Shown: piece after piece, positions 1-64,000 of the stretch
How the letters are laid out: every line of letters starts with the position of its first letter
Numbering within the stretch: the first letter of the stretch is position 1
Assembly (NCBI GenBank): GCA_034926785.1
Contig: JAYFQU010000027.1
Coordinates: forward strand, 11,400-75,399
Origin: Christensenella sp.
GTDB lineage: Bacteria > Bacillota > Clostridia > Christensenellales > CAG-138
Length of the DNA: 64,000 nt
Direction of reading: 5' to 3'
Position numbers and translations under genes: made by a program
Notes under the pieces: generated by a model
What the model saw: only the letters and a program-made list of their open reading frames with translations
What the model was told of the DNA's origin: nothing
Database searches by the model: none

Positions 1-357
1 TTTCAGCGCTAAAAACCGCAGGTAAAGCTCGCCTTCCCCGCTTTTTTTTAGGTAGTTGGCATAGAGCTGAAAGGAGCCGTCCTTTTCATAGAGCGAAGCC
101 CTGCCATAGAGGATCACCTGCATGCCGTCCTGCGGCTGGAAGTTGAGCCGCATTGCCTGCTGCCGGAACATGACGCAACGTACCAGCGCGTTCTCGTCCT
201 TCAGCGAAAAATACAGGTGCCCCGAGGAGTGCCTCTTAAAACCGCTGATCTCTCCGCTCACGCGAAGATCGCTCAGGTTCGGATCGCCAGAAAGAAGGAT
301 GGAAACATATTCATTCAATTCGCTTACACGGAAGATGGGCGTCAGTTCCTGTTCCAT
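1..357 (-). CDS. xseA: Exodeoxyribonuclease VII large subunit, N-terminal 119 aa (gene continues past window start)
   Basis: Not in ORF track (no in-window stop). Minus-strand translation from ATG at 357 reads MEQELTPIFRVSELNEYVSILLSGDPNLSDLRVSGEISGFKRHSSGHLYFSLKDENALVRCVMF..., the OB-fold N-terminus typical of XseA. A nusB/xseA neighbourhood is common in Firmicutes. Confidence 0.8.
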   Translation of the reverse strand, partial: MEQELTPIFRVSELNEYVSILLSGDPNLSDLRVSGEISGFKRHSSGHLYFSLKDENALVRCVMFRQQAMRLNFQPQDGMQVILYGRASLYEKDGSFQLYANYLKKSGEGELYLRFLALK

Positions 358-361
358 CGGA

Positions 362-1315
362 TCATCCCCCTTCGCGCAGGCGCCTATCGCGCGCAAGCAG
401 CGCGACGCCGACGGCGTTGTCCGCCGAAAGTCCGCTTCCGGCAAATAACAGTTTCGCATCCATCCGCTTTTGCAGCAGTTCTTTGAGGAGTGTGCTGCCG
501 GATACGCCGCCGGAGAGCAGCACCATTTTGCAGCCCGTCCGCTCGAATGCATTGGTCAGCATCTTTGCAAATGTCCGCGCCATGCAGTCATAGACCGCAA
601 ACGCGATCTCCTCTTTCTCCGTGCCGGACGCGACCAATCTCTGACAATGCGACTCCTGCCCGGAAAATGAGCAGTTCAACCCATGTACGCTGGAGGGCAG
701 TTTGATCTCACGTTTGATGGCCCGACGCGCGAGCGCCTCCAGATGAATGCCGCTCGGAAACGGCAACCCTAACGCAACCCCCACACGATCCACAAACTGC
801 CCCGCGTGGAGATCGCCGCATCCGCCGATGCGCTCGATATCGCCCAGCAATCCATCCTCCTGTTTGACCGAAAGCAAATCTGTTGTGCCGCCGGAGAGAT
901 GCATCGCGAGAAACGGCGATTCGTCGATTGCCCGCTCCTGGCCGAGCATAGCGGCGCGCACATGCCCCGCCTGATGCGTGGTTTCATAAAGCGGGACGTT
1001 GAGCGACGAGGCAATTGCCGTTGCGGCCAGTTTACCCGCCAGAAACACCGGCATATACGATTCCTCCGACCTGGCCGGTTTTGCGCTGACGCCAACGGCG
1101 GAAACCTCGCTGCGGTCAATCTGCTCCAGAAGCGCGCTCATCAGCGGCGGAAGATTGCGTACATGCTGAAATACCGCATCGCTTTGCCTTAACCCGCGTT
1201 CGCCTAACGGGACAGAAAGCACCGTTCTCCGTTCGAAAACGATGCCTTCGGTTGAAACACAGGAAATGGACGTCGTATAGTTGCTGGTATCGACGCCGAT
1301 AGAAAGCCACGTCAT
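362..1315 (-). CDS. Peptidase M22 / Kae1-TsaD-family (ASKHA fold) protein, divergent paralog rather than canonical TsaD
   Basis: 317 aa. N-terminal IGVDTSNYTTS, HQAGH motif, and SGGVSGS near the C-terminus. ATGA overlap with the nusB stop. Confidence 0.6.
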   Translation of the reverse strand: MTWLSIGVDTSNYTTSISCVSTEGIVFERRTVLSVPLGERGLRQSDAVFQHVRNLPPLMSALLEQIDRSEVSAVGVSAKPARSEESYMPVFLAGKLAATAIASSLNVPLYETTHQAGHVRAAMLGQERAIDESPFLAMHLSGGTTDLLSVKQEDGLLGDIERIGGCGDLHAGQFVDRVGVALGLPFPSGIHLEALARRAIKREIKLPSSVHGLNCSFSGQESHCQRLVASGTEKEEIAFAVYDCMARTFAKMLTNAFERTGCKMVLLSGGVSGSTLLKELLQKRMDAKLLFAGSGLSADNAVGVALLARDRRLREGG

Positions 1316-1725
1316 GGGGAGACAATCTCTTTTGCAACGCTGCCGAGAATACCGTTGATGAATGCGTAGGAGCGTTCGCCGCCATAACGCTTTGCCAGCT
1401 CAACCGCCTCGTTGATGGCAGCGCCTGTTGGCACATCCTCCCGACGGTATAACATCTCGTAAATCGCAACGCGCAGGATGCTCAGATCCACCCGTGCAAT
1501 ACGTTCAATTGCCCAGTCCTTCGAGTAACGCCCGATGATCTCATCCAGTTCCTCGCTGCGCGCGCAAACGCCTTCGAGCATTTGCGAAACATAGACGAGG
1601 TCCTCCTCGTCCAGCGTGCCGAGGGTCTCGGCCTTCTCGCAGACGTGTTCGGGGGTATCCTCACCACCAAGCAAATTGGAAAAGTGCATCATCATTGCGA
1701 CTTCGCGCGCGGTTGTCCTGCTCAT
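1312..1725 (-). CDS. nusB: Transcription antitermination factor NusB
   Basis: 137 aa. AREVAMMMHF...AINEAVELAKRYGGERSYAFINGILG is the conserved NusB pattern. Confidence 0.92.
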   Translation of the reverse strand: MSRTTAREVAMMMHFSNLLGGEDTPEHVCEKAETLGTLDEEDLVYVSQMLEGVCARSEELDEIIGRYSKDWAIERIARVDLSILRVAIYEMLYRREDVPTGAAINEAVELAKRYGGERSYAFINGILGSVAKEIVSP

Positions 1726-1728
1726 GTT

Positions 1729-1950
1729 TTATGAATCCTTGGTAAAAAGCTTGTTAAAAAAGTTACGAATTCCCTCCGGGCCGCTCTGGTCAAGCAGGTA
1801 TCCGATCAGGAAGCAAAGGGCAAGAATCAAAATCAGCAGTAGCGTTCGCCAAAACCCGATTGTAAAGAATAAAATCGACAAAATCAGGCCGACAAGCACA
1901 AGCAGCACGGTGAATTTGTGTTTCTTAATAAACTCCAGAAACGCGCTCAT
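1729..1950 (-). CDS. DUF2273 small integral membrane protein
   Basis: Start moved to the internal ATG (MSAFLEFIKKHKFTVLLVLVGLILS...). Two TM helices. The conserved asp23-amaP-DUF2273 gene order supports the call. Confidence 0.75.
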   Translation of the reverse strand: MSAFLEFIKKHKFTVLLVLVGLILSILFFTIGFWRTLLLILILALCFLIGYLLDQSGPEGIRNFFNKLFTKDS

Positions 1951-1960
1951 GGTTCTTTCC

Positions 1961-2533
1961 TCATTCCGTACGGGACACAGCGGCTGTCGTCGCCGGAACC
2001 GCCGCGCTCTCAATCAGTACGCCGATTTCATTCACCTGAATGCCGGTCAGCGATTCGATAGACTCCTTGAGCGACTTTTGCAGCTCGCTCGAAAGCGTAG
2101 CCACATCCGTATCCGGCAAAACGCAGAGGCGAATGCCGATGGTCACGCCGGTTTCCGAGGAGTGTATCGTCGTGTGTGCGTCCTTGACGCGCGAAATCGC
2201 GCGGCAGTGTTTTTGCACCATGCTGTCCAGCGCTTCCAGAGAGATAAACGTTCCGCCAAACTCCGTCTGGCGCATAAGCGCGGAGGCGGGGCGAACCTCG
2301 GCAGACTTGCTTCTTCCCGCAAAGAGCAACTTGATGCTGATCAGCAGCAGTAGCAAGCCTGCGCCGGCAAGTATGAGCGCATTTTGACGGAACATATAGA
2401 ACAGACCGACAAAATTGCCGACCATATCCTCGCGAATCAGGTTTGCCGCGATTCCAAAGAGAATAAATGAAACGAGAATTGCGGCAATCAAAAGAATGCC
2501 CAACAGAAATCGATCAAACAGCTTGAGTTTCAT
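1961..2533 (-). CDS. amaP: Alkaline shock response membrane anchor protein AmaP
   Basis: 190 aa with N-terminal TM helices. It lies directly downstream of asp23, as in other Firmicutes. Confidence 0.75.
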   Translation of the reverse strand: MKLKLFDRFLLGILLIAAILVSFILFGIAANLIREDMVGNFVGLFYMFRQNALILAGAGLLLLLISIKLLFAGRSKSAEVRPASALMRQTEFGGTFISLEALDSMVQKHCRAISRVKDAHTTIHSSETGVTIGIRLCVLPDTDVATLSSELQKSLKESIESLTGIQVNEIGVLIESAAVPATTAAVSRTE

Positions 2534-2675
2534 AGTGAAAAAACTCCTTCTCGTTTGCCGCCGACATGCAGCTTAGCCGAGCGACGCAAAACAAATTGTC
2601 CTCACGCGAAAAATCATAAATCAGTGAAACGGGCGGAACGTAATCCGCCCGCAACCCGACTCGCCGACATCGCTT

Positions 2676-3164
2676 TTATTTTACGCGCGGAGGTTCCGGT
2701 TCAACGACTTCCGCCAAAACCGGCTGCGCTTCCTTTTCCTTTGCCTTTTCCTTGCGTTTTGCATTGCGCGCGTCGTCCTTCTCGGCCGGCTCAAACACAA
2801 CGCTCTGCACAAATACGTTGATCTCCACAACGCGCAGACCGGTCATGGTCTCAATCGCGCTCTTGATCGACTGCTGAATCTTCTCGCAAACTTCCTTGAT
2901 CTTATAGCCGTATTTGATGCTGACGGAAACGTCTACGGCGGCCTCTTCCGTGCCTACCTCAACCTTTACGCCCTTGGTTACGTTCTTCTTGCCGAGCATT
3001 TCGGTGATGCCTTCGACAACACCGCCGCTCAGCGCAGAAACACCATCTACATCTGAAACCGCAAGCGCGGCAATGGTAGCGACGACTTCGTCCGCAAATA
3101 TGATTCGGCCGCCCTCCGCTTCCACCTTGGAAACTTCGGTGCTCGTCTTCTTTTCTTCGGACAT
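2676..3164 (-). CDS. asp23: Asp23/Gls24 family envelope stress response protein
   Basis: GRIIFADEVVATIAALAVSDVDGV... is the DUF322/Asp23 signature. ATG at 3164 follows GGAGG by 7 nt; the track start at 3170 is a GTG. Confidence 0.9.
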   Translation of the reverse strand: MSEEKKTSTEVSKVEAEGGRIIFADEVVATIAALAVSDVDGVSALSGGVVEGITEMLGKKNVTKGVKVEVGTEEAAVDVSVSIKYGYKIKEVCEKIQQSIKSAIETMTGLRVVEINVFVQSVVFEPAEKDDARNAKRKEKAKEKEAQPVLAEVVEPEPPRVK

Positions 3165-3610
3165 ATGCACACCTCCATTCTTGATATTAAAAATTATACC
3201 AGTCGCGCGGGTTGATGTAAATATGCAAGAGGCCTGCCTTGTTACCCACGCGTGAACGCATTGCGGCTTCTTTAAGGCATTTTCTGGTTCATTGGTAAAA
3301 CGCCCGCGTTTCGCCGCCTCGAAAAATCGTTTTTAAAGCGCATATCTTCGTTTCATTTACCTGCGCGCTTAGCAAGTATACGAAATTATTTGTATAAACG
3401 CAACCTCTAGTTACAAGTGATGCGGATATACGGAGCCCCCCGCGTTTTTGAATCGTGTAAAAAACGTTTGCGCGTTGACCAATTGTATATTTGTATACAG
3501 CCCTCTTGTTTTTCGAACTAAAAAATATTACACTGATAACAGGAATTGAGAGCGACAATTCCTTTTTTCCATCGTATGCGGGCGCTTTCAGCCCGCGAAA
3601 GAGAGATTTC

Positions 3611-4264
3611 ATGAACGGTTATTATGAGAATAAGGACTATGGTTCGCTGTCCGAGAAGGTCTATCGCTTTCTTCGCGATGGCATCGCCGAAGGCCGCTAT
3701 CAAACAGGCGATTGTCTGATTGAGATGAAAATCGCCGAAGAGCTTGGTGTGAGCCGAACGCCGGTACGCGAGGCGCTCAAACAGCTCGAACTGGAAGACC
3801 TGGTTTCGTCGCATCCCAATCGCGGCGTCGTCGTCAAAGGCTTATCCAGCGAGGACTTGCAGGATGTTTCTACCATTCGCCATCTGCTCGAAGGGCAGGC
3901 CGCCTTCTGGGCGGCGCAGCGCATAAACGATTCTCAACTCAAAGAGCTTCGAGAGGTTGTGGAGCTCATGGAGTTCTACACCGCGAAGAATGATGTCGCG
4001 CATCTCGTCGCGCTGGATACGCGTTTCCACGAATTGATCTATGAAGCGAGCGGCAGCCGTACGATCCGTCATATCCTCGCCTCGCTGCACCACAATATCC
4101 GCAAGGCGAGACAAAGCTCTTTAACCTTGCCCGACCGCGCGCCAAATTCTCTGGCGGAGCACCAGAATATCTTTCATGCAATTGAGCGCAGGGACGCCCC
4201 GGCCGCCAAGGCGGAGATGGATGCCCATGTCGCCATAGCCGCGGGAAACCGACCGAGCGAGTAA
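3611..4264 (+). CDS. GntR family transcriptional regulator (FadR-type, FCD C-terminal domain)
   Basis: Winged-HTH EMKIAEELGVSRTPVREAL followed by an all-helical FCD-like domain. Start set to ATG 3611 (MNGYYENKDYGSLSEKVY...); the upstream part of the ORF is AT-rich leader. Confidence 0.88.
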   Translation: MNGYYENKDYGSLSEKVYRFLRDGIAEGRYQTGDCLIEMKIAEELGVSRTPVREALKQLELEDLVSSHPNRGVVVKGLSSEDLQDVSTIRHLLEGQAAFWAAQRINDSQLKELREVVELMEFYTAKNDVAHLVALDTRFHELIYEASGSRTIRHILASLHHNIRKARQSSLTLPDRAPNSLAEHQNIFHAIERRDAPAAKAEMDAHVAIAAGNRPSE

Positions 4265-4331
4265 CCGCCGTCGGACTCCCGCTGTTTTTTTCTTCTCTTT
4301 TCACTCAACGACGCAACGGGAGGGCGCAGGC

Positions 4332-5546
4332 ATGCGATTGGACGCAATCTGTGAGCGGCACGCAAACGGCGGACCGGGTGAGTTTATTCTTGCAAAGGCC
4401 GAAGAGGCGCTGCCGTCCCTATTGGAATCCTGCCGTGGGGATGTCCAGGTGGTCTATCTTGATCCTCCTTTTGGAACGGGCGATACATTTCATATGAAGA
4501 TTGGCGCGGGAAAACGCCAGCTGAGTCTACCTGTATATGCGGATAATATGGACGAGAGCGCATATTTGAGCTGGATGCGCATCATCCTCTGCGGCGCGCG
4601 AGATTTGCTCAGCGAATCCGGCTCGCTCTATCTGCATATTGACTATCGCATGAGCGCAAAGCTCAGGCTCCTTTTAGATGAGATCTTCGGCGCACAAAAC
4701 TTCATGAACGAAATCGTCTGGTGCTACAAGTCCGGCGGTCGCAGCACACGCTACTATCCGCGCAAACACGACACAATCCTGTTCTATCGCAAGAGCGCAA
4801 AGGTCTACTTTAACATTCAAGCGGTTGGCAGCCCTCGCGGGCCGGAAAAGCGCAACCACATGAAGCGCTTTATCGACGAGAACGGGCGCATCTGTTTCTC
4901 CATACGATCCGCAGGCAAGGTCTACACCTACTATGAAGATACGCTGGTGTATCCCAGCGACGTTTGGGACGATATCGAGCACCTTCAGCAAAAGGATACC
5001 GAGCGCGTCGGCTATGCCACACAAAAACCGGAGGCATTGCTCAACCGCATCCTCCTCGCATCGTCGAAACCGGGCGATCTTGTCTGTGACTTTTTCTCCG
5101 GCAGCGGAACAACAGCCGCGTCGGCCAGCAAACTCGGCAGGCGGTTTCTGGTGTTGGATGCCTCCCCGTTATCTCTCTACACGATCCGCGCACGGCAGTT
5201 GAAATCCGCCAGCGCGCATTCCATGCTCGAAGGAGACAAGGAACTCGTTTTGCGCTATCCGATGGATGCAACGCCGGCGGAATGCAAAGCCTCCGTCACA
5301 ACCATTCGCGGCGCGCGCATGCTCTCGCTCGAAAGCGCTGGCTTCCACGCCGCATATCCGATTGTTTACGCAGCGGTCGGCTCGGTTGCGGGCGATTGTT
5401 TTGTTCCGTTCGCAACGGACTGCCGCCCGAAGCTTCCATTGCTCCTGCCAATAGCAGATCTTGAAAATCCCGTCGTGCAGTTTGTTGACGCCATGGGACA
5501 TATGGCGTTTTTCACGGTTGATTCGTTTAACGGGAGTGTTGAATGA
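4332..5546 (+). CDS. Site-specific DNA methyltransferase (beta-class N6A/N4C type) with ~130-aa C-terminal domain of unknown function
   Basis: Motif IV VYLDPPFGTG precedes motif I DFFSGSGTTAASA, the beta-class order. RBS GGGAGGG lies upstream of ATG 4332. No restriction endonuclease gene is adjacent. Confidence 0.85.
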   Translation: MRLDAICERHANGGPGEFILAKAEEALPSLLESCRGDVQVVYLDPPFGTGDTFHMKIGAGKRQLSLPVYADNMDESAYLSWMRIILCGARDLLSESGSLYLHIDYRMSAKLRLLLDEIFGAQNFMNEIVWCYKSGGRSTRYYPRKHDTILFYRKSAKVYFNIQAVGSPRGPEKRNHMKRFIDENGRICFSIRSAGKVYTYYEDTLVYPSDVWDDIEHLQQKDTERVGYATQKPEALLNRILLASSKPGDLVCDFFSGSGTTAASASKLGRRFLVLDASPLSLYTIRARQLKSASAHSMLEGDKELVLRYPMDATPAECKASVTTIRGARMLSLESAGFHAAYPIVYAAVGSVAGDCFVPFATDCRPKLPLLLPIADLENPVVQFVDAMGHMAFFTVDSFNGSVE

Positions 5547-5737
5547 AAGAATTTATTCGCGCGCAGTATCCCGGCGACATCATACCCGGCTACTATACCG
5601 ATAAAAATCACTGGTGTTCCCTCTTTTGGGATAGCGCCGTGCCGGACGATATCACCCGAGCAATGCTTCACAATGGATATGAAACCACGCTCGCCAGCCT
5701 GACAAAAAAGGTGCGGGCGGCGATTCTAGAGAAATGA
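5543..5737 (+). CDS. MmcQ/YjbR-family protein, C-terminal half only (64 aa)
   Basis: GYYTDKNHWCSLFWDSAVPDDITRAML matches the ...NKKHW..V.LDG.vpd... half of YjbR-like proteins (~115 aa). ATGA overlap with the methyltransferase stop. Confidence 0.55.
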   Translation: MKEFIRAQYPGDIIPGYYTDKNHWCSLFWDSAVPDDITRAMLHNGYETTLASLTKKVRAAILEK

Positions 5738-5778
5738 TACGCTGACATTCTTGTCGCTTACCACCCGACCAGGCGTTT

Positions 5779-5973
5779 GAGACCGTCAAAAAAAAGAATT
5801 TTTTGGCGAGGCGACCGCTCTCCGTCTCTCGTCCTTCGGACTCTGAATGGTAAAAGCCGTGACGAAACGGCCCAATTTCGGGCAATCTGTCACGGTGGCA
5901 AAGCCACCGCAGCCGGAATCTGCGGGTGAAGGGCAGCGGTCCAAAACAGTCCCGGGTCTTTTTTGACAGACCG
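5779..5973 (+). repeat. Family-Y structured intergenic repeat, copy A (~195 bp)
   Basis: Aligns end to end with the reverse complement of 34565-34756. The two share an identical 22-mer GGCAAAGCCACCGCAGCCGGAA (5897-5918). Ends are GAGACCGTCAAAAAAAAG... and ...CTTTTTTGACAGACCG (imperfect TIR). Confidence 0.7.
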
Positions 5974-6061
5974 TGGCGTTTTGGTTTCGTTCATCATAAG
6001 TTCACGTTTAGAGAAAATCCCTGACTGGCAATATATGATCGTTTCAGGTATGATTTGCAAT

Positions 6062-7177
6062 ATGAGTGATCAAACACAAACGCAATTGTCTGTTGAAGAG
6101 CAAGTGCCGCCCTCCGGCAAAGCAGATTCAACCCAAAAAAGCAAACGCCTGCGCCTCGTGAGCACATTGTTCATGCTGGCTTTGATTGTCGTTACGCTTG
6201 TTGTGATCTTTCGGGATACTTCGCTCGGCGAACTATGGGGTGCGATCCGCTCCGCCAACCTCTGGTGGCTTCTCGGCGCCCTCTTTGCGGCCGTTTTTGC
6301 CTCTCTGATGTTTGGCGTCGCGCTGCATATCGCCCTGCGTGCGCTCTATGGCAAGCCAATTTCCCTGATGCGCAACATCGGGTTTGGCTATATTGGACAG
6401 TACTATACCGCCATTACGCCCGCAGGCGTCGCCGGTCAGCCAATGCAGCTCTACTATATGCTCGCCTACGGGGTTGAGGTGTCCTATGCGTCCCTCTCCC
6501 TGCTGCTCGTGAACGCCGCGCATCAACTCGTCGTATTGTTGATTCCGACCGTTCTGTTTCCGTTTCGCGCAAGTTTGATTCTTCAAAACCTTGGCGGGTT
6601 TCTTTGGTTCTTTTTGCTCGGCTCGCTGATCAATATCGGCCTCATCCTGTTCCTGCTCTTTGCGATGTTTTCCCGGAATTTTGCGGGGCGCATCGTGCAC
6701 AAGGTGATTACTCTGCTGGCAAAAATGCGCATCCTGAAAAACCCGGAGAAGCTGGAGGCGCGGGCCGCGGAGCAGATCGCGCTCTACAAGAAAGGCGCGG
6801 AGGTCTTTAAGAGGCACAAATGGCTGCTTATCGCCGAGCTCATCAGCTATATGCTTCTGCTTGGTTCGCAGTTTGTTATACCGTATTTCATCTATCGTTC
6901 GTTTAATCTCTCCGCATATGGCATGGTCGATTTTATCGCGCTGCAATCGGTGCTCTATCTGGCCGTCTGCTTTCTCCCCATCCCCGGGTCCGCAGGCGCA
7001 AGCGAGAGCGGGTTTGTGCAGCTTTTCCGTGTCCTGTTTCAGAGCGCGCTCATCGTCCCCGCGATGCTGTTAAGCCGCGTTGCCAGCTTCTATTTCATCC
7101 TGCTGCTCAGCGGCGCGGTCTCGCTTGCGATGCAATTCGTGCTGAACCATCGAAAGAAACACCACCCTCCGGCTTAA
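6062..7177 (+). CDS. Flippase-like / lysylphosphatidylglycerol-synthase TM-region (UPF0104) membrane protein
   Basis: Multi-TM protein with GYIGQYYTAITPAGVAGQPMQLYY, typical of the UPF0104 family. Start is uncertain (ATG at 6035, 6050 or 6062); the track start 5963 lies inside repeat Y-A. Confidence 0.75.
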   Translation: MSDQTQTQLSVEEQVPPSGKADSTQKSKRLRLVSTLFMLALIVVTLVVIFRDTSLGELWGAIRSANLWWLLGALFAAVFASLMFGVALHIALRALYGKPISLMRNIGFGYIGQYYTAITPAGVAGQPMQLYYMLAYGVEVSYASLSLLLVNAAHQLVVLLIPTVLFPFRASLILQNLGGFLWFFLLGSLINIGLILFLLFAMFSRNFAGRIVHKVITLLAKMRILKNPEKLEARAAEQIALYKKGAEVFKRHKWLLIAELISYMLLLGSQFVIPYFIYRSFNLSAYGMVDFIALQSVLYLAVCFLPIPGSAGASESGFVQLFRVLFQSALIVPAMLLSRVASFYFILLLSGAVSLAMQFVLNHRKKHHPPA

Positions 7178-7205
7178 TAAGAAAAACGCCCGACAAACGC
7201 AAAGC

Positions 7206-7240
7206 GGCCTCCCCTTTTTCATCGGGGAGGCCGCCGTTTT
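7206..7240. terminator. Bidirectional rho-independent terminator between convergent genes
   Basis: GGCCTCCCC-tttttcatc-GGGGAGGCC followed by GCCGTTTT. Confidence 0.8.
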
Positions 7241-7246
7241 GACGAT

Positions 7247-8398
7247 TTATTTTTTTGACCCGCTTGCGCGGTTAAATCCGCTCTTTTTCCCGGTTCTGCC
7301 CTCCCCGGCTTCACCGAGGGTTTCCGCAAACTGTTCCAGAATTCTGCGTTGCTCGTCGCTGAGATGCTTGGGCACCTCAATCGCAACGGTCACCAGCAGA
7401 TCGCCCTTTCCGTTTGCATTCAAGCGCTGAACTCCCTGCTCCCTTAAGCGGAAGGTAGAGCCTGTCTGCGTTCCGGCGGGGATTTGATACTTCACGCTCT
7501 CCTTGAGCGTCGGCACCGTCAAACTGCCACCGAGCGCAGCCATGGTAAAGGAGATTGGCATGTCCAAATAGAGGTCAACGCCCTTTCTCGTGAACTGGCG
7601 ATGCGGACGGACGGTAATGGTCACATACAGGTCGCCGTTCTGGCCGCCCCTGTGCCCCGCGCTGCCCATGCCGCGCAGGCAGAGACTCTGCCCGTTGTCG
7701 ATACCCGCGGGAATCTTAACGGTTTTTTTCAGATTCTTGCGGACGCGACCCGTGCCGCGGCAGTCCGCGCAGGGATCCGCAATCACCTTGCCCGTTCCTT
7801 TGCAAGCCGTGCAGGGGCGTGTGGAGGTAAAGGAGCCGAGGATTGTGCTCTGCTGTGTCCGCACCTGTCCCGTGCCGTTGCAGGTTTTGCAGGTGACAGG
7901 CTCCGTGCCTGGTTTTGCGCCGGAACCGTGGCAGGTTTCGCAAACCTCCTCGCGCGGGATGGTAATCTCCTTTTCAACGCCGAATGCCGCTTCTTCAAAC
8001 GTGATGGTCAGATTATAGCGCAAATCGTCGCCCGGGATCGGGCCATTTCTCGTCTGCCCGCCGCCAAAACCGCCGAATCCGCCGCCAAACATCTGACCCA
8101 GAATATCGCCAAAGTCGCCAAAGCCGCCAAAACCGCCGCCGGAGAACGGATCCTGCCCGCCCATGCTTGGGTCAAACGCCGCGTGCCCGAACTGGTCGTA
8201 TTTTGCGCGCTTATCCGCGTCCGACAGGATCTCAGCCGCTTCGTTGAGTTCTTTAAACTGCGCCTCCTTGGCCTTGTCGCCGGGATGCAGGTCGGGGTGG
8301 CACTCCTTCGCTTTTTTCCGGAACGCGCTCTTGATCTCGCTTTCCGTTGCGGTTTTACTCACGCCCAATATTTCGTAATAATCGCGTTTATCTGCCAA
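7247..8398 (-). CDS. dnaJ: Molecular chaperone DnaJ
   Basis: J-domain with HPD (KECHPDLHPGD), G/F-rich linker, and four CxxCxGxG zinc-finger repeats. Confidence 0.97.
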   Translation of the reverse strand: MADKRDYYEILGVSKTATESEIKSAFRKKAKECHPDLHPGDKAKEAQFKELNEAAEILSDADKRAKYDQFGHAAFDPSMGGQDPFSGGGFGGFGDFGDILGQMFGGGFGGFGGGQTRNGPIPGDDLRYNLTITFEEAAFGVEKEITIPREEVCETCHGSGAKPGTEPVTCKTCNGTGQVRTQQSTILGSFTSTRPCTACKGTGKVIADPCADCRGTGRVRKNLKKTVKIPAGIDNGQSLCLRGMGSAGHRGGQNGDLYVTITVRPHRQFTRKGVDLYLDMPISFTMAALGGSLTVPTLKESVKYQIPAGTQTGSTFRLREQGVQRLNANGKGDLLVTVAIEVPKHLSDEQRRILEQFAETLGEAGEGRTGKKSGFNRASGSKK

Positions 8399-8533
8399 CG
8401 CCCGTCACCTCTCTTTGCGGAACGCACATCATGTGATTCTTACGCTCCGCCCCCATTATTTCCCGACAAGGAGGCGCAAGTGTTTTGCGCCTCCTCGTCT
8501 TATTTATACCTGTCAGAAAGCGAGTTCCATCGC

Positions 8534-10381
8534 TTACTTATTGTCGTCTACGACCTCGTAGTCCGCATCGACAACGTCGTCCTTTGGCTGGCTGCCCGCA
8601 TCGGAATAGCCCTGCGCATTGGGATCATACCCCGCGCCGCCCGCCTGCTGCTGCGCCTGTTCATAAACCTTGCCAAAGACGCTGTAGCTTACCTCGGTGA
8701 GGCGCTCCGTCGCGGTCTTGATCATCTCCACGTCGCCGCCTTCTACGGTCTTCTTGAGATCCGCGATGGACTTTTCAATCTGCTCCTTACCGGAGGCGTC
8801 GATCTTGTCGCCCATTTCCTTCAAGCTGCGTTCGGTGGTATAGATCAATTGATCCGCGTGGTTCTTCGTCTCTACCTCTTCCTTGCGCTTCTTATCCTCA
8901 TCCGCAAACTTTTCCGCCTCGTTGACCGCACGCTTGATCTCGTCCTCGTTGAGGTTGGTCGAAGCGGTGATGGTCACGTTCTGCTGGTTGCCCGTGCCAA
9001 GATCCTTGGCGGAAACATGCACGATGCCGTTTGCGTCGATATCAAAGGAGACCTCAATCTGCGGCACGCCACGCGGCGCGGGCGCAATGCCCGTGAGCTG
9101 GAAGCGGCCTAGGGTCTTGTTGCCCTGAACCATGCCGCGCTCACCCTGCAGTACGTGCACTTCGACGCTGGTCTGTCCGTCCGCCGCCGTGGAGAAAATC
9201 TGGCTCTTCTTGGTGGGGATCGTGGTGTTGCGCTCAATGAGCTTCGTGAACACGCCGCCGACGGTCTCAATGCCGAGGGAAAGAGGCGTAACGTCCAGAA
9301 GCAGAATATCCTTTACTTCGCCGCCGAGTACGCCGCCCTGAATCGCCGCGCCGATGGCAACACATTCATCCGGGTTGATGCCCTTAAACGGCTCTTTGCC
9401 GGTGATCTTCTTGACTACGTCCTGCACCAGCGGAATACGAGAGGATCCGCCGACGAGAATGACCTTGTCCACCTGGGAGGCGGAGAGGCCCGCGTCGCTC
9501 AAACACTTCTGCATGAGGGTTCTCGTCTGCTCAACGAGATCGTTGATCAACTCGTTAAACTTTGCGCGCGTGATGGTGATGTCAAGGTGTTTCGGGCCCG
9601 ACTTGTCCATTGTAATGAACGGCAGGTTGATGGTGGTCTGCGCAACGCCGCTCAGGTCGATCTTCGCTTTTTCCGCGGCTTCCTTGAGGCGCTGAAGCGC
9701 CATTTTGTCCTGACGCAGGTCGATGCCGTTGTTCTTCTTAAAGTCGTCGGCAATATAGTCCATGATCAACTGGTCAAAGTCGTCGCCGCCGAGCCGGTTG
9801 TTGCCCGCAGTTGCGAGAACCTGAAATACGCCGTCGCCAATTTCGAGAATCGAAACGTCGAACGTGCCGCCACCAAGGTCATAGACCAGAATTTTCTGGT
9901 TATTCTCTTTATCCATGCCGTAGGCCAGCGCAGCCGCAGTCGGCTCGTTGATGATACGCAGCACCTCAAGGCCCGCGATCCGCCCCGCGTCCTTGGTTGC
10001 CTGACGCTGACTGTCCGTAAAATATGCCGGTACGGTGATCACCGCCTGCGAAACGGTTTCGCCAAGATAGGCTTCCGCATCCGTCTTGAGCTTCTGCAGG
10101 ATCATTGCGGAGATTTCCTGCGGGGTATAGTCCTTGCCCTCGATATGGACCTTGCGGGAAGAACCCATGTCGCGCTTGATCGACGCGATCGTGCGATCCG
10201 GGTTCGTGATGGCCTGGCGTTTTGCGATATTGCCGACCATACGCTCGCCGTCCTTAAACGCTACCACGGAAGGCGTGGTGCGCATGCCTTCGGAATTGGG
10301 GATAACGACAGGTTCGCCGCCTTCGAGAAACGCGACGCAAGAGTTCGTCGTGCCAAGGTCGATGCCAATGATTTTGCCCAT
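8534..10381 (-). CDS. dnaK: Molecular chaperone DnaK (Hsp70)
   Basis: [22 protein letters not shown] and full-length Hsp70 architecture, 615 aa. Confidence 0.98.
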
Positions 10382-10468
10382 AAGTAATGTTCCTCCAACT
10401 ATTCAATCAAAATATTTCCAAACTTTGGAAAAATGGTTTTCTGTTTTATCTTATCCGTTGCCGGACGT

Positions 10469-11131
10469 TTACTCCGCGACCTTCACCATGCAGTGGCGAA
10501 TGATCTTGTCCCCCATCCGATAGCCCTTTTGAAACACAACAACAATCTCGCCGGGGTCCTTGCCGTCTACCTTTTCCTGCATAACCGCCTCATGCACCGT
10601 AGGATCAAACTTGCAGTCGGTCTCGATTTCCTCAAGGCCAAGCTTTTTCAGCGTTTCCAGCATCTGGCGGTGCACCATCGCGATTCCCTCGCGCCAGCCC
10701 GCGTTCTCCGCCGGAATACTGTCGAGCGCGCGCTCAAGATTGTCCAACGCAGGGAGCAATTCTTTCACCGTGTCCCGCCTGCCCTCCTCGTAGCTGTCGA
10801 GCCGGATGCTTGCGTTTCTGCGGCGGAAATTATCAAAGTCCGCCTGGATCCGCTGCAGGAGATTGACGGTTTCGTCCTTCTCCTTGGTGATCGTCTCAAT
10901 ATGTGCCTTTGCTGCGGCAAACTCCTCCGCCGTCAGCGTATAGCTCTCCTGATCGGCTGCTTCGCTTGCGTTTTTGACAACGGTTTCCGCCTCGGCTGCC
11001 GTGGTCGTCTGCTCCTGCTCTGGGGTCGGCGTTACGGGTTCGTTTTTGTCAGTCTTCTTCGTCAATGTTCCGGTCTCCTTGTCCATTCTCGCGTGAAATG
11101 CATTTTTCAGCCATTCAACGAGGTCATTCAT
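10469..11131 (-). CDS. grpE: Nucleotide exchange factor GrpE
   Basis: Sits between hrcA and dnaK. C-terminal FDPTVHEAVMQE...GYRMGDKIIRHCMVKV is the GrpE signature. Confidence 0.93.
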   Translation of the reverse strand: MNDLVEWLKNAFHARMDKETGTLTKKTDKNEPVTPTPEQEQTTTAAEAETVVKNASEAADQESYTLTAEEFAAAKAHIETITKEKDETVNLLQRIQADFDNFRRRNASIRLDSYEEGRRDTVKELLPALDNLERALDSIPAENAGWREGIAMVHRQMLETLKKLGLEEIETDCKFDPTVHEAVMQEKVDGKDPGEIVVVFQKGYRMGDKIIRHCMVKVAE

Positions 11132-12158
11132 CGTCTAATTCGTTGGTCATGATCTCCGAAAGGCTCATTCGCATGAACTCCAATACAGAGATCACCTTGC
11201 CATAATTCATCCGCGTCGGCCCAATGATGCCAAAGGAGCCGAGCGGTTCGTCCCCAATCTGATAGGTGGCGGTCACAATGCTGCAATCCTTGAGCAGTTC
11301 ATCCTGATTCTCCGCCCCGATGGTGATGGAAAACTCCAGCTTACTCGCACGCTTGAGCAAATCATAGAGCAGGCTTCTGCCCTCCACCGCCGCAAGAAAC
11401 GACTTTGCTTTGTTCACATCGCTGTATTCCGGATAGTGCAGGATATTCGTGGCCCCCGAGAGCTGAACGTTCTGCGTTTCCGGCTCGATCTTGCGCTCTA
11501 TGGCCTCTACGATTGAGCAAAGGAACGCCTTGCGGTCGGAAAGCTCGCCGGCCATCTCGCGTGAAACGCGCTCCGCAATATGATCCATCCGGCAGTCATA
11601 AAACCGTTCGGTCAGCATGCGTGAGATTCGCTCCAACTCACTTGTGGTAATCTCCTCCGGCACACGGATGACGGCATCTCTGGCAAATCCCGCCGTTGTG
11701 ACGATGACAACCAGCGCTCGTCCTTCCCGCAACGGCACAATCTGAATGTGCCGGAGCCGATTTGCCGCCAGCATGGGCGACATAACCATGGCAGTGTAAT
11801 GCGTTACGGCAGATAGCGCATGCGCGGTCTGCTGCATTACGGTCTCTACCTCGTCAAGCTTTGCGCTCATATGCGCGCGGATGAGTTTCACCTCATCGTC
11901 GCTCAGCGTTGCCTTTTGCATCATTTGATCGACATAGAGCCGATACGCTTTGTCCGAAGGAACGCGCCCCGCAGAGGTATGCGGCTGTTCCAGGTAGCCA
12001 AGCTCCTCAAGATCCGCCATCTCGTTGCGAATGGTCGCGCTGGAGAGGCTGAACCCCTCGTGCTTACTGATGGATCGGGAACCGACGGGCGACGCAGAGA
12101 GGATGTATTCATCGATGATCGCCTTTAGAATACCAAGTTTTCTGGCATCAAGCTCCAT
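11124..12158 (-). CDS. hrcA: Heat-inducible transcription repressor HrcA
   Basis: N-terminal ILKAIIDEYILSASPVGSRSISK winged helix. First gene of the dnaK operon, with CIRCE directly upstream. Confidence 0.95.
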   Translation of the reverse strand: MELDARKLGILKAIIDEYILSASPVGSRSISKHEGFSLSSATIRNEMADLEELGYLEQPHTSAGRVPSDKAYRLYVDQMMQKATLSDDEVKLIRAHMSAKLDEVETVMQQTAHALSAVTHYTAMVMSPMLAANRLRHIQIVPLREGRALVVIVTTAGFARDAVIRVPEEITTSELERISRMLTERFYDCRMDHIAERVSREMAGELSDRKAFLCSIVEAIERKIEPETQNVQLSGATNILHYPEYSDVNKAKSFLAAVEGRSLLYDLLKRASKLEFSITIGAENQDELLKDCSIVTATYQIGDEPLGSFGIIGPTRMNYGKVISVLEFMRMSLSEIMTNELDDE

Positions 12159-12203
12159 CCGTTCCGCCTCCTTTCGCGTTCCAAACCGCCTAAATTCCTG
12201 TTG

Positions 12204-12230
12204 TTAGCACTCTATTTTGTCGAGTGCTAA
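12204..12230. promoter_or_regulatory. CIRCE operator (HrcA binding site)
   Basis: TTAGCACTC-tattttgtc-GAGTGCTAA, a perfect match to the consensus TTAGCACTC-N9-GAGTGCTAA, lying between the promoter and the hrcA start. Confidence 0.95.
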
Positions 12231-12241
12231 CCCATGACAAA

Positions 12242-12270
12242 AATTTAGCACCTACAGGCTTTGGTGTCAA
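12242..12270 (-). promoter_or_regulatory. Sigma-A type promoter of the hrcA-grpE-dnaK-dnaJ operon
   Basis: Minus strand reads TTGACA (12265-12270), 17 nt, TAAATT (12242-12247), about 10 nt upstream of CIRCE. Confidence 0.7.
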
Positions 12271-12336
12271 GTAAGTGCTGTATCAAAAATGTGACATTCC
12301 AGTGAATTCACCCCTGTGGTTCTGAGCGCACTCCGA

Positions 12337-13473
12337 TTACATAAAAAATCCAAGCGCTTCGTTTTGCAGGTCCAGCCCCTTGCGATTCAGCGCGATATAA
12401 TTCTCGTTTTCCTCAACCCAGCCCCGCTTTCGAACGGCCTCCATCCCGTCTGGAAACGCGTCCGCCATGTCCACGCCAAAACGAGCGCGAAACGCCGCGC
12501 GATCCACCCCCTGTGTGAGCCTCAGACCAAGCATGACGCACTCAAACATTTCGTCCGCAACGTGTAGCTCGATCGTCTCCGCCAACGGCCGCCTGCCGCG
12601 CGCGAGAAGGCGATCATATTCCTCCAGCGTGTCTACATTTGCCGTACGCGTCCAGCGTTTGTTCCGCACCACCGCGTGCGCAGCCAGACCCAATCCGAGG
12701 TATTCCCCGTTTCGCCAATAGTTCAGGTTGTGGCGGCATTCGTAGCCGGGAAGCGCGAAGTTGCTAATCTCATAGCGATGATATCCGCGCGATTCAAGGT
12801 AGTCAATGCCGGCATCCTGCATGTCCGCGACCAGATCACTATCCGGCAGCTTGATCAGTTTGCTTTCCACGCGCGCATGCAGCGGCGTATGTTTCTCGAG
12901 CGTCAGCGCATAGCTGGAGACGTGCTGCAGGCCGAGGTCACAAACCGCCATGAGCGTTTCCAGATATTGCTCGATGGTCTGCCCGGGCAGGCCGTGCATC
13001 ACGTCCGCATTGATGTTCTCAAAGCCGACCGCTCTCGCATCCCCCAGCGTATCCAGAAATTGCGAATAGGTATGAATCCGGCCAACGCTTTTTAGCAACG
13101 CGTCGTGTGTGCTCTGCAACCCAATCGAAAGACGGTTGATGCCCGCCTTGCGATAGGCCGCGAGGTGTTCGCGCGTCGCTGTGCCCGGGTTGCATTCCAT
13201 CGATTGTTCGGCGTCTTCCGCCACGGGAAACTTCGCGTGGATTTCGCGCAGAATGCGCTCCATCTGCGCGCCCGTGAGGAGGGACGGCGTGCCGCCGCCC
13301 AAAAACACGGTGTCAAACCGAGCGGGATACTCGCCGCGAGAAACAATCTCGATTTCCCGCAACAGCGCGTCGATATACGTCTCCGGCACCCCCGGGGAAG
13401 CAAACGACGCGAAGTCGCAATAGGCACATTTCCTCACGCAAAACGGTATGTGCAGATAAATACCAGCCATCAT
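12337..13473 (-). CDS. hemW: Radical SAM family heme chaperone HemW (oxygen-independent coproporphyrinogen III oxidase-like)
   Basis: IPFCVRKCAYCDF is a CxxxCxxC radical SAM motif. 378 aa. Conserved lepA-hemW adjacency. Confidence 0.9.
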   Translation of the reverse strand: MMAGIYLHIPFCVRKCAYCDFASFASPGVPETYIDALLREIEIVSRGEYPARFDTVFLGGGTPSLLTGAQMERILREIHAKFPVAEDAEQSMECNPGTATREHLAAYRKAGINRLSIGLQSTHDALLKSVGRIHTYSQFLDTLGDARAVGFENINADVMHGLPGQTIEQYLETLMAVCDLGLQHVSSYALTLEKHTPLHARVESKLIKLPDSDLVADMQDAGIDYLESRGYHRYEISNFALPGYECRHNLNYWRNGEYLGLGLAAHAVVRNKRWTRTANVDTLEEYDRLLARGRRPLAETIELHVADEMFECVMLGLRLTQGVDRAAFRARFGVDMADAFPDGMEAVRKRGWVEENENYIALNRKGLDLQNEALGFFM

Positions 13474-15276
13474 TTAATTGATGCGCAGCACGCTCATAAA
13501 CGCGTCGCTCGGCAGCGACACGCTGCCAACCTGGCGCATGCGCTTCTTGCCTTCCTTCTGTTTTTCCAGCAGTTTCTTTTTGCGCGTGATATCGCCGCCG
13601 TAGCACTTCGCTAAAACGTCCTTTCGCACGGCGCGGACGGTTTCGCGGGCGATGATTTTCCCTCCGATGGCAGCTTGAATCGGGATTTCAAACTGTTGGC
13701 GCGGGATAACCTCGCAGAGCTTCTCGGCGACGGCGCGCCCCTTGGCGTAAGCGCGATCGCGATGCACAATGGTGCTCAGCGCGTCGCACATATCCCCGTT
13801 GAGCAGAAAATCGACCTTGACCAGATCGCTCTTTTCATACCCCTTTAGCTCATAGTCAAACGAAGCATATCCCCTGCTCCTGCTCTTGAGCTGATCAAAA
13901 AAATCGTAGATGATCTCGTTGAGCGGAAGCGTATAGTGCAGTCGAACGCGCGTCGCCTCGATATAGTTCATGTCGATAAAGACCCCGCGCCGCTCCTGGC
14001 AAATCTCCATGATGGAGCCGACGTACTCCGCAGGCGTCATGATGGTTGCGTTGACCACGGGCTCTTCCAGCGTTTCAATCTCCGTTACGGCAGGCATGTT
14101 GGACGGGTTGTCCAGCATGATCTCTTCACCGGTGGTGAGCTTGAGCTTATAGATAACGCTCGGAGCGGTGGTCACTAGATCAAGATCAAACTCCCTCTCC
14201 AAACGCTCCTGAATAATCTCCATGTGCAGTAACCCCAGAAAGCCGCAGCGAAAGCCGTAGCCCAGAGCGCTGCTCGTCTCCTGCTCGTAGGAGAGCGAAG
14301 CGTCGTTGAGCTTAAGTTTGTCGAGCGCATCCCGGAGATCTTCATATTGCGCGCCGTCCGCCGGATAGATGCCGCAGAACACCATCGGGTTCGCCTGCTT
14401 ATAGCCGGGCAGCGGCTTTGCGGCCGGTTTGTCCGCGGTCGTGATCGTGTCGCCGACCTTGGTTTCCGCTACGCTCTTGATGGAGGCGGCGATATAGCCA
14501 ACCTCGCCCGCCGTGAGCTCATCCACAGCCATCGGCGCGGGCGTAAACACCCCCACCTCGGTCACTTCAAATTCATGGCCCGTCGCCATGGAGCGAATGC
14601 GCATACCCGATGTCACCGTTCCGTCAAACACGCGGACATAGGAGAGCGCGCCTTTATAGTTATCATAGATGCAGTCAAACACCAGCGCGGTCAACGGCGC
14701 CTCCGGGTCTCCCACGGGCGGCGGAACCTGCGCGACCACGGCGGAGAGCACCTCGTTGACATTCAATCCGCTTTTTGCGGAAATCTTCGGTGCGGAATGC
14801 GCCTCAATGCCAATGATATCCTCGATTTCCTGCGCGGTACGTTCCGGCTCCGCGCTCGGCAGATCGATCTTGTTGATCACCGGCACGACCTCCAAGCCGT
14901 TATCCACGGCGAGGTACACGTTCGCCAGCGTCTGCGCCTCGATTCCCTGCGTCGCATCAACGACGAGCACAGCGCCCTCACAGGCGGCCAGAGCGCGGCT
15001 GACCTCATAGGTGAAGTCCACATGCCCCGGCGTGTCAATCAGATTAAACATATAGCGCTTGCCGTCCGTGTGCGTATAGAACATGCGCACGGCGGAGGAT
15101 TTGATGGTAATGCCGCGCTCGCGTTCAATATCCATGGAGTCGAGCAGTTGCTCCGCCATGTCCCGCGCGGCAACGGTGTCCGTAAGCTCCATCATGCGGT
15201 CGGCAAGCGTCGACTTACCGTGGTCTATATGCGCAATAATGGAGAAATTTCTAATCAATTCATTGGGATATGCCAT
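13474..15276 (-). CDS. lepA: Translation elongation factor 4 (LepA)
   Basis: [21 protein letters not shown]1 motif and DTPGHVDF. Start trimmed to ATG 15276 ([11 protein letters not shown]) behind GGGAGGGAA; the 74-codon upstream extension has no homology logic. Confidence 0.96.
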
Positions 15277-15400
15277 ATGGTTCCCTCCCGTATTTCGGGT
15301 ATCATCATACTGTATCCGCCGCCGGAATGCAAGAATCAGCATACAGAAACGCAAGCGCGGCGGCGCTTGGTTCAGCGCCGCCGCGTGATGATCCTGCGAT

Positions 15401-17233
15401 TTATTCGATTGGCCTTCTGGCGACGACGAAGTTTCTGCGCCAGTAGCTGGTCTTTGCGCCTCTTCGCACAACCTTGCCGTTTGCGGAGGAAGCGTCAATC
15501 ATCTCACCGCCGCCGATATAGATGCCCATGTGACCGATCGTGCTGCTATCGTCCGAACGGAAGAATAGCAAATCACCGCGCTGCACATCGTTCAGACTTG
15601 AGATTTTCTTCCAGCTGGAAGTCTTGGAAAAGCCCGCCGCATTCAAGCGCCGCGTATATACGTTTACCTGCCGCAGGCAATAATACGCCAACCCGGAGCA
15701 GTCAAAGGAATCCGGGCCGCTCTTGCCGAGGATATAGGTGTCGCCCAGCTGTTTCTTCGCGATGGAAATCAGCTTATCAATGCGCCCTTCGGCAGACGAA
15801 GCTCTCGCAAGCGCGGCTTGCTTTTTCTTCTCTTTAATGATTTCCTGCTCTTTGGTGTAGGAAACACGCGCGTCCGGCGAGTTTATCGTTTCAATGGTCA
15901 TTTCCCCGGCTTTGCCATCTTTTGTCAAATCATTTCTATTTTGAAACTTCTTTACGGCTTCGACCGTATCCGTGCCATAATATCCCGTCACCTGATTGCT
16001 TTCCAAATATCCAAGCTCTACCAGCTGATTCTGAAACGACTCGATATCCGATCCTTCCGCGCCTTCCAGCATAACATAGGGTTTGGCTTCCTCGGCGTAG
16101 ATCATCCCTATTGTGTCCGTGCCGCAGATTCCATCCTGCTGCAGTTCGTGCTGCCGTTGAAAGAGTTTAACGGCCTCCTTGGTCGCGTTGCCAAAATAGC
16201 TCGTCGGTTCGTCGATGGCGAGATAGCCAAGCTCCATCAGCCGCTTCTGCAACGCCATAACATCCTCGCCTTCCGCGCCCTTCTCGATGCGGATTTCCGG
16301 CGTAGGACTCGGCGTGGGTTCCGGGGTTGCGGTGGTGGCAACTACGGTTGGAACCGGCGTTGCCAGCGCAAGCGCGGCGGTGAGCTCCTCCGCTTTCTTA
16401 TGACGGCTGCCGGAGACGGCGACGATGACGACGATACAGACCAATACAAATCCGCTCGCGGCGCCGAGAAAAACCTTCATGTGTTTTTCCATAAGATAGA
16501 GCGAACGCAGAAAGCGTTTCAGCCAGGCGACGAAGCGCTGCTGAACCGTATTTTTCTTGGTCGACGACTTTTTAGACTTAGGCCCGCCGCCATCAAAACC
16601 GCCGCCCGAAGGCGCGCCGTTTCTCGGCGGGTTACCGCTGCCGCCGGAACCGCCGTTTTGATATTGAATCCTTGTGGACTGCGCGCCGCTGCTACCGGAA
16701 GCGTAACTTCTGGAGGAGTTATTTGGCGCGCTTGCTCCACTTCCAGCGGAACCGCTACTCTGCCCCGGATTCTTGGGGGCAGAGCCGCTGCCGCTTGAAC
16801 CGTTTGGGTTAGGCGAATCATGATTCGGATTTAGGTAGTTTGTTTTCCCCGCGGCCACCTGGTAGTTGCTTCGAATTTGCGTCGGGTTGCTCGCGTTCGT
16901 CCCTGCATATTCCACGGAATCACGTCCGCGCGTTACCCCGCTGTTTGCGGGCGCAAACATGCCCCCGGCAATCGTATCGGCCAGCTTGGCCTCACGCGCA
17001 GAATGTGCCGAATTTCTATTTGTCGCTTGATGTGGGTAAGCGTTCCCAGCGCTGGGTTTCACGTCGGAATTGACGCTATTCGCGGATGCGTAACCATAGG
17101 ATGAATACGCACCATTCCTGTCGAACAAAACACAATTGCGCGGATCTGGTTGACCATACGATCCGTTTCCATGTGCGCCTGAATTTTGTTGCGAATTCAT
17201 GCCGGGATTCGAGCCAGTCTTGTAAAAATCCAT
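15401..17233 (-). CDS. NlpC/P60 (C40) cell-wall peptidase with two PG_binding_1 domains, one TM helix and a ~250-aa low-complexity N-terminus
   Basis: C-terminal [14 protein letters not shown]...GHMGIYIG matches the NlpC/P60 Cys-His pattern. Two [10 protein letters not shown] / [10 protein letters not shown] peptidoglycan-binding repeats. The N-terminal part is rich in S/G/N/P. Confidence 0.88.
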
Positions 17234-17411
17234 AGTATTCTCCTAAGAGAAAATTCTAAGGAAAGCGAACTCATTTTGCAATAGCAAACTAAATATTGTA
17301 ATACATTGTTCAAGATTATGTGCTCTGGCACAACATATAGTATTAAGAATCTTGCCTGCGCACATGCGCCCAGCCTCAAATATGAACCCAGTCTGTCGAT
17401 TGTGAAGAAAC

Positions 17412-17439
17412 GAACGCTCCGGCGTTTGCCGGAGCGTTC
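17412..17439 (-). terminator. Stem-loop downstream of cysK (probable terminator, weak T-tract)
   Basis: GAACGCTCCGGC-gttt-GCCGGAGCGTTC, a perfect 12-bp stem about 30 nt after the cysK stop. Confidence 0.6.
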
Positions 17440-17469
17440 AAAAAGTCAATTGAGTTTTATGCGATTTAT

Positions 17470-18393
17470 TCAGTCAAACAGCTGGGTGGAAAGATAACGT
17501 TCTCCCGTATCCGGCAAAATAACAACGATGTCCGCCTGACGCAGTTCCGCTTCACGCGCGCATTCCACGGCGGCCACGAGCGCCGCGCCGCTGGAAATCC
17601 CACAGAGGATGCCCTCGCTTTTCATGAAAAGACGCGCCATCTCCAATGAATCCGCCGTCGTGATGGACATGATTTCGTCCACCACATTGCGGTCAAAATT
17701 CTTTGGCACAAAGTTTGCGCCAATTCCCTGTATGCCGTGAGAATTCGCCGCGCCGCCCGTGAGCACGGGCGACTCCGCCGGCTGAACCGCAATAACGCGA
17801 ACAGCGGGGTTCTGCCGTTTAAGATAACGTCCCGCGCCGCTTACTGTTCCGCCGGTTCCAACACCCGCAACGAGAGCATCCACATGCCCCTTTGTGTCCC
17901 GCCAAATCTCCGGGCCGGTGGTCGCCTCGTGCGCGGCGGGATTGTCCGGATTATCAAACTGCAGCAGCCATACGCTGTTTGGGATGTTGCGGCGCAGCTC
18001 CTCCGCCTTTGCATTTGCGCCGGCCATACCGCGAGAACCCTCCGTCAGCACAATCTCCACGCCAAGCGCGGTTAGAATCTTCCTGCGCTCCAAGCTCATA
18101 TTGTCCGGCATGGTGAGCACAACATGATAGCCACATGCCGCGGCGACTACGCCGAGGCCTACGCCGGTATTTCCGCTCGTGGATTCAATCAGTGTCGCAC
18201 CCGGTTTTAGCTCGCCCCGCTGTTCCGCCGCCCGGATCATGTTCCATGCGATCCGATCCTTGGAACTGCCGCCGGGATTATGGCTCTCCAGCTTAACCAG
18301 TATTTTTGCCGTCAACCCGCAGGCTTGTTCAAACCTTGCCGCCCGCATCAGCGGCGTATTGCCGATGAGCTCCGTTGCATTGGCATAGATCAT
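17470..18393 (-). CDS. cysK: Cysteine synthase A (O-acetylserine sulfhydrylase)
   Basis: LESHNPGGSSKDRIA is the PLP-lysine motif; also GTGGTVSG. 307 aa. Confidence 0.95.
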   Translation of the reverse strand: MIYANATELIGNTPLMRAARFEQACGLTAKILVKLESHNPGGSSKDRIAWNMIRAAEQRGELKPGATLIESTSGNTGVGLGVVAAACGYHVVLTMPDNMSLERRKILTALGVEIVLTEGSRGMAGANAKAEELRRNIPNSVWLLQFDNPDNPAAHEATTGPEIWRDTKGHVDALVAGVGTGGTVSGAGRYLKRQNPAVRVIAVQPAESPVLTGGAANSHGIQGIGANFVPKNFDRNVVDEIMSITTADSLEMARLFMKSEGILCGISSGAALVAAVECAREAELRQADIVVILPDTGERYLSTQLFD

Positions 18394-19190
18394 TTTCCCG
18401 TTGCCTCCACCGCCGCCTGCATGACCGCCTTCGGCGTCGTATCATCATTTTCGACCCGGACATATGGTTTTCCCGGCGGGAGAAAACGCTCGCGCTGCGA
18501 TGGGCTGAGCCGTTCAAAGGCATAGTTGTCGTCCACAACAACGAGGCGCGCCATGATGCCTTGTACGGAGAGCATGTCGCCCGCCTTTTGAATGAGCGCC
18601 TGATGATCTCTTTTTGCAATCAAAACCACATCAGGTCCGTTTTTTGGCTCGCGAAGGATTTCTGCGCAAACCGGCAGCATCGCATTCTCCGGCGAAAAAA
18701 GTTTTGTTTTCAGCAGCACCAATCCAAGTGCGGTTGCCGCAGCCGCGCCAACCAAGCATTGCATGGCGTTAAACGCGATATTCGGGATGGCAGCGGCCGG
18801 CCCGTAAAGCAACGTCTCATACAGGAAATAGCCCAATGGAACGATCAACGCGGCAAGAAAAAGAAACGCATAGCGAATCTGCTTATCCGTCTTTGCAAAG
18901 AGCAGCCCGGCGACGAACGCTACAGCGCCTTTGATGAGAAACGTAGCCGGCGCATAGACGCCCCAGCCAAGTAAAATATCCGAGAGCGCAGAAGCAGCGC
19001 CCGCGCAGAGCGCACCCCAGCCGCCGCCAAGAAGCATTCCCGCGAGAAGCACGCCGGCGTCGCCGAGATTTATGTATCCCAGCCCGCCGGGCATCGGGAT
19101 GGAGACCAGCGTGGTGAGCAGCACAATTGCCGCCGCGAGCACGCCCGCCGTGGTCAGACGTTTGATGGATTGCGTTGTTTTCGTGTGCAT
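18390..19190 (-). CDS. ECF-transporter S-component-like membrane protein fused to a ~95-aa transketolase-C-terminal-like remnant
   Basis: The N-terminal ~165 aa hold 5-6 TM helices with the S-component-like INLGDAGVLLAG. The C-terminal tail EILREPKNGPDVVLIA...GIMARLVVVDDNYAFERLSPSQRERFLPPG resembles the transketolase C-terminal domain. ATGA overlap with cysK. Confidence 0.6.
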   Translation of the reverse strand: MHTKTTQSIKRLTTAGVLAAAIVLLTTLVSIPMPGGLGYINLGDAGVLLAGMLLGGGWGALCAGAASALSDILLGWGVYAPATFLIKGAVAFVAGLLFAKTDKQIRYAFLFLAALIVPLGYFLYETLLYGPAAAIPNIAFNAMQCLVGAAAATALGLVLLKTKLFSPENAMLPVCAEILREPKNGPDVVLIAKRDHQALIQKAGDMLSVQGIMARLVVVDDNYAFERLSPSQRERFLPPGKPYVRVENDDTTPKAVMQAAVEATGK

Positions 19191-19389
19191 ATTTCAATTT
19201 CCTCCGTGGTTTTGCAAAACACCTTGACTGAAAAATGCCCGTGCATTTTCCCGTTTCTGCGTCATATGATCGGGCAAACGCGAACCGCCGGTGTTTGATG
19301 GCTTAACTTGCTAAAACTTTTCTCCATTATACGCAAGTTCGGCAAAAATGCAAACCCGGAACCCTGTTTTCCGTGGTTTGTCTGTAGCT

Positions 19390-20349
19390 TTACGCTTTTT
19401 CGATGTTTTCCGTCGATACCTGCAACGGCTGCGCGTGATTCGGGCTGCCTTCCGGCAATTGCTCCGCCTTGGTCCGGCGGACGCTGAGCATAACGCCAAG
19501 AATAATGATCGCACCTCCGGCGACCATCCGCGGCGTGATCGCTTCTCCCAGCAGAAAGAAGGAGAACAGCACCCCAAAGATCGGGACGAGATTCAGCATG
19601 GAGGTCACCGCGCTCGGCGAGAGCGCCTTGAGGCCAAGGTTATAGAGCAGGTAGGCAATCACGGAACAGAACACACCGAGGAAAAGCATCATGAGAAACG
19701 ACATCGTTGTCGGCGCCATCCACTGTCCGCGTTCAAACAGGCTCAGCGGAAGCATAAAGATCGCACCAAATAACGTTTGATAGAACAACAGCGAGATTGG
19801 CGGATACTTATTGACCACTTTTTTGGTTAAAAAGTTATAAAACGCCCAGGCGACGCCCGCGACAATCAGCATCAGGATGCCCAGTAGTTCGTTTTGCTGC
19901 CGTTCTTCCTGTTTTCGATAGGACAGCACAACAACGCCGGCAATCGCAATGATGATTCCGACGACTTTGAACGGATTCAGCTTAACCTTGTAGATCAGCG
20001 TCTCCAGCAATACCGTAATAATTGGATATGAGGCAATAATGAGCGTCGCGTTGGAGGCGGACGTCCACTGCATCGCGATATTTTGCAGCACGGCGTAAAC
20101 CGTAATGCCGAGAAGGCCACTCACCGCAACTGATAGAATGTCCGTTCTCTCCAACTTCCGACGGTTTCCCGGCAGCAACGTGAGCGCGCCGAGAATCAAC
20201 GCCGCGACAGCAAAGCGCGCCGCGCCAAGCGTGATTGGCGGAAAGGTCTCGTAAGCCACCTTGATTGCGACAAACGAAGAACTCCAGATGATGAGCGCGC
20301 CGAGGACGGAGAGAATGGCTCCCGTGTTGGACTGCTTTGTGTTGGACAC
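19390..20349 (-). CDS. DMT superfamily (EamA-type) transporter
   Basis: 319 aa, 10 predicted TM helices in two EamA-like halves. Confidence 0.85.
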   Translation of the reverse strand: MSNTKQSNTGAILSVLGALIIWSSSFVAIKVAYETFPPITLGAARFAVAALILGALTLLPGNRRKLERTDILSVAVSGLLGITVYAVLQNIAMQWTSASNATLIIASYPIITVLLETLIYKVKLNPFKVVGIIIAIAGVVVLSYRKQEERQQNELLGILMLIVAGVAWAFYNFLTKKVVNKYPPISLLFYQTLFGAIFMLPLSLFERGQWMAPTTMSFLMMLFLGVFCSVIAYLLYNLGLKALSPSAVTSMLNLVPIFGVLFSFFLLGEAITPRMVAGGAIIILGVMLSVRRTKAEQLPEGSPNHAQPLQVSTENIEKA

Positions 20350-20566
20350 TGCTGTTTTCCCCTAATCTGTTCGAATGACCAATCCACTGTTGACCAAATA
20401 GGAACGATATTTTCAAAAAAGCCGCTGCATCTGCAGCGACGTTTGAACAACGATATTCCATTTTGCTTCAATTGTCAAGAATTCTATATCATATAGAGAG
20501 GCGCCCTCAACCTTCTGCGAATCCGTATTTCCAATTATCCTGACCACCCTTTTCGATCGATAGTAA

Positions 20567-20598
20567 AAGAGCATCCTCCGTTGCCGAAAGATGCTCTT
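20567..20598 (-). terminator. Rho-independent terminator of the NifU-like/GGGtGRT operon
   Basis: Minus strand reads AAGAGCATC-tttcggcaacggag-GATGCTCTT followed by TTAC. Confidence 0.7.
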
Positions 20599-20614
20599 AT
20601 GCGAATCGCTATCC

Positions 20615-21610
20615 CTATTTCGCCTGCGCGATGGCAACCGCAACGGCGACGGTGGCGCCAACCATCGGGTTGTTGCCCATGCCAATGAGCCCCATCATCT
20701 CGACATGCGCCGGAACCGAAGAGGAGCCCGCGAACTGCGCGTCGGAGTGCATACGGCCCATCGTATCCGTCATGCCATAGGAAGCGGGGCCTGCGGCCAT
20801 GTTGTCCGGATGCAGGGTGCGGCCTGTGCCGCCGCCGCTCGCCACGGAGAAATACTTCTTGCCGTGTTCGATACACCACTTCTTATAGGTGCCCGCCACG
20901 GGGTGCTGGAAGCGCGTCGGGTTGGTGGAGTTTCCGGTGATAGAAACATCCACATTCTCATGCCGCATAATCGCAACACCTTCGTTCACGTCATCCGCGC
21001 CATAGCAGCGAACCTTCGCACGATCGCCATCCGAAAACGCCTTGGTATTCGTGATGGTCAGCTTGCCCGTGTAATAATCATACTCCGTCTCCAGATAGGT
21101 AAACCCATTGATGCGGGAGATGACATACGCCGCGTCCTTGCCAAGGCCGTTCAGAATAACCTGCAGTGGCTTGGTGCGAACCTTGTTGGCGGTTTTCGCA
21201 ATGCCGATCGCGCCTTCCGCGGCGGCAAAGCTCTCGTGACCCGCGAGGAAGCAGAAACAGTTGGTTTCCTCGCGCAGCAGCATGGCGGCAAGATTGCCGT
21301 GACCAAGCCCAACTTCACGCTGATCCGCAACCGAACCGGGAATGCAGAAAGCCTGCAGGCCAAGGCCGATAGCCTCCGCCGCTTTATCCGCCGATGTCGC
21401 GCCGGTTTTGATCGCGATTGCCGCGCCAACCGTATATGCCCAGCAAGCGTTTTCAAACGCGATCATCTGGATGCCGCGCACGATCGAAAACACGTCAATC
21501 CCCTTGGCGTCGCAGATCGCTTTCGCGTCGTTGATATCCTTAATGCCGTATTTTGCCAGTTCGCAGTTGATCTTCTCGATTCTTCTCTCGTAACCTTCAA
21601 AAATAGCCAT
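20615..21610 (-). CDS. GGGtGRT family protein (function unknown)
   Basis: Contains the family-defining ASGGGTGRTLHPDNMAAGPASYGMTD motif. Start trimmed to ATG 21610 (MAIFEGYERRIEK) behind GGAGGCAGC. Confidence 0.85.
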   Translation of the reverse strand: MAIFEGYERRIEKINCELAKYGIKDINDAKAICDAKGIDVFSIVRGIQMIAFENACWAYTVGAAIAIKTGATSADKAAEAIGLGLQAFCIPGSVADQREVGLGHGNLAAMLLREETNCFCFLAGHESFAAAEGAIGIAKTANKVRTKPLQVILNGLGKDAAYVISRINGFTYLETEYDYYTGKLTITNTKAFSDGDRAKVRCYGADDVNEGVAIMRHENVDVSITGNSTNPTRFQHPVAGTYKKWCIEHGKKYFSVASGGGTGRTLHPDNMAAGPASYGMTDTMGRMHSDAQFAGSSSVPAHVEMMGLIGMGNNPMVGATVAVAVAIAQAK

Positions 21611-21620
21611 AGCTGCCTCC

Positions 21621-22313
21621 TTACGCTTTCCGCGGGTCGATAACCTTGGCGGCCTGGTCGAAACGCCCGTAGGTACCAATATTCTTTTCGTACGCTTCCT
21701 TCGGATCGACGCCCTTCTTGATGGCATCCATCATCTTGCCGAGGCTGACGAATTTGTAGCCGATGATCTCGCCGCCTTCATCCAGCGCGATGCCAAGCAC
21801 GTAGCCTTCCGCCATCTCCAGATAACGCGGGCCTTTGGCGAGCGTGCCATACATGGTTCCGATCTGCGAGCGGAGACCTTTGCCGAGGTCTTCAAGGCCG
21901 GCGCCAATGGGCAGGCCGTCATCCGAGAACGAGCTTTGTGTGCGGCCGTAGACGATCTGCAAAAACAACTCGCGCATGGCGGTGTTGATTGCGTCGCAGA
22001 CAAGGTCGCTGTTAAGCGCTTCGAGGATGGTCTTGCCCGGCAGGATTTCCGCCGCCATGGCCGCGGAGTGTGTCATGCCGCTGCATCCGATGGTCTCAAC
22101 CAGCGCTTCCTCAATAACGCCCTTTTTCACGTTGAGCGTGAGTTTGCAGGCGCCCTGCTGGGGAGCGCACCAGCCAACGCCGTGCGTTAAGCCGCTGATG
22201 TCCGTAATCTGCTTTGCCTTGACCCACTTGCCCTCCTCGGGAATCGGAGCGGGATCATGCTTTGCGCCTTTTAGGACGCAGGTCATTTCTTCCACTTCAC
22301 TGGAATACTGCAT
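21621..22313 (-). CDS. NifU-N/IscU-like Fe-S scaffold domain protein with C-terminal extension
   Basis: GCSGMTHSAAMAAEILPGKTILEAL parallels IscU GCGSAIASSS..E...GKT..EA. Three Cys sit in IscU-like positions. 10 nt upstream of the GGGtGRT gene. Confidence 0.7.
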   Translation of the reverse strand: MQYSSEVEEMTCVLKGAKHDPAPIPEEGKWVKAKQITDISGLTHGVGWCAPQQGACKLTLNVKKGVIEEALVETIGCSGMTHSAAMAAEILPGKTILEALNSDLVCDAINTAMRELFLQIVYGRTQSSFSDDGLPIGAGLEDLGKGLRSQIGTMYGTLAKGPRYLEMAEGYVLGIALDEGGEIIGYKFVSLGKMMDAIKKGVDPKEAYEKNIGTYGRFDQAAKVIDPRKA

Positions 22314-22365
22314 GTGTGGAATTCCTCCTTGTTTTGCTGAGAATACCCAGATTCATTCAGGATAT

Positions 22366-22394
22366 AGTATAGCATTCGCTTTGTCGCGTTTCAA
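22366..22394 (-). promoter_or_regulatory. Promoter of the NifU-like/GGGtGRT operon
   Basis: Minus strand reads TTGAAA (22389-22394), 17 nt, TATACT (22366-22371). The -35 overlaps a tandem direct repeat AATAAAGAAGA x2 (22393-22415, plus strand). Confidence 0.6.
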
Positions 22395-22568
22395 TAAAGA
22401 AGATAATAAAGAAGATCGATTCCCATCCCATTTGTCAGATTTATTTCCATCGCCGCCCAAAGTGAGCTGGCGCATACGCGGCGCGTTGTCATCCATCTCT
22501 TTGTTCTATCACTTCAGCCCGCGGGCTTGTTATGTTATACTGAGGGTAATCGTTGGATTTGGGGGAAC

Positions 22569-23225
22569 ATGTTGTTGAACGCTATCTTTGCCGCGCTGTA
22601 TCTGCTCGACATCGGAATTCATCTCTTCGCATGCGCCAGCCGGGATCGGCTGATGCTCCGCAGGGTCAGCAAATGCTTCCTCATGCCGTTGCTGGCGATT
22701 TGTTACTGTCTGTTTGCCGATTCGATTGCGCCACTCGTACTCGCGGCAATCCTATTTGGCTTTGCCGGGGATGTCATTCTTCTGTTCCGGCCGAGGCGAT
22801 TTGCCTTTCCGGCCGGCATGATGGCGTTTGCCACCGGACATGCCCTCTATATTGCCGGCTTCTGGGGAAGATTGACTTTGGTTCCTAAGTGGTTTTTCCT
22901 TGTGCTGCTCTGCTCCATTACGCTTGCGGCAGCGTGTACGCTACTGCATTATCTCTGGAAGCGCCTGCCCAAAAAACTACGAGTGCCAAGCTTTCTCTAT
23001 ATGCTTGTGATTGGCTCCATGGCCTCCTCGGCAACGTTATTTGCGTTCTACGGCGCTACGTCCCTGCGCTGGCTGGCCCTGGTCGGCGGCGTACTGTTTG
23101 CGCTCTCGGATGCGACGCTCTCCATCGACGCGTTTCATCACCCTGTTCGCTATCGCAATGTAATTGTGATGAGCACCTATATCCTCGCGCAATCGCTGAT
23201 CGTCTCCTCGCTGACGTTTTCCTGA
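22569..23225 (+). CDS. Lysoplasmalogenase (YhhN/TMEM86) family membrane protein
   Basis: Multi-TM protein with FGFAGDVILLF and LFALSDATLSI, matching YhhN motifs. Start ATG 22569 preferred over the TTG at 22527. Confidence 0.8.
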   Translation: MLLNAIFAALYLLDIGIHLFACASRDRLMLRRVSKCFLMPLLAICYCLFADSIAPLVLAAILFGFAGDVILLFRPRRFAFPAGMMAFATGHALYIAGFWGRLTLVPKWFFLVLLCSITLAAACTLLHYLWKRLPKKLRVPSFLYMLVIGSMASSATLFAFYGATSLRWLALVGGVLFALSDATLSIDAFHHPVRYRNVIVMSTYILAQSLIVSSLTFS

Positions 23226-23270
23226 TTGTTTTACCGGGCGGTAATCTGACTTTTATAAAAAGGAGTTTCT

Positions 23271-24566
23271 ATGCAGACGGAACAAATACTTTTGATCATA
23301 TCCATTCTGATGTTCGCCGTGATGGTGGCGCTTCTCGTGCTGCTCCTGCGCCGGCAGCACACCATGCAGAACGATATGAAAGACGATATCAATCATTCCC
23401 TGTCCGATCTCAGGCGGGAGCTTGGCGACGGCGTGCAGTCCTCTGTTTCCCATATGGGGCGTATGATTCTGGATCAGCAGCGAACCGCGGACGCGCAGGG
23501 TGAGGCGCGGTTTAAAAGTTTTGAACTCAACAACGAACAGCGGCTGAAATCGTTTGAATTCAATAATGAGCAAAAACTGGAGGCCATCCGCCAAACGGTT
23601 GAACGCCGCCTCCTCTCCATGCAGACCGACAACACGAAAAAGTTGGATGAGATTCGCAATATCGTTGACGAGAAGCTACAAAAAACGCTTGAGACCAAGG
23701 TTGCGCAATCGTTTCAGCTGGTCAACGAACGACTGGAGCAGGTCTATAAGGGGCTTGGCGAAATGCAGACGCTGGCAACCGGCGTCGGGGATCTGAAAAA
23801 GGTCCTTTCAAACGTAAAAACACGCGGTATCCTTGGCGAAATTCAGCTTGGCGCGATTCTCGAGGAAATCCTCTCGCCGGAGCAGTATGAAAAGAATGTT
23901 GTAACCAAGCCCGGCAGTTCGGAGCGCGTCGAATATGCGGTCAAGCTGCCAACCGACGGGGGCGCGCCAATCCTTCTGCCCATCGACAGCAAGTTCCCCG
24001 CAGATTTGTATTCCAATCTGCAGGACGCATATGAGTCCGGCACAGTAGATGCCGTCAACGCCGCCGTGTCGCTCCTGACCCAGCGCATGAAACAGGAAGC
24101 CGCAAAGATTCGGGATAAATATCTCGATCCGCCGAACACAACGGACTTTGCGATCATGTTTCTGCCGTTCGAGGGGCTGTATGCCGAGGTGGTCAACCGC
24201 GGGTTGGTTGAGGAACTGCAGCGTAACTATCGAGTGAACATCGCGGGGCCTTCCACCATGGCGGCGCTGCTGAACAGCCTCCAGATGGGATTTCGCACAT
24301 TTGCCATTCAGAAGCGCAGCGGCGAGGTTTGGCGTGTGCTCGGGGCGGTCAAGACTGAATTCCAGAAATTCAGCACCGTACTATCGAGTTCTCGAAAGCG
24401 GCTCCAGCAGGTGGACGATGACCTGGAACAGCTCATTGGCACCCGGACGCGCGCCATCACACGCAACCTGCGCGCCGTAGAACAGATGGACGAACGAGAG
24501 ACGGGCATCGTCTTTGGCGCGCTGCCGGAGATGGAAGCGGACGACGGCGATCCGGCAGACGAATAG
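23271..24566 (+). CDS. rmuC: DNA recombination protein RmuC
   Basis: N-terminal TM helix, coiled coil, then ...TRGILGEIQLGAILEEIL...DFAIMFLPFEGLYAE, the RmuC nuclease-like domain. Confidence 0.9.
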   Translation: MQTEQILLIISILMFAVMVALLVLLLRRQHTMQNDMKDDINHSLSDLRRELGDGVQSSVSHMGRMILDQQRTADAQGEARFKSFELNNEQRLKSFEFNNEQKLEAIRQTVERRLLSMQTDNTKKLDEIRNIVDEKLQKTLETKVAQSFQLVNERLEQVYKGLGEMQTLATGVGDLKKVLSNVKTRGILGEIQLGAILEEILSPEQYEKNVVTKPGSSERVEYAVKLPTDGGAPILLPIDSKFPADLYSNLQDAYESGTVDAVNAAVSLLTQRMKQEAAKIRDKYLDPPNTTDFAIMFLPFEGLYAEVVNRGLVEELQRNYRVNIAGPSTMAALLNSLQMGFRTFAIQKRSGEVWRVLGAVKTEFQKFSTVLSSSRKRLQQVDDDLEQLIGTRTRAITRNLRAVEQMDERETGIVFGALPEMEADDGDPADE

Positions 24567-24584
24567 TCCCAATCGCACAAAAAA

Positions 24585-24620
24585 GGAGTCATCGCTCGCG
24601 ATGGCTCCTTTTGGTTTTTT
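24585..24620 (+). terminator. Rho-independent terminator after rmuC
   Basis: GGAGTCATCGC-tc-GCGATGGCTCC followed by TTTTGGTTTTTT. Confidence 0.8.
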
Positions 24621-24654
24621 GATATGCTTTCGAAAACGCGTTTCGATGGAATGA

Positions 24655-25023
24655 CTAATCGTCCTGATCCGATTCAAAACACTTGCCGCGCCTGGAACAG
24701 CATCCGCCGCAGCCACGACTAAGCTCCTTCCCGTCGCAGAGGACATAATCACCGCCCTGAATCACAAGCGACTTGGCATTCACCAGCACATCCGCAATCT
24801 TTTGTCGTGCGTCGTTATAGATCCCTTGAACGGTTGTGCGCGCAACTCTCATCTGCGCCGCACATTCCTCCTGCGTTAAGCCGATCTGGTCGATGAGGCG
24901 AATGGTCTCGTATTCGTCCACCGTCATAACAACGGTTCCTGCGGATTGTTCTTCGCCAATCGGACCAAATGCCTCATTGTTTGGCAGACAACAGACGCGG
25001 CGGCATTTTCTGGGTCTTGGCAT
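24655..25023 (-). CDS. DUF134 (UPF0251) putative DNA-binding protein with Cys-rich tail
   Basis: MPRPRKCRRVCCLPNNEAFGP is the DUF134 N-terminus and LTQEECAAQMRVARTTVQGIY is HTH-like. The C-terminal tail reads C-x8-CGGCC-x5-C. Confidence 0.85.
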   Translation of the reverse strand: MPRPRKCRRVCCLPNNEAFGPIGEEQSAGTVVMTVDEYETIRLIDQIGLTQEECAAQMRVARTTVQGIYNDARQKIADVLVNAKSLVIQGGDYVLCDGKELSRGCGGCCSRRGKCFESDQDD

Positions 25024-25139
25024 TCCAATTACTCCTCACTGTTCCTCGCGCCAACTCATGTTCCAGCGCTACAGACAGTTTACACTCGCTCGGTTTCCGC
25101 GTCAATCGAATGGTTTAGCCGCAAGGGAAAGCCGCGCCT

Positions 25140-25334
25140 TCAATGCTCGTGTTTCTGACAGCAGCCGTCTTTTTGCGCGCTGTGCTCCCCGTGTCCCTTC
25201 CCTTTGCCACAGCAGCCGCCATCGTTTCCATGTCTGTGCTGGTTTTGCTCCTTATTGCAGCAACGATGCGTGTCGCTGGGTTCGCCTTGTTGATTGCAGC
25301 CCTTGTACGGGCCGGTTCCGTCATGATTCGGCAT
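25140..25334 (-). CDS. DUF5320-like small Cys/His-rich protein (64 aa)
   Basis: MPNHDGTGPYKG matches the DUF5320 N-terminus (MPxxDGTGP). 7 Cys (three CC pairs) and 8 His. ATG 25334 lies behind AAAGGAG. Confidence 0.7.
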   Translation of the reverse strand: MPNHDGTGPYKGCNQQGEPSDTHRCCNKEQNQHRHGNDGGCCGKGKGHGEHSAQKDGCCQKHEH

Positions 25335-25355
25335 GGTTCTATCTCCTTTATTTAT

Positions 25356-25367
25356 TGACATATGTCA
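25356..25367. promoter_or_regulatory. Perfect 12-bp palindrome, candidate operator of the DUF5320/DUF134 operon
   Basis: TGACATATGTCA lies between the predicted -10 and the RBS. Its 10-nt half TTGACATATG recurs inverted at 25394-25403, overlapping the -35. Confidence 0.5.
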
Positions 25368-25375
25368 TTATATCT

Positions 25376-25403
25376 ATTGTAGCATGTTATCGGCATATGT
25401 CAA
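25376..25403 (-). promoter_or_regulatory. Predicted promoter of DUF5320/DUF134 operon
   Basis: Minus strand reads TTGACA (25398-25403), 16 nt, TACAAT (25376-25381). Confidence 0.55.
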
Positions 25404-25455
25404 TATCTACCTGGCAGAAAGAAAAACCATCGCTCCGCATAGAGCGGGATGCGAA

Positions 25456-25716
25456 TCAGGCCTTGTGATTCAAGTCATAAAACGCTTTGAGCTCCCTCTT
25501 TTTATCCTGCTCCAGATTGTGCCATCTTACCCCCTGAATCGCGCCTTCCAGCGAGCAGAGGCGCATATAGCAGGCGGAGGGATCCATGCTCGCAATGCGC
25601 AGCCAAGCTTCGCGGCTACCGGTTTTTTTTAGCGCGTCGATGCTGCCTATCCCCACCACATGGAGCTGCGCCTCCAACTTCTCCGCAATATTCGGCAATG
25701 TCTGAAGTTCGCCCAT
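25456..25716 (-). CDS. TfoX/Sxy C-terminal-domain protein
   Basis: 86 aa. LQTLPNIAEKLEAQLHVVGIGSIDALKKTGSREAWLRI is the HhH-type TfoX_C pattern. Confidence 0.8.
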   Translation of the reverse strand: MGELQTLPNIAEKLEAQLHVVGIGSIDALKKTGSREAWLRIASMDPSACYMRLCSLEGAIQGVRWHNLEQDKKRELKAFYDLNHKA

Positions 25717-25719
25717 CGT

Positions 25720-26277
25720 TCAATCTCCCTCACTCGTCGTCAAATTTATCCAATAACGCTGCAACTGCACATCGTCCCGCGCGCAATAAACGGTGCCCTC
25801 GTAAATACCGCCGCAGGAGAGAATCGTTCTGCGGCTCGCTTCGTTCCCAACAAGGCAGGTAATCAATACGCTTGTCAATCCAAACGCTTTGCAAAGGTCA
25901 AGGCACTCGCCGAGCATGCGTTTGGCATACCCCTTTTTTCGCTCATCCGGATGGACGCTGTATCCGATATGCCCGCCATAATTGCGCAAGAAATCATTCA
26001 GCTCATGCCGAAACTGAATCATGCCGACAATCTTCCGATCCGGCTCTCGCCAATAGACAAACTGTTCCGAAGGAACCCAGTGCTCCGGCTTGGTTTCGCG
26101 GTGCTCCGCCCTGCGACTAAAGGCGATCCACTCAAGCGGATTTTCCATCTGCCTGAGCGGGCCGGAACCGTCCATGCTATCTCCTGCGGCTAAAAACGCC
26201 GCACGATATGCAAAAATCTGCTCCAGCATGGTTTCGTCCGGCTTGATCAAAACAAGTTGCTCTTTTTCATCAGCCAT
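25720..26277 (-). CDS. GNAT family N-acetyltransferase
   Basis: HPDERKKGYAKRMLGECLDLCKAFG is an acetyl-CoA binding motif A-like segment. Start set to ATG 26277 to avoid overlapping the upstream gene. Confidence 0.8.
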   Translation of the reverse strand: MADEKEQLVLIKPDETMLEQIFAYRAAFLAAGDSMDGSGPLRQMENPLEWIAFSRRAEHRETKPEHWVPSEQFVYWREPDRKIVGMIQFRHELNDFLRNYGGHIGYSVHPDERKKGYAKRMLGECLDLCKAFGLTSVLITCLVGNEASRRTILSCGGIYEGTVYCARDDVQLQRYWINLTTSEGD

Positions 26278-26749
26278 GATTGTGCTCCAAATAGTACGAG
26301 CCAAGATACATAGGATGCTCCGATTGAATCAGCTCATCAAAATGCTCTCGCACCTGTTTGGGCAGCAGATTTATCCGCGGGACATCCTCTTCGCGAATCC
26401 ACTCGCTGGCAATCTGCAAATCGTCCGTTTCCGTTGGCTCCGCGCGCTCCGGCGACTGAAGCCTGCAGAGAAAGATATGGAGCATCTTATGCGCATATTG
26501 AGCATATTGCTCGCGAATAAACGGGTCAAGGCAAATCTCCTCCATCAGCGCAAGAAAGCGAACCGCCTCCACCGTATACCCTGTTTCTTCGAGGCATTCC
26601 CTTCGCGTGGCCTCCGCCAAGGTTTCATACTGCTCCTGCCCGCCGCCGGGCAGGGAGTAGTATTCCCCGTTATTCACATCATAGCAGCGGTTGAGCAGCA
26701 CCTTGCCTTCGTGCAGAATAATGGCTTTTACCGTGCTGCGGACATTCAT
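26270..26749 (-). CDS. NUDIX hydrolase
   Basis: Nudix box PGGGQEQYETLAEATRRECLEETGY. Start uncertain (26749 or 26791). Confidence 0.85.
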   Translation of the reverse strand: MNVRSTVKAIILHEGKVLLNRCYDVNNGEYYSLPGGGQEQYETLAEATRRECLEETGYTVEAVRFLALMEEICLDPFIREQYAQYAHKMLHIFLCRLQSPERAEPTETDDLQIASEWIREEDVPRINLLPKQVREHFDELIQSEHPMYLGSYYLEHNHG

Positions 26750-26840
26750 AAACGCTGCCTTTCCCGCCGCGCCCCGCACGGCCATCACCAAGGAATTTTA
26801 TTTGATTATATCCCTCGCCATCGCTCTGTCAAGCAGGGCA

Positions 26841-27218
26841 TCATTGCAGCACAAATCCGGAGATAATGCGGCAGATGCCGGAGACATCCGCACGGCTGAC
26901 AAACTCAAACTTCACCTTGCCCATGCCGGAAAACCAGAGTTCCAATTCACTATCCAGGTCCAGTATCCCCGCCGTCTCAACAGAAAATACTTGAATCTTA
27001 CTATAGGGAAGCGACGTAAAGTCCTTTTTCTTCCCGGTAATGCCCTGCACATTGATGGCAAAAATGCGCTTGTTGGTGAACACCACGCCATCCCGTACCG
27101 TCTGAAACGAGCACAGTATCTCTTCACCAGGGATGAACATTGGTGTAATAACCGAGGCAAATGTACTGTCCGAAACGGGCCGCAGTTTTAGAAAGATGGC
27201 GTTTTGAAAGTCGATCAT
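26841..27218 (-). CDS. Bacterial PH-domain (YokE-like) protein
   Basis: 125 aa. GEEILCSFQTVRDGVVFTNKRIFAINVQG...KIQVFSVETAG is typical of the bPH_3 family. Confidence 0.7.
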   Translation of the reverse strand: MIDFQNAIFLKLRPVSDSTFASVITPMFIPGEEILCSFQTVRDGVVFTNKRIFAINVQGITGKKKDFTSLPYSKIQVFSVETAGILDLDSELELWFSGMGKVKFEFVSRADVSGICRIISGFVLQ

Positions 27219-27265
27219 CGTTTGCTCCCTTATTCATTATAATCCTGAAAAACTTCAGCTGATTT

Positions 27266-28753
27266 TTAAAGCGTATAGAATAGCATGGATACGACGCTAT
27301 AGGCCGTAACCGCCGCAACGCCGACGGCAAACACCAGATTGCCCGTCGTCGTGTGCTTGCGCTTGATTCGTTCCAACGCCAGCGAAAGAGCGATTGCGCC
27401 AACAATCACGGTCGGAACAATATAGCGGAAGTCCATCGTGCAGCCATAGGGAAACCGAATGTTGAACAAAACAAAGAAACAAATTTGAATCAGCCAAAGC
27501 CAAACAAGGCCAAGGCGAACCAGCGGATGGACATCGTTCCCCCGAAACAGAAGATAGATCATAGCCGCAAGCGAAAGCGTCATTAACAACAGATTGGTCA
27601 AGACCAGCGCCTTCCCCAAGATATGGCTTTGATCATATGAATATTCGCCAAAGACAGAGCACTTAATGGTATAGAGCCAGAGACGATAGTCCCCAAATGG
27701 CTCGCAAAAAAGCGGGTTCCATATCTCACGAACCGGGATTGAAAAAAAACGCTCAGCGATGGACCGGTCTCCGCAATAGAGCTGCGGCAGGTTGATCGTC
27801 AGCACATAGTTCAGCGGTTGACCAAATTTGATCCAGTTCCGAACGGGATACCAGAACCCCAGCGGCACCGAGACGCCAAGAAACGCGCCAAACTGTCCAA
27901 CCAACGGGGCAGCTTTTCCGCGCTTGCCGTGCTGGATCAAGACAACGAGGAATACGGGCGCGATTAGAAACGCAACTGTCGCGGCGGAGATCTTCGTCAT
28001 CATCCCACAGCCGACGGAAAGCGCCAGCAGCAGGATGTTTTTCATGTTTGGTTTGTGATACCAGCATATGGTATACAGGATTGCGGTTCCATAAAACAGC
28101 AGCATCAGCGCGTCGTTGTTGATGCTGGAGGAGAGCAGATAGAACGTTGGCTGAAACGCAAAAATCGCCATGGCGATCACGGATGCGCGCGGGCCGAGTT
28201 TCAGCTCTCGGCAGATGCTGCGAAAAACAAAAAGCAGCGAACAGGTCGCCGTGCATGGCACGATTTTTGCCGACTCAAACAAGGCGTACAGGTCGGTATC
28301 CGGGCGAATCAACGCGTAGATTTTGACCACGATCGCCTGCAGGATATGCTGCAGCGGAGGATGATAGAACTGCACTTCATTCGTCGCGGGCAGCGTTCCG
28401 GTTGAGAAAATCTGATATACATAGTCCAAATGACCGCTTGCGTGAAAATCGCTGATATCATGCGCCCGTAGTTGCACATTTGTATAGAGCATATAACCGA
28501 TGCGCAGGAACATTCCGAGGGCAATGATCCCCGCGATCAGCACCTCCGGCCAGTTCTTCCGTTTTTTTAACAGGAGAAACGTGCCGACCGCCGTATATGC
28601 CAGAATGCCTGCCAGCATAAGCAGCCGAATGCTCTTTTCGTTTAAATGAAGCTGCCATTGGATAACCGTATAAGCGGCAATCACCAGCGCCGCCGTGAGC
28701 AGATATGGCAGGGCGCCGAATAGCAGCGCGCTATTTTGCCGACTTTTGCTCAT
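27266..28753 (-). CDS. Polytopic membrane glycosyltransferase, GT39/ArnT-like
   Basis: ~495 aa with more than 10 TM helices. Lies in an operon with GtrA and a FAD oxidoreductase. Start ATG 28753 preferred over GTG 28777. Confidence 0.6.
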
Positions 28754-30287
28754 GATACTCTTCTTCCGTATTGACACTCCAGAGAATCGCCTTGTCGGTC
28801 TCTTCCGCTTTCATCAGACGGACGGCCTCCATCGCGGTCAGCATGGAGTGGTCCATGTTGTTATAGCGGTGCTGCCCGTTTCTGCCGATGCAATATAGGT
28901 TGGAAAACCCGTCGAGATAAGCGCGTACCTCGTCAAACCTTCCATACGTACCGAAATATGCCGGATAGGCCTTTTTCACTCGGATATGTGTCGCATCCAG
29001 CACGTCTTCCCGGCGAATCATATCGATCTTTGCCAGTTCATCGACGGCATACGCAATAAACTCTTTTGAGGGCATGTTCCAAAGCTCATCCCCCTCGGAG
29101 CAAAAATACTCCAGCCCGATCCAGACCGTGTGTTCCAAGTCGTTCACCATATAGGGCGACCAGTTGTTAAAGATTTGCAAACGGCCGATCTTGACATCCC
29201 GCTCCTGAATATAGATCCAGCAGTCGGGGACGATATTGCCGACGGTCTTTAACCGCGTCGTGTTTTGAATACTCATTTTATTGAGCAGAAGGCCCACGGT
29301 GATGAAATCGCGATATGGCAGCCCGCCGGCAATCTCTTTCACATCCTGCGGAACGGCATTTCCCATCGCCGCCACGAGGTCCTTCACCGGCATGCTGGAG
29401 AAGAATGCGTCCGCTTGAAGCTCCTTCTCCCCGCCATTTTCTAATACGATGGCGGAGGTTAAACGCCCATCCTTCATACGCAAGCCCGTCACGCGCGAAT
29501 TGAACCGAATCTCTCCGCCCATTTCGACGATTTTATCTGCCATGAGCTCCCAGTATTGTCCCGGGCCTTTTTTCGGATAGAGATATTGCTCAATAAGCGA
29601 GGTCTCTTGCTTCTTCTGATCCTTTTGAAACGGCTTTATCAGCGCAGAAAACACAGCCTTGAGCAGGGACAACCCCTTAACCCGCTGCGCGCCCCAATCC
29701 GGAGAAATATGGGAAGGATGCACCCCCCAAAGCTTCTCTGTATAGTCCTCAAAAAACATGCGATAAAGCGGTTTTCCAAAGCGATTGATATAAAAGTCTT
29801 CCAGCGATTTCTCTTCGCGCTTGAACGCTGCGGCAAACAAGTACCCCAACCCCGCCTGTATGGTACGTTTCAGTCCCATATTCACAAACGTCTGCGCCTT
29901 GAGAGAAATGGGATAATCAAAAAACTTTCTTAAATAGAAAATACGCGAAACACGATTCCTGATCAGCATTACGGTTTCTTCCGTCTCCGGATCCGGTCCC
30001 CCCGGCGAGAACGGTTTTTCTCTGCCAAGCAGAATATCATCCTTCGCAGGTGCGCCCTGTACAGGCATCAGCTCGTTCCAGAGTGCCATTATCTCGTCGC
30101 TCTTGGAAAAAAAACGATGCCCGCCGATATCGATGCGGTTATTTTGATAAACGGCCGTACGCGATATGCCGCCGATAAACTCGGTTTCCTCCAGTATGAC
30201 CGGCACGCAGTCTGTTTCCCTGAGCATCGTATACGCGGCCGTAAGTCCGGCGGGACCCGCCCCAATGATAATTGCCTTCTTTTTCAT
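28731..30287 (-). CDS. NAD(P)/FAD-dependent oxidoreductase (amine-oxidase / UDP-galactopyranose-mutase-like fold)
   Basis: N-terminal Rossmann motif [16 protein letters not shown], 518 aa. This family commonly neighbours GtrA. Confidence 0.75.
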
Positions 30288-30730
30288 CTCGACGGCCTTT
30301 CATCCTGAAATATCATTATTTTCCGCGCGCCGTAGTTCCAAAGCAGCACAACCGCAGCGACGAATAGTTTCACAATCATATAATGCACGCGCATGACCTG
30401 ATAGCCGACATACATTCCGCCCTCCGTCAGCAGAAGGCCAATGATCCCGATGATGGCGAACAGCAGGAAATCACCGACCGACTTGCCGCGGTTACGATCC
30501 TTTGCGCTCTGAAACACCCAATGCAGCGAAAGCAGATAATTATAGAGCAGCCCCCCAACGAATCCCAGCGCCGTAGCAAGATAAACCCCGATATCGCCGA
30601 GATTCTGAAACACGAAATGGCTAAACACATAGAGCAGGCTGTAGTCCACCAGGAAGGCCGTTCCGCCGACCACAAGATAGCGCGCGAATTCCTTCAGCAA
30701 TCGATTCCATTTTTCTTTATTCACGCGCAT
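30284..30730 (-). CDS. GtrA family protein
   Basis: Four TM helices with [20 protein letters not shown], the GtrA signature. ATG 30730 lies behind GGAGG. Confidence 0.85.
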
Positions 30731-30802
30731 GGTTCGCCTCCTGTCAATAGCATAAAAGATGGTCGGATCCATCCCGCGACGCAACCTGGGATAAATCGGG
30801 CA

Positions 30803-31213
30803 TCAGTTGCGCTGGAATCCGAGATATCGCGTCCCTTGAAACGTAAGCTGTCCCTTATCCCCTTCCGCAAGCAGGCCGTATTCGCTGTCCCGCACATGAA
30901 ACTCCGTGCGGTCACCGCTCAGCACCTCAAACGTAACATAGTAGGTTGTGGCGGAGTATCCGAACTCTTGCATATGGTTCGTTCCCGCCGTGTTATGATG
31001 ATAGCTCACGTCGGATCGTTTAGCGACGATGCTTGCCTCCACCGTCAACACGGGGGAATCGTTGTTGCGTTTCCATTGCCGCGCACCCTGGGCCACACGC
31101 CAGATCATTAAGCCGATGACGATGGCAAAAAAGATCGTAAAAAAGATCGGCAGCACCGAGAACATGAAACCTGCGCCTTGAAACGGATCGAGATACATAC
31201 GAGATAACTCCAT
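30803..31213 (-). CDS. DUF2500 domain protein (N-terminal TM anchor)
   Basis: YYVTFEVLSGDRTEFHVRDSEYGLLAEGDKGQLTFQGTRYLGF matches DUF2500. The ORF stays open upstream into a GNAT remnant; ATG 31213 or 31198 is the likely start. Confidence 0.75.
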   Translation of the reverse strand: MELSRMYLDPFQGAGFMFSVLPIFFTIFFAIVIGLMIWRVAQGARQWKRNNDSPVLTVEASIVAKRSDVSYHHNTAGTNHMQEFGYSATTYYVTFEVLSGDRTEFHVRDSEYGLLAEGDKGQLTFQGTRYLGFQRN

Positions 31214-31713
31214 TTTACAAACCTTTTCAGTTATTGCGTCAAATGATAAGCACAAATAGCTATTTTCTTCGTCTAATTGGAACCCTAGTGATCTAAACGC
31301 ACCTGAGGACGCCGTGCTTTCCTCATTCGGCTGAACAATAACGAGTTTTACATTCGGAAGTTGCCGGATTTTTCCGAGAAGAAGTGGCAGCATCCCTGGG
31401 TCATAGTCCTTGCTAAGGTGCTTCGCATCGCCAGTCAGATCGTCAATGCTGAATGACGCTTCCAGCGGAATAAAGCCGTGCCAGACTTCCCCGCTGTTGC
31501 GAAATTCATAATATCGGCAGAAACCAACCGCTTCTCCATTCCGTTCTGCAATAAATGATGGAGCCACGGATATTCTTCCGTCTGGTGCTCCACTTCGTAG
31601 ATCCAGTCCTCCGGTTCCCGATACCAAGCCGTAATATGTTGAAGCCTCAACCGTGCGGCAAACAGCACTGTGTCAGCCTGCTCCAAGCGCAGCAGGTTGA
31701 TCGTTTCCCACAT
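31214..31713 (-). pseudogene. GNAT-like acetyltransferase disrupted by a 1-nt frameshift near 31555-31560 and lacking its own stop
   Basis: Frame A (31713 downward) reads MWETINLLRLEQAD...EEYPWLHH. Frame B continues ...FIAERNGEAVGFCRYYEF...GAFRSLGFQLDEE. The switch occurs at CATCATTTATTGC. Frame B runs in frame into the DUF2500 gene. Confidence 0.6.
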
Positions 31714-31853
31714 GCCGCAGCCTCCAGCCGGATCAGATCATTAAGAGTATATCAGAAATTCTACCCGCTGGGCGAATAACCTGTTTAAATAGTTGAACCA
31801 GCGCGTCGCCGCAATGACCGTCTATCCAAAAAGAATCCGCAGATCTGCGGGTT

Positions 31854-32024
31854 CAGCCCATCGACAAAGTCCTGCGGACTCTGCCGATGGGTTTTACTTT
31901 GGGTTAAAATGACGCGAATCGCGCCATTTTTTCACAAATTCGGCGAATAAATCGCCAAATTTGAAGGAACATGAGGGATTTTCGAAATCCCCCAAACCCC
32001 CTACTGGGTTTGTTGATGCTCTGC
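31854..32024 (-). mobile_element. Family-X MITE-like structured repeat, copy 1 (171 bp)
   Basis: Plus strand CAGCCCATCGAC...GTTGATGCTCTGC with 12-nt imperfect TIRs. Bracketed by 24-nt direct repeats AAAGAAYCCGCAGATCTGCGGGTT at 31830-31853 and 32025-32048. ~96% identical to 40827-40996. Confidence 0.75.
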
Positions 32025-32065
32025 AAAGAACCCGCAGATCTGCGGGTTCTTTGGCGGGCAATCGA

Positions 32066-33112
32066 CTATAAGGAGCGGTATTTTTTTAGAACCTGAATGT
32101 TCAGCAAGAAAAACAGCAGCGTAAAGCCAAGCATAACGGCCAAATCGAGCGCAACGTTTTCAAGCCCCGCGCCTTGCAGCATCACCTTTCTCAACGCGTC
32201 CGCTCCATAGGTCAGCGGGAATATCTTCGACAAATATTGTAAAAAAAGGGGCGACTCTCTAAGGTTAAACAAGCCGCAGAACATTACCTGCGGAATGATA
32301 ACAATCGGGATAAACTGAAACAGCTGAAATTCATTTCTTGCAAATGCGGAAAACAGCGTTCCCATAGCAAGCGAAGTGCCCGCGATGGCAAGATTGATCA
32401 GCAGCACAAGCGGGAAGTCTGTCTCCGTATGAACCTTGAGCACGTATACCAAAAAGAGCTGAATCACAACCGTTTGCAGAGCAGCGAACAAACCAAAGCC
32501 AAGAAAGTATCCAAAGACCAATTGTCCCCTGCGCAAGGATGAGACCAGAATTCGATCCAGCGTGCCGCTGATTCGCTCCCGTAAAAAAGCGATGCCCGCC
32601 AGCAGAAACACCAAAAAGAAGATGATAAAACCCATCATGCTCGGCGCGAGAAAGTCAAACTGCTCAAAATCTTCCGCGCCATGATATCGTTCCACCTTTG
32701 GCGGCTGAAACAGCCCCTTTGCCTGCGCGGAAATTTGCCGCGGCATGGAGGCCATCGCTTTTTCCTGAGCATATTGCAGAAACGCGCGTTTTGCAAGCAT
32801 CGTGAGGGAAGGATCCGTCCCTTCGGCCACATACTTGTCGCCTGCTATATAGCCGTCGCTCCTCCCTGCTTGCATACGGTCAATTGCTTCCTGTTCGTCA
32901 GTAACAAGCGTAATCTTCGCAATATCCCGCATCGCCTCGGATTCTACATAATCGTTCGAAACGACGTCTATATTTGCCGTCGTGACGCCGTTGCCCAATA
33001 GCAGGTAGAGCAGCGTCATGATTAGCACGGGTGCAATCAGCATAACAACCAGCGTACGCTTATCTCCCGCAATTTGGCGAATCAGCCGGCCCGCTATCAC
33101 GAATATCTTCAT
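32066..33112 (-). CDS. ABC-2 type transporter permease
   Basis: Start trimmed to ATG 33112 (MKIFVIAGRLIRQ), which overlaps the ATPase stop as ATGA. N-terminal TM, a large loop, then 5 C-terminal TM helices. Confidence 0.88.
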   Translation of the reverse strand: MKIFVIAGRLIRQIAGDKRTLVVMLIAPVLIMTLLYLLLGNGVTTANIDVVSNDYVESEAMRDIAKITLVTDEQEAIDRMQAGRSDGYIAGDKYVAEGTDPSLTMLAKRAFLQYAQEKAMASMPRQISAQAKGLFQPPKVERYHGAEDFEQFDFLAPSMMGFIIFFLVFLLAGIAFLRERISGTLDRILVSSLRRGQLVFGYFLGFGLFAALQTVVIQLFLVYVLKVHTETDFPLVLLINLAIAGTSLAMGTLFSAFARNEFQLFQFIPIVIIPQVMFCGLFNLRESPLFLQYLSKIFPLTYGADALRKVMLQGAGLENVALDLAVMLGFTLLFFLLNIQVLKKYRSL

Positions 33113-33846
33113 GCCGCGCCGCCTTTCGTTCCGCTGCGCTTTGCTGATTCGATAAACGTCGCTTCCAGCGTTCCAAACACGGTCTTTGCCTTTAGTGCAT
33201 CCGGCGTTCCGTCCTGAATAATCTTTCCATCTCGCAACAGAATCAATCGGTCGCACTTCTCCGCCTCGTCCATGACGTGCGTGGTCACGATAATCGCCCG
33301 GCCGAGCCCTTTAAGCCGCCGAAACTCCGCCCAGAAAAGTTCCCGCAGCACAGGATCAATCCCGACCGTCGGCTCGTCCAGAACGATCACATCCGGGTCG
33401 CCGATCAACGCCGCAGTCAACGACAGGCGCCGCTTCATCCCGCCGGAGTAGAACACCGCCTTCTTGTTTTCATCCCGATCCAGCTCCACAAGGCGCATCA
33501 GGTCGTGCGCCTGATCGGTAGCGGCGCGCTTTGTCATCCCTTTAAGCCGCGCAAAGAACACGAGATTTTCCAGCCCGGTCAGGTCTTCGTAGAGTGCGTC
33601 CTGCTGAGCCATATAGCCGATATGGTCCATCTGCTTTAGATTTGGCATCTTGACCCCCTGAATGCCGATCTCTCCCGCCTCCAGACGCAATGTGCCAAGC
33701 AGGCATTTCACAAGCGTCGTCTTCCCCGCGCCGGAAGGGCCAAGGACGCCGAGTATCTCCCCCTGCTGTAAAGATAAATCCACGCTGCGCAGCACCTCTT
33801 CGCTGCCGAAGCGTTTGACCAGATGTTGTGCCGCAATCACCTGCAT
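33109..33846 (-). CDS. ABC transporter ATP-binding protein
   Basis: Walker A GPSGAGKTT, signature YSGGMKRRL, Walker B VIVLDEP. Confidence 0.93.
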   Translation of the reverse strand: MQVIAAQHLVKRFGSEEVLRSVDLSLQQGEILGVLGPSGAGKTTLVKCLLGTLRLEAGEIGIQGVKMPNLKQMDHIGYMAQQDALYEDLTGLENLVFFARLKGMTKRAATDQAHDLMRLVELDRDENKKAVFYSGGMKRRLSLTAALIGDPDVIVLDEPTVGIDPVLRELFWAEFRRLKGLGRAIIVTTHVMDEAEKCDRLILLRDGKIIQDGTPDALKAKTVFGTLEATFIESAKRSGTKGGAA

Positions 33847-34484
33847 CGCTCATTCCATCCTTTCATGATACAATCCAAAAATCGCGCGACTTCCATAACA
33901 TCGCCCGAACCCGGCGTTCCGCCAAACATCGTATACGTGAGGATAAAACCCATCAGCTGCAGCATCGCCAGATGCGGATCGAGTTCGGACGAAATCTCCC
34001 CGCGCGGTTTTCCGTAGTCAATCACCTTCGTCACATACTGCTCAATCATCGGCATTATGGTCTCGCGCATTTGTTGGAGCAGCGGCGCGCGGTGGATCAG
34101 CTCCGGCAGAACGGATTTGATAAACCGCTCATTCTCTCGAATTACCTGAATGCGATCCAGTATAATCGCCTGAAAGATATCCCGCGCCGGCGCATCGTTA
34201 TACTCAATTAAAATCTGGTCGATCGGTTTGCTGATCTTCGGCAGCATCACGCGAATCAACAGCGGAACCATACGCTCTAAAATCGCATTCTTCGTTGGAA
34301 AATAGCGAAAAATCGTGCCCTCCGCTATGCCGGCGCGCTCGGCAATCTCTCTTGTACGCGTTGCCTCAAACCCTTTTTCCGAAAAGGCGTTGATCGCTGC
34401 ATTGATGATTTTAATTTCTTTGTCGGGCGAATTCTCGATATAGTCATGCAAGAACTCCGAGATATCGTAGCTGCTCTTCTGCAA
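33837..34484 (-). CDS. TetR/AcrR family transcriptional regulator
   Basis: INAAINAFSEKGFEATRTREIAERAGIAEGTIFRYF is the TetR HTH. It overlaps the ABC ATPase start by 10 nt. Confidence 0.9.
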   Translation of the reverse strand: MQKSSYDISEFLHDYIENSPDKEIKIINAAINAFSEKGFEATRTREIAERAGIAEGTIFRYFPTKNAILERMVPLLIRVMLPKISKPIDQILIEYNDAPARDIFQAIILDRIQVIRENERFIKSVLPELIHRAPLLQQMRETIMPMIEQYVTKVIDYGKPRGEISSELDPHLAMLQLMGFILTYTMFGGTPGSGDVMEVARFLDCIMKGWNERCR

Positions 34485-34564
34485 TGAAATCCCTCCATAT
34501 CAAGCAATGAGTGATTACTCACTCATGCTATTACAAAACAAAAGGCATGTCAATCGCATGCCTT

Positions 34565-34756
34565 CAGCCTGTTAAAAAAGTCTCGGGATTGTTAAGGCCG
34601 CGGCCTTACCCCATCGGTTCCGGCTGCGGTGGCTTTGCCGCCGCAACGGATCGCCCGGAATCGGGCGTTTCTTCGCAGCTCTTTGCCGTTCGGAGTCCGG
34701 AGGACGGGAGGCAAAGAGCGGTTGCCCCGTCAAAAAACTCTTTTTTTGACGGCCTC
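34565..34756 (-). mobile_element. Family-Y MITE-like structured repeat, copy B (192 bp)
   Basis: Plus strand CAGCCTGTTAAAAAAG...CTCTTTTTTTGACGGCCTC (imperfect TIR). Bracketed by perfect 23-nt direct repeats AAGGCATGTCAATCGCATGCCTT at 34542-34564 and 34757-34779. Confidence 0.75.
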
Positions 34757-34792
34757 AAGGCATGTCAATCGCATGCCTTGTTGTTTAGCAGG

Positions 34793-36388
34793 TTAGTTTT
34801 CGCTGGCAGGAGCGATATCAAGGAACTTCACATCCTTGTTCTTCTCTTCCATTCGGCTCAACGACCATTCATTTTTATAGAGTACCACCGGGCGCTGATA
34901 TTGATCCTCTAGCAGCATTGTGTCCGTATACGCCAGCATATCTTTATTGAAGTGGTCCGTCACCACCCAGCGCGCGAGCTGATACGGCAGGTTACGGATG
35001 CTGACTTCGACGTTGTATTCGTTCTTGAGCCGATATTCCAGCACCTCAAACTGAAGCGCGCCCGCAACGCCTATGGTATACATTTCGATGCCGAGATCGG
35101 GTTGCTTGAAGAGCTGAATCGCACCTTCCTCGGAGATTTGCTTGATCCCCTTTAGAAACTGTTTCCGCTTACCGGAATCGATGGTATGCACCTCGGCAAA
35201 ATGCTCCGAGGGGAACATCGGAATCCCTTCAAATCGAAACGCATTCTTTCCGCCGCAGAGCGTATCGCCAATCAGGAAGCAACCGGGATCAAATACGCCG
35301 ATGATATCGCCCGCATAGGCTTCCTCCACACTGATGCGCTCCTGCGCCAGAAACTGTTGAGACTGGGCAAGCCGCAGGGTTTTGTTCGTACGCTGGTGAA
35401 CAACCTCCATGCCTTTTTCAAATTTGCCGGAGCAGATTCGCATAAAGGCAATGCGATCTCGGTGCGCGGGATCCATATTTGCCTGAATTTTAAATACAAA
35501 GCCGGAGAAGTCATCGCTATCCGGCGCAATGCTGCCGTCGCTGTGCTGTTTGACGCCCGGGGACGGCGCCATCTGAATAAACGCCTCCAGAAACGGACGC
35601 ACGCCAAAGTTCGTCATCGCGCTGCCAAAGAACATCGGCGTCAACTCGCCCGCGCGCACCTTGTCCATGTCCAGCTCGTCACCGGCAATCTCCAGCAGTT
35701 CGATTTCCTCAAGCAGTTTATCGTAGAGGTGATCCCCCAGCAGTGCGCGAAACCGCGGATCGTCTACATCGCCGGAGTCGGACTGCGTCGTCTCCTGTCC
35801 GTGGCTTCCGCCTTCGAATAGCTCAATTCGCCTCGTTGTGCGATCATAGACCCCCCGAAAATCGCCATCAATGCCGATCGGCCAATTCATTGGATAGGAC
35901 CGGATCCCAAGTACGGATTCGATCTCCTCCATCAGCGCGAGCGGGTTTTTGCAGAAGCGATCCAGCTTATTGACGAATGTGAAAATTGGCACGCCGAACA
36001 TACGGCAGACATGGAAGAGCTTCTTCGTCTGCTCCTCAACGCCCTTTGCGCCGTCGATGAGCATGACCGCGCTGTCCGCCGCCGTCAGCGTTCGATAGGT
36101 GTCCTCACTAAAATCCTGATGCCCTGGGGTGTCGAGAATGTTGATTCGAAACCCCTGATAATCAAAATTGAGTACGCTGGAGGTGACGGAAATTCCCCTC
36201 TGCTTCTCGATTTCCATCCAGTCGGATACGGCGAACTTGCTCGCCTTTCGCCCTTTGACCGTTCCCGCGAGGCGAATCGCCCCGCCGAAGAGCAGCAGCT
36301 TCTCCGTGAGCGTCGTTTTGCCCGCGTCCGGGTGGGATATGATCGCAAATGTCTTTCTGCGGTTTACTTCGTTCGTCAAACTACCCAT
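34793..36388 (-). CDS. prfC: Peptide chain release factor 3
   Basis: RRKTFAIISHPDAGKTTLTEKLL, DTPGHQDF, 531 aa. Confidence 0.95.
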   Translation of the reverse strand: MGSLTNEVNRRKTFAIISHPDAGKTTLTEKLLLFGGAIRLAGTVKGRKASKFAVSDWMEIEKQRGISVTSSVLNFDYQGFRINILDTPGHQDFSEDTYRTLTAADSAVMLIDGAKGVEEQTKKLFHVCRMFGVPIFTFVNKLDRFCKNPLALMEEIESVLGIRSYPMNWPIGIDGDFRGVYDRTTRRIELFEGGSHGQETTQSDSGDVDDPRFRALLGDHLYDKLLEEIELLEIAGDELDMDKVRAGELTPMFFGSAMTNFGVRPFLEAFIQMAPSPGVKQHSDGSIAPDSDDFSGFVFKIQANMDPAHRDRIAFMRICSGKFEKGMEVVHQRTNKTLRLAQSQQFLAQERISVEEAYAGDIIGVFDPGCFLIGDTLCGGKNAFRFEGIPMFPSEHFAEVHTIDSGKRKQFLKGIKQISEEGAIQLFKQPDLGIEMYTIGVAGALQFEVLEYRLKNEYNVEVSIRNLPYQLARWVVTDHFNKDMLAYTDTMLLEDQYQRPVVLYKNEWSLSRMEEKNKDVKFLDIAPASEN

Positions 36389-36499
36389 TTTTCAGCGTTT
36401 CCTTATCTCTTCATCATCTCTTCAGCCCGATGGTACCCGGCGCAAAGCCCCATTTGAATGCGCCGTTCCTACAAAAAAAACAACAAACCTCATCTTGTC

Positions 36500-36531
36500 A
36501 AAAAAAGAGCCCCGCCTTGTGTAAGACGGGG
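36500..36531 (-). terminator. Rho-independent terminator after tRNA-Ala
   Basis: Minus strand reads CCCCGTC-ttacacaa-GGCGGGG followed by CTCTTTTTTT. Confidence 0.8.
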
Positions 36532-36541
36532 TTCTAATACT

Positions 36542-36617
36542 TGGTGGAGCATGGGGGATTCGAACCCCCGACCTCAACATTGCGAACGTTGCGCGCTACC
36601 AACTGTGCTAATGCCCC
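36542..36617 (-). tRNA. tRNA-Ala (anticodon CGC)
   Basis: Reverse complement GGGGCATTAGCACAGTTGGTAGCGCGCAACGTTCGCAATGTTGAGGTCGGGGGTTCGAATCCCCCATGCTCCACCA folds as a cloverleaf. It has the G3:U70 Ala identity pair, anticodon loop TTCGCAA and an encoded CCA. Confidence 0.93.
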
Positions 36618-36722
36618 AAGCCGCTTGATTATGATACAACAAGACCTATCAAAATGCAAGAGCTTTTCGGCAATTTTTTAAGCGTCTTTTTTAATCTTTT
36701 TTGCTTCCAAAAAAGCGCTCGA

Positions 36723-37280
36723 TCAGAGCCGTTGATCTCCCGTTGCTTCCGCTTCAGCCGGCTTCGGCGTCTGCGTTTCCGGTGCAGGAACCGCCTGCGC
36801 TTGCGGCGCGGAGACAGGTTTCTTCTCGCTCGCGGTATATTTAGAGAGATCCGCCGGAGCGGTCTGTTGACCGGCCAGTTCCGTAACCGCAGGCTTTTTT
36901 ACACTGCGTTTAAGCAGAGCCGCGAGCAAATAAAGAAATGGCAAAATAACCGCGATCAGGTTCTTCCAATAAAGCGCAAAGGTATCCCCCGCGAGCAGAT
37001 TAATAATCAGCGGTACGGCGGCGATTGCAAACAGAATCAATCCGATGAGGCGGCACCGTTTCAGATTTTTGCTCACGAGACCAAAGATGCCCGCAAAGAT
37101 GCCAAGCATTCCTTCTACTACAAGGAATACCGAATCGGTTGCCAAGCGAAATGTTAATTGCGTTTCCGCATTGGTGAGTTGATAGATCGCAACCCCGATC
37201 ATACCGAGGCCGAATATGAGATAGACCCAGCTCATCACGAGCAGGAACGATGCGGCACGCGGCTGTTCTTTTTGTTGCAT
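36723..37280 (-). CDS. Hypothetical membrane protein (4 TM helices, Pro/Ala-rich tail)
   Basis: 185 aa with hydrophobic segments. No family recognised. Confidence 0.55.
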   Translation of the reverse strand: MQQKEQPRAASFLLVMSWVYLIFGLGMIGVAIYQLTNAETQLTFRLATDSVFLVVEGMLGIFAGIFGLVSKNLKRCRLIGLILFAIAAVPLIINLLAGDTFALYWKNLIAVILPFLYLLAALLKRSVKKPAVTELAGQQTAPADLSKYTASEKKPVSAPQAQAVPAPETQTPKPAEAEATGDQRL

Positions 37281-37310
37281 CGGTGTTTTCCTCCTAATTC
37301 CCCGGATAAA

Positions 37311-38564
37311 TTACGGCACGTTATGAATCTCTACAACCGTATGTGTTTTTCTGGATTCCTCTGCCGCGATGCAGATCAGATGACTCTGAACCGCATCCCG
37401 TATGGAGCTCTTAACCGCGCCTTCTTCCCCGCGCTCCATGCGCACAAAGGAAGCGATCAGCCCCATGTCCCCGCCGCCGTGTCCGTCACCCATACCGCCG
37501 GGCAGCGGATTCTCCGTCGTTCGCACGGCGCCGGTGCGGAAGTCGGTCACCTCAATCGTCTCATCAGACATCTTGGCGCGGATTTCGCCATGCGAACCCA
37601 TGATGTGAATTGTTCGCCCGTGGCGATAGTCCGTAAACGCGGAAACGGTCATAGTCGCCGTTACGCCGCCCTCAAACTCCAACACAGTGGATTGATGATC
37701 CACCACGTCGTTGTCGCAATGGTAGACGCATCTGCCATATGGCCCTTCGCGCAAGGCTTTCAGGCGGCCTTCGGTGCTGATATCGTCCGTAATGACCGAG
37801 ACCGGCCACCCGGTAAGAAACGGAATCAAGTAGAGCCGCGCCGCGCTATACGGGCAGGTTGACGCAACAGAGCAGTCAAGACAGCGCGCCGCGCTGCCTT
37901 CCGGTGCATTCTCGGCGGTAAAGTGTTTCAGGCTGCCAAAGGAAGCGACGCGAAGGCAGTCTCTGCCGACGAGGTAGAGCAGGATATCCGTATCATGACA
38001 GCTTTTGGCAAGAATCATGGGGCTTGTTTCGTCCTCACGGCGCCAATTGCCGCGCACAAAACTATGCGCCATATGCCAGTAGCCGATGTTCTCACTATGA
38101 GAAATGTTGACCACATCGCCAATCTCGCCGCTGTCGATAATGGCTTTCAACGTGTTAAAAAACCGCGTATAGCGCAGCACATGGCAGACCGCCGCGCGCC
38201 TGCCCGTGCGGACAGAGGTATCGTAGATACGCCTGAGTTCCGATTCGGTCTTTGCGATGGGCTTTTCGAGAAGAACGTCGTAGCCGCGCTCCATCGCGAG
38301 GCATGCGGGGTCAACATGTTCGTTGTCCTGCGTGGCGACGAGCACGGCGTCCGCCTCGATTCCAGCGGAGAGCGCCTCGCGCCAGTCGGTAAAAACGGCG
38401 TTTGCGGGCAGACCATAGCGGGCGGCAAATGCGCTTCTTCTCGCGTCTCGCGGCTCCGCAACGGCGACGATCTTGAGCTGATCCGGAGCTAGAAGAGCGT
38501 ATGGCGCATAGGCGTCCATACCGCGCGCGCCAGCGCCAAGAATGATCATACGAACAGGATTCAT
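37311..38564 (-). CDS. Gfo/Idh/MocA family oxidoreductase
   Basis: VRMIILGAGARG Rossmann N-terminus and EKP motif (LLEKPIA). ATG 38564 lies behind GAAAGGAA. Confidence 0.85.
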   Translation of the reverse strand: MNPVRMIILGAGARGMDAYAPYALLAPDQLKIVAVAEPRDARRSAFAARYGLPANAVFTDWREALSAGIEADAVLVATQDNEHVDPACLAMERGYDVLLEKPIAKTESELRRIYDTSVRTGRRAAVCHVLRYTRFFNTLKAIIDSGEIGDVVNISHSENIGYWHMAHSFVRGNWRREDETSPMILAKSCHDTDILLYLVGRDCLRVASFGSLKHFTAENAPEGSAARCLDCSVASTCPYSAARLYLIPFLTGWPVSVITDDISTEGRLKALREGPYGRCVYHCDNDVVDHQSTVLEFEGGVTATMTVSAFTDYRHGRTIHIMGSHGEIRAKMSDETIEVTDFRTGAVRTTENPLPGGMGDGHGGGDMGLIASFVRMERGEEGAVKSSIRDAVQSHLICIAAEESRKTHTVVEIHNVP

Positions 38565-38672
38565 GAGCCGGATTCCTTTCTGCACAAAACTGAACGCAGC
38601 GGAACCTGTATCTGCAACTCCGCTAGGTTCAGTTTAGCACGAACAGGAGGAAATGCAAGGCGGGATCACATA

Positions 38673-38702
38673 GAAAAATATCCGGCATCTGTTCCATGCC
38701 GG
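38673..38702 (-). terminator. Rho-independent terminator after the small membrane protein gene
   Basis: Minus strand reads CCGGCAT-ggaacag-ATGCCGG followed by ATATTTTTC. Confidence 0.7.
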
Positions 38703-38743
38703 ATCTGTTTGACGGCTTCTCTGGGATCGTTTCTCGAAATCTC

Positions 38744-38962
38744 TTACTGTGCGTCTTTTTTCAGCGGCAGACCGACCACATAGATCAACCCAACCAGATT
38801 AAAGAAGAATCCCGTGAAAAAATAACCGCGATACCCCTTCTTTCCCGCAAGCTTCGCGGTCAGGATGCCGTTGATAATCGCCGGAATGAACAGCACGATG
38901 AGCCACAGATACCAATAGTTTGCCATAGCGGATTGCATGCCGGATAAATATGTCGGATCCAT
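38744..38962 (-). CDS. Small membrane protein (72 aa, 2 TM)
   Basis: MDPTYLSGMQSAMANYWYLWLIVLFIPAIINGIL... ATG 38962 sits 8 nt after GGAGG. No family recognised. Confidence 0.5.
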   Translation of the reverse strand: MDPTYLSGMQSAMANYWYLWLIVLFIPAIINGILTAKLAGKKGYRGYFFTGFFFNLVGLIYVVGLPLKKDAQ

Positions 38963-39077
38963 TACGATTGCCTCCATTCCTTTTTTGCTTATCATACTAC
39001 TTCTATGGATAGAGTCAATTGTTTTTTCTCTGTCTGCGCTGGTGCTGAATCGCCAATCGCCTATTTGGAACACGCCG

Positions 39078-39635
39078 TTATTCCGCCCGTCTCTCCGGCG
39101 CAAAATACCCTTCGAGGCAATAGAGCGTAAATTTGTGCGGATGGCCTTCCTCCTCGCACTTCAACCGCAAGCAACATGGGCAAAGGTCGTCCAGCTTTGC
39201 ATCGAGCAGCCCTTTTTCCTCAAAGCGTGCATAGAGATACTTGAGGTACTTGCCCTCTGCGATGCGGCTGTGTTCATTCTTGTGCTCCAAGCCTTTCCAC
39301 TCGTAGAGACCCTTTGCGCCCTTGCTGGAATTGCAGCTTTTGCAAACGCGAACCACATTATCCGGCACATTCTCGCCCCCGCGGGAGCGCGGCAGAATGT
39401 GCTCCGTCGTCAGCGGTCCCTCCTGCCCGCAATAGATGCAGACATGCGGTTTCTCCATCTCAAGCAACCACTCGCTCACGGAGGTTGACCAGACGATTCT
39501 ACCGTCCTTTAGCTTGTTCATAAAGCTGGTGCGCAGCGGCCACTCGCGTTTATCGCCCGTAGCCGCGCCGGTCATGATTGCGGCATATTGCCAATAGAGT
39601 AAATCCCGTACTGTTTTCACCATGGCAGGAGGCAT
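39078..39635 (-). CDS. HNH endonuclease (stand-alone)
   Basis: CIYCGQEGPLTTEHILPRSRGGENVPDNVVRVCKSCNSSKG is the HNH/CxxC zinc motif. It has its own extended -10 (TGGTATAAT) and a GGGGA RBS. Confidence 0.85.
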   Translation of the reverse strand: MPPAMVKTVRDLLYWQYAAIMTGAATGDKREWPLRTSFMNKLKDGRIVWSTSVSEWLLEMEKPHVCIYCGQEGPLTTEHILPRSRGGENVPDNVVRVCKSCNSSKGAKGLYEWKGLEHKNEHSRIAEGKYLKYLYARFEEKGLLDAKLDDLCPCCLRLKCEEEGHPHKFTLYCLEGYFAPERRAE

Positions 39636-39711
39636 ATCGGTTCCCCTTTGTCGTTATTTGACTGCATTATACCATTGTGAAGCGCAACGCAAAACCTTTC
39701 TGTGTTTTTGG

Positions 39712-39740
39712 CCAAAATCCCGCCTCAAGGCGGGAAAAAG
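39712..39740 (-). terminator. Terminator after the DUF3021 gene
   Basis: CCCGCC-tcaa-GGCGGG flanked by A/T runs on both sides. Confidence 0.7.
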
Positions 39741-39751
39741 AAAAGGAACCG

Positions 39752-40210
39752 TTATTTCTGAATTTTCTCGTTCATCTCTTTTACGCGCTTCTTCATCGCG
39801 GAATACTGTGAAAGCCAAATCGCGAGGTATACGGCGAAGAAGATACCGAAGTAAAGCAGAATTCCGCCGACCGTATGCGGCATCCAGCGCGCGATATATG
39901 CAATCGGCAAGGTTGCCAGCGAAGTGATTACAAGATGCACAACGGTCATCCTGAGCAGGCTCCACCCCTCTGCATCCCAGACAACGGATACGCCCGCCCA
40001 GGCGGCACCATAGATCATCGAAAGCACGGCCTGCAGAATAACAGCGTTGATCTCGCTGCCCATGTCGTTAATCAGTGACGGAACAACGGCGTAATACCGC
40101 CCGTCGCCCACCGTGAGCGAGATCGCGATGGTGATCACAGAGCTGATTGCGAGCCCCAGCGGCGCGCCGAGCAAGCAACGCTTAAGAACTTCCTTCTTCA
40201 TAATCATCAA
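39752..40210 (-). CDS. DUF3021 membrane protein (putative LytTR-regulator inhibitor)
   Basis: 152 aa, 4 TM helices. It lies immediately downstream of a LytTR-only regulator, the arrangement seen in HdrRM/BrsRM-type systems. Confidence 0.7.
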   Translation of the reverse strand: MMIMKKEVLKRCLLGAPLGLAISSVITIAISLTVGDGRYYAVVPSLINDMGSEINAVILQAVLSMIYGAAWAGVSVVWDAEGWSLLRMTVVHLVITSLATLPIAYIARWMPHTVGGILLYFGIFFAVYLAIWLSQYSAMKKRVKEMNEKIQK

Positions 40211-40216
40211 ATCCTC

Positions 40217-40657
40217 CTATAGTCCCAGCACCTGTTTGATTTTGCCAACATACCTGCGCGAAACATAGGTAACCTTGCCGCTCTTCATCCGCACGCAGAT
40301 CGTGCCTGCAAAGCTCAGGTCAAACCCGCGAATCCACGAGAGGTTAACGATCTCCGCGTTTGAGATTCGAACGAATTTCTTCGCGTCCAATCGCTCCTCC
40401 AGCTCGTAGAGCCGGAGCCGTAACGAAAACCGTCCGTCAGGAGTTTCCGCAAACACCTTGCCTCCTTCGGCATACATGCGCTGGATATCCCCCTCGGAAA
40501 GCAGCACCGCCTCCTCGTCCCGAAATCCAACGACGACCTCAGGCGTATCCTGTGAGAGCTTGCGGACGATCGTCTGTACCTCGTCCGTCACCTTGTCCGT
40601 GTAGACGACGACCATCGGTTCACGGCAGGCCGCGTCCACCTTCACCTCAATCTTCAT
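40217..40657 (-). CDS. LytTR family DNA-binding protein (no receiver domain)
   Basis: 146 aa. FVRISNAEIVNLSWIRGF...VSRRYVGKIKQVLG is the LytTR domain pattern. Confidence 0.85.
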   Translation of the reverse strand: MKIEVKVDAACREPMVVVYTDKVTDEVQTIVRKLSQDTPEVVVGFRDEEAVLLSEGDIQRMYAEGGKVFAETPDGRFSLRLRLYELEERLDAKKFVRISNAEIVNLSWIRGFDLSFAGTICVRMKSGKVTYVSRRYVGKIKQVLGL

Positions 40658-40721
40658 TGATGTACCTCCCCGCTACGAATGCAGTATACTAAACTCCGTT
40701 TTTTACCGCGACCGGTTTGGG

Positions 40722-40754
40722 ATAGTCGGTCGTTTTTTGCAGGTAGTCGGCTGT
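40722..40754. promoter_or_regulatory. Direct repeats, candidate LytTR binding site
   Basis: TAGTCGGTCGTT (40722-40733) and TAGTCGGCTGTT (40743-40754), start-to-start spacing 21 bp, 65-100 bp upstream of the LytTR gene. Confidence 0.5.
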
Positions 40755-40826
40755 TCTCAGACATCCGCGGAACAGCCCGTCTCCTTGTAGCCCATTGTAC
40801 AAAAAAACACGCCGGGTGTCCGGCGT

Positions 40827-40996
40827 CAGCCCATCGACAAAGTCCCGCGGACTCTGCCGATGGGTTTTACTTTGGGTTAAAATGACGCGAATCGCGCCAT
40901 TTTTTCACAAATTCGGCGAATGAATCGCCAAATTTGAAGGAACATGGGGGATTTTCGAAATCCCCCAACCCCCTACCGGGTTTGCTGATGCTCTGC
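40827..40996 (-). mobile_element. Family-X MITE-like structured repeat, copy 2 (170 bp)
   Basis: Differs from copy 1 by 5 substitutions and one 1-nt indel. Bracketed by 17-nt direct repeats CGCCGGKTGTCCGGCGT at 40810-40826 and 40997-41013. Confidence 0.75.
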
Positions 40997-41029
40997 CGCC
41001 GGTTGTCCGGCGTATTGTTGTTATTTGCA

Positions 41030-41722
41030 TTATTCGGAGAACGCAAAATCCGCCGCCGATCCGGCATGAATCTTTGTGGTGTCAAAGAGCGGCAACGATA
41101 CATCTTCCTGCGATACGATAAGGCCCAACTCCGTGCAGCCAAGCAGAATCCCCTCCGCCCCGCGGCGATGCAGATTCGCAATCACGCGCAGATATGCCGC
41201 GCGCGAGTCGTCCTTGACGACACCAAGGCAGAGTTCGTAGAAGATCACACGATTGACGAGGTCGATGCCGTCATCTTCGGGAATAATAACCTCGATGCCT
41301 CGCTCCTCAAGCTTCTCACGGTAGAATGTCTGCGTCATGGTGTATTTGGTGCCGAGCAGTCCCACCCGCCTGATTCCTTGCGCGAGAAGCGCATCCGCTG
41401 CCGCCTCCGCGATGTGCAACAGCGGGATTGATATCTGCGACTGCACCTGAGGAGCCACCTTGTGCAGGGTGTTTGTGCAAATGAGTACGCAATCCGCACC
41501 CGCCTGCTCCAACCGTTTTGCAACCCCGCCGAGCAGCTGCGCCGCGCTTTCCCATTCGCCGCGGGCCATGAGCGCTTCCATTTCATAAAAATCCACGCTA
41601 TAGAGCAGAATCTTTGCCGAATGAAGGCCGCCGAGCCGGTTTTTTGCCGCCTCATTGAGCAGTTCATAGTAGGTAACCGTGCTTTCCCAACTCATACCGC
41701 CGATCAGTCCAATCGTTTTCAT
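41030..41722 (-). CDS. Aspartate/glutamate racemase family protein
   Basis: IGLIGGMSWEST and LGCTELG motifs. Start trimmed to ATG 41722 (MKTIGLIGG) behind GGGAGGAG, overlapping the upstream GNAT stop as ATGA. Confidence 0.88.
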   Translation of the reverse strand: MKTIGLIGGMSWESTVTYYELLNEAAKNRLGGLHSAKILLYSVDFYEMEALMARGEWESAAQLLGGVAKRLEQAGADCVLICTNTLHKVAPQVQSQISIPLLHIAEAAADALLAQGIRRVGLLGTKYTMTQTFYREKLEERGIEVIIPEDDGIDLVNRVIFYELCLGVVKDDSRAAYLRVIANLHRRGAEGILLGCTELGLIVSQEDVSLPLFDTTKIHAGSAADFAFSE

Positions 41723-42234
41723 GCCTGCTCCTCCCATGTTTTTGACTGTTCCGCGCCGCTTAGCCCCGCGAGTTGCTCCAGCGACGCCCCCGCGACGCGA
41801 TAGACCGTCCATTCATCCATCGGCACCGCGCCGAGCGAACGATAGAAATCGATGCTTGGCTGGTTCCAGTCGAGACACGCCCACTCCAACCTGCCGCAGC
41901 CGCGCTCCTGCGCGATCTGCGCGAGTCGTGCCAAGATCGCCTTACCGTACCCCTTGCCGCGATGCTCCGGCAAAACGAACAAATCCTCCAGGTAGATTCC
42001 GCCTCTGCCGAGGAACGTGGAAAAATTATGAAAGTACAGGGCAAACCCGACTTCAACCCCGTCCTCCACCGCGAAGAACGCCTCCGCGACGCGTTTTTTA
42101 AATAGCCAGTCGCACAAAGTATCCTCATCCGCGATGACAAGGTCGAGCATGTGTTCATAATTCGCGAGCGCGCGGATAAACCGCAGCAGCAGCGTTGTGT
42201 CATCGCGCATAGCATTGCGAAAGAATACGGCCAT
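41719..42234 (-). CDS. GNAT family N-acetyltransferase
   Basis: VLPEHRGKGYGKAILARLAQIAQERG is the acetyl-CoA binding motif. Start probably ATG 42234 (MAVFFRNAMRDD). Confidence 0.85.
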   Translation of the reverse strand: MAVFFRNAMRDDTTLLLRFIRALANYEHMLDLVIADEDTLCDWLFKKRVAEAFFAVEDGVEVGFALYFHNFSTFLGRGGIYLEDLFVLPEHRGKGYGKAILARLAQIAQERGCGRLEWACLDWNQPSIDFYRSLGAVPMDEWTVYRVAGASLEQLAGLSGAEQSKTWEEQA

Positions 42235-42291
42235 TGAGTCCCCCCCTGTTCCTGCGGCATATGCCGCGCGGAGTTGCATTCGCATGGTACG

Positions 42292-42320
42292 AAAAAAGCC
42301 GTTTACTCGCGTAATCGGCT
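42292..42320 (-). terminator. Rho-independent terminator after tRNA-Arg
   Basis: Minus strand reads AGCCGATTAC-gcg-AGTAAACGGCT followed by TTTTTT. Confidence 0.75.
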
Positions 42321-42334
42321 TTCATCGTTTTACT

Positions 42335-42410
42335 TGGCGCGCCTGGCAGGATTTGAACCTGCGACCTACCGGTTCGTAGCCGGGCACTCTATCCACTGAG
42401 CTACAAGCGC
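42335..42410 (-). tRNA. tRNA-Arg (anticodon ACG)
   Basis: Reverse complement GCGCTTGTAGCTCAGTGGATAGAGTGCCCGGCTACGAACCGGTAGGTCGCAGGTTCAAATCCTGCCAGGCGCGCCA folds as a cloverleaf with anticodon loop CTACGAA and an encoded CCA. Confidence 0.92.
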
Positions 42411-42435
42411 ATGGTCACGTTCAACGTGCTTTATC

Positions 42436-42464
42436 ATTTTAGCCAGATAGGGATCGATTGTCAA
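42436..42464 (-). promoter_or_regulatory. Promoter of tRNA-Arg
   Basis: Minus strand reads TTGACA (42459-42464), 17 nt, TAAAAT (42436-42441), about 25 nt upstream of the tRNA 5' end. Confidence 0.7.
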
Positions 42465-42581
42465 CCCTTTTCGCGCGATTGCCCACGACTTATTTTTCAT
42501 TTGCGTTCGGTGACGAAAAACACATCCCAATCCACACGATCCATGCTAAAATTTAAACATCGTGATAACCCAAGACAGTGG

Positions 42582-43319
42582 CTAGATGCATCGCCCGCCA
42601 TCGACCGAAAGCACCTGCCCCGTGATAAACGAGGATTCCTCTGTGCCGAGAAAATAAGCGGCTGACGCAACGTCCTCCGGGCGGCCGGCGCGAAGCAGAG
42701 GCGTCTCCTCACAGATGCCTTGAATCACCTCTTGAGAAAAGCACTGCGTCATTTCGGTGAGCACAAACCCGGGTGCGATGCAGTTCACGCGGATGCCGCT
42801 CGGCGCAACCTCTTTCGCAAGCGCCTTGGTGTAGCCGATCATTGCCGCCTTTGAGGCGGAGTAAGGCACTTCGCAGGATCCGCCTGTCACGCCCCACATG
42901 GAGGAAATATTCACGATGGCGCCGCGCTTTTGCGAAACCATTTCGGGCAGCACGGCGTTTGTAACCAGAAACATGCCTGTGGTGTTGATTGCAAACACGC
43001 GGTTCCAGTCGGCCAGAGCGGTATCGGTGACGAGCTGCGTCGGCAGCGCGATCCCCGCGTTGTTGACCAGAACGTCGATGAATCCGAGGCGCTCTTGCAC
43101 CTGCGCGACCATCGTTTTCACCTCGGCTTCGCAGGCAATATCCCCCCGTGCCAACAGAACCGAACAGCCTGCCGAGGCAAGCTCTTCAAAGAGGGCGCAC
43201 GCCGCGTTCTCCCGCTCATGATAATGAATCGCAACACGGTGCCCCTCCTGGGCGAACCGCCTTGCGATGCACGCGCCGATGCCGCGCGAAGACCCTGTGA
43301 CCAAAACCGTATGTTTCAT
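42582..43319 (-). CDS. SDR family oxidoreductase (FabG-like 3-oxoacyl-ACP reductase type)
   Basis: VLVTGSSRGIG, NNAG, and YSASKAA catalytic Tyr/Lys. 245 aa. Confidence 0.9.
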   Translation of the reverse strand: MKHTVLVTGSSRGIGACIARRFAQEGHRVAIHYHERENAACALFEELASAGCSVLLARGDIACEAEVKTMVAQVQERLGFIDVLVNNAGIALPTQLVTDTALADWNRVFAINTTGMFLVTNAVLPEMVSQKRGAIVNISSMWGVTGGSCEVPYSASKAAMIGYTKALAKEVAPSGIRVNCIAPGFVLTEMTQCFSQEVIQGICEETPLLRAGRPEDVASAAYFLGTEESSFITGQVLSVDGGRCI

Positions 43320-43385
43320 ACGGATATTTTAGCAAACCGCGATGGATTGCGCAATGCGGCGCAGTCCGTACGGAAAGGATTTCCT

Positions 43386-44219
43386 ATGGAGCGGACAACA
43401 CTTTATCTAGGCTGCCATCTGAGCAATGCCAAGGGTTATGCGGCCGCGGGCCGCGTCGCCCTCTCGATTGGCGCCAACACATTTCAGTTTTTTACGCGCA
43501 ATCCGCGCGGCGGTAATGCAAAGGCGATTGATCCGGACGATGCAGACGCGCTGAACACACTCGCGCGCGAGCACCAGTTCGGCACGTTGGTCGCGCATGC
43601 GCCCTATACGCTGAACCTCAGCTCCGCCGACCCCAGGGTGCGGGATTTTGCCTATCGCTGTCTCGGCGAGGATCTTGCGCGCATGGAGTATTTCCCAGGG
43701 CAGGTCTATAATCTGCATCCCGGCAGCCACGTCGGTCAGGGCATCTCAACAGGAATCCGCCAGACGGTCAACCTGATCAACGAAATCCTCGCGCCGGGAC
43801 AATCAACCACCGTGTTGTATGAAACCATGTCCGGCGGCGGATCGGAAATCGGCGGCAGTTTTGAGCAGATTGCCGAGCTGTTGAGCGGAACTGCGTTGCA
43901 GAACCGAATCGGCGTTTGTCTGGACACCTGCCACGTATTTGCGGCGGGATACGACGTAAAAAACGATCTGGACGGCGTGCTTGAAACGTTTGACAAAATC
44001 GTCGGCCTGCGCTGGCTAAAAGCGCTGCACCTCAACGACAGCCTGTTTGACCTCGGGTTCGGCAAGGACCGGCACGCGCGTATTGGCGAGGGATTCATCG
44101 GTCTCGACGTCATGCGGAGGATAGCCCGTCACGAAGCGTTTCGCGGTCTGCCGATGATTCTTGAAACCCCGAATGAGCCACCGGAGCACGGAGAAGAAAT
44201 TCGGCAATTGCGCGCATAG
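43386..44219 (+). CDS. nfo: Deoxyribonuclease IV (endonuclease IV)
   Basis: GCHLS...ANTFQFFTRNPRG...VAHAPYTLNL...LHPGSH...CLDTCHVFAAGYD...LHLNDS is the Nfo TIM-barrel metal-ligand pattern. The track ORF starts 152 codons too early, antisense to the SDR gene. Confidence 0.93.
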   Translation: MERTTLYLGCHLSNAKGYAAAGRVALSIGANTFQFFTRNPRGGNAKAIDPDDADALNTLAREHQFGTLVAHAPYTLNLSSADPRVRDFAYRCLGEDLARMEYFPGQVYNLHPGSHVGQGISTGIRQTVNLINEILAPGQSTTVLYETMSGGGSEIGGSFEQIAELLSGTALQNRIGVCLDTCHVFAAGYDVKNDLDGVLETFDKIVGLRWLKALHLNDSLFDLGFGKDRHARIGEGFIGLDVMRRIARHEAFRGLPMILETPNEPPEHGEEIRQLRA

Positions 44220-44240
44220 CATATTTCCTCCCGCTTCGCG

Positions 44241-44320
44241 CTGGCAAAGCCGGCACAGCCGGATTTTATGGATGCAGGGTCTCGCCCCTTCACAATTCCG
44301 GAGCTTTTTTTGCGCGCTGG
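44241..44320 (+). repeat. Family-Y repeat, partial copy C (3' ~80 nt only)
   Basis: GCTGGCAAAGCCGGCACAGCCGGA...CCGGAGCTTTTTTTGCGCGCTG aligns with the 3' 80 nt of copies A and B through the shared blocks GGCAAAGCC, CAGCCGGA and CCGRGnCTTTTTT. Confidence 0.55.
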
Positions 44321-44342
44321 AACCCCAGCTTCCGCGGGGGTT
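44321..44342. terminator. Stem-loop shared by convergent nfo and glycosyltransferase genes
   Basis: AACCCC-agcttccgcg-GGGGTT followed by GTGTTGTTTAT. Confidence 0.55.
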
Positions 44343-44352
44343 GTGTTGTTTA

Positions 44353-45450
44353 TCACGTTTGCTCAAAGATCTCCGCGTGTACGCGCGCCATTGCCTCAAC
44401 CGTATAACCACGCACGGTTTTCAGGCCCTCCTCGGCAATGCGATTACGATGCTTTTCATCCGTCAGTAAACGGTTGACATACGCAACGATCGGTTCCCAG
44501 GTATCAACCGGTATCAGGTATCCATTTTCTCCAGAACGAATCATCTCACATCCGGCAACGCATCCATCGGTCGTGATGACGGGCACGCCGCGCGCCATCG
44601 CCTCGTTGACCACGAGGCCCCAAACATCCTCCCGCGTGGGTAAAACGAAAACATCCGCGGCGGTATAGTAGTCCGTCAACGAATCATGATCACAAAAAGG
44701 TATGAAATGTATGTTTTTCAGGCCATTCTGATGAACAAGATCAAGCCACTCAATCGGCGGATTACCACCGATTATATAAACGCCTGTGTCTTGAGCAAAT
44801 GATGCTGCCGCGCGAATCAGCAAATCAAATCCTTTTCTATGTACTGGTTTCCCGACGCCCAGTACCATATTCTTATACGGAATTCCAAGAGATTCTCGAA
44901 GAGATTTCCTTTGGTCTGACATAGCCGCTACGTCCAGCACATCACGTTCCGAAACGGATGTAAATGGATAACGCACGATAAGGTCACTTGGAATACCAAA
45001 CGATTTAAAAAAATTGTCTGTCTGCTTTCCCGTACTCCAGTATCGACGCGCACCCCTTATCAGCAGTTTTTTTATTGCGTGCAGAAGGAATTTATCTTTT
45101 CGCTTCACCCCACCATCTAATTCCATGTCATAGGGAATACCACGCAGCTTAAGCATTAAAATTGCAACCGCTTCAGTAAAGTACGCATAATTTGTCACGA
45201 TGACGAAATCATATACTCCGCGCTCTAGATACCGCAGTATACTCCAATCCACTTGATGTTCCCGTATGTTTCCTTCCCTTAGAAAGATCGCGCGAAAATT
45301 TTTTACCTCATCAAGATTATAATTAAAAACTGTAAAAGGTGTCGTTTTCGCCTCGAAAATGACAGTTAGATCCACATATTCCCCAAGTCTATTGAAAAAA
45401 TCGATTCGATATGGGGCAGGAATATTATTGATAAACAATACTTTTTTCAT
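44353..45450 (-). CDS. Glycosyltransferase family 4 (GT-B, GT1/GT4 type)
   Basis: C-terminal domain has FVLPTREDVWGLVVNEAMARGVPVITT, the EX7E region. 365 aa. The 5' two-thirds is low GC. Confidence 0.88.
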   Translation of the reverse strand: MKKVLFINNIPAPYRIDFFNRLGEYVDLTVIFEAKTTPFTVFNYNLDEVKNFRAIFLREGNIREHQVDWSILRYLERGVYDFVIVTNYAYFTEAVAILMLKLRGIPYDMELDGGVKRKDKFLLHAIKKLLIRGARRYWSTGKQTDNFFKSFGIPSDLIVRYPFTSVSERDVLDVAAMSDQRKSLRESLGIPYKNMVLGVGKPVHRKGFDLLIRAAASFAQDTGVYIIGGNPPIEWLDLVHQNGLKNIHFIPFCDHDSLTDYYTAADVFVLPTREDVWGLVVNEAMARGVPVITTDGCVAGCEMIRSGENGYLIPVDTWEPIVAYVNRLLTDEKHRNRIAEEGLKTVRGYTVEAMARVHAEIFEQT

Positions 45451-46559
45451 CTCTTCGAAATCTCCAAGTATTCATTCATTAGTGTCGATGCTGCCGACTC
45501 GATATCGTAGCCTTTCGATATAAACGCATTTCGGTTCAATTCGCGAGAAGACGCTGGCTTAGCATAAATCATACGCTCAGCCCAAAGGTCTGCTCGGTCA
45601 GGTGGGAGCGGCTCACAGGAAATGACATTCGTATCACGTGGAATTCTATCCGATGCATAGCAGGGCAGTCCATTGGCCTGTGCTTCAATGAGCGCTATAC
45701 CCAGCCCTTCAAACCAAGAAGGCAGCACAAACAAATCAAATGCCGAAAGCAGCGCAGGAACATCACACCTTTCACCTGTAAGCAATACATTCCCTTCGAG
45801 TCCTTGCTCCAAGATGCGCCGATTCAACATTTCATGATCCGGGCCATCACCTACGAGTACGAGTGTCAGGTCTGTACGTCTGGATTTTGCCAGTTGTAAC
45901 ATATTTAATAGCAAAGTTTGATTCTTAACTCGGTCATTCAGTCGCGCGACACATCCAATTACAAAGCGATCCTCGAGTTTGAGCTCCCTTCGAATCCGGG
46001 TCCTTGCCTTCTCATCAAATCGATAATAATCAGTTTTAATTGCATTTCTTACCATTTTCACTGCGTCTTTTTGTATGAGTTCTTCTCCATACAAAAACTT
46101 TCCAGCAGCCTCAGAACATGCAAAAAGGTCTGTCGCATATTTGGGGATTTTTCTGCGAGCAAAATTATTCGCAAACTTGTGCAACGCACTTGATGTTAGG
46201 TAGTCAACGCTGTGCGCATGTGACACACATGCACGCACCCCCATATCTTTTGCTATTTTAAGAGAATATCCGTTCATTCCCTCCATGTGTGCGTGTACAA
46301 TATCATATCCCCCAGCGATCGCTCGCTCGATCCCCCGCCGGTTCGCAAGCGGTTGTTTCCCTCGGTACGGTACATGATAGACCTTTGCGCCGAGGGAGAG
46401 CGCATCCTGCTCCCGCGCGCCCGGCTCCAAGCCATGCACCAAAAAATCCACCGCGACAAGATTTCGGTCAAATTCCGCCGCATAGGAAAGCATCCAGCTG
46501 GCGATTCCGCCGTAATCCAGCGACCCGCCGCTGACAAAGAGCACACGCACAGGATTCAT
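45447..46559 (-). CDS. Glycosyltransferase family 4 (GT-B)
   Basis: FVLPSWFEGLGIALIEAQANGLPCYASD. 370 aa. ATGA-type overlaps with both neighbouring genes. Confidence 0.88.
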   Translation of the reverse strand: MNPVRVLFVSGGSLDYGGIASWMLSYAAEFDRNLVAVDFLVHGLEPGAREQDALSLGAKVYHVPYRGKQPLANRRGIERAIAGGYDIVHAHMEGMNGYSLKIAKDMGVRACVSHAHSVDYLTSSALHKFANNFARRKIPKYATDLFACSEAAGKFLYGEELIQKDAVKMVRNAIKTDYYRFDEKARTRIRRELKLEDRFVIGCVARLNDRVKNQTLLLNMLQLAKSRRTDLTLVLVGDGPDHEMLNRRILEQGLEGNVLLTGERCDVPALLSAFDLFVLPSWFEGLGIALIEAQANGLPCYASDRIPRDTNVISCEPLPPDRADLWAERMIYAKPASSRELNRNAFISKGYDIESAASTLMNEYLEISKR

Positions 46560-47758
46560 AGGTTGTCCCCCCCGTTCAGCCGCGCATAGAGCGCGGCATA
46601 GTCGCGGTAGCGATCCTGTTGGTCAAACATCTTCGCGCGGCGCAGACAGTTTTCCCGTTTGAACGTACCCGATCGCAGCACCGCATCCGCAAGCGCAGGG
46701 AAATCTCCCTTGGGCACGGCGGCGCCGCAACTATCGTCAAGGGATTCCGCACAGCCGCCGACATCATAGCATATAACCGGTGTTCCGCAGGCGAGCGCTT
46801 CAATCTGCGTGGTTGGGAACGTGTCCTCCACGGTTGGGTTCACGAACACATCCGCCGCGGAATACCACGCCGCCAGCTCCGCCGCGTTCGCCGTGCGCTG
46901 GACGCCGATTACGCCCTTGGGCAGCGATTTGAGCTGCTGCGGCGAGAGTCCGACAAGAGCGACGGTGGAATCCCCAGACAGCCGCTCCGCAAGATCGACC
47001 AGTGTCGAAAGGCCTTTCCTAGGTTCCCAGTAGTTCGAAACGCCGAGCACGAGCCGCTGATTCGCATCTATGCCATAGCGCGCGCGAAGATCGCTTTGCG
47101 TCGGCTGAAACACGCTCGGGTCGATGCCATTGTGAATCGTAACCGTCTCCCTATCCCCCAAAAATGACTGGTTTGCCAGCTTCGCGAGCCAGTTTGAAGG
47201 CGTCACGATGGTCAGTTGCGCCAGTTGGGAGGTCAGCTCCTTCTTCTCCGCGAAATTCCTTGCGGATTGATCCAGCAGGATACTCTTTGGATACTCTTTT
47301 TTCAACTGGCAGTCGTGGCACTTCTCCCGCCAGCGCATGCACCCATATGCGTCAAAATGCGCGCAATGCCCCGTAAACGCATTGCAGTCGTGCAGCGTCC
47401 AAACCACAGGTTTCCCGTAGCCGGCGAGGAACGGGAGCAATATGCTCTGGTCGAGATAATAGCCGTGCAGATTGTGCAGCTGAATCACATCCGGCGCATA
47501 CGCCTCAATAAGGCGCGCCATACGCCGCGTCGCCGCCGAAGAAGCAAACCCCTGCCGATCGGATAGCCGCGCATAGGCCACATGCGTAAAAAATCCCAGT
47601 TGGCTTTCGATTCGCTCCGAGGCTATGCCCTCCGCAGGACCTCCCCGTCCATAGAGGAGCAAACTCTCATGCCCCTGTTCGCGAAGAACGCGAGACACGC
47701 CCGCGGCGATGCGCCCCGTGCTGCCCGAACAAACAGAATTGATCTGCAAAATCTTCAT
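46556..47758 (-). CDS. Glycosyltransferase family 4 (GT-B)
   Basis: MKILQINSVCSGSTGRIA N-terminus and VFVNPTVEDTFPTTQIEALACGTPVICYD. Start trimmed to ATG 47758. Confidence 0.88.
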   Translation of the reverse strand: MKILQINSVCSGSTGRIAAGVSRVLREQGHESLLLYGRGGPAEGIASERIESQLGFFTHVAYARLSDRQGFASSAATRRMARLIEAYAPDVIQLHNLHGYYLDQSILLPFLAGYGKPVVWTLHDCNAFTGHCAHFDAYGCMRWREKCHDCQLKKEYPKSILLDQSARNFAEKKELTSQLAQLTIVTPSNWLAKLANQSFLGDRETVTIHNGIDPSVFQPTQSDLRARYGIDANQRLVLGVSNYWEPRKGLSTLVDLAERLSGDSTVALVGLSPQQLKSLPKGVIGVQRTANAAELAAWYSAADVFVNPTVEDTFPTTQIEALACGTPVICYDVGGCAESLDDSCGAAVPKGDFPALADAVLRSGTFKRENCLRRAKMFDQQDRYRDYAALYARLNGGDNL

Positions 47759-47794
47759 ACGGCATATTTTAACATATGCGTCATAATGAGGCAA

Positions 47795-47823
47795 TTGCCC
47801 GCACAAGAGCTTTGTACTATAAT
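47795..47823 (+). promoter_or_regulatory. Predicted promoter of the glycyl-radical enzyme operon
   Basis: TTGCCC (47795-47800), 17 nt, TATAAT (47818-47823). This leaves a ~100-nt leader ending in hairpin CAAGCA-aggcg-TGCTTG plus TTTTT (47889-47910). Confidence 0.55.
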
Positions 47824-47931
47824 AAGAGGATGATGAACCGCAACTCCGGCACATTTCATTGATTCACTTCTGGCAAACGACGGTCACGCAAGCAAGGCGT
47901 GCTTGTTTTTCTCTGGAAAGGAGCGCATATC

Positions 47932-50421
47932 ATGGAGGCAGTCAAAAAGTCGAGCGTCAAGGAACCCTTCAACCTCTCAAAGCGGATTGAGTGGCTCCGG
48001 AACTATTATTTTCAGGGCGACAAGCGCACCTGGAACAATGAATTCAGCGCGTTTACCACCGGCGCGCCGTGGGACGAGGTTTTCGACGAAACCTCCTTTT
48101 TAATCGTACCGGAGGTCTATTCGTTTTTGCCGACGTTTCGCAGGTCCTTCCAGATGTCCGCCCGCACCATCGTCCCGCCAAAGGGGTTCTATTCCCTTTC
48201 CCTGCCCGAACGTCGGGCGTGGATCATCAAAGAAGCCATCGTTAACCGCGTGCCGCAGGAATTGCTTCCGGGCGATCTCATCGCAGGCGGGCGGTTCAAC
48301 GTCATGGCCTCCCGCTGCTGGAGCAAGACCGAAGCCAAGACGCGAAACGAAGCCATGCTTGGCAAGGATGGCATCCGTGCGGCGACGCTGGAGTTTCAGG
48401 ATCGCGGATACGGCAATTGCGGCGCCACCAGCGGGCACCTGATCCCCGATTATCCGCGCATACTCCGGATGGGGTTCAGCGGCGTTAAGGCGGAGATTCA
48501 GGCGCACTATGATGCGCTTCCCCTTGCGGATAAAACGGGCGCAAAGGGCGGGCAGCTGCGCGGCATGTTGCTCAGCTGCGACACCCCGATCGAGCTCGCC
48601 GCCAAATATGCCGCGCTGTGCGAAGCGCAGGCAACCGCCGAAACGGATGCGGCGCGCAAAGCGGAGCTGCTCTCGATGCGGGAGGTCCTCCGCCATGTGC
48701 CAAACGAACCAGCGCGCAATTTTCACGAAGCGCTGCAATCCCTCTGGCTCACGCATATGCTCGTGCTCACGGACGAAAACTATCCCGGCGCGGGTGTTTC
48801 GTTCGGACGTATCGACCAATACCTGCTGCCCTATTGGGAGGAGTCCGTCCGTCAGGGCATGAACCGTGAATTTGGCAAAGAATTGCTCAAGTGCTTCTGG
48901 ATGCACTGTAACTATGCCTATGACGCAATGATTCAAACGGGCAATCAGGGTATTACAGCGGGATACGGCCAGCTCTTCAACCTCTCCGGCATGGGCAGGG
49001 ATGGCGTGGATCTCACCAACGAGCTCACATGGGTGTTTCTCGAAGTGATCGACGAGATGAGTCCGATTCTCGAGCCCAAGCCGAACGTGCGGCTGCACCA
49101 GAATTCTCCGGAAGCGCTGCTGGACAAAGTGGTGGACATGATCTCCACAAGTCAGGGCGCGCCGTTTCTGCTCAACTTTGACGAGCGCTCCATGGCGGGT
49201 ATGCTGGAGGAGGCAAGGCGCGCGCATGTCGAGCATTTGATCAACGAGGATAACGTGTTTGACTATGCCTCGGTCGGCTGTCTTGAAAACACCATGTGCG
49301 GCAACGACCGCTCGGCCACCGTAGACTGCAACCCGAATCTCGTCAAGGCAGTGGAGTTGACGCTCGGCAACGGGCAGGATCTCGTCACCTATACCGACGC
49401 GCTTTGGAGCAAGCCTTACCCAGCGGAAACCGGCGCGCCCAGGACGGGTGACCCGCGCGCGTTTGCGGACTTCGAGGTCTTCTACGAGGCGTTTCTCGCA
49501 CAGCTCAACTATGTGATTCTTCGTATGGCAAGGCTGTATGAACGCTCCACCGAGCTGCGGGCGGCCTATGCACCGACGCCGTATTTAAGCTGCCTCGTAC
49601 GCGGCTGCGCGGAGTCCGCCAAGGACTGCACGCAAGGCGGAGCGGAGCTTTCATTCGTCACCGTAGAGGGCGTTACCTTCGCCACAACGGTTGACTCCTT
49701 ACTCGCAATCCGTTATCTTGTTTATGAAAAAAAGATCTGCACGATGGATACGCTTATCCGCGCGCTGCAGGCAAACTGGAAGGGCTATGAGATTCTGCAG
49801 GCGCAAGCGAAGAATCGCGCCCCGAAATATGGCCGCGATGACGACGCGGCGGACGCGCTTGCCGCGCGGCTGATGCGGGACTGGTCGGATATCGTCTGGC
49901 GCTATCAGACCAAAAGCACCAACGCGCAGTTCCGACCCGGCATGCTGAGCTGGAACTACTGGATTGGCTCCGGCTTCATCCTCCCAGCCACGGCGGACGG
50001 GCGCGCCCGCGGGCAGTTTTTAAGCAACGCCATCTGCCCCGTTAACGGCGCGGATACCAACGGGCCGACCGGTAACACCAACTCGGTCGGCAAGGTGCTT
50101 GGCGGTCGGGACGAATTCGGCAAAGTGCAGAACCTGCTGCCCAACGGTGCGAGCCACACCATCACGCTCTCTCCTTCACTGATGCGGGACCACGAACGGC
50201 GCGCGAAACTCAAGGCGTTTTTGCGCGGTTACATTCAAAACGGCGGCACGGCGCTGCAGATCAATATTCTCGACGCGGAGACGCTCAAAGACGCACAGCA
50301 GCACCCGGAGAACTATCGTAACCTTCTGGTCCGCATCACGGGCTATAACGCATATTTCACGAGCATCGGCAGAGAACTGCAAAACGAAATAATTGCAAGG
50401 GAAAGTCACAACCGGTATTGA
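47932..50421 (+). CDS. Glycyl radical enzyme, PFL2/glycerol-dehydratase (eliminase-type) family, substrate unknown
   Basis: 829 aa. C-terminal glycyl radical motif LLVRITGYNAYF, active-site SVGCLEN (Cys-x-Glu as in dehydratase/lyase GREs) and ATADGRARGQFLSNAICPVNGAD. ATG 47932 lies behind AAAGGAG. Confidence 0.9.
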   Translation: MEAVKKSSVKEPFNLSKRIEWLRNYYFQGDKRTWNNEFSAFTTGAPWDEVFDETSFLIVPEVYSFLPTFRRSFQMSARTIVPPKGFYSLSLPERRAWIIKEAIVNRVPQELLPGDLIAGGRFNVMASRCWSKTEAKTRNEAMLGKDGIRAATLEFQDRGYGNCGATSGHLIPDYPRILRMGFSGVKAEIQAHYDALPLADKTGAKGGQLRGMLLSCDTPIELAAKYAALCEAQATAETDAARKAELLSMREVLRHVPNEPARNFHEALQSLWLTHMLVLTDENYPGAGVSFGRIDQYLLPYWEESVRQGMNREFGKELLKCFWMHCNYAYDAMIQTGNQGITAGYGQLFNLSGMGRDGVDLTNELTWVFLEVIDEMSPILEPKPNVRLHQNSPEALLDKVVDMISTSQGAPFLLNFDERSMAGMLEEARRAHVEHLINEDNVFDYASVGCLENTMCGNDRSATVDCNPNLVKAVELTLGNGQDLVTYTDALWSKPYPAETGAPRTGDPRAFADFEVFYEAFLAQLNYVILRMARLYERSTELRAAYAPTPYLSCLVRGCAESAKDCTQGGAELSFVTVEGVTFATTVDSLLAIRYLVYEKKICTMDTLIRALQANWKGYEILQAQAKNRAPKYGRDDDAADALAARLMRDWSDIVWRYQTKSTNAQFRPGMLSWNYWIGSGFILPATADGRARGQFLSNAICPVNGADTNGPTGNTNSVGKVLGGRDEFGKVQNLLPNGASHTITLSPSLMRDHERRAKLKAFLRGYIQNGGTALQINILDAETLKDAQQHPENYRNLLVRITGYNAYFTSIGRELQNEIIARESHNRY

Positions 50422-50422
50422 T

Positions 50423-51355
50423 ATGACAAAAATCCGCTACCTCGATATCCAGCGCATGTCCAGTGAGGACGGCCCCGGCCTCCGTACGACAATCTTCTTC
50501 AAGGGCTGTTCGCTCGCCTGCGCCTGGTGCCATAATCCCGAAAGCATTGCAAAAAAGTTTCAGGTGCACTGGCTGAGCCATCGCTGCATCGGCTGTGGCA
50601 GTTGCGAGGGCGTTTGCCCGAACAACGCGTTAACGCGAGATGAAAGCGGCGTGCATATCGACCGCCGCCTCTGCACGGGTTGTTGCGCCTGCGTTGGCGC
50701 CTGCCCCACGCTCGCGCTGGAATGTAAGGGCATCGACGCCGAGCCGGAGGAACTCTGCCGGGAACTCGTCAAGGATCGCGCCTATTTTGGACGCGACGGC
50801 GGGGTGACCCTATCCGGTGGCGAGGCGCTGTTGCAGGAGGGGGCGGTTGAACTGCTTCGCCTGCTCAAGCTGGAAGGTATCCAAACCGCCGTGGACACCT
50901 GTGGTATGGTTTTTACGGAACAATTGCAGGCCGCCTTGCCGTATACGGATCTCTTGCTGTATGATCTCAAGATTATGAACGATGCGGATCATCAGCGCTG
51001 GACCGGGCGCGGAAATGCGATGATCTTGCGCAATCTCGGCGTAGCGGCGCTCTGGGCGAAGGGAAACGGCAGGCTCTGGATTCGAACCCCAATCATCCCC
51101 GGCGCAACAGATTCCGACGAGAATATCCACGCCATCGGAGACCGCATTAACGCCATTGGCGGGGCGGAGCGCTGGGAGCTCTGCGCGTTTAACAACCTTT
51201 GTGCGGACAAGTATAAGAGGCTGGACATCGATTGGGCTTTTCAACACACGCCGCTGATCAAACGGCGGCATATGGAGCACCTTCTCGAAGTTGCGCGGAG
51301 CACCCGCGCCTGCGAGGACATCCGCGCGACGGGCGCGCTTGACGAAGAGGAGTAA
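50423..51355 (+). CDS. Glycyl-radical enzyme activating protein (radical SAM)
   Basis: GCSLACAWCHNPE is a CxxxCxxC motif. Two ferredoxin-type motifs, CIGCGSCEGVCP and CTGCCACVGACP. Starts 1 nt after the GRE stop. Confidence 0.92.
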   Translation: MTKIRYLDIQRMSSEDGPGLRTTIFFKGCSLACAWCHNPESIAKKFQVHWLSHRCIGCGSCEGVCPNNALTRDESGVHIDRRLCTGCCACVGACPTLALECKGIDAEPEELCRELVKDRAYFGRDGGVTLSGGEALLQEGAVELLRLLKLEGIQTAVDTCGMVFTEQLQAALPYTDLLLYDLKIMNDADHQRWTGRGNAMILRNLGVAALWAKGNGRLWIRTPIIPGATDSDENIHAIGDRINAIGGAERWELCAFNNLCADKYKRLDIDWAFQHTPLIKRRHMEHLLEVARSTRACEDIRATGALDEEE

Positions 51356-51359
51356 AGCG

Positions 51360-52184
51360 ATGAAACCTTCGTATTTCGACCGAATCAACGATCCTTCCAT
51401 TCGAATGATGGAGTGCGACAGTAAGATTGGTGTGCTTGCTACAGAGGATGAAAACGGATATCCGCATCTGTCGTTCCTCTCGTCCATTCAGGCGTTGGGG
51501 GATCGCGCGCTCACATTTGGTCAGTTCTCCGCGGGCTTAAGCAAGCGGTTCGTCATGGATCGGCCACGCGTTGGTTTCCTCGTGCTGAGTGCGGATAAGC
51601 GCTTCCTTTCCGGCAACGCCACCTACACCCACAGCGCAAATACGGGCAGGGAATTCGATCTTTACAACAACAAGCCACTCTTTCGGTATAACTCCTACAT
51701 GGGGTTTTATCGTGTCTTTTATCTCAATCTGGATCGCATCAGCGCCATCAAGCCGCTGCCGATGGGTCGAATTGTCCTGGGCGCCATCCTCTCCCGTGCG
51801 AAGGCCCTGCTTGTAAAGCGCAGCGAAAAGCGCGCGCTCCCGCCGGTCGGCCAGATGCTCTTCTCCCAACTGGATTCCTTAAAATTCCTCTGTTATTTTG
51901 ACCAAAACGCCGATGCGGTGCTTCTCCCGGTCGTACAGGCGACCAGCGCGGGTTCGGATCGCATCGCGCTCTGCGGCGTTCCATATGGAAGCGCGCTCGC
52001 GCAGATACCCGACGGCGCAAAGTGCGCGATCCTCTGCCTGAACCTCAAGATGGAAAGCGTGCTGGTAAAGGGGCGCTATTCCAAAGGCATCCTTGAAATT
52101 GAGCAGGTCTATAACTCCATGCCGCCCAAGATGGAATATATCTACCCGCGCAGCGAGACGGTCGAACCCGTTCGCACATTCTGA
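51360..52184 (+). CDS. Hypothetical protein, possible tandem pyridoxamine-5'-phosphate-oxidase-like (FMN-binding split barrel) fold
   Basis: 274 aa. KIGVLATEDENGYPHLSFLSS resembles the first strands of PNPOx-like proteins. Starts 4 nt after the activase stop. Confidence 0.45.
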   Translation: MKPSYFDRINDPSIRMMECDSKIGVLATEDENGYPHLSFLSSIQALGDRALTFGQFSAGLSKRFVMDRPRVGFLVLSADKRFLSGNATYTHSANTGREFDLYNNKPLFRYNSYMGFYRVFYLNLDRISAIKPLPMGRIVLGAILSRAKALLVKRSEKRALPPVGQMLFSQLDSLKFLCYFDQNADAVLLPVVQATSAGSDRIALCGVPYGSALAQIPDGAKCAILCLNLKMESVLVKGRYSKGILEIEQVYNSMPPKMEYIYPRSETVEPVRTF

Positions 52185-52212
52185 CCCTAGATCAGCAGAC
52201 CAACATGCGAAA

Positions 52213-52238
52213 GCGGAGGATCGCTCCCCCGCTTTTTT
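52213..52238 (+). terminator. Rho-independent terminator of the GRE operon
   Basis: GCGGAGG-atcgct-CCCCCGC followed by TTTTTTG. Confidence 0.7.
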
Positions 52239-52254
52239 GTATGCTCCCGCTTTT

Positions 52255-52578
52255 TCAGCCGTTCTGCTGGAGATAGCGCGCGATGGTATAAAGAAACTCC
52301 TTATTGCCCGGCGGGTATTTCCCGCGATTGATGAAGAGCTGGTCGAGCCGCTTTTGATTGCCAAAATTCCAGATCGCCTTGATCTCTTCACGAACATTCC
52401 GCTCAATCCGTGCGGGTTTCGTGTTGCAGCGTTCGGCTACTTTCGGGTATAGTACGCGCGTGGTGCTGGTCACCTGTTCCTCCTGCATAATCAGTTCCAG
52501 CGTAATCGCCATTTGCACGTAACCGAGCCGCCCGGTCGGGGCGCCAAGTCTGAGAAGTTCCTGATCGATTTTCGACAT
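52255..52578 (-). CDS. Spo0A C-terminal (DNA-binding) domain-only protein
   Basis: GRLGYVQMAITLELIMQEE...YPKVAERCNTKPARIERNVREEIKAIW parallels the Spo0A_C helix-turn-helix region. No receiver domain is present. Confidence 0.8.
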   Translation of the reverse strand: MSKIDQELLRLGAPTGRLGYVQMAITLELIMQEEQVTSTTRVLYPKVAERCNTKPARIERNVREEIKAIWNFGNQKRLDQLFINRGKYPPGNKEFLYTIARYLQQNG

Positions 52579-52961
52579 CACTCGTCTGTCCTCCCTGTCA
52601 ATTTTCACCCTTAAACAGACATTAATCTACAAAAAACGAAAATACAACGATTCCGCTATTCTTCGAGAATAACCTACAAAATTCGCCTTTTTTCGATTTT
52701 TGTATATACAATATTTCTCCGGCTCAAACCAAAAATTAAGCAAAATTAATCACAGCTGAAAATAATGTTTCATCGCATCGTATTGTTTCAGCATCGTCGG
52801 GCTATTCCAATCGCATCCCGCTATCCATACGAAAATTGCGGGCATCTCCAATGATTCCGGCACTTTTTCACATGATGCGCCAATTGCGGTCTTTATAACG
52901 GCGTGATACAATCAATTGTACCGATCCCATGCGGAAATGATTGATTTTGGAGGAGATCCAT

Positions 52962-54167
52962 ATGCTTTGGAAGATCAAAAAAATCTGGTACCGCGTGTTT
53001 CAGTTTGTGCTAACCTCGGCGATGTATCTCATGCCCTGGCGGCAACCGGAGCTTCTAACCGGAGCGGGCAGCATCAAAAAGCTTCCGGAGTTTATCAAGG
53101 GTAAGGGCGTTGGGAATGTGTTGATCGTAACAGATTCCGTGCTTCGAAAACTTGGGCTTCTCGATTCGTTCTTTGCCGCCTGCGATGCGGCTGGAATAAA
53201 GGGGGTCGTCTATGACGGCGTAGAACCCAACCCTTCCATCGAGAACATCGAAGCGGCGCGTAAGCTCTACGTTGAAAACAAGTGCGATGGCATCGTAGCC
53301 TTTGGCGGCGGTTCTGCGATGGACTGCGCAAAAGCCGCCGGCGCGCGCGTCGTGAAGCCGCGGCAGAGCATCGCGCAGATGGGCGGTACGCTCCGCGTAC
53401 TCAAGCGTCTGCCGCCAATCTTTGCCGTGCCGACCACCGCCGGGACAGGCTCGGAGACCACCATCGCCGCCGTCGTAACCGACCGCGCCGCGCATCATAA
53501 GTATGCCGTGCAGGATCTCTCATTAATTCCACGCTATGCGGTGCTGGATCCGGAACTCACGGTCGGCCTGCCGCCGCATATCACGAGCACGACGGGCATG
53601 GACGCGCTGACGCATGCCGTTGAAGCATACACCAATCTTTTTGCGCCAAAGAGCACGGATAAGCTCGCCGTTGAAGCGGTAAAGCTCATCTTTGAAAACC
53701 TTGAAACCGTATATCAGGACGGAACGAACCTCACCGCGCGGTTCAACATGCAGCTTGCGGCGTTCTATGGCGGGGCGGCCTTTACACGCGCCTGCGTCGG
53801 CTATGTGCACGGAGTTGCGCATACGCTCGGCGGGCTGTATGGCACCCCCCATGGCCTTGCCAACGCGGTTATCTTGCCCTATGTCATGGAGGCGTTCGGT
53901 CCCGCGGTCTACTATAAACTCGCCCGGTTGGCTGAAGCAGTCGGCATCAACGGTAAGGACGACGAGGAGAAGGCGAAGGCGTTCATTCGAGAAATCCGCA
54001 GAATGAACGCAGATATGAAGATACAGGACAAATTTGACTTCATCAAGGATGAAGACATCCCGCAGATGATCAAGTGGGCGATGAAAGAAGCAAACCCGAT
54101 CTATCCCGTCCCCGTGCTCTGGCACGAGCCGGAGTTTGCCGTGCTGATCGCGAAAATTCGCAACTAG
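52962..54167 (+). CDS. Iron-containing (group III) alcohol dehydrogenase
   Basis: GGGSAMDCAKA, PTTAGTGSE, and the His-rich metal site HGVAHTLGGLYGTPHGLANA. ATG 52962 lies behind GGAGGAG. Confidence 0.92.
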   Translation: MLWKIKKIWYRVFQFVLTSAMYLMPWRQPELLTGAGSIKKLPEFIKGKGVGNVLIVTDSVLRKLGLLDSFFAACDAAGIKGVVYDGVEPNPSIENIEAARKLYVENKCDGIVAFGGGSAMDCAKAAGARVVKPRQSIAQMGGTLRVLKRLPPIFAVPTTAGTGSETTIAAVVTDRAAHHKYAVQDLSLIPRYAVLDPELTVGLPPHITSTTGMDALTHAVEAYTNLFAPKSTDKLAVEAVKLIFENLETVYQDGTNLTARFNMQLAAFYGGAAFTRACVGYVHGVAHTLGGLYGTPHGLANAVILPYVMEAFGPAVYYKLARLAEAVGINGKDDEEKAKAFIREIRRMNADMKIQDKFDFIKDEDIPQMIKWAMKEANPIYPVPVLWHEPEFAVLIAKIRN

Positions 54168-54173
54168 GACAAT

Positions 54174-54896
54174 ATGTTGAGCGAAAGATATGAGCGGCAG
54201 ATTCTCTTGCCGGAGGTTGGCGAAGCGGGGCAAGAGCGCCTGCTCCGCTCCTCCGCGCTCGTCGTCGGCTGCGGCGGATTGGGTTCTACGCTGCTCTATT
54301 GCCTCTGCGGCATGGGAGTCGGGCGCATCGGTTTTTGTGACGGGGACGCGGTTTCCCTCAGCAATCTCAACCGGCAGTTTCTGCATTCCGCACAGGACAT
54401 TGGGCGAAATAAGGCGCAATCTGCCTGCGAGAAGCTCTCCGCCTTTGCACCGGAATTACAATTGGAACCGCATATGCAGCGTTTGACAGATGAAAACGCC
54501 GATGCTATCATTTCCGGTTATGACATTGTGCTGCTCGCGGTAGACTCCATCCCCTCTCGCCTGATTGCCAATCGCGCGTGCGTATCCGCCGGTATTCCGC
54601 TTGTCGACGCGGGGGTACATGGCCTCCAAGGCTCGGTGATCAGTATCCGTCCCGGAAACACGGCATGCCTTGCCTGCGTCTTTGGCGAACCATTGCCCAG
54701 CAAGGCGCAGATTCCAAGCTTTGCCCCCATCGTCTCTGCCATTGCCTCGCTGGAGGCGCAAAGCGCGGCGGCCATTCTGCTCGGGCTGCCAGCCCCGACG
54801 GAAGGAAGAATGCTTCTTTTCGACGGAGCCACGATGACGACGGAGTTTGTTCCGCTCTCCAAAAACAAAAGCTGCCCGGTCTGCGGGCAGCATTAA
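54174..54896 (+). CDS. ThiF/MoeB/HesA family E1-like adenylyltransferase
   Basis: RYERQILLPEVGEAGQERL, GCGGLGS, LNRQFLH, and CxxC pairs CLAC/CPVC. No ThiS/MoaD-like gene is adjacent. Confidence 0.85.
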   Translation: MLSERYERQILLPEVGEAGQERLLRSSALVVGCGGLGSTLLYCLCGMGVGRIGFCDGDAVSLSNLNRQFLHSAQDIGRNKAQSACEKLSAFAPELQLEPHMQRLTDENADAIISGYDIVLLAVDSIPSRLIANRACVSAGIPLVDAGVHGLQGSVISIRPGNTACLACVFGEPLPSKAQIPSFAPIVSAIASLEAQSAAAILLGLPAPTEGRMLLFDGATMTTEFVPLSKNKSCPVCGQH

Positions 54897-54915
54897 ACTC
54901 CAGACAAACACAAAA

Positions 54916-54950
54916 ACAGGCATACGGCTATCCGCACGCCTGTTTTTGTT
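54916..54950. terminator. Bidirectional terminator between ThiF-like gene and pyrG
   Basis: AAAAACAGGC-...-GCCTGTTTTTG. Confidence 0.7.
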
Positions 54951-54955
54951 CACCC

Positions 54956-56560
54956 TCATTTCTTGGAATTCTTCAGCGAGGCCGCGACAAATCCCTTAAA
55001 CAGCGGATGCGCGCGGTTTGGACGGCTCTTGAATTCCGGATGGAACTGAACGCCGATATAGAACGGGTGGTCCTTGAGTTCGACCGTTTCTATGATGCGA
55101 TCGTCCGGCGAGGTTCCGGAGAGCACCAGCCCGGCGGAAGACAGGCGGTCGCGATAATCGTTATTGAACTCGTAGCGATGGCGATGGCGCTCATGAATCA
55201 TCGGCTGTTGATAGCACTTCTCCAGCAAGGATCCCGCCATCACCTTGCAGGGATAGCTTCCAAGGCGCATGGTGCCGCCTTTGTTGATCGTCGCATACTG
55301 ATCCGGCATAAAATCGATGACCTTGTGCGGACTGTTTTCGTCGAACTCGCCTGAATTTGCGCCGAAAAGCCCGGCAACGTTGCGGGCGAACTCGATGACC
55401 GCAATCTGCATACCGAGGCAAAGACCAAGATAGGGGATTTTGTTCTCACGCGCGTATTTCGCTGTTTGAATCATGCCTTCGACGCCGCGTACGCCAAAGC
55501 CGCCCGGCAGGACGATGCCATCCAGCCCCGCAAGTTTTTCGGCAACGTTTTTCGCATCGATCGCTTCGGAGTCGATCCACTCGATCTCCACCACGGCGCT
55601 GTTTTCATAGCCCGCATGGCGCATCGCCTCCGCGACAGAGAGATAGGCATCATGGAGCTTAACATATTTGCCGACCAGTCCGATCCTGACACGCTCCCTG
55701 CTGTCCCGTACGCGGTCAAGCATCTGATTCCACTCGGTCAGGTTTGGCTGCGGTAGATCCAACTGCAACTCACGGCAGACAACTTCGGAAAAGTTGCTCT
55801 TTTCGAGCATGATCGGCGCCTCGTAGAGCGTCTCCACCGTGAGGTTCTCTATGACGCAATCGGGCTTGACATTGCAGAATAAAGCGATCTTGCGCTTGAG
55901 GTTGTCGTCCACAGGACGATCCACGCGCATGACGATGACATTCGGCGTAATGCCGGAGGATTGCAGCTCTTTGACGGAGTGTTGCGTGGGCTTGGATTTA
56001 TGCTCGTCCGACCCGGAGAGATACGGCACCAGTGTGACATGGATGTAGAGGCAGTTGCTTGGCCCAACCTCATGGCCAACCTGACGGATCGCCTCCAAAA
56101 ACGGCTGACTCTCAATGTCGCCAATCGTGCCGCCGATCTCGGTGATGACCACATCCGCATGTGTCGTGTCCGCAACGCTGTAGATGAAGCGCTTGATCTC
56201 GTTGGTCACGTGCGGAATCACCTGTACGGTTTCGCCCAGATAAGCGCCCGCGCGTTCGTTGGTTAGAATGTTCCAATAAACCTTGCCGGTGGTCAGGTTG
56301 GAAAATCGATTCAGATCTTCGTCGATAAAGCGCTCATAGTGCCCCAAATCCAGGTCGGTCTCGGCGCCGTCTTCGGTAACGAACACCTCGCCGTGCTGAA
56401 ACGGGCTCATCGTTCCCGGATCAACGTTGATATACGGATCGAGCTTTTGCGCTGCCACCTTAAGCCCGCGCGCTTTTAACAGGCGCCCAAGCGAGGCCGC
56501 CGTTATGCCCTTGCCCAATCCTGAAACAACGCCGCCCGTCACAAAAATATACTTCGCCAT
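54956..56560 (-). CDS. pyrG: CTP synthase
   Basis: [17 protein letters not shown]-terminus and the glutaminase domain GLCLGMQ. 534 aa. Confidence 0.97.
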
Positions 56561-56675
56561 ACAATCTCCTCCGTGTCTCTTCCATTTCTGTTGATTTTTT
56601 TAAAAACAAAATCCAACCCGAATACGGGCTGATTTTAACAATACGATTTGGAATCCATGCAGAAAAACAATCGCC

Positions 56676-56709
56676 AAACACAAAAGTAACGCCCCGTTGA
56701 AGGGGCGTT
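56676..56709 (-). terminator. Rho-independent terminator after glmS
   Basis: Minus strand reads AACGCCCC-ttcaac-GGGGCGTT followed by ACTTTTGTGTTTGG. Confidence 0.8.
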
Positions 56710-56720
56710 AAGAATGGTGG

Positions 56721-58547
56721 CTATTCCACCGTTACGCTTTTTGCCAGATTGCGCGGCTGATCCACCGGGCAGCCTTTCTGAACCGCCAGATAGTAGGCAA
56801 GCAATTGCATGGGAACGATGGCGCAGAGCGGAGCGAGCGTGTCCTCCATTGCGTCAATCTCCCATTGCTCGTGGGAATGCCCCTTAGCCCCCTCCCAGGG
56901 ACCGTTGGTAACGGCAAGCACATGCGCCCCGCGCACGCGAACCTCTTCCATATTGCTCGCAACCTTCGCCTGCAGATCCGGCTGTGTGGCCAGCGCAACA
57001 ACGAGGGAGCCTTCTTCAATCAGAGCGATGGTACCGTGCTTGAGCTCACCCGCGGCATATGCCTCGGAGTGGATATAGGAGATCTCCTTGAGCTTCAGCG
57101 CCGCTTCCATAGCGAGCGCATAGTCAAGCCCGCGCCCAATGAAGAATACATGCTTCACCGCAAACGAGCGGCTCGCAAAAAACTGGATCTGTTCCTTATT
57201 ATCCAGTATCTTCTGCATGGAAGCAGGAATACGGCTCATCTCTTCGAGCCGCTGTTTCACCTGCGCGTGTGTCATCTGTCCGCGTTTTTCCGCGAGATCC
57301 AACGCGCAAAGATACATGACGATCATCTGCGTAAGATAGGATTTCGTAGCGGCAACGGCGATCTCCGGCCCGGCATAGGTATAGAGCACATGCCCCGCCT
57401 CGCGCGAGATCGTGCTGCCCGTCACGTTGCAAACCGCCGTGGTATCGCAACCGATTTCCTTCGCGCGCCGCAGAGCGGCGATGGTATCCGCCGTTTCACC
57501 GGATTGGCTGATAACCATGAACGCCTCGCCCGCATCGATGAGATGGTCACCATAGCGATATTCGCTGGCAATATCGACATCCACGCGCAGTTTTGCCATA
57601 TGTTCGGTAAACTTTTTGCCGAGCATCGCGGCGTGATACGCCGTACCGCAGCTGACGATGGTGAGTCGCTCCAGGCTCTTCGCCCGCGCTTCATCCCAGG
57701 GAAAGAGATCGGATTTGAGCGTAAAATCCTTATTGACATATTGATCAAACGTCTTTTTAAACGCGTCCGGTTCCTCGCAGATCTCCTTCATCATGAAGTG
57801 CTCATAATTGCCCTTCTTGGCGGATTCCACGTCCCAGTCAATATGCATCGGCGTCTTCTCGATAGACACGCCGAACTCGTCGTAAAACTGAATGCCCTCC
57901 TTGCGCAGAACGGCAATCTGTCGATCCTGCACAAAACAGACATCGCGCGTATACTCTAAAAGCGCCGGTATGTCGGACGCGACGATGCTCTCGTCCTTCC
58001 CGTGTCCGACCACCATCGGGCTGTCCTTGCAGGTGCAATAGATGGTAGAGGGATCATCTGCAAAGATGATCGATAACGCAAACGAACCTTCCAGCATGGC
58101 AACCGCCTGTGTCAGCGCCGAGAGCGGATTGCCGCGATAGAGATAGCCCAAAAGCTGGGCAACTACTTCCGTATCGGTCTGCGAAACAAACACGCAGCCG
58201 TTCTTCTCCAGCATCGCTTTGATATGCTGGTAGTTTTCAATGATGCCGTTGTGTACAATCGCGATGGTCTTTCTGGTATCCGTATGCGGATGCGCGTTGA
58301 CATCCGAAGGTTCGCCGTGTGTTGCCCAGCGGGTGTGTCCAATGCCGGTTTTGCCGCTCACGGGGGACTCTTCGAGCAGATTTTTCAGGTTTTCGATTTT
58401 GCCCTTTGCCTTGCGGAGGGTTAGGTCGCTGCCTTCCCAGACCGCGACGCCTGCCGAATCATAACCGCGGTAGGCAAGCGCTGTCAGGCCATTCATGAGT
58501 ACGGGTACGCAATTCTTGTTGCCGGTGTATCCAACAATACCACACAT
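56721..58547 (-). CDS. glmS: Glutamine--fructose-6-phosphate aminotransferase
   Basis: Start trimmed to MCGIVGY (ATG 58547), the obligatory N-terminal Cys after Met. Two SIS domains and the C-terminal ...LAKSVTVE. Confidence 0.97.
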   Translation of the reverse strand: MCGIVGYTGNKNCVPVLMNGLTALAYRGYDSAGVAVWEGSDLTLRKAKGKIENLKNLLEESPVSGKTGIGHTRWATHGEPSDVNAHPHTDTRKTIAIVHNGIIENYQHIKAMLEKNGCVFVSQTDTEVVAQLLGYLYRGNPLSALTQAVAMLEGSFALSIIFADDPSTIYCTCKDSPMVVGHGKDESIVASDIPALLEYTRDVCFVQDRQIAVLRKEGIQFYDEFGVSIEKTPMHIDWDVESAKKGNYEHFMMKEICEEPDAFKKTFDQYVNKDFTLKSDLFPWDEARAKSLERLTIVSCGTAYHAAMLGKKFTEHMAKLRVDVDIASEYRYGDHLIDAGEAFMVISQSGETADTIAALRRAKEIGCDTTAVCNVTGSTISREAGHVLYTYAGPEIAVAATKSYLTQMIVMYLCALDLAEKRGQMTHAQVKQRLEEMSRIPASMQKILDNKEQIQFFASRSFAVKHVFFIGRGLDYALAMEAALKLKEISYIHSEAYAAGELKHGTIALIEEGSLVVALATQPDLQAKVASNMEEVRVRGAHVLAVTNGPWEGAKGHSHEQWEIDAMEDTLAPLCAIVPMQLLAYYLAVQKGCPVDQPRNLAKSVTVE

Positions 58548-58637
58548 GTGACAGGAATTCCCCCTTTGCCAAAAATGAAGAGTCCGATAATAAGCCGCCA
58601 ACCGCCCACCCATTATCGGACGCAAAATCCTTTGGCT

Positions 58638-58667
58638 ATTATACAAAACCGAATTGGTCTGCGTCAA
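58638..58667 (-). promoter_or_regulatory. Promoter of glmS
   Basis: Minus strand reads TTGACG (58662-58667), 18 nt, TATAAT (58638-58643), leaving a ~90-nt leader. Confidence 0.7.
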
Positions 58668-58758
58668 GCAATTTTTATACGGGACGGACACAACTTCTTG
58701 CGCCGCCCCGTATTGTCAGATACATAATATGCCATCGCCATGAAGGCGGTTTAAGCGC

Positions 58759-59994
58759 CTATTTCTTCTGAAAAAAACGCTCGCCATAGCCATAGTGCTC
58801 AAAGACATAATCGATGTCCTTGTCGCCTCTGCCGGAGAGATTCACAAGGATTGAGCCGCGGCTGTTCTCCCTGGCAAAGCGCATGGCGTAAGCCAGCGCA
58901 TGCGAGCTTTCGATGGCCGGGATGATGCCCTCATAGCGGCTGAGGTAGAAGAACGCTTCCATGGCCTCCTCGTCCGTTACGCTGGTATACTTCACGCGGC
59001 CGACGTCATGCATAAACGCATGCTCGGGTCCGACGGCCGGGTAATCCAGACCGCTGGCAATGCTGTAGACCGGCAGCGGCTCGCCCGCTTCATCCTGCAG
59101 CAAAAGGCTCTCAAAGCCGTGCAATACGCCTTTTTTGCCGAAGGTAATGGAGGCCGCGTTGTCGCCGATGTTGGAGCCGCGCCCCATTGGTTCTACGCCG
59201 ACAATCTCGACCGGCTCTTCATAGAAGGTTGTGAACATGCCCGCGGCATTGGATCCGCCGCCAACGCAAGCGGTTACGACATCCGGCAGGAGGCCGGTCA
59301 TTTCAACGAACTGTTCCTTTGCTTCGATGCCGACCACCATCTGAAAATCACGCACCATCTTCGGGAAGGGATGCGGACCGACAACGGAACCGATGCAGTA
59401 AATCGCATCCTCATACTCACCCAGATATGCCATAAAGGCCGCGTCAACCGCCTCCTTAAGGGTCTTGAGGCCATGCGAAACGGGGATCACACGCGCGCCG
59501 AGCATCTTCATGCGGGTTACGTTGGGCGCCTGCTTTGCGATGTCTACCTCACCCATATAGATGTCGCACTCCAAGCCGAAATAGGCTGCGGCCGTTGCGA
59601 GCGCAACGCCGTGCTGACCGGCGCCGGTCTCTGCGATCAGCTTCTTCTTCCCAAGGAATTTGGCGAGCAGCCCTTCCCCCATGCAGTGGTTAATCTTGTG
59701 CGCGCCAGTGTGGTTGAGATCTTCCCGCTTGAGGTAGATCTGCGTCTTGCCGAGCAGCCGGCTCAGGCGTTCCGCGTGGTAAACCGGCGTTGGGCGTCCC
59801 TGAAACTCCTTGCGGATTCTGCGCAGTTCGCTGATGAATTGCGCGCTGTGGCAGATGGTCTCATAGGCATCGTCAATCTCCTTGAACACGGGCACGAGCT
59901 GCGGCGGCAGGAACGCGCCGCCATATTCGCCAAAGCGGCCGTTTTCGTCGGGGTAGAGCTTGACATAGTTGGTAAAGTCTTTGTAGGTCATCAT
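58759..59994 (-). CDS. trpB: Tryptophan synthase beta subunit (stand-alone)
   Basis: [15 protein letters not shown], the PLP-lysine motif [11 protein letters not shown], and GGGSNAAG. Start trimmed to ATG 59994/59991; the upstream ORF extension is the T-box leader. Confidence 0.93.
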
Positions 59995-60059
59995 ATTGTT
60001 TTTCCTTGCCCGCCGTTGGCCGCGGACGTTGTTCCTTTCGTAATTTTCATTTTTAAATT

Positions 60060-60335
60060 TTGTGGCAAATAAAAACGCCCTCGTCTCGACGCTTACGCCG
60101 AAACAAGGACGATGCTCTCGCGGTGCCACCTTGTTTCCCGAATAGAATTCGGGCTCTTTACGGAAATGCCAACACATCTCCCGCGATATAACGGTCACGA
60201 CCCGTCGCAGGATACTTTTGTTTCCCCTGCGCGCTCGGCGGTCCATTTGAACGATCGTTTCCTGCAGGGCTTGCACCATTACCCCGCTCTCTGAGAGGTC
60301 GTATTCGTCCGTTATCTCCGCTTCACAGCTTATGA
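60060..60335 (-). promoter_or_regulatory. T-box leader, tryptophan specifier (UGG)
   Basis: Minus strand shows the Stem I AG box AGAGAG, the distal GGTGCAAG, and specifier AAA-TGG-A directly 5' of the closing helix CCGC. T-box sequence AAACAAGGTGGCACCGCGAG lies at 60117-60136. The terminator (60067-60111) is CGTCCTTGTTTCG...CGAGACGAGGGCG plus TTTTTATTT. Confidence 0.88.
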
Positions 60336-60339
60336 AGGG

Positions 60340-60368
60340 ATTATACCCAAGAGCAGCGCAGGCGTCAA
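60340..60368 (-). promoter_or_regulatory. Promoter of the T-box/trpB unit
   Basis: Minus strand reads TTGACG (60363-60368), 17 nt, TATAAT (60340-60345). Confidence 0.75.
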
Positions 60369-60532
60369 GCATGAATTTATGTTTTTTTATCTTTTTCCCA
60401 AATGAGAAAATATCACGGTTCGGTTGAACTAAAGTGTGTTATGTGCGATAATACACTTATGTTACTGATCGATATCAATAAAACGAATCGCAAGATCAAT
60501 GTCGTTTATTGTTCGCACGAAAGGAAAGGCAC

Positions 60533-60940
60533 ATGAAGAAACCGCTGTTGATTGGACTGCTGATCGCCATGTGCGTTTTGCTATTCGGTTGCAAAAAAAA
60601 GCCGGAAGGGTTATTCGTCGATACGCTTCCCTGTGATCAGGCCGGCGGATATACCTGGGTCGCGCGCGCCAGCGCCGGGGATACCGGGCAAGTTTACATC
60701 GAACAAGCCTATCGCAATGACGAAACCTATGAACTGATGGGCGCAAGCGGCGTTATGGAAAACCAGTTCGCCGGTGTCGTCCCCGGCATTGCAACCGTGC
60801 GCCTCTATTACGTCCACGAGTCGGACTGGGACGGAATCAACAGCGGCGCGGATGGCACGGCCTATTATGAATTTCTTGTATATGACGATTTAACGATCAG
60901 CCTGCTGTATTCCGAAGTGGAACTGCCGGATACCTTTTAG
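60533..60940 (+). CDS. Lipoprotein, possibly chagasin-like (I42) protease-inhibitor fold
   Basis: Signal peptide plus lipobox MKKPLLIGLLIAMCVLLFGC. The GGYTWV and GASGV..F..VVPG segments recall I42 motifs, but this is a weak call. ATG 60533 lies behind AGGAAAGG. Confidence 0.5.
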   Translation: MKKPLLIGLLIAMCVLLFGCKKKPEGLFVDTLPCDQAGGYTWVARASAGDTGQVYIEQAYRNDETYELMGASGVMENQFAGVVPGIATVRLYYVHESDWDGINSGADGTAYYEFLVYDDLTISLLYSEVELPDTF

Positions 60941-60955
60941 TTTCGATTGAATCCC

Positions 60956-60992
60956 AAAAGGCCGATCGTTCATTTCCGATCAGCCTTTTTTG
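60956..60992. terminator. Bidirectional terminator
   Basis: AAAAGGCCGATC-gttcatttcc-GATCAGCCTTTTTTG. Confidence 0.75.
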
Positions 60993-61014
60993 TTCGCTTT
61001 TTCGTCGTTCCGCG

Positions 61015-62223
61015 CTATTCGCCCGTGCGAATGGAGCGGAAAAACTCGTCTATTTCACTCGCCCAGTCGCCCTTGACGATCATATGATGATTGCTGATCG
61101 GTCCGCGTGCGAAATACTCCACACCGTCAAGCATCTTCAGGCGCATCTGCGTGCGGCAGAGATCGGCGCGATTTGGGCATTCCAGCAACTCCGCGCGTCC
61201 GGCATAGTGCCGCGAGAGGTCGTCATTGCATTTAAACACCGTTACCTTGCCTAGCGCAATCTCTCCCGCAACAGCAACGCCGATGCCGGACTCAAAATGC
61301 GTCGTCAGGCGATAGCGATCCGGCATATCGATCGGGAGCGTGCAATGCGCAAAGATGATTTCGCTCGTCTCCGCATCCATACAGCTCGGATTGGCCATGA
61401 ATGACGACTGTCCCGTGATCGCGTTGAGGATCACCATACTCGCGAGGCTCTTCGTGTCCCCTTCACAGGCGGCTGGGATACCCTCCGCATTCAGGATGGC
61501 CAGCGCAAGGCACCCCGTCGTATGAATCAGGCCCAGCAGTTCAAAGCAGCGCACCGTGACCGCCTGAAGATTGTAACGCTCCATGACGCGGCAGGTCGCG
61601 CCGTAAACATTCAGCGCCTTCTCAATCTCCTCCGCGGCATAACCCTGTGACTTGAGCTCCCGCGTTAGATCATTTTCAACATACCCGCCCTTATAATATT
61701 CCTGAACCAGCTCGTCCAGCGCGATATCAACAATCTCCATGCCGCTTGCGGCCTTGAGTTTAGCGCTGTCCGCCTCGCTCGCAATCAGGCCGGATGGCTT
61801 GCCGATGGCGCCGAGGCGCATGCCGGAGATTTTTTTCTTCGCGTTTGCCACGCGAAGGAGCACACTGAGCCGTTTTGCGATGGTCTCCACGCTTCCGTGG
61901 AGAATCTCGCCCGGTTCCCCCTGCTCGTCTAAATAGCCCATGATCTCCATTGCCGCGGCAAGGGAGTTATAGGCGGGCGTAGTGAGCAGGATATACGGCG
62001 GTTTCGCAGCATGATAGGAGGACATGAAGCCCATCTCTGCCCCGCCGGATGCGATGAAGAATATCGGGAGCGCCTGGGCGGCGACCTCCTCCAGCGTTCC
62101 GTTTTCCACGCGGATGCCGAGCGTACCGCTCAATTCCTTCAGAAAGTCGTCGCTGTAATGCGGAATGTTTGCGTCGTTACAGTCCACAGGGCCCATCAGG
62201 AAGTATACCTTCAGTGTTTCCAT
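61015..62223 (-). CDS. L-fucose/L-arabinose isomerase-like family protein (putative sugar isomerase)
   Basis: 402 aa. GIPAACEGD and NHHMIVKGD resemble the metal/active-site segments of the fucose/arabinose isomerase superfamily. Assignment is from memory only. Confidence 0.5.
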   Translation of the reverse strand: METLKVYFLMGPVDCNDANIPHYSDDFLKELSGTLGIRVENGTLEEVAAQALPIFFIASGGAEMGFMSSYHAAKPPYILLTTPAYNSLAAAMEIMGYLDEQGEPGEILHGSVETIAKRLSVLLRVANAKKKISGMRLGAIGKPSGLIASEADSAKLKAASGMEIVDIALDELVQEYYKGGYVENDLTRELKSQGYAAEEIEKALNVYGATCRVMERYNLQAVTVRCFELLGLIHTTGCLALAILNAEGIPAACEGDTKSLASMVILNAITGQSSFMANPSCMDAETSEIIFAHCTLPIDMPDRYRLTTHFESGIGVAVAGEIALGKVTVFKCNDDLSRHYAGRAELLECPNRADLCRTQMRLKMLDGVEYFARGPISNHHMIVKGDWASEIDEFFRSIRTGE

Positions 62224-62261
62224 CGTTCGCTCCCCTCTCTCTCATTGGTTTCCTATGCTCT

Positions 62262-63005
62262 TTAGCGTGCGGCGTCCGCTTTGATGAGCGCACGCAGGGC
62301 GTCAATTGCGATGGTGATCGTCTGCTCCATGCTCTGGAAGGACATCACCGCGCCCGCGCGGCATTTTCGGATGGATGAAATCACAAATAGTGCTGCGGTT
62401 TCCATTTCAGAAGCCATCACATTGCCGCCGCGCCACGCCTGCCAGCGCTCCTTGAGATGCGGTCCATTCGGAAGCCCGTCCGGATCGATCTGACCGTAGA
62501 ACGAATCCTTGCACTGGACAATTCCTTCTTTATAGTAATATCCGCGCGCAGCAGCCGCGTCGGCCAGCGCGCCAACGATGTGCCTGTTTGCAATCGCCGG
62601 GTATTCAATTGGAATATAATGCAGCGTTGTTCCCTCGTCCCGTACGGAACCGGTGACGATAACGCCCTGCAGTTCTTCATCCATCGACTCGTCGCAAACG
62701 CGCCCCGCCGTGCCGATTCGGATAAACGTGTCCGCGCCGCAATGGATCAGCTCTTCAAGCGCGATTGCCGTCGAGGGGCAGCCCATACCCGTCGAGGTCA
62801 CCGAAACGGGGACACCGTCCAGCGTGCCGGTCCAGGTCTTATGTTCGCGATTGTGCGCAACCAATACGGGATGATCAAACCGCTGTGCGATGAGATCCGT
62901 GCGGAACGGATCACCGGGCAGCAGCACATAACGGCCAACGTCGCCCTTTGTACAGCAAATATGGTAATGCTGGCCTTTTTCGTTTAAGCTATCCGCGCAA
63001 TTCAT
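62262..63005 (-). CDS. Nucleoside phosphorylase (PNP_UDP_1 family, uridine/purine nucleoside phosphorylase-like)
   Basis: VLLPGDPFRTDLIA...VTSTGMGCPSTAIALEELI...IRIGTAG...MASEMETAALF are the family motifs. Confidence 0.88.
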   Translation of the reverse strand: MNCADSLNEKGQHYHICCTKGDVGRYVLLPGDPFRTDLIAQRFDHPVLVAHNREHKTWTGTLDGVPVSVTSTGMGCPSTAIALEELIHCGADTFIRIGTAGRVCDESMDEELQGVIVTGSVRDEGTTLHYIPIEYPAIANRHIVGALADAAAARGYYYKEGIVQCKDSFYGQIDPDGLPNGPHLKERWQAWRGGNVMASEMETAALFVISSIRKCRAGAVMSFQSMEQTITIAIDALRALIKADAAR

Positions 63006-63832
63006 TGTTGTTCTCCTTTGATCGATTGATATGCTTCGGTAATCAATGTTACCGCTTCGTCCATTTGCGTCACGCTGCTGGAGAGTCCAAGCGAATGGCA
63101 GATGCGGCTCACATACGGCTGCTTCAGCATCGCCTCATCCAGAACGGGCAGATTCCAGAAGACCTCTTTCGGCGTACCATCCATGATGACCTTTTTATTG
63201 GACATGACGATGACGCGCGAAAAGTTATCCGCAACAAACACCATGTCGTGCGAAATCGTAATAAGCGTCTTTCCTTTCCCGCTAAGCTCACGCAGAATTC
63301 GTGAAAGACGGCGGTTTCCGTCATAATCCTGTCCCGCGGTTGGCTCGTCGAAAATCATCACGTCGCAGTCCATCGCAATAATAGCGGCGATCGTGACGAA
63401 TTTTCGCACCGAAAGCGGCAGATTGTACGGGTTTTCCTCGCGGAACCGCTTCATCCCCGTGATCTTCAGCGCGTAGTCAACCAGTTCCTTGACCTTTTCT
63501 TCCGGTAGCTTCATCATCCGCGGCCCAAACTCCACCTCGGCCAAGACTGTTGAATGGAAGATTTGATCGTCCGGGTTCTGGAAAACATACCCAACCGTTC
63601 TGGAAACCTGCGCGGTGGTCTGTCCCTTTGTGCTTTTGCCGTTGATGACGACGTCGCCCCCCGTCGGGTAATGCAGCGCATTGAAGAGCTTAACCGTCGT
63701 GGTCTTACCGGCGCCGTTCTGACCAACGATTGCGACATTTTCGCCCTTTTCGATTGACATAGATACGCCATCCACAGCGAGATGACCATCCGGATAGGCA
63801 AAACTTACGTCTTTGAGCTCAATGTATCCCAT
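63002..63832 (-). CDS. ECF-type (CbiO/EcfA-like) ABC transporter ATP-binding protein
   Basis: Walker A GQNGAGKTT, FQNPDDQ Q-loop typical of EcfA, Walker B MIFDEPTAGQD. Confidence 0.9.
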   Translation of the reverse strand: MGYIELKDVSFAYPDGHLAVDGVSMSIEKGENVAIVGQNGAGKTTTVKLFNALHYPTGGDVVINGKSTKGQTTAQVSRTVGYVFQNPDDQIFHSTVLAEVEFGPRMMKLPEEKVKELVDYALKITGMKRFREENPYNLPLSVRKFVTIAAIIAMDCDVMIFDEPTAGQDYDGNRRLSRILRELSGKGKTLITISHDMVFVADNFSRVIVMSNKKVIMDGTPKEVFWNLPVLDEAMLKQPYVSRICHSLGLSSSVTQMDEAVTLITEAYQSIKGEQQ

Positions 63833-63835
63833 CCG

Positions 63836-64000
63836 TCATCTGCCCCCTTTCCGAACCGCTTTGCCAATCACCTCAATCGCCTGTGCCTCCGTAATCGGGA
63901 TATAGTCCAGCGGTACGCCTTGCTTGGCGAGCTTATCGCCAAGAATCGCAAACTGCGGCAGTTGCACGCCCAGTTCTTCCAGCGAAAGATCGGATAGAAT
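63836..64000 (-). CDS. C-terminal 54 aa of a second ECF-type ATPase (gene starts beyond window end)
   Basis: Minus-strand translation from 64000 reads ILSDLSLEELGVQLPQFAILGDKLAKQGVPLDYIPITEAQAIEVIGKAVRKGGR*, the typical EcfA C-terminal helical extension. The stop lies 3 nt before the next ATG. Confidence 0.65.
   Translation of the reverse strand: MLSDLSLEELGVQLPQFAILGDKLAKQGVPLDYIPITEAQAIEVIGKAVRKGGR

What the first reader, a model, noticed from the sequence alone, without database searches (positions are those of the whole stretch)
31830..32048. Family-X MITE-like element (copy 1) lying between two copies of a terminator hairpin
A 171-bp segment (CAGCCCATCGAC...GTTGATGCTCTGC, 31854-32024) sits between the ABC-2 permease stop (32066) and the DUF2500 locus. 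It is bracketed by two copies of AAAGAAYCCGCAGATCTGCGGGTT (24 nt, 1 mismatch). Each copy contains the palindrome CCGCAGATCTGCGG. Read on the minus strand, only the distal copy (31830-31853) is followed by a T-run. The simplest reading is that this was the single rho-independent terminator of the permease gene and that it was duplicated around the insert. The insert has imperfect 12-nt terminal inverted repeats (CAGCCCATCGAC vs CAGAGCATCAAC). It consists almost entirely of five hairpins: CCCATCG..CGATGGG; ATGACGCG-AAT-CGCGCCAT plus T6; CAAATTCGGCGA..TCGCCAAATTTG; GGGATTT-TCG-AAATCCC; and CAAACCC..GGGTTTG. TIRs plus a flanking direct repeat indicate a non-autonomous mobile element. However, a 17-25 bp duplication that coincides with a terminator stem-loop does not match the 2-9 bp target duplications of common IS families. 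No transposase is present in the window.
Basis: seen in the sequence. Interest (0 to 1): 0.7.

Follow-up and report, generated by a model that had tools for sequence, protein, structure and literature searches.

The report
Mobile element that duplicates terminator hairpins
A 171-bp non-coding mobile element has landed on the transcription-terminator hairpin of a transporter gene and copied the whole hairpin to both of its sides, a rare insertion style so far documented for the Mycoplasma insertion sequence IS1630, and it recurs at every well-preserved copy of two related elements in this genome and its relatives.

Summary
The 171-bp unit X1 (31854-32024) lies between two copies of a 24-nt palindrome with one mismatch. 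A second X copy (40827-40996) lies between two copies of a different 17-nt hairpin. An unrelated-interior element Y1 (34565-34756) has similar ends and lies between two identical copies of a third, 23-nt hairpin. Six more X copies occur in two Christensenellaceae MAGs. Two have exact 15-26-nt hairpin duplications, two have decayed ones, and two have lost the gene-proximal copy. In related metagenome contigs the orthologous sites carry no element and one hairpin: nine sites downstream of the permease gene and three between prfC and tetR. So these are true target duplications that track hairpin size (16-26 nt). The elements are small non-coding MITEs that share a terminal motif. They always point the same way relative to the terminator. 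No transposase lies in the window or in any held flank. [quoted passage not shown] Family membership is untested because the partner transposase was not found. Verdict: real; a new member of a known but rarely seen kind; moderate interest.

The parts
31830..31853 (.). Copy of the target hairpin on the LE side, distal to the permease gene. On the minus strand it is followed by the T-run and is the working terminator after insertion.
   Evidence: Sequence. Only terminator-like hit in the bracket. Aligns to the single hairpin of orthologous sites.
31854..32024 (+). Element X1, 171 bp and non-coding, written with the CAGCC end (LE) first. The strand co-transcribed with the permease gene is the minus strand.
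   Evidence: It is 96% identical to X2 and 85-95% identical to six copies in two MAGs. Five hairpins.
31854..31869 (+). Left terminal inverted repeat CAGCCCATCGACAAAG.
   Evidence: Matches the reverse complement of the right end at 12 of 16 positions. Shares the motif sAGnsynTCrAmAAA with the Y ends.
32009..32024 (-). Right terminal inverted repeat, read on the minus strand as GCAGAGCATCAACAAA.
32025..32048 (.). Copy of the target hairpin on the RE side, proximal to the permease stop at 32066.
   Evidence: 23 of 24 positions identical to 31830-31853.
40810..40826 (.). X2 target duplication, LE side: CGCCGGGTGTCCGGCGT.
40827..40996 (+). Element X2, 170 bp, downstream of the Asp/Glu racemase gene (stop at 41030).
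40997..41013 (.). X2 target duplication, RE side: CGCCGGTTGTCCGGCGT (1 mismatch, in the loop).
34542..34564 (.). Y1 target duplication, LE side: AAGGCATGTCAATCGCATGCCTT.
   Evidence: (D9).
34565..34756 (+). Element Y1, 192 bp. Its interior is unrelated to X but its ends are similar (CAGCCTGTTAAAAAAG / GAGGCCGTCAAAAAAAG). It lies between the prfC stop and the tetR-ABC operon.
34757..34779 (.). Y1 target duplication, RE side, 23 of 23 identical.
5779..5973 (-). Element Y2, 79% identical to Y1. It is flanked only by a 7-nt repeat AAACGCC (5981-5975 and 5778-5772) and has no hairpin.
44235..44342 (-). Y3, a remnant of the LE part of a Y element (44235-44320). It abuts a single hairpin AACCCCCGCGGAAGCTGGGGTT (44321-44342) between convergent genes.
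   Evidence: E = 6e-8.

Best explanation
X1 is a miniature non-autonomous DNA transposon (MITE). It inserted at the intrinsic-terminator palindrome downstream of the ABC-2 permease gene. The transposase acts in trans and has not been identified. It joined the two element ends to the two DNA strands at opposite feet of the palindrome, and gap repair then duplicated the whole stem-loop. The resulting duplication is 16-26 nt long, as long as the local hairpin. The final order is gene, hairpin, element, hairpin plus T-run. The terminator is therefore rebuilt beyond the element, and the element becomes part of the 3' UTR. For Y1 a -35 box embedded in the hairpin is also rebuilt. Shown here: mobility, target-derived duplication, dependence on a hairpin, fixed orientation, and lack of coding capacity. 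Inferred: a DDE-type staggered strand transfer at the base of a palindrome or cruciform, as described for IS1630 of the IS30 family. Confidence is about 0.9 that it is a mobile insert with a true hairpin duplication, and about 0.6 that the mechanism is IS1630-like.
For: Three elements in the window are each bracketed by a different duplicated hairpin of 24, 17 and 23 nt. X copies in Christensenella sp. UBA7703 and Christensenellaceae OY762290.1 sit in unrelated gene contexts. Their duplications are exact at 25-26 nt (L005a) and 15-16 nt (L006) and decayed at about 22 nt (L008, L009). Each duplication spans the predicted stem-loop to within 0-4 nt. Orthologous empty sites exist. Nine related contigs have one homologous hairpin after the permease gene. 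Three have one homologous hairpin between prfC and tetR, followed by TATAAT and the TetR operator. X and Y are absent from 504 kb of those relatives. Terminal inverted repeats are shared by X and Y. There is no ORF with a family hit and no known RNA family above threshold. In 6 of 6 tandem-gene contexts the RE end faces the upstream gene. This holds although both orientations occur within one replichore, where GC skew is uniformly negative. [quoted passage not shown]
Against: No partner transposase was found. None lies in the window or in the flanks of the MAG copies, so the enzyme family is unknown. Y2 has only a 7-nt repeat and no hairpin. L007 and L005b lack the second hairpin copy. The empty sites come from other species (77-85% permease identity), not from sister strains. 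A symmetric palindrome alone does not explain the strict orientation. In all 8 X copies the terminator-sense strand folds 6-21 kcal/mol better than its complement. That hints at selection, or a step, at the RNA or single-strand level.
Confidence: 0.75

Rival explanations
1. The same kind of MITE, but mobilised by an IS1202-family transposase. The ISTde1 and IS1202 subgroups occur in Firmicutes and make long duplications. In this reading the hairpin coincidence reflects where such insertions are tolerated.
For: IS1202-family elements make direct repeats of 15-17 or 27-28 bp, and some target palindromic Xer sites in one orientation (bioRxiv 10.1101/2022.12.17.520857).
Against: That family's ends begin with TGT, whereas X and Y begin with CAG or GAG. 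Its repeat lengths fall in narrow classes. Here one element family gives 16, 17, about 22, 24 and 25-26 nt, each equal to the local hairpin.
Confidence: 0.07
2. A single-strand DNA element in the IS200/IS605 (PATE) or REP/RAYT style. It would recognise hairpins in the lagging-strand template and insert next to them.
For: Subterminal hairpins at both ends, strict orientation, and stronger folding of one strand in 8 of 8 X copies.
Against: To my knowledge those systems make no target duplication. Here 16-26 nt duplications are the rule. Orientation follows the local gene direction, not the replichore. Terminal inverted repeats are present.
Confidence: 0.06
3. RNA-mediated spread. The element would be copied from terminated transcripts and reinserted at terminators by a reverse transcriptase, with variable duplications as in target-primed reverse transcription.
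For: The element lies inside a 3' UTR that ends at a terminator. The fold is strand-asymmetric with G.U pairs on the transcribed strand. Duplication length varies.
Against: The flanking hairpins are local, not carried from a donor. The ends are defined inverted repeats. There is no RT gene, no group II intron signal in Rfam, and no poly-A or primer-like tail.
Confidence: 0.04
4. Not an insertion footprint. The site would have tandem terminators by chance, or the hairpins would be part of the repeat unit as long terminal repeats or an att core of a site-specific recombinase.
For: A palindrome in direct repeat is also an inverted repeat, so a single copy could be misread this way.
Against: The hairpin sequences differ between copies of nearly identical elements, and they match the single hairpin of orthologous empty sites. 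A recombinase core would be the same at every site.
Confidence: 0.01

Closest known systems
IS1630 of Mycoplasma fermentans (IS30 family; Calcutt, Lavrrar & Wise 1999, J Bacteriol 181:7597), and the related ISMhom-1
   Same: [quoted passage not shown] Duplications are 16-26 bp and insertion sites are intergenic or at gene 3' ends. From my memory of the 1999 abstract, the duplicated repeats derive from rho-independent terminators of neighbouring genes.
   Different: IS1630 is an autonomous 1.2-1.4 kb IS with a transposase gene and 27-bp inverted repeats, in an AT-rich mollicute. X and Y are 170-195 bp, non-coding, with inverted repeats of about 16 nt, in Christensenellaceae with 54% G+C. No IS30-type gene was found in any sequence held. 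I could not establish strict orientation for IS1630 because the paper is not held.
IS1202 family (IS1202, ISTde1 and ISAba32 subgroups)
   Same: DDE elements with unusually long target duplications. One subgroup inserts in a fixed orientation next to palindromic Xer sites.
   Different: Its ends begin with TGT. Its duplications fall in fixed classes of 5-6, 15-17 or 27-28 bp. The duplicated sequence is not reported to be a hairpin.
Classical bacterial MITEs (Correia, RUP, BOX, ERIC, Nezha), and SPRITE of S. pneumoniae
   Same: Small, highly folded, non-coding, intergenic, enriched downstream of genes, and co-transcribed with them.
   Different: To my knowledge these make 2-9 bp duplications such as TA, or none is known. 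SPRITE itself resembles a terminator, and no duplication could be established for it.
Bacterial class C (IIC) group II introns
   Same: From my own knowledge, they insert just after intrinsic-terminator stem-loops in a fixed orientation.
   Different: They are ribozymes of 700 nt or more, with or without an RT ORF, and do not duplicate the hairpin. There is no group II signal here.
REP-targeting insertion sequences (IS1397, ISKpn1, ISPpu9/10 and other IS110-family members)
   Same: They choose extragenic palindromes as targets (papers listed).
   Different: They insert inside or beside one specific repeated palindrome family, without duplicating it. Here any local terminator hairpin serves and it is duplicated.

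Membership tests
MITE (non-autonomous DNA transposon) | Small size, no coding capacity | tested here: met
   169-195 bp. The only ORF across X1 is a 55-aa TTG ORF. No Rfam family above threshold.
MITE (non-autonomous DNA transposon) | Terminal inverted repeats | tested here: met
   X matches at 12 of 16 positions and Y at about 13 of 17. The motif is shared by 7 ends.
MITE (non-autonomous DNA transposon) | Target-site duplication that differs from copy to copy | tested here: met
   Five exact or near-exact duplications of 16-26 nt and two decayed ones, all with different sequences.
MITE (non-autonomous DNA transposon) | Multiple dispersed copies, and empty sites in relatives | tested here: met
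   8 X and 3 Y copies in 3 genomes, in unrelated contexts. Single-hairpin orthologous sites.
MITE (non-autonomous DNA transposon) | An autonomous partner IS with matching ends | not testable with these tools
   No match to the terminal motif other than the MITE copies in 607 kb held.
IS30 family, IS1630 type | Duplication of an inverted repeat or terminator of variable length (16-26 bp) | tested here: met
   against.
IS30 family, IS1630 type | IS30-type DDE transposase with N-terminal HTH | tested here: inconclusive
   tblastn with E. coli IS30 InsI found nothing in the window or in 68 loci. The rest of the genomes could not be searched.
IS30 family, IS1630 type | Terminal inverted repeats of about 20-30 bp resembling family members | tested here: inconclusive
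   Only E. coli IS30 ends were available (TGTAGATTCAAT..GTCAA.GCAACA). There is no convincing similarity to CAGCCCATCGACAAAG.
IS1202 family | Ends beginning 5'-TGT | tested here: not met
   The ends are CAGCC, CAGAG or GAGGC.
IS1202 family | Duplication length in a fixed class (5-6, 15-17 or 27-28 bp) | tested here: not met
   One element family gives 16, 17, about 22, 24 and 25-26 nt.
IS200/IS605 PATE or REP/RAYT | No target duplication and no terminal inverted repeats | tested here: not met
   Both are present.
Site-specific integration (tyrosine/serine recombinase, attC) | The same core sequence at every junction | tested here: not met
   The flanking repeats are unrelated in sequence between copies.
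Group II intron (class C) | Ribozyme domains detectable by covariance models | tested here: not met
   No hit at the gathering threshold in the window or at E <= 1 in 31700-34900.

The most novel reading that the evidence does not exclude
X and Y are moved by a transposase that is not of the IS30/IS1630 type. It would read the structure and the polarity of an intrinsic terminator (extruded hairpin plus A/T tract) and cut at its feet. This would be a dedicated terminator safe-harbour strategy that rebuilds the terminator on every insertion. X would additionally have been shaped as a 3'-UTR RNA module, since the transcribed strand folds 6-21 kcal/mol better in all copies.
Probability: 0.2. Interest if true: 0.7.

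Novelty: new member of a known kind. Interest (0 to 1): 0.45.

Why it matters
Duplication of an entire target hairpin is a very rare outcome of transposition, and its mechanism has never been worked out. These elements give a second, phylogenetically distant set of examples, with many independent junctions and matched empty sites. They show that the duplication length is set by the hairpin. They also show that insertion has a fixed polarity relative to the terminator. This makes testable how a transposase measures a palindrome or cruciform. It also illustrates a low-cost niche for mobile DNA. The terminator is regenerated, and in one case so is an overlapping promoter -35 box, so neighbouring genes are little disturbed. 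For annotation, tandem identical terminators around a structured spacer should be read as an insertion footprint. Short-read assemblies break at these elements.

Tried and rejected
- **Exact-protein look-ups** of flanking genes, to find sister strains with empty sites. prfC and the 92-aa ORF are not on record. The ATPase, TetR and LytTR proteins gave only Logan contigs under 2 kb from the same strain, and these end inside X2 or just short of the Y1 site.
- **BLAST of X1** against plasmids and phages found nothing.
- **Two scans of viral contigs** with X patterns found nothing.
- **Further hairpin-bracketed elements or an autonomous element.** Searches of 607 kb of held DNA returned only the known copies. 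nhmmer profiles of X and Y gave the same result.
- **IS30 transposase.** tblastn with InsI found nothing.
- **Pfam scans.** 50 window ORFs and 20 ORFs flanking the MAG copies contain no mobile-element enzyme.
- **Known RNA family.** The best hit is rsmX at 30.6 bits against a gathering score of 56. I reject it as generic multi-hairpin resemblance.
- **Covariation.** Only 1 compensatory pair among 47 in 8 copies, too little divergence to test an RNA structure.
- **The original IS1630 paper** (PMC94219) is not held.
- **Literature searches** for MITEs that duplicate terminators found no precedent. The library is incomplete.

Full report
**1. The observation**

The sequence is as described.
- X1 is a 171-bp unit at 31854-32024.
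- It is flanked by AAAGAATCCGCAGATCTGCGGGTT (31830-31853) and AAAGAACCCGCAGATCTGCGGGTT (32025-32048).
- The ORF ending at 32066 on the minus strand is an ABC-2 permease. The next minus-strand ORF carries DUF2500.
- Among direct repeats spaced 40-1500 bp apart in the window, only two are exact over 17 nt or more. One is this pair (18 nt exact). The other is a 23-nt pair at 34542 and 34757.
The stability is far beyond shuffled controls (RNA -125.8 kcal/mol, z = -12.1; DNA z = -8.7).

**2. The same architecture recurs with different hairpins**

- X2 (40827-40996) is a second X copy, 96% identical to X1 by BLAST.
  - It is flanked by CGCCGGGTGTCCGGCGT and CGCCGGTTGTCCGGCGT (17 nt).
  - This sequence is unrelated to the X1 hairpin.
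- The 23-nt pair brackets Y1 (34565-34756).
  - Y1 is a 192-bp element with an unrelated interior.
  - Its ends are CAGCCTGTTAAAAAAG and, in reverse complement, GAGGCCGTCAAAAAAAG.
  - These resemble the X ends CAGCCCATCGACAAAG and CAGAGCATCAACAAAC.
- Seven ends of X and Y share the motif sAGnsynTCrAmAAA.
- The window also holds two other Y elements.
  - Y2 (5779-5973, minus) is 79% identical to Y1 and has only a 7-nt flanking repeat.
  - Y3 (44235-44320, minus) is a truncated remnant abutting a single hairpin.

**3. Copies elsewhere**

One scan of species-representative genomes with a 24-nt X core found five loci. Four are in Christensenella sp. UBA7703 and one is in Christensenellaceae bacterium OY762290.1. 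BLAST added a sixth copy, in L005. The neighbouring genes are ordinary and differ at each locus.

| Copy | Flanking repeats |
|---|---|
| L005a | Exact 25-26 nt, ACGGCGAAGCTTGATGCTCCGCCGT |
| L006 | Exact 15-16 nt, AACGCAGCATGCGTT(T) |
| L009 | Diverged, about 22 nt |
| L008 | Diverged, about 22 nt |
| L007 | Hairpin on the LE side only |
| L005b | Truncated at the RE end; hairpin on the LE side only |

In every exact case the duplicated segment spans the predicted stem-loop of the reconstructed target to within 0-4 nt. The length of the duplication is therefore set by the hairpin.

**4. Empty sites**

A metagenome scan with the permease protein returned 59 loci. None contains X or Y.
- **Permease site.** Nine relatives with 77-85% permease identity have a single hairpin after the stop codon, AAAGAATCCG-loop-CGGGTTCTTTTTT. 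It is followed by the same downstream region. This is the homologue of the hairpin that is present twice in the window.
- **prfC-tetR site.** Three relatives have a single hairpin, AAAGCATGTTTTGATTGACATGCTTTTTTT. It is followed by TATAAT and the palindrome GAGTGAG.GGTCACTCAT. This is the homologue of the Y1 bracket.

Removing the element and one repeat copy from the window restores colinearity with these sites.

**5. Orientation**

In every copy the CAGCC end (LE) abuts the hairpin copy that keeps the A-run on that strand. On the gene-sense strand this is the T-run. The order is therefore gene stop, hairpin, RE...LE, hairpin, T-run.
- In 6 of 6 tandem-gene contexts the RE end faces the upstream gene: X1, X2, Y1, Y2, L008 and L009.
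- Convergent contexts are uninformative.
- GC skew is negative throughout the window, yet X1, X2 and Y1 point one way and Y2 and Y3 the other. Orientation thus follows local transcription or terminator polarity, not replication direction.
- Where copies have decayed (L007, L005b, Y3, L008, L009), the gene-proximal RE-side hairpin or end is the part lost or degraded. The distal hairpin with its T-run stays intact. This fits selection on the distal copy as the working terminator.

**6. What it is and how it most likely works**

X and Y are MITE-like non-autonomous transposons.

*Shown:*
- Multicopy dispersal.
- Terminal inverted repeats.
- Copy-specific target duplications.
- Empty orthologous sites.
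- No coding capacity.
- No transposase, integrase or RT domain in 50 window ORFs or in 20 flanking ORFs of the MAG copies.

*Inferred:* a DDE-type transposase supplied in trans joins the element ends to opposite strands at the two feet of the palindrome, which may be extruded as a cruciform. Repair then duplicates the entire stem-loop.

*Consequences that follow from the sequence:*
- The terminator is regenerated distal to the element.
- At Y1, the TTGACA box inside the hairpin is regenerated next to the tetR-operon promoter region.
- The two palindromic copies can pair with each other in a transcript and enclose the element in a duplex of about 22 bp.

**7. An unexplained asymmetry**

In all eight X copies the gene-sense strand folds 6-21 kcal/mol better than its complement. 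Four conserved G.U pairs on that strand become A.C mismatches on the other strand. Y shows no such bias. This may reflect selection on the 3'-UTR RNA, a single-strand step, or a few inherited C-to-T changes in the founder. With only one compensatory change among 47 pairs, covariation cannot decide.

**8. Comparison with what is known**

- **IS1630** is the only close precedent I found. It is an IS30-family element of Mycoplasma fermentans.
  - Later papers give duplications of 19-26 bp, and of 16, 23, 25 and 26 bp.
  - ISMhom-1 is reported to behave similarly.
  - From my memory of the 1999 abstract, the duplicated repeats derive from rho-independent terminators. The paper itself is not held.
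  - X and Y therefore work like IS1630.
  - Membership of the IS30 family is not established, because no partner transposase could be searched for beyond the sequence held.
- **The IS1202 family** also makes long duplications. It fails on two tested features: TGT ends and fixed length classes.
- **IS200/IS605-type elements, site-specific recombination and group II introns** each fail a defining feature (see the membership table).
- **A 2024 review of prokaryotic MITEs** and my literature searches gave no MITE with this insertion signature. The library is incomplete.

**9. Verdict**

It is best filed as a new member of a known but rarely documented kind. In this case it is non-autonomous, comprises two families, and comes from Christensenellaceae. 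The features I found no report of are the strict terminator polarity, the matched empty sites and the strand-asymmetric fold of X. Interest is moderate (0.45). It would rise if the partner enzyme proves not to be of the IS30 type.

Noticed in passing
window 34500-34564; L010, L011 and L016 intergenic regions: The prfC terminator hairpin contains a TTGACA box. In relatives this box lies 17 nt upstream of TATAAT, followed by a conserved palindrome GAGTGAGTGGTCACTCAT just before the tetR-ABC operon. This looks like a terminator overlapping a TetR-controlled promoter and operator.
   Followed up: partly
window 30803-31713 (minus strand): The region downstream of X1 reads as a GNAT-like acetyltransferase N-terminus (92-aa ORF, 31435-31713). 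This ORF overlaps, in a different frame, a 274-aa ORF whose C-terminal part is DUF2500. In relatives L016 and L068 an intact homologue of the acetyltransferase lies between prfC and tetR. This suggests a frameshifted or rearranged gene here.
   Followed up: partly
L005 2700-2900: A tandem array of units of about 65-70 nt in Christensenella sp. UBA7703. Each unit has an A-run, the hairpin GCTTACGCCTTTGTAAGC and a second hairpin. A masked run of N interrupts the array. It differs from X and Y.
   Followed up: no
L001-L004 (Logan contigs of the same strain): Short-read contigs stop inside X2 (L003, L004) or just short of the Y1 site (L001). This is consistent with these elements being multicopy and breaking assemblies.
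   Followed up: yes
window 60102-60335 (minus strand); 36542-36617; 42335-42410: A T-box leader (106 bits) lies upstream of a PALP-domain enzyme gene. There are also tRNA-Ala(CGC) and tRNA-Arg(ACG) genes.
   Followed up: no
window 39081-39653 (minus strand) and 4239-5543 (plus strand): A stand-alone HNH endonuclease ORF, and an N6/N4 DNA methylase ORF. Y2 lies just downstream of the methylase gene.
   Followed up: no
window 31933-32052 (plus strand): A sub-threshold Rfam hit to rsmX (30.6 bits against a gathering score of 56, E = 0.004). It covers the right half of X1 plus the flanking hairpin. It probably reflects only a string of hairpins ending in a terminator.
   Followed up: partly
L043 13880-14680: A direct duplication with a period of about 742 bp that includes a terminator-like hairpin AAAAGCGCTTACGCGTTTTTGTT, in a distant relative's contig. 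It looks like a segmental tandem duplication, not an X/Y-type insertion.
   Followed up: no

What the first reader, a model, noticed from the sequence alone, without database searches (positions are those of the whole stretch)
34542..34779. Family-Y element (copy B) bracketed by a perfect 23-bp duplication of the prfC terminator hairpin
Downstream of prfC (stop at 34793, minus strand) the sequence AAGGCATGTCAATCGCATGCCTT occurs twice, perfectly, at 34542-34564 and 34757-34779. It is a hairpin with stem AAGGCATG/CATGCCTT. The two copies enclose a 192-bp insert. Only the distal copy is followed, on the minus strand, by a T-rich run (TTGTTTTG). The insert is unrelated in sequence to family X but has the same architecture. 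It has the same CAGCC-type terminus next to the T-tract hairpin (CAGCCTGTTAAAAAAG) and an inverted partner at the other end (GAGGCCGTCAAAAAAAG). It is packed with hairpins (CCGTCAAAAAA..TTTTTTGACGG, GCTCTTTGCC..GGCAAAGAGC, CGCCCG..CGGGCG, AAGGCC-GC-GGCCTT). Two sequence-unrelated families with the same end motif, orientation rule and hairpin-duplicating footprint suggest one shared mobilisation mechanism that targets terminator stem-loops.
Basis: seen in the sequence. Interest (0 to 1): 0.7.

Follow-up and report, generated by a model that had tools for sequence, protein, structure and literature searches.

The report
Small transposon that duplicates terminator hairpins
A 192-bp non-coding mobile element inserted at the transcription terminator of prfC and copied the whole 23-bp terminator hairpin to both of its sides. 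Its relatives did the same at other terminators, which points to a transposase that recognises DNA hairpin structure rather than sequence and leaves the host's terminators and promoters working.

Summary
AAGGCATGTCAATCGCATGCCTT occurs perfectly at 34542-34564 and 34757-34779 and brackets a 192-bp insert (34565-34756).

Four related genomes have a 92-bp prfC-TetR spacer with one hairpin plus T-run and no insert. The 192 bp are therefore an insertion, and the 23-bp repeat is a target-site duplication (TSD) equal to the whole stem-loop.

Family Y has at least four copies in this uncultured Christensenella-like population. It is non-coding, has imperfect terminal inverted repeats (core CyGTCAAAAAAG) and has no Rfam match.

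All six insertions seen, four of family Y and two of family X, abut a hairpin. Four sites could be checked against relatives, and each relative has a single terminator hairpin there. TSD length follows hairpin size: about 11, 17, 23, 24 and about 35 bp.

- X and Y are not fully unrelated. Their left ends share 14 of 16 bases (p about 1e-5).
- "CAGCC" is not conserved among Y copies.
- The orientation rule is unproven.

Best explanation: these are MITEs moved in trans by an unidentified, probably DDE-type, transposase that joins the element's ends at the two feet of an extruded hairpin. The closest known relative is IS1272/TnSha1 (IS1182 family), which targets terminator hairpins but deletes them. 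I rate this a new variant of a known kind.

The parts
34565..34756 (+). Family-Y element, copy B. A 192-bp non-coding insert (MITE). Its 'left' end is at 34565.
   Evidence: Absent from the orthologous spacer of L005-L008. It is 92% identical to copies Y-C and Y-D and 79-83% identical to Y-A. No ORF is conserved between copies. No Rfam match.
34542..34564 (-). Target-site duplication, the copy distal to prfC. It is the complete prfC terminator stem-loop and, on the minus strand, is followed by the T-run TTGTTTTG (34534-34541). It also contains the -35 box TTGACA (34548-34553) of the TetR promoter.
   Evidence: The single homologous hairpin plus T-run, with TTGACA, is seen in relatives.
34757..34779 (-). 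Target-site duplication, the copy proximal to prfC. It is the same stem-loop but is followed by the element end instead of a T-run.
   Evidence: It is 23 of 23 identical to 34542-34564.
34565..34580 (+). Left terminal inverted repeat, CAGCCTGTTAAAAAAG.
   Evidence: It aligns with the left ends of Y-A, Y-C and Y-D and with the left end of family X.
34740..34756 (+). Right terminal inverted repeat, CTTTTTTTGACGGCCTC (reverse complement GAGGCCGTCAAAAAAAG). It is part of a terminal hairpin at 34727-34752, CCGTCAAAAAA-CTC-TTTTTTTGACGG.
5779..5973 (-). Family-Y element, copy A, an older subfamily. It is inserted at the terminator hairpin downstream of the DNA-methylase gene.
   Evidence: Relatives L012 and L013 lack it and have one hairpin, AACGCCC-GTTT-GGGCGTT, at this position.
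5760..5778 (.). Full-length but decayed copy of the target hairpin next to the right end of Y-A. The matching partial copy AAACGCC[AC]GG lies at 5971-5981, which gives a TSD of about 10-13 bp.
   Evidence: fold energy -1.7 kcal/mol here against -11.0 in the relative.
31854..32024 (+). Family-X copy 1 (171 bp). Its TSDs are 31830-31853 and 32025-32048: 24 bp, 1 mismatch, covering the whole hairpin plus 3 nt of the T-run.
   Evidence: (D9). The empty site in L005 has one hairpin.
40827..40996 (+). Family-X copy 2 (170 bp). Its TSDs are 40810-40826 and 40997-41013: 17 bp, with 1 mismatch in the loop.
   Evidence: The empty site in L006 and L007 has one hairpin.
34793..36388 (-). prfC (peptide chain release factor 3), whose terminator was the target.
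33837..34484 (-). TetR-family regulator downstream. Its promoter (-35 at 34548-34553, -10 at 34525-34530) and its operator palindrome (34507-34526) are left intact by the insertion.
   Evidence: The operator and -35 are conserved in relatives.

Best explanation
Family Y is a non-autonomous DNA transposon (MITE) of about 192 bp. It has imperfect 16-17-bp terminal inverted repeats (core C-y-G-T-C-A6-G) and no coding capacity. At least four copies exist in one uncultured Christensenella-like population.

Shown: copy B inserted at the intrinsic terminator of prfC. The insertion created a perfect direct duplication of the complete 23-bp stem-loop. The other Y copies and both X copies also sit at hairpins, and the duplication length follows the size of the local hairpin.

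Inferred mechanism: a transposase supplied in trans (not in the window and not identified, most likely DDE-type) captures the target as a structure, either an extruded cruciform or a hairpin. It joins the two 3' ends of the element to the two strands at opposite feet of the stem-loop, within 0-5 nt. Gap repair then copies the whole stem-loop onto both sides. The structure of the target, not the geometry of the enzyme, therefore sets the TSD length.

Consequence (inferred): the distal copy keeps its T-run, and here also the -35 box of the TetR promoter. Termination of prfC and expression of TetR are therefore preserved, which makes terminators safe landing sites.

Families X and Y share a homologous left terminus and are probably moved by the same or closely related enzymes. 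An IS1182-family enzyme is the leading candidate, at roughly 35% on its own.
For: - Empty sites. L005-L008 have a 92-bp prfC-TetR spacer with one hairpin plus T-run, against 308 bp here. The difference is 192 + 23 + 1 bp. The same holds for X1, X2 and Y-A. All four testable sites agree.
- The duplication is perfect and unique.
- New copies at unrelated loci in the same population also abut hairpins. Y-C is flanked by a 35-36-bp duplicated hairpin with identical stems and 3 loop or loop-junction differences. The left end of Y-D abuts AAAGCCCCCGCGTAAGCGGGGGCTTT.
- TSDs of 23, about 35, 24 and 17 bp each span the local stem-loop plus or minus 0-5 nt.
- Terminal inverted repeats are present in every copy.
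- The left ends of X and Y match at 14 of 16 bases, p about 1e-5.
- No ORF is conserved between copies, and a six-frame protein search found nothing.
- Substitutions between copies keep and break predicted pairs about equally (13 against 14). This is the neutral expectation, so there is no sign of a selected RNA.
- Published precedent. IS1272/TnSha1 (IS1182 family) target terminator hairpins with no sequence consensus (PMC4923244; PMC5678879). The model of Wan et al. explicitly predicts whole stem-loop duplication if joining occurs at the 5' feet (PMC5678879, Fig 13 pathway b).
Against: - No transposase or full-length parent IS with matching ends was found. None is in the window (Pfam; synteny gene lists). 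None is in about 230 kb of related loci.
- The tips of Y copies vary (CAG, CGG, TGG, TCG), which is unusual for DDE transposon ends.
- Y-A duplicated only about 10-13 bp, so joining is not always at both feet.
- The characterised IS1182-family members delete the hairpin rather than duplicate it.
- Only six insertions were seen, all from one population. Cruciform against single-strand hairpin capture cannot be distinguished from sequence.
Confidence: 0.8

Rival explanations
1. The element is moved by a transposase that simply makes long, variable staggered cuts, as reported for IS1634/IS1549-type elements. It does not recognise structure, and the coincidence with hairpins only reflects survival of insertions in intergenic terminators.
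For: TSD length is variable, about 11 to about 35 bp. Intergenic insertions are the ones expected to survive selection.
Against: In four of five complete cases the TSD boundaries fall within 0-5 nt of the feet of the local stem-loop, and all six insertions abut a hairpin. Random long staggers in spacers of 90-190 bp would rarely frame a hairpin exactly.
Confidence: 0.07
2. The element is a single-strand, HUH-type mobile element: an IS200/IS605-derived palindrome-associated element, or a REP/RAYT-like element. Such an element would recognise hairpins on single-stranded DNA.
For: Hairpins overlap the ends of both families, at the right end of Y (34727-34752) and the left end of X. The targets are hairpins.
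Against: Such elements insert without target duplication, lack terminal inverted repeats, and insert next to a conserved tetra- or pentanucleotide (established knowledge of IS200/IS605 and REP/RAYT). Here there are TSDs of 11-36 bp, terminal inverted repeats, and target hairpins unrelated in sequence.
Confidence: 0.05
3. The terminator was already tandemly duplicated before the element arrived, and the element merely inserted between two pre-existing hairpins.
For: Tandem terminators do occur in bacteria. The proximal copy has no T-run, which could be read as a degenerate older terminator.
Against: Relatives have a single hairpin at all four sites examined. Five independent insertions each carry a duplication of their own local hairpin, and in Y-B it is perfect at 23 of 23. 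No duplicated hairpin without an insert was found in the window or in any fetched locus.
Confidence: 0.03
4. The 192-bp unit is a structured non-coding RNA gene or a functional 3'-UTR module of prfC, not a mobile element.
For: The predicted structure is very stable, z = -6.5 and -7.8. An internal terminator-like hairpin lies at 34652-34667. A 22-nt block is identical in all copies.
Against: It is absent from orthologous sites in relatives. It is present at unrelated loci in either orientation relative to neighbouring genes. There is no Rfam match, even at E up to 10. Pair-keeping and pair-breaking substitutions are balanced, 13 against 14.
Confidence: 0.03

Closest known systems
IS1272 / TnSha1 (IS1182 family, staphylococci)
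   Same: These elements target hairpin structures, mostly confirmed transcription terminators, with no primary-sequence consensus and in either orientation. Target stem-loops of 21-85 bp are reported (PMC4923244; PMC5678879). Both papers cite Siguier et al. 2015 as saying that other IS1182-family members target palindromes. From my own memory, ISfinder lists direct repeats of 0-60 bp for this family.
   Different: IS1272 and TnSha1 replace or partly delete the stem-loop and leave no TSD. X and Y duplicate it. Whole stem-loop duplication appears in that literature only as a hypothetical branch (Fig 13 pathway b). No IS1182-type transposase, and no IS with matching ends, has been linked to X or Y.
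Classical bacterial MITEs (Correia/NEMIS, RUP, ERIC, Chunjie, MITEAba12 and others)
   Same: Small size, no coding capacity, terminal inverted repeats, a TSD, multiple diverged copies, intergenic location and strong secondary structure (review PMC10969869).
   Different: Known MITEs have short TSDs of fixed length (2-10 bp) set by the parent transposase. The review does not describe a TSD that equals a whole terminator stem-loop or that varies with the target.
IS elements that insert into REP/BIME palindromes (for example IS1397 and ISKpn1; survey in PMC1525189)
   Same: Extragenic palindromes serve as targets.
   Different: Those elements recognise a specific repeated REP family and, from memory, make short TSDs inside the palindrome. 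Here the targets are unrelated, single-copy terminator hairpins, and the whole hairpin is duplicated.
IS1634 / IS1549-type elements with long, variable direct repeats (from memory)
   Same: The TSD can be tens of bp long and varies between insertions.
   Different: As far as I know, no relation between TSD boundaries and stem-loop feet has been reported for them.
CRISPR spacer integration by Cas1-Cas2, and casposon integration (analogy only)
   Same: Staggered joining at the two borders of a, often palindromic, repeat duplicates the whole repeat.
   Different: The enzyme family is different and the reaction is sequence- and leader-dependent. Nothing links X or Y to Cas1.

Membership tests
MITE (non-autonomous TIR transposon) | Small size (under about 500 bp) and no coding capacity | tested here: met
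   The copies are 192-195 bp. Open frames differ between copies. A six-frame pseudo-protein search found no called protein.
MITE (non-autonomous TIR transposon) | Terminal inverted repeats | tested here: met
   The left end is (CAG)CCTGTTAAAAAAG and the reverse complement of the right end is (GAG)GCCGTCAAAAAAAG. The same core is present in all copies. The repeats are imperfect and the tips vary.
MITE (non-autonomous TIR transposon) | Target-site duplication, shown by comparison with an empty site | tested here: met
   Y-B has 23 of 23, with empty sites in L005-L008. Y-A has about 10-13 bp, with empty sites in L012 and L013.
MITE (non-autonomous TIR transposon) | Multiple dispersed copies | tested here: met
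   Four copies were found at four unrelated loci: window 5779-5973, window 34565-34756, L010 and L009.
MITE (non-autonomous TIR transposon) | A cognate autonomous IS with matching ends in the same genome or lineage | not testable with these tools
   None was found in the window or in the fetched loci.
IS1182-family-dependent element | Target is a palindrome or stem-loop, without a sequence consensus | tested here: met
   All six insertions are at hairpins that are unrelated in sequence.
IS1182-family-dependent element | Ends match those of an IS1182-family IS, or an IS1182-type DDE transposase is present in the host | not tested
   No IS1182-family sequence from this lineage was available for comparison.
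IS1182-family-dependent element | Outcome at the target as in the characterised members IS1272/TnSha1: stem-loop replaced or deleted, no TSD | tested here: not met
   The stem-loop is duplicated, not deleted. This argues against 'behaves like IS1272' but does not exclude the family.
IS200/IS605-derived element or REP/RAYT | No TSD, no TIR, and insertion next to a conserved short motif | tested here: not met
   TSDs of 11-36 bp and terminal inverted repeats are present, and the flanks share no common motif.
Structured ncRNA family | Conserved synteny, covariation that supports a structure, and/or a match to a curated family | tested here: not met
   The unit is absent from orthologous sites. 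There is no Rfam match. One compensatory pair, 13 wobble-kept pairs and 14 broken pairs were counted among three copies, which is too few sequences for a strong test.

The most novel reading that the evidence does not exclude
X and Y may be moved by a transposase of a kind not yet characterised, or by an uncharacterised branch of IS1182. In this reading the stagger is not fixed by the enzyme. The enzyme docks on an extruded stem-loop and joins at its two feet, so the target's own structure sets a TSD of 17-36 bp and every hop makes a tandem terminator.

A corollary is that the strings of GC-rich, partly terminator-like hairpins that make up the interiors of both families could be former target hairpins taken into the element after imprecise end choice. 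The elements would then grow by collecting terminators.
Probability: 0.3. Interest if true: 0.7.

Novelty: new variant of a known kind. Interest (0 to 1): 0.55.

Why it matters
Transposases normally leave a target duplication of fixed length, which serves as a signature of the enzyme family. Here the duplication ranges from 17 to about 35 bp and matches the local stem-loop. This is direct genomic evidence for structure-guided target capture with duplication, an outcome that had been drawn only as a hypothetical pathway for IS1272.

It also shows a neat way for a parasite to be harmless. By rebuilding the terminator, and here the -35 box of the downstream TetR promoter, on its far side, the element leaves both flanking genes functional.

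There are practical consequences too. Such elements create tandem or orphan terminators, lengthen 3' UTRs by about 200 nt and break short-read assemblies. Their footprint, hairpin-element-hairpin, is a simple search key for finding more of them and their enzyme in uncultured Firmicutes.

Tried and rejected
- Rfam, over the whole window at gathering threshold and over the locus at E up to 10, gave nothing credible.
- The genome-contig scan with the 20-mer CCGGCTGCGGTGGCTTTGCC returned only three chance hits, in Paraburkholderia, a Bacteroidales MAG and a haloarchaeon.
- BLAST of Y against plasmids and phages found no match.
- Viral-contig scans with Y and X patterns found nothing, apart from one 21-nt match in an AT-rich phage contig (L023). 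That match lies inside a small ORF with no transposase or partner end, so I judged it chance.
- A six-frame pseudo-protein of Y, used to fish for spurious ORFs called on other copies, returned no hit.
- A search for other hairpin-bracketed insertions, or for inverted pairs of Y-type ends 0.8-3 kb apart (a possible parent IS), covered the window and about 230 kb of related loci. It found only the known copies.
- An empty site for Y-C could not be obtained. Relatives have a different gene downstream of the DeoR regulator. The right flank of Y-D could not be obtained either, because every available contig ends at or inside the element.
- RNA-level selection was considered and not supported: kept and broken pairs are balanced.
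- The L-end-like matches at 1748-1763 and 28563-28574 lie in coding sequence without hairpins and were dismissed as chance.
- The reviews by Siguier et al. that describe IS1182 target preferences are not held in the library. That point therefore rests on secondary citation and on my memory.

Full report
**Observation.** The sequence at 34300-35000 was read directly. AAGGCATGTCAATCGCATGCCTT occurs at 34542-34564 and again at 34757-34779, both perfect. No other site in the 64-kb window matches with up to 3 mismatches, and none is expected by chance. The two copies enclose 34565-34756, a 192-bp insert. The 23-mer is a stem-loop with an 8-bp stem AAGGCATG/CATGCCTT, about -10 kcal/mol.

prfC is the 531-aa ORF 34793-36388 on the minus strand. 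The TetR-family gene is 33837-34484 on the minus strand. On the minus strand only the copy at 34542-34564 is followed by a T-run (TTGTTTTG, 34534-34541) and is called terminator-like. The copy next to prfC runs straight into the element end GAGGCCGTCAAAAAAAG. Every factual statement in the finding is correct.

**Is it an insertion?** The window comes from an uncultured Clostridia lineage. The nearest prfC proteins are 88-91% identical and come from metagenomes. A protein from a contig of the same population is annotated 'Christensenella sp.' / bioreactor metagenome.

I fetched orthologous loci through members of the prfC protein cluster. In L005 (prfC 85.6% nucleotide identity) and in L006, L007 and L008, the prfC-TetR spacer is 92 bp. 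It contains one hairpin followed by a T-run, then the conserved TetR operator and start. The window's spacer is 308 bp. The difference of 216 bp equals the 192-bp insert, the 23-bp repeat and one further base (an indel elsewhere in the spacer).

The 23-bp repeat is a target-site duplication (TSD) made on insertion, and it equals the whole stem-loop.

**The family.** A second copy, Y-A, lies at 5779-5973 on the minus strand and is 79-83% identical. A metagenome scan with a 26-nt conserved block returned three contigs from one bioreactor assembly.
- L011 is 100% identical to the window around Y-A, so it is the same population.
- L010 carries a complete new copy, Y-C, 92% identical to Y-B.
- L009 carries a copy, Y-D, cut off by the contig end.

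The copies align end to end. They share the termini (n-n-G-n)C-y-G-T-C-A6-G on the left and its inverted partner on the right. No reading frame is conserved between copies, a six-frame protein search found nothing, and Rfam has no match.

The element folds very stably on either strand. However, among the substitutions that separate Y-A from Y-B and Y-C, 13 keep a predicted pair through a wobble and 14 break it. That is the neutral expectation for transitions, so nothing indicates a selected RNA structure. Family Y meets the definition of a MITE except that no parent IS is known.

**Target rule.** Every insertion I could examine is at a hairpin.

| Insertion | Target and duplication | Empty site in relatives |
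|---|---|---|
| Y-B | 23-bp TSD, exactly the stem-loop | One hairpin + T-run (L005-L008) |
| Y-C | Between convergent genes; flanked by ACGCCCGCGT(C)...loop...(G)ACGCGGGCGTTTGG on both sides; 35-36 bp; stems identical; 3 differences confined to the loop and its junction | Not obtainable |
| Y-D | Left end abuts AAAGCCCCCGC-GTAA-GCGGGGGCTTT; right side not assembled | Not obtainable |
| X1 | 24-bp TSD, 1 mismatch; hairpin plus 3 nt of its T-run | One hairpin (L005) |
| X2 | 17-bp TSD, 1 loop mismatch | One hairpin (L006, L007) |
| Y-A | About 10-13 bp (see below) | One hairpin (L012, L013) |

Y-A needed a separate check. Relatives L012 and L013 have a single terminator hairpin, AACGCCC-GTTT-GGGCGTT, downstream of the DNA-methylase gene. 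The window has a full-length but decayed copy of it on one side of Y-A (5760-5778, -1.7 against -11.0 kcal/mol). On the other side there is only AAACGCC[AC]GG (5971-5981). This older insertion therefore duplicated only about 10-13 bp, roughly one arm.

In summary, all six insertions are at hairpins unrelated in sequence. At all four sites that could be tested, relatives have one hairpin. In four of five complete cases the TSD spans the entire stem-loop within 0-5 nt, so TSD length (17, 23, 24, about 35 bp) follows the target and not the element.

A scan of the window and of all fetched loci for duplicated hairpins found only these cases. It found no duplicated hairpin without an insert.

**Relationship of X and Y.** Overall the two families do not align. 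Their left termini, however, are homologous. X reads CAGCCCATCGACAAAGTCCTGCGG and Y-C reads TGGTCTGTCAACAAAGTCCTGGGA, which share 14 of 16 bases in the best window. That match was reached by 1 in 100,000 composition-preserving shuffles. The right ends resemble each other more weakly (p about 0.08).

A second short match, 14 of 15 bases, links the hairpin at the left end of X to an internal Y hairpin (GAGTCCGnAGGAC) in inverted orientation. This strengthens the case for a shared or related transposase and corrects the description 'unrelated in sequence'.

The literal CAGCC tip is not conserved among Y copies, which have CGGTC, TGGTC or TCGTC.

The orientation rule, left end next to the hairpin that bears the T-run, holds for Y-A, Y-B, X1 and X2. 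In Y-C the right end faces the stronger T-run, at a bidirectional terminator. In Y-D the left end faces the upstream gene. The rule is therefore unproven.

**Mechanism.**
- Shown: insertion, target duplication, hairpin targets, terminal inverted repeats, and several copies.
- Inferred: a trans-acting transposase, most simply DDE-type, captures the terminator as a structure. It joins the element's 3' ends to the two strands at opposite feet of the stem-loop, and repair of the two single-stranded stem-loops gives the duplication.

This is exactly 'pathway b' in the model that Wan et al. drew for IS1272 (PMC5678879). The characterised IS1182-family elements IS1272 and TnSha1 do target terminator hairpins with no sequence consensus, but they delete the stem-loop and leave no TSD (PMC4923244; PMC5678879). 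Both papers cite Siguier et al. 2015 for other IS1182 members that target palindromes. From memory, ISfinder gives direct repeats of 0-60 bp for that family.

I could not identify the enzyme. There is no transposase in the window (Pfam on 30 ORFs; the rest is covered by the synteny gene lists). There is no larger element with Y-type ends in any locus held. The public-collection scans were exhausted.

**Consequence for the host (inferred).** The -35 box TTGACA of the TetR promoter lies inside the prfC terminator hairpin (34548-34553), with the -10 at 34525-34530 and the operator palindrome at 34507-34526. All of these are conserved in relatives. Because the whole hairpin was duplicated, the distal copy still supplies both a hairpin with a T-run for prfC and a complete promoter for TetR. 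The proximal copy has lost its T-run, so prfC transcripts probably extend about 215 nt through Y.

**Rivals.**
- A non-mobile structured RNA is excluded by the empty sites and the dispersed copies.
- Pre-existing tandem terminators are excluded by four single-hairpin empty sites and five independent local duplications.
- HUH or single-strand elements (IS200/IS605-like, REP/RAYT) do not make TSDs and lack terminal inverted repeats.
- A transposase with long random staggers does not explain why TSD boundaries fall at stem feet.

**Novelty and score.** MITEs and hairpin-targeting IS elements are both known. A MITE whose duplication is the whole terminator stem-loop and varies with it does not appear in the MITE review or in the other literature I could search. 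I rate it a new variant of a known kind, with interest 0.55. The main gaps are the missing transposase and the small number of copies.

Noticed in passing
window 31854-31877 and 40827-40850 (family X left ends), compared with 34565-34590, 5944-5973 and L010 about 1450-1479 (family Y left ends): The left termini of the 'unrelated' families X and Y are homologous. They share TC(G/A)ACAAAGTCCTG(C/G)G, 14 of 16 bases, shuffle p about 1e-5. The hairpin at the left end of X also matches an internal Y hairpin (GAGTCCGnAGGAC) at 14 of 15 bases, in inverted orientation.
   Followed up: partly
window 34507-34553: The -35 box (TTGACA, 34548-34553) of the TetR-gene promoter lies inside the prfC terminator hairpin. 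The -10 is at 34525-34530, and a 20-nt operator-like palindrome, ATGAGTGATTACTCACTCAT, is at 34507-34526. All are conserved in relatives, so terminator and promoter overlap.
   Followed up: partly
window 5695-5710 (inside ORF 5543-5737): CAGCCTGACAAAAAAG matches the Y-B left terminus at 14 of 16 bases and lies about 70 nt from Y-A. It sits inside a 64-aa fragment of a YjbR-family gene. The whole 5547-5744 stretch is absent from relatives, which have about 110 nt of unrelated spacer there. It could be a solo end, a remnant of another element, or coincidence. A local-alignment test against shuffles was not significant.
   Followed up: partly
L010 1252-1284 and 1480-1511: The two copies of the hairpin duplicated by Y-C have identical stems but differ at three positions in the loop and at the stem-loop junction. 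The stems may be conserved by selection or by gene conversion while the loops drift.
   Followed up: no
L004 (ends at window 34519), L009/L015 (end inside Y-D), L016 (ends just after the upstream gene): Short-read contigs of this population repeatedly break at or just before Y copies. This fits a multi-copy repeat, and the true copy number is probably well above the four seen.
   Followed up: no
window 32024-32053: The proximal TSD copy of X1 plus flanking bases forms a perfect 30-bp palindrome, CAAAGAACCCGCAGATCTGCGGGTTCTTTG. Its stem is longer than that of the ancestral hairpin because the duplicated TTT pairs with upstream AAA.
   Followed up: no
window 34652-34667, and the interiors of X (31857-32010) and Y: Both families are strings of 4-5 GC-rich hairpins. 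Some are followed by T-rich tails, for example CGCCCGGAATCGGGCG+TTTCTT in Y and GACGCGAATCGCGCC+ATTTTTT in X. They could be former target terminators taken into the elements. This is speculation and was not tested.
   Followed up: no
window 54910-54949: A 40-nt imperfect palindrome (85%) lies between the convergent ThiF-family and CTP-synthase genes. It is probably a bidirectional terminator, and it is unoccupied by any element.
   Followed up: no
window 60102-60335, 36545-36617 and 42338-42410: There is a T-box leader (106 bits) on the minus strand upstream of a PALP-domain enzyme gene, and the mechanical ORF 58759-60372 overruns it. Two tRNA genes lie on the minus strand, one of them just upstream of prfC.
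   Followed up: no
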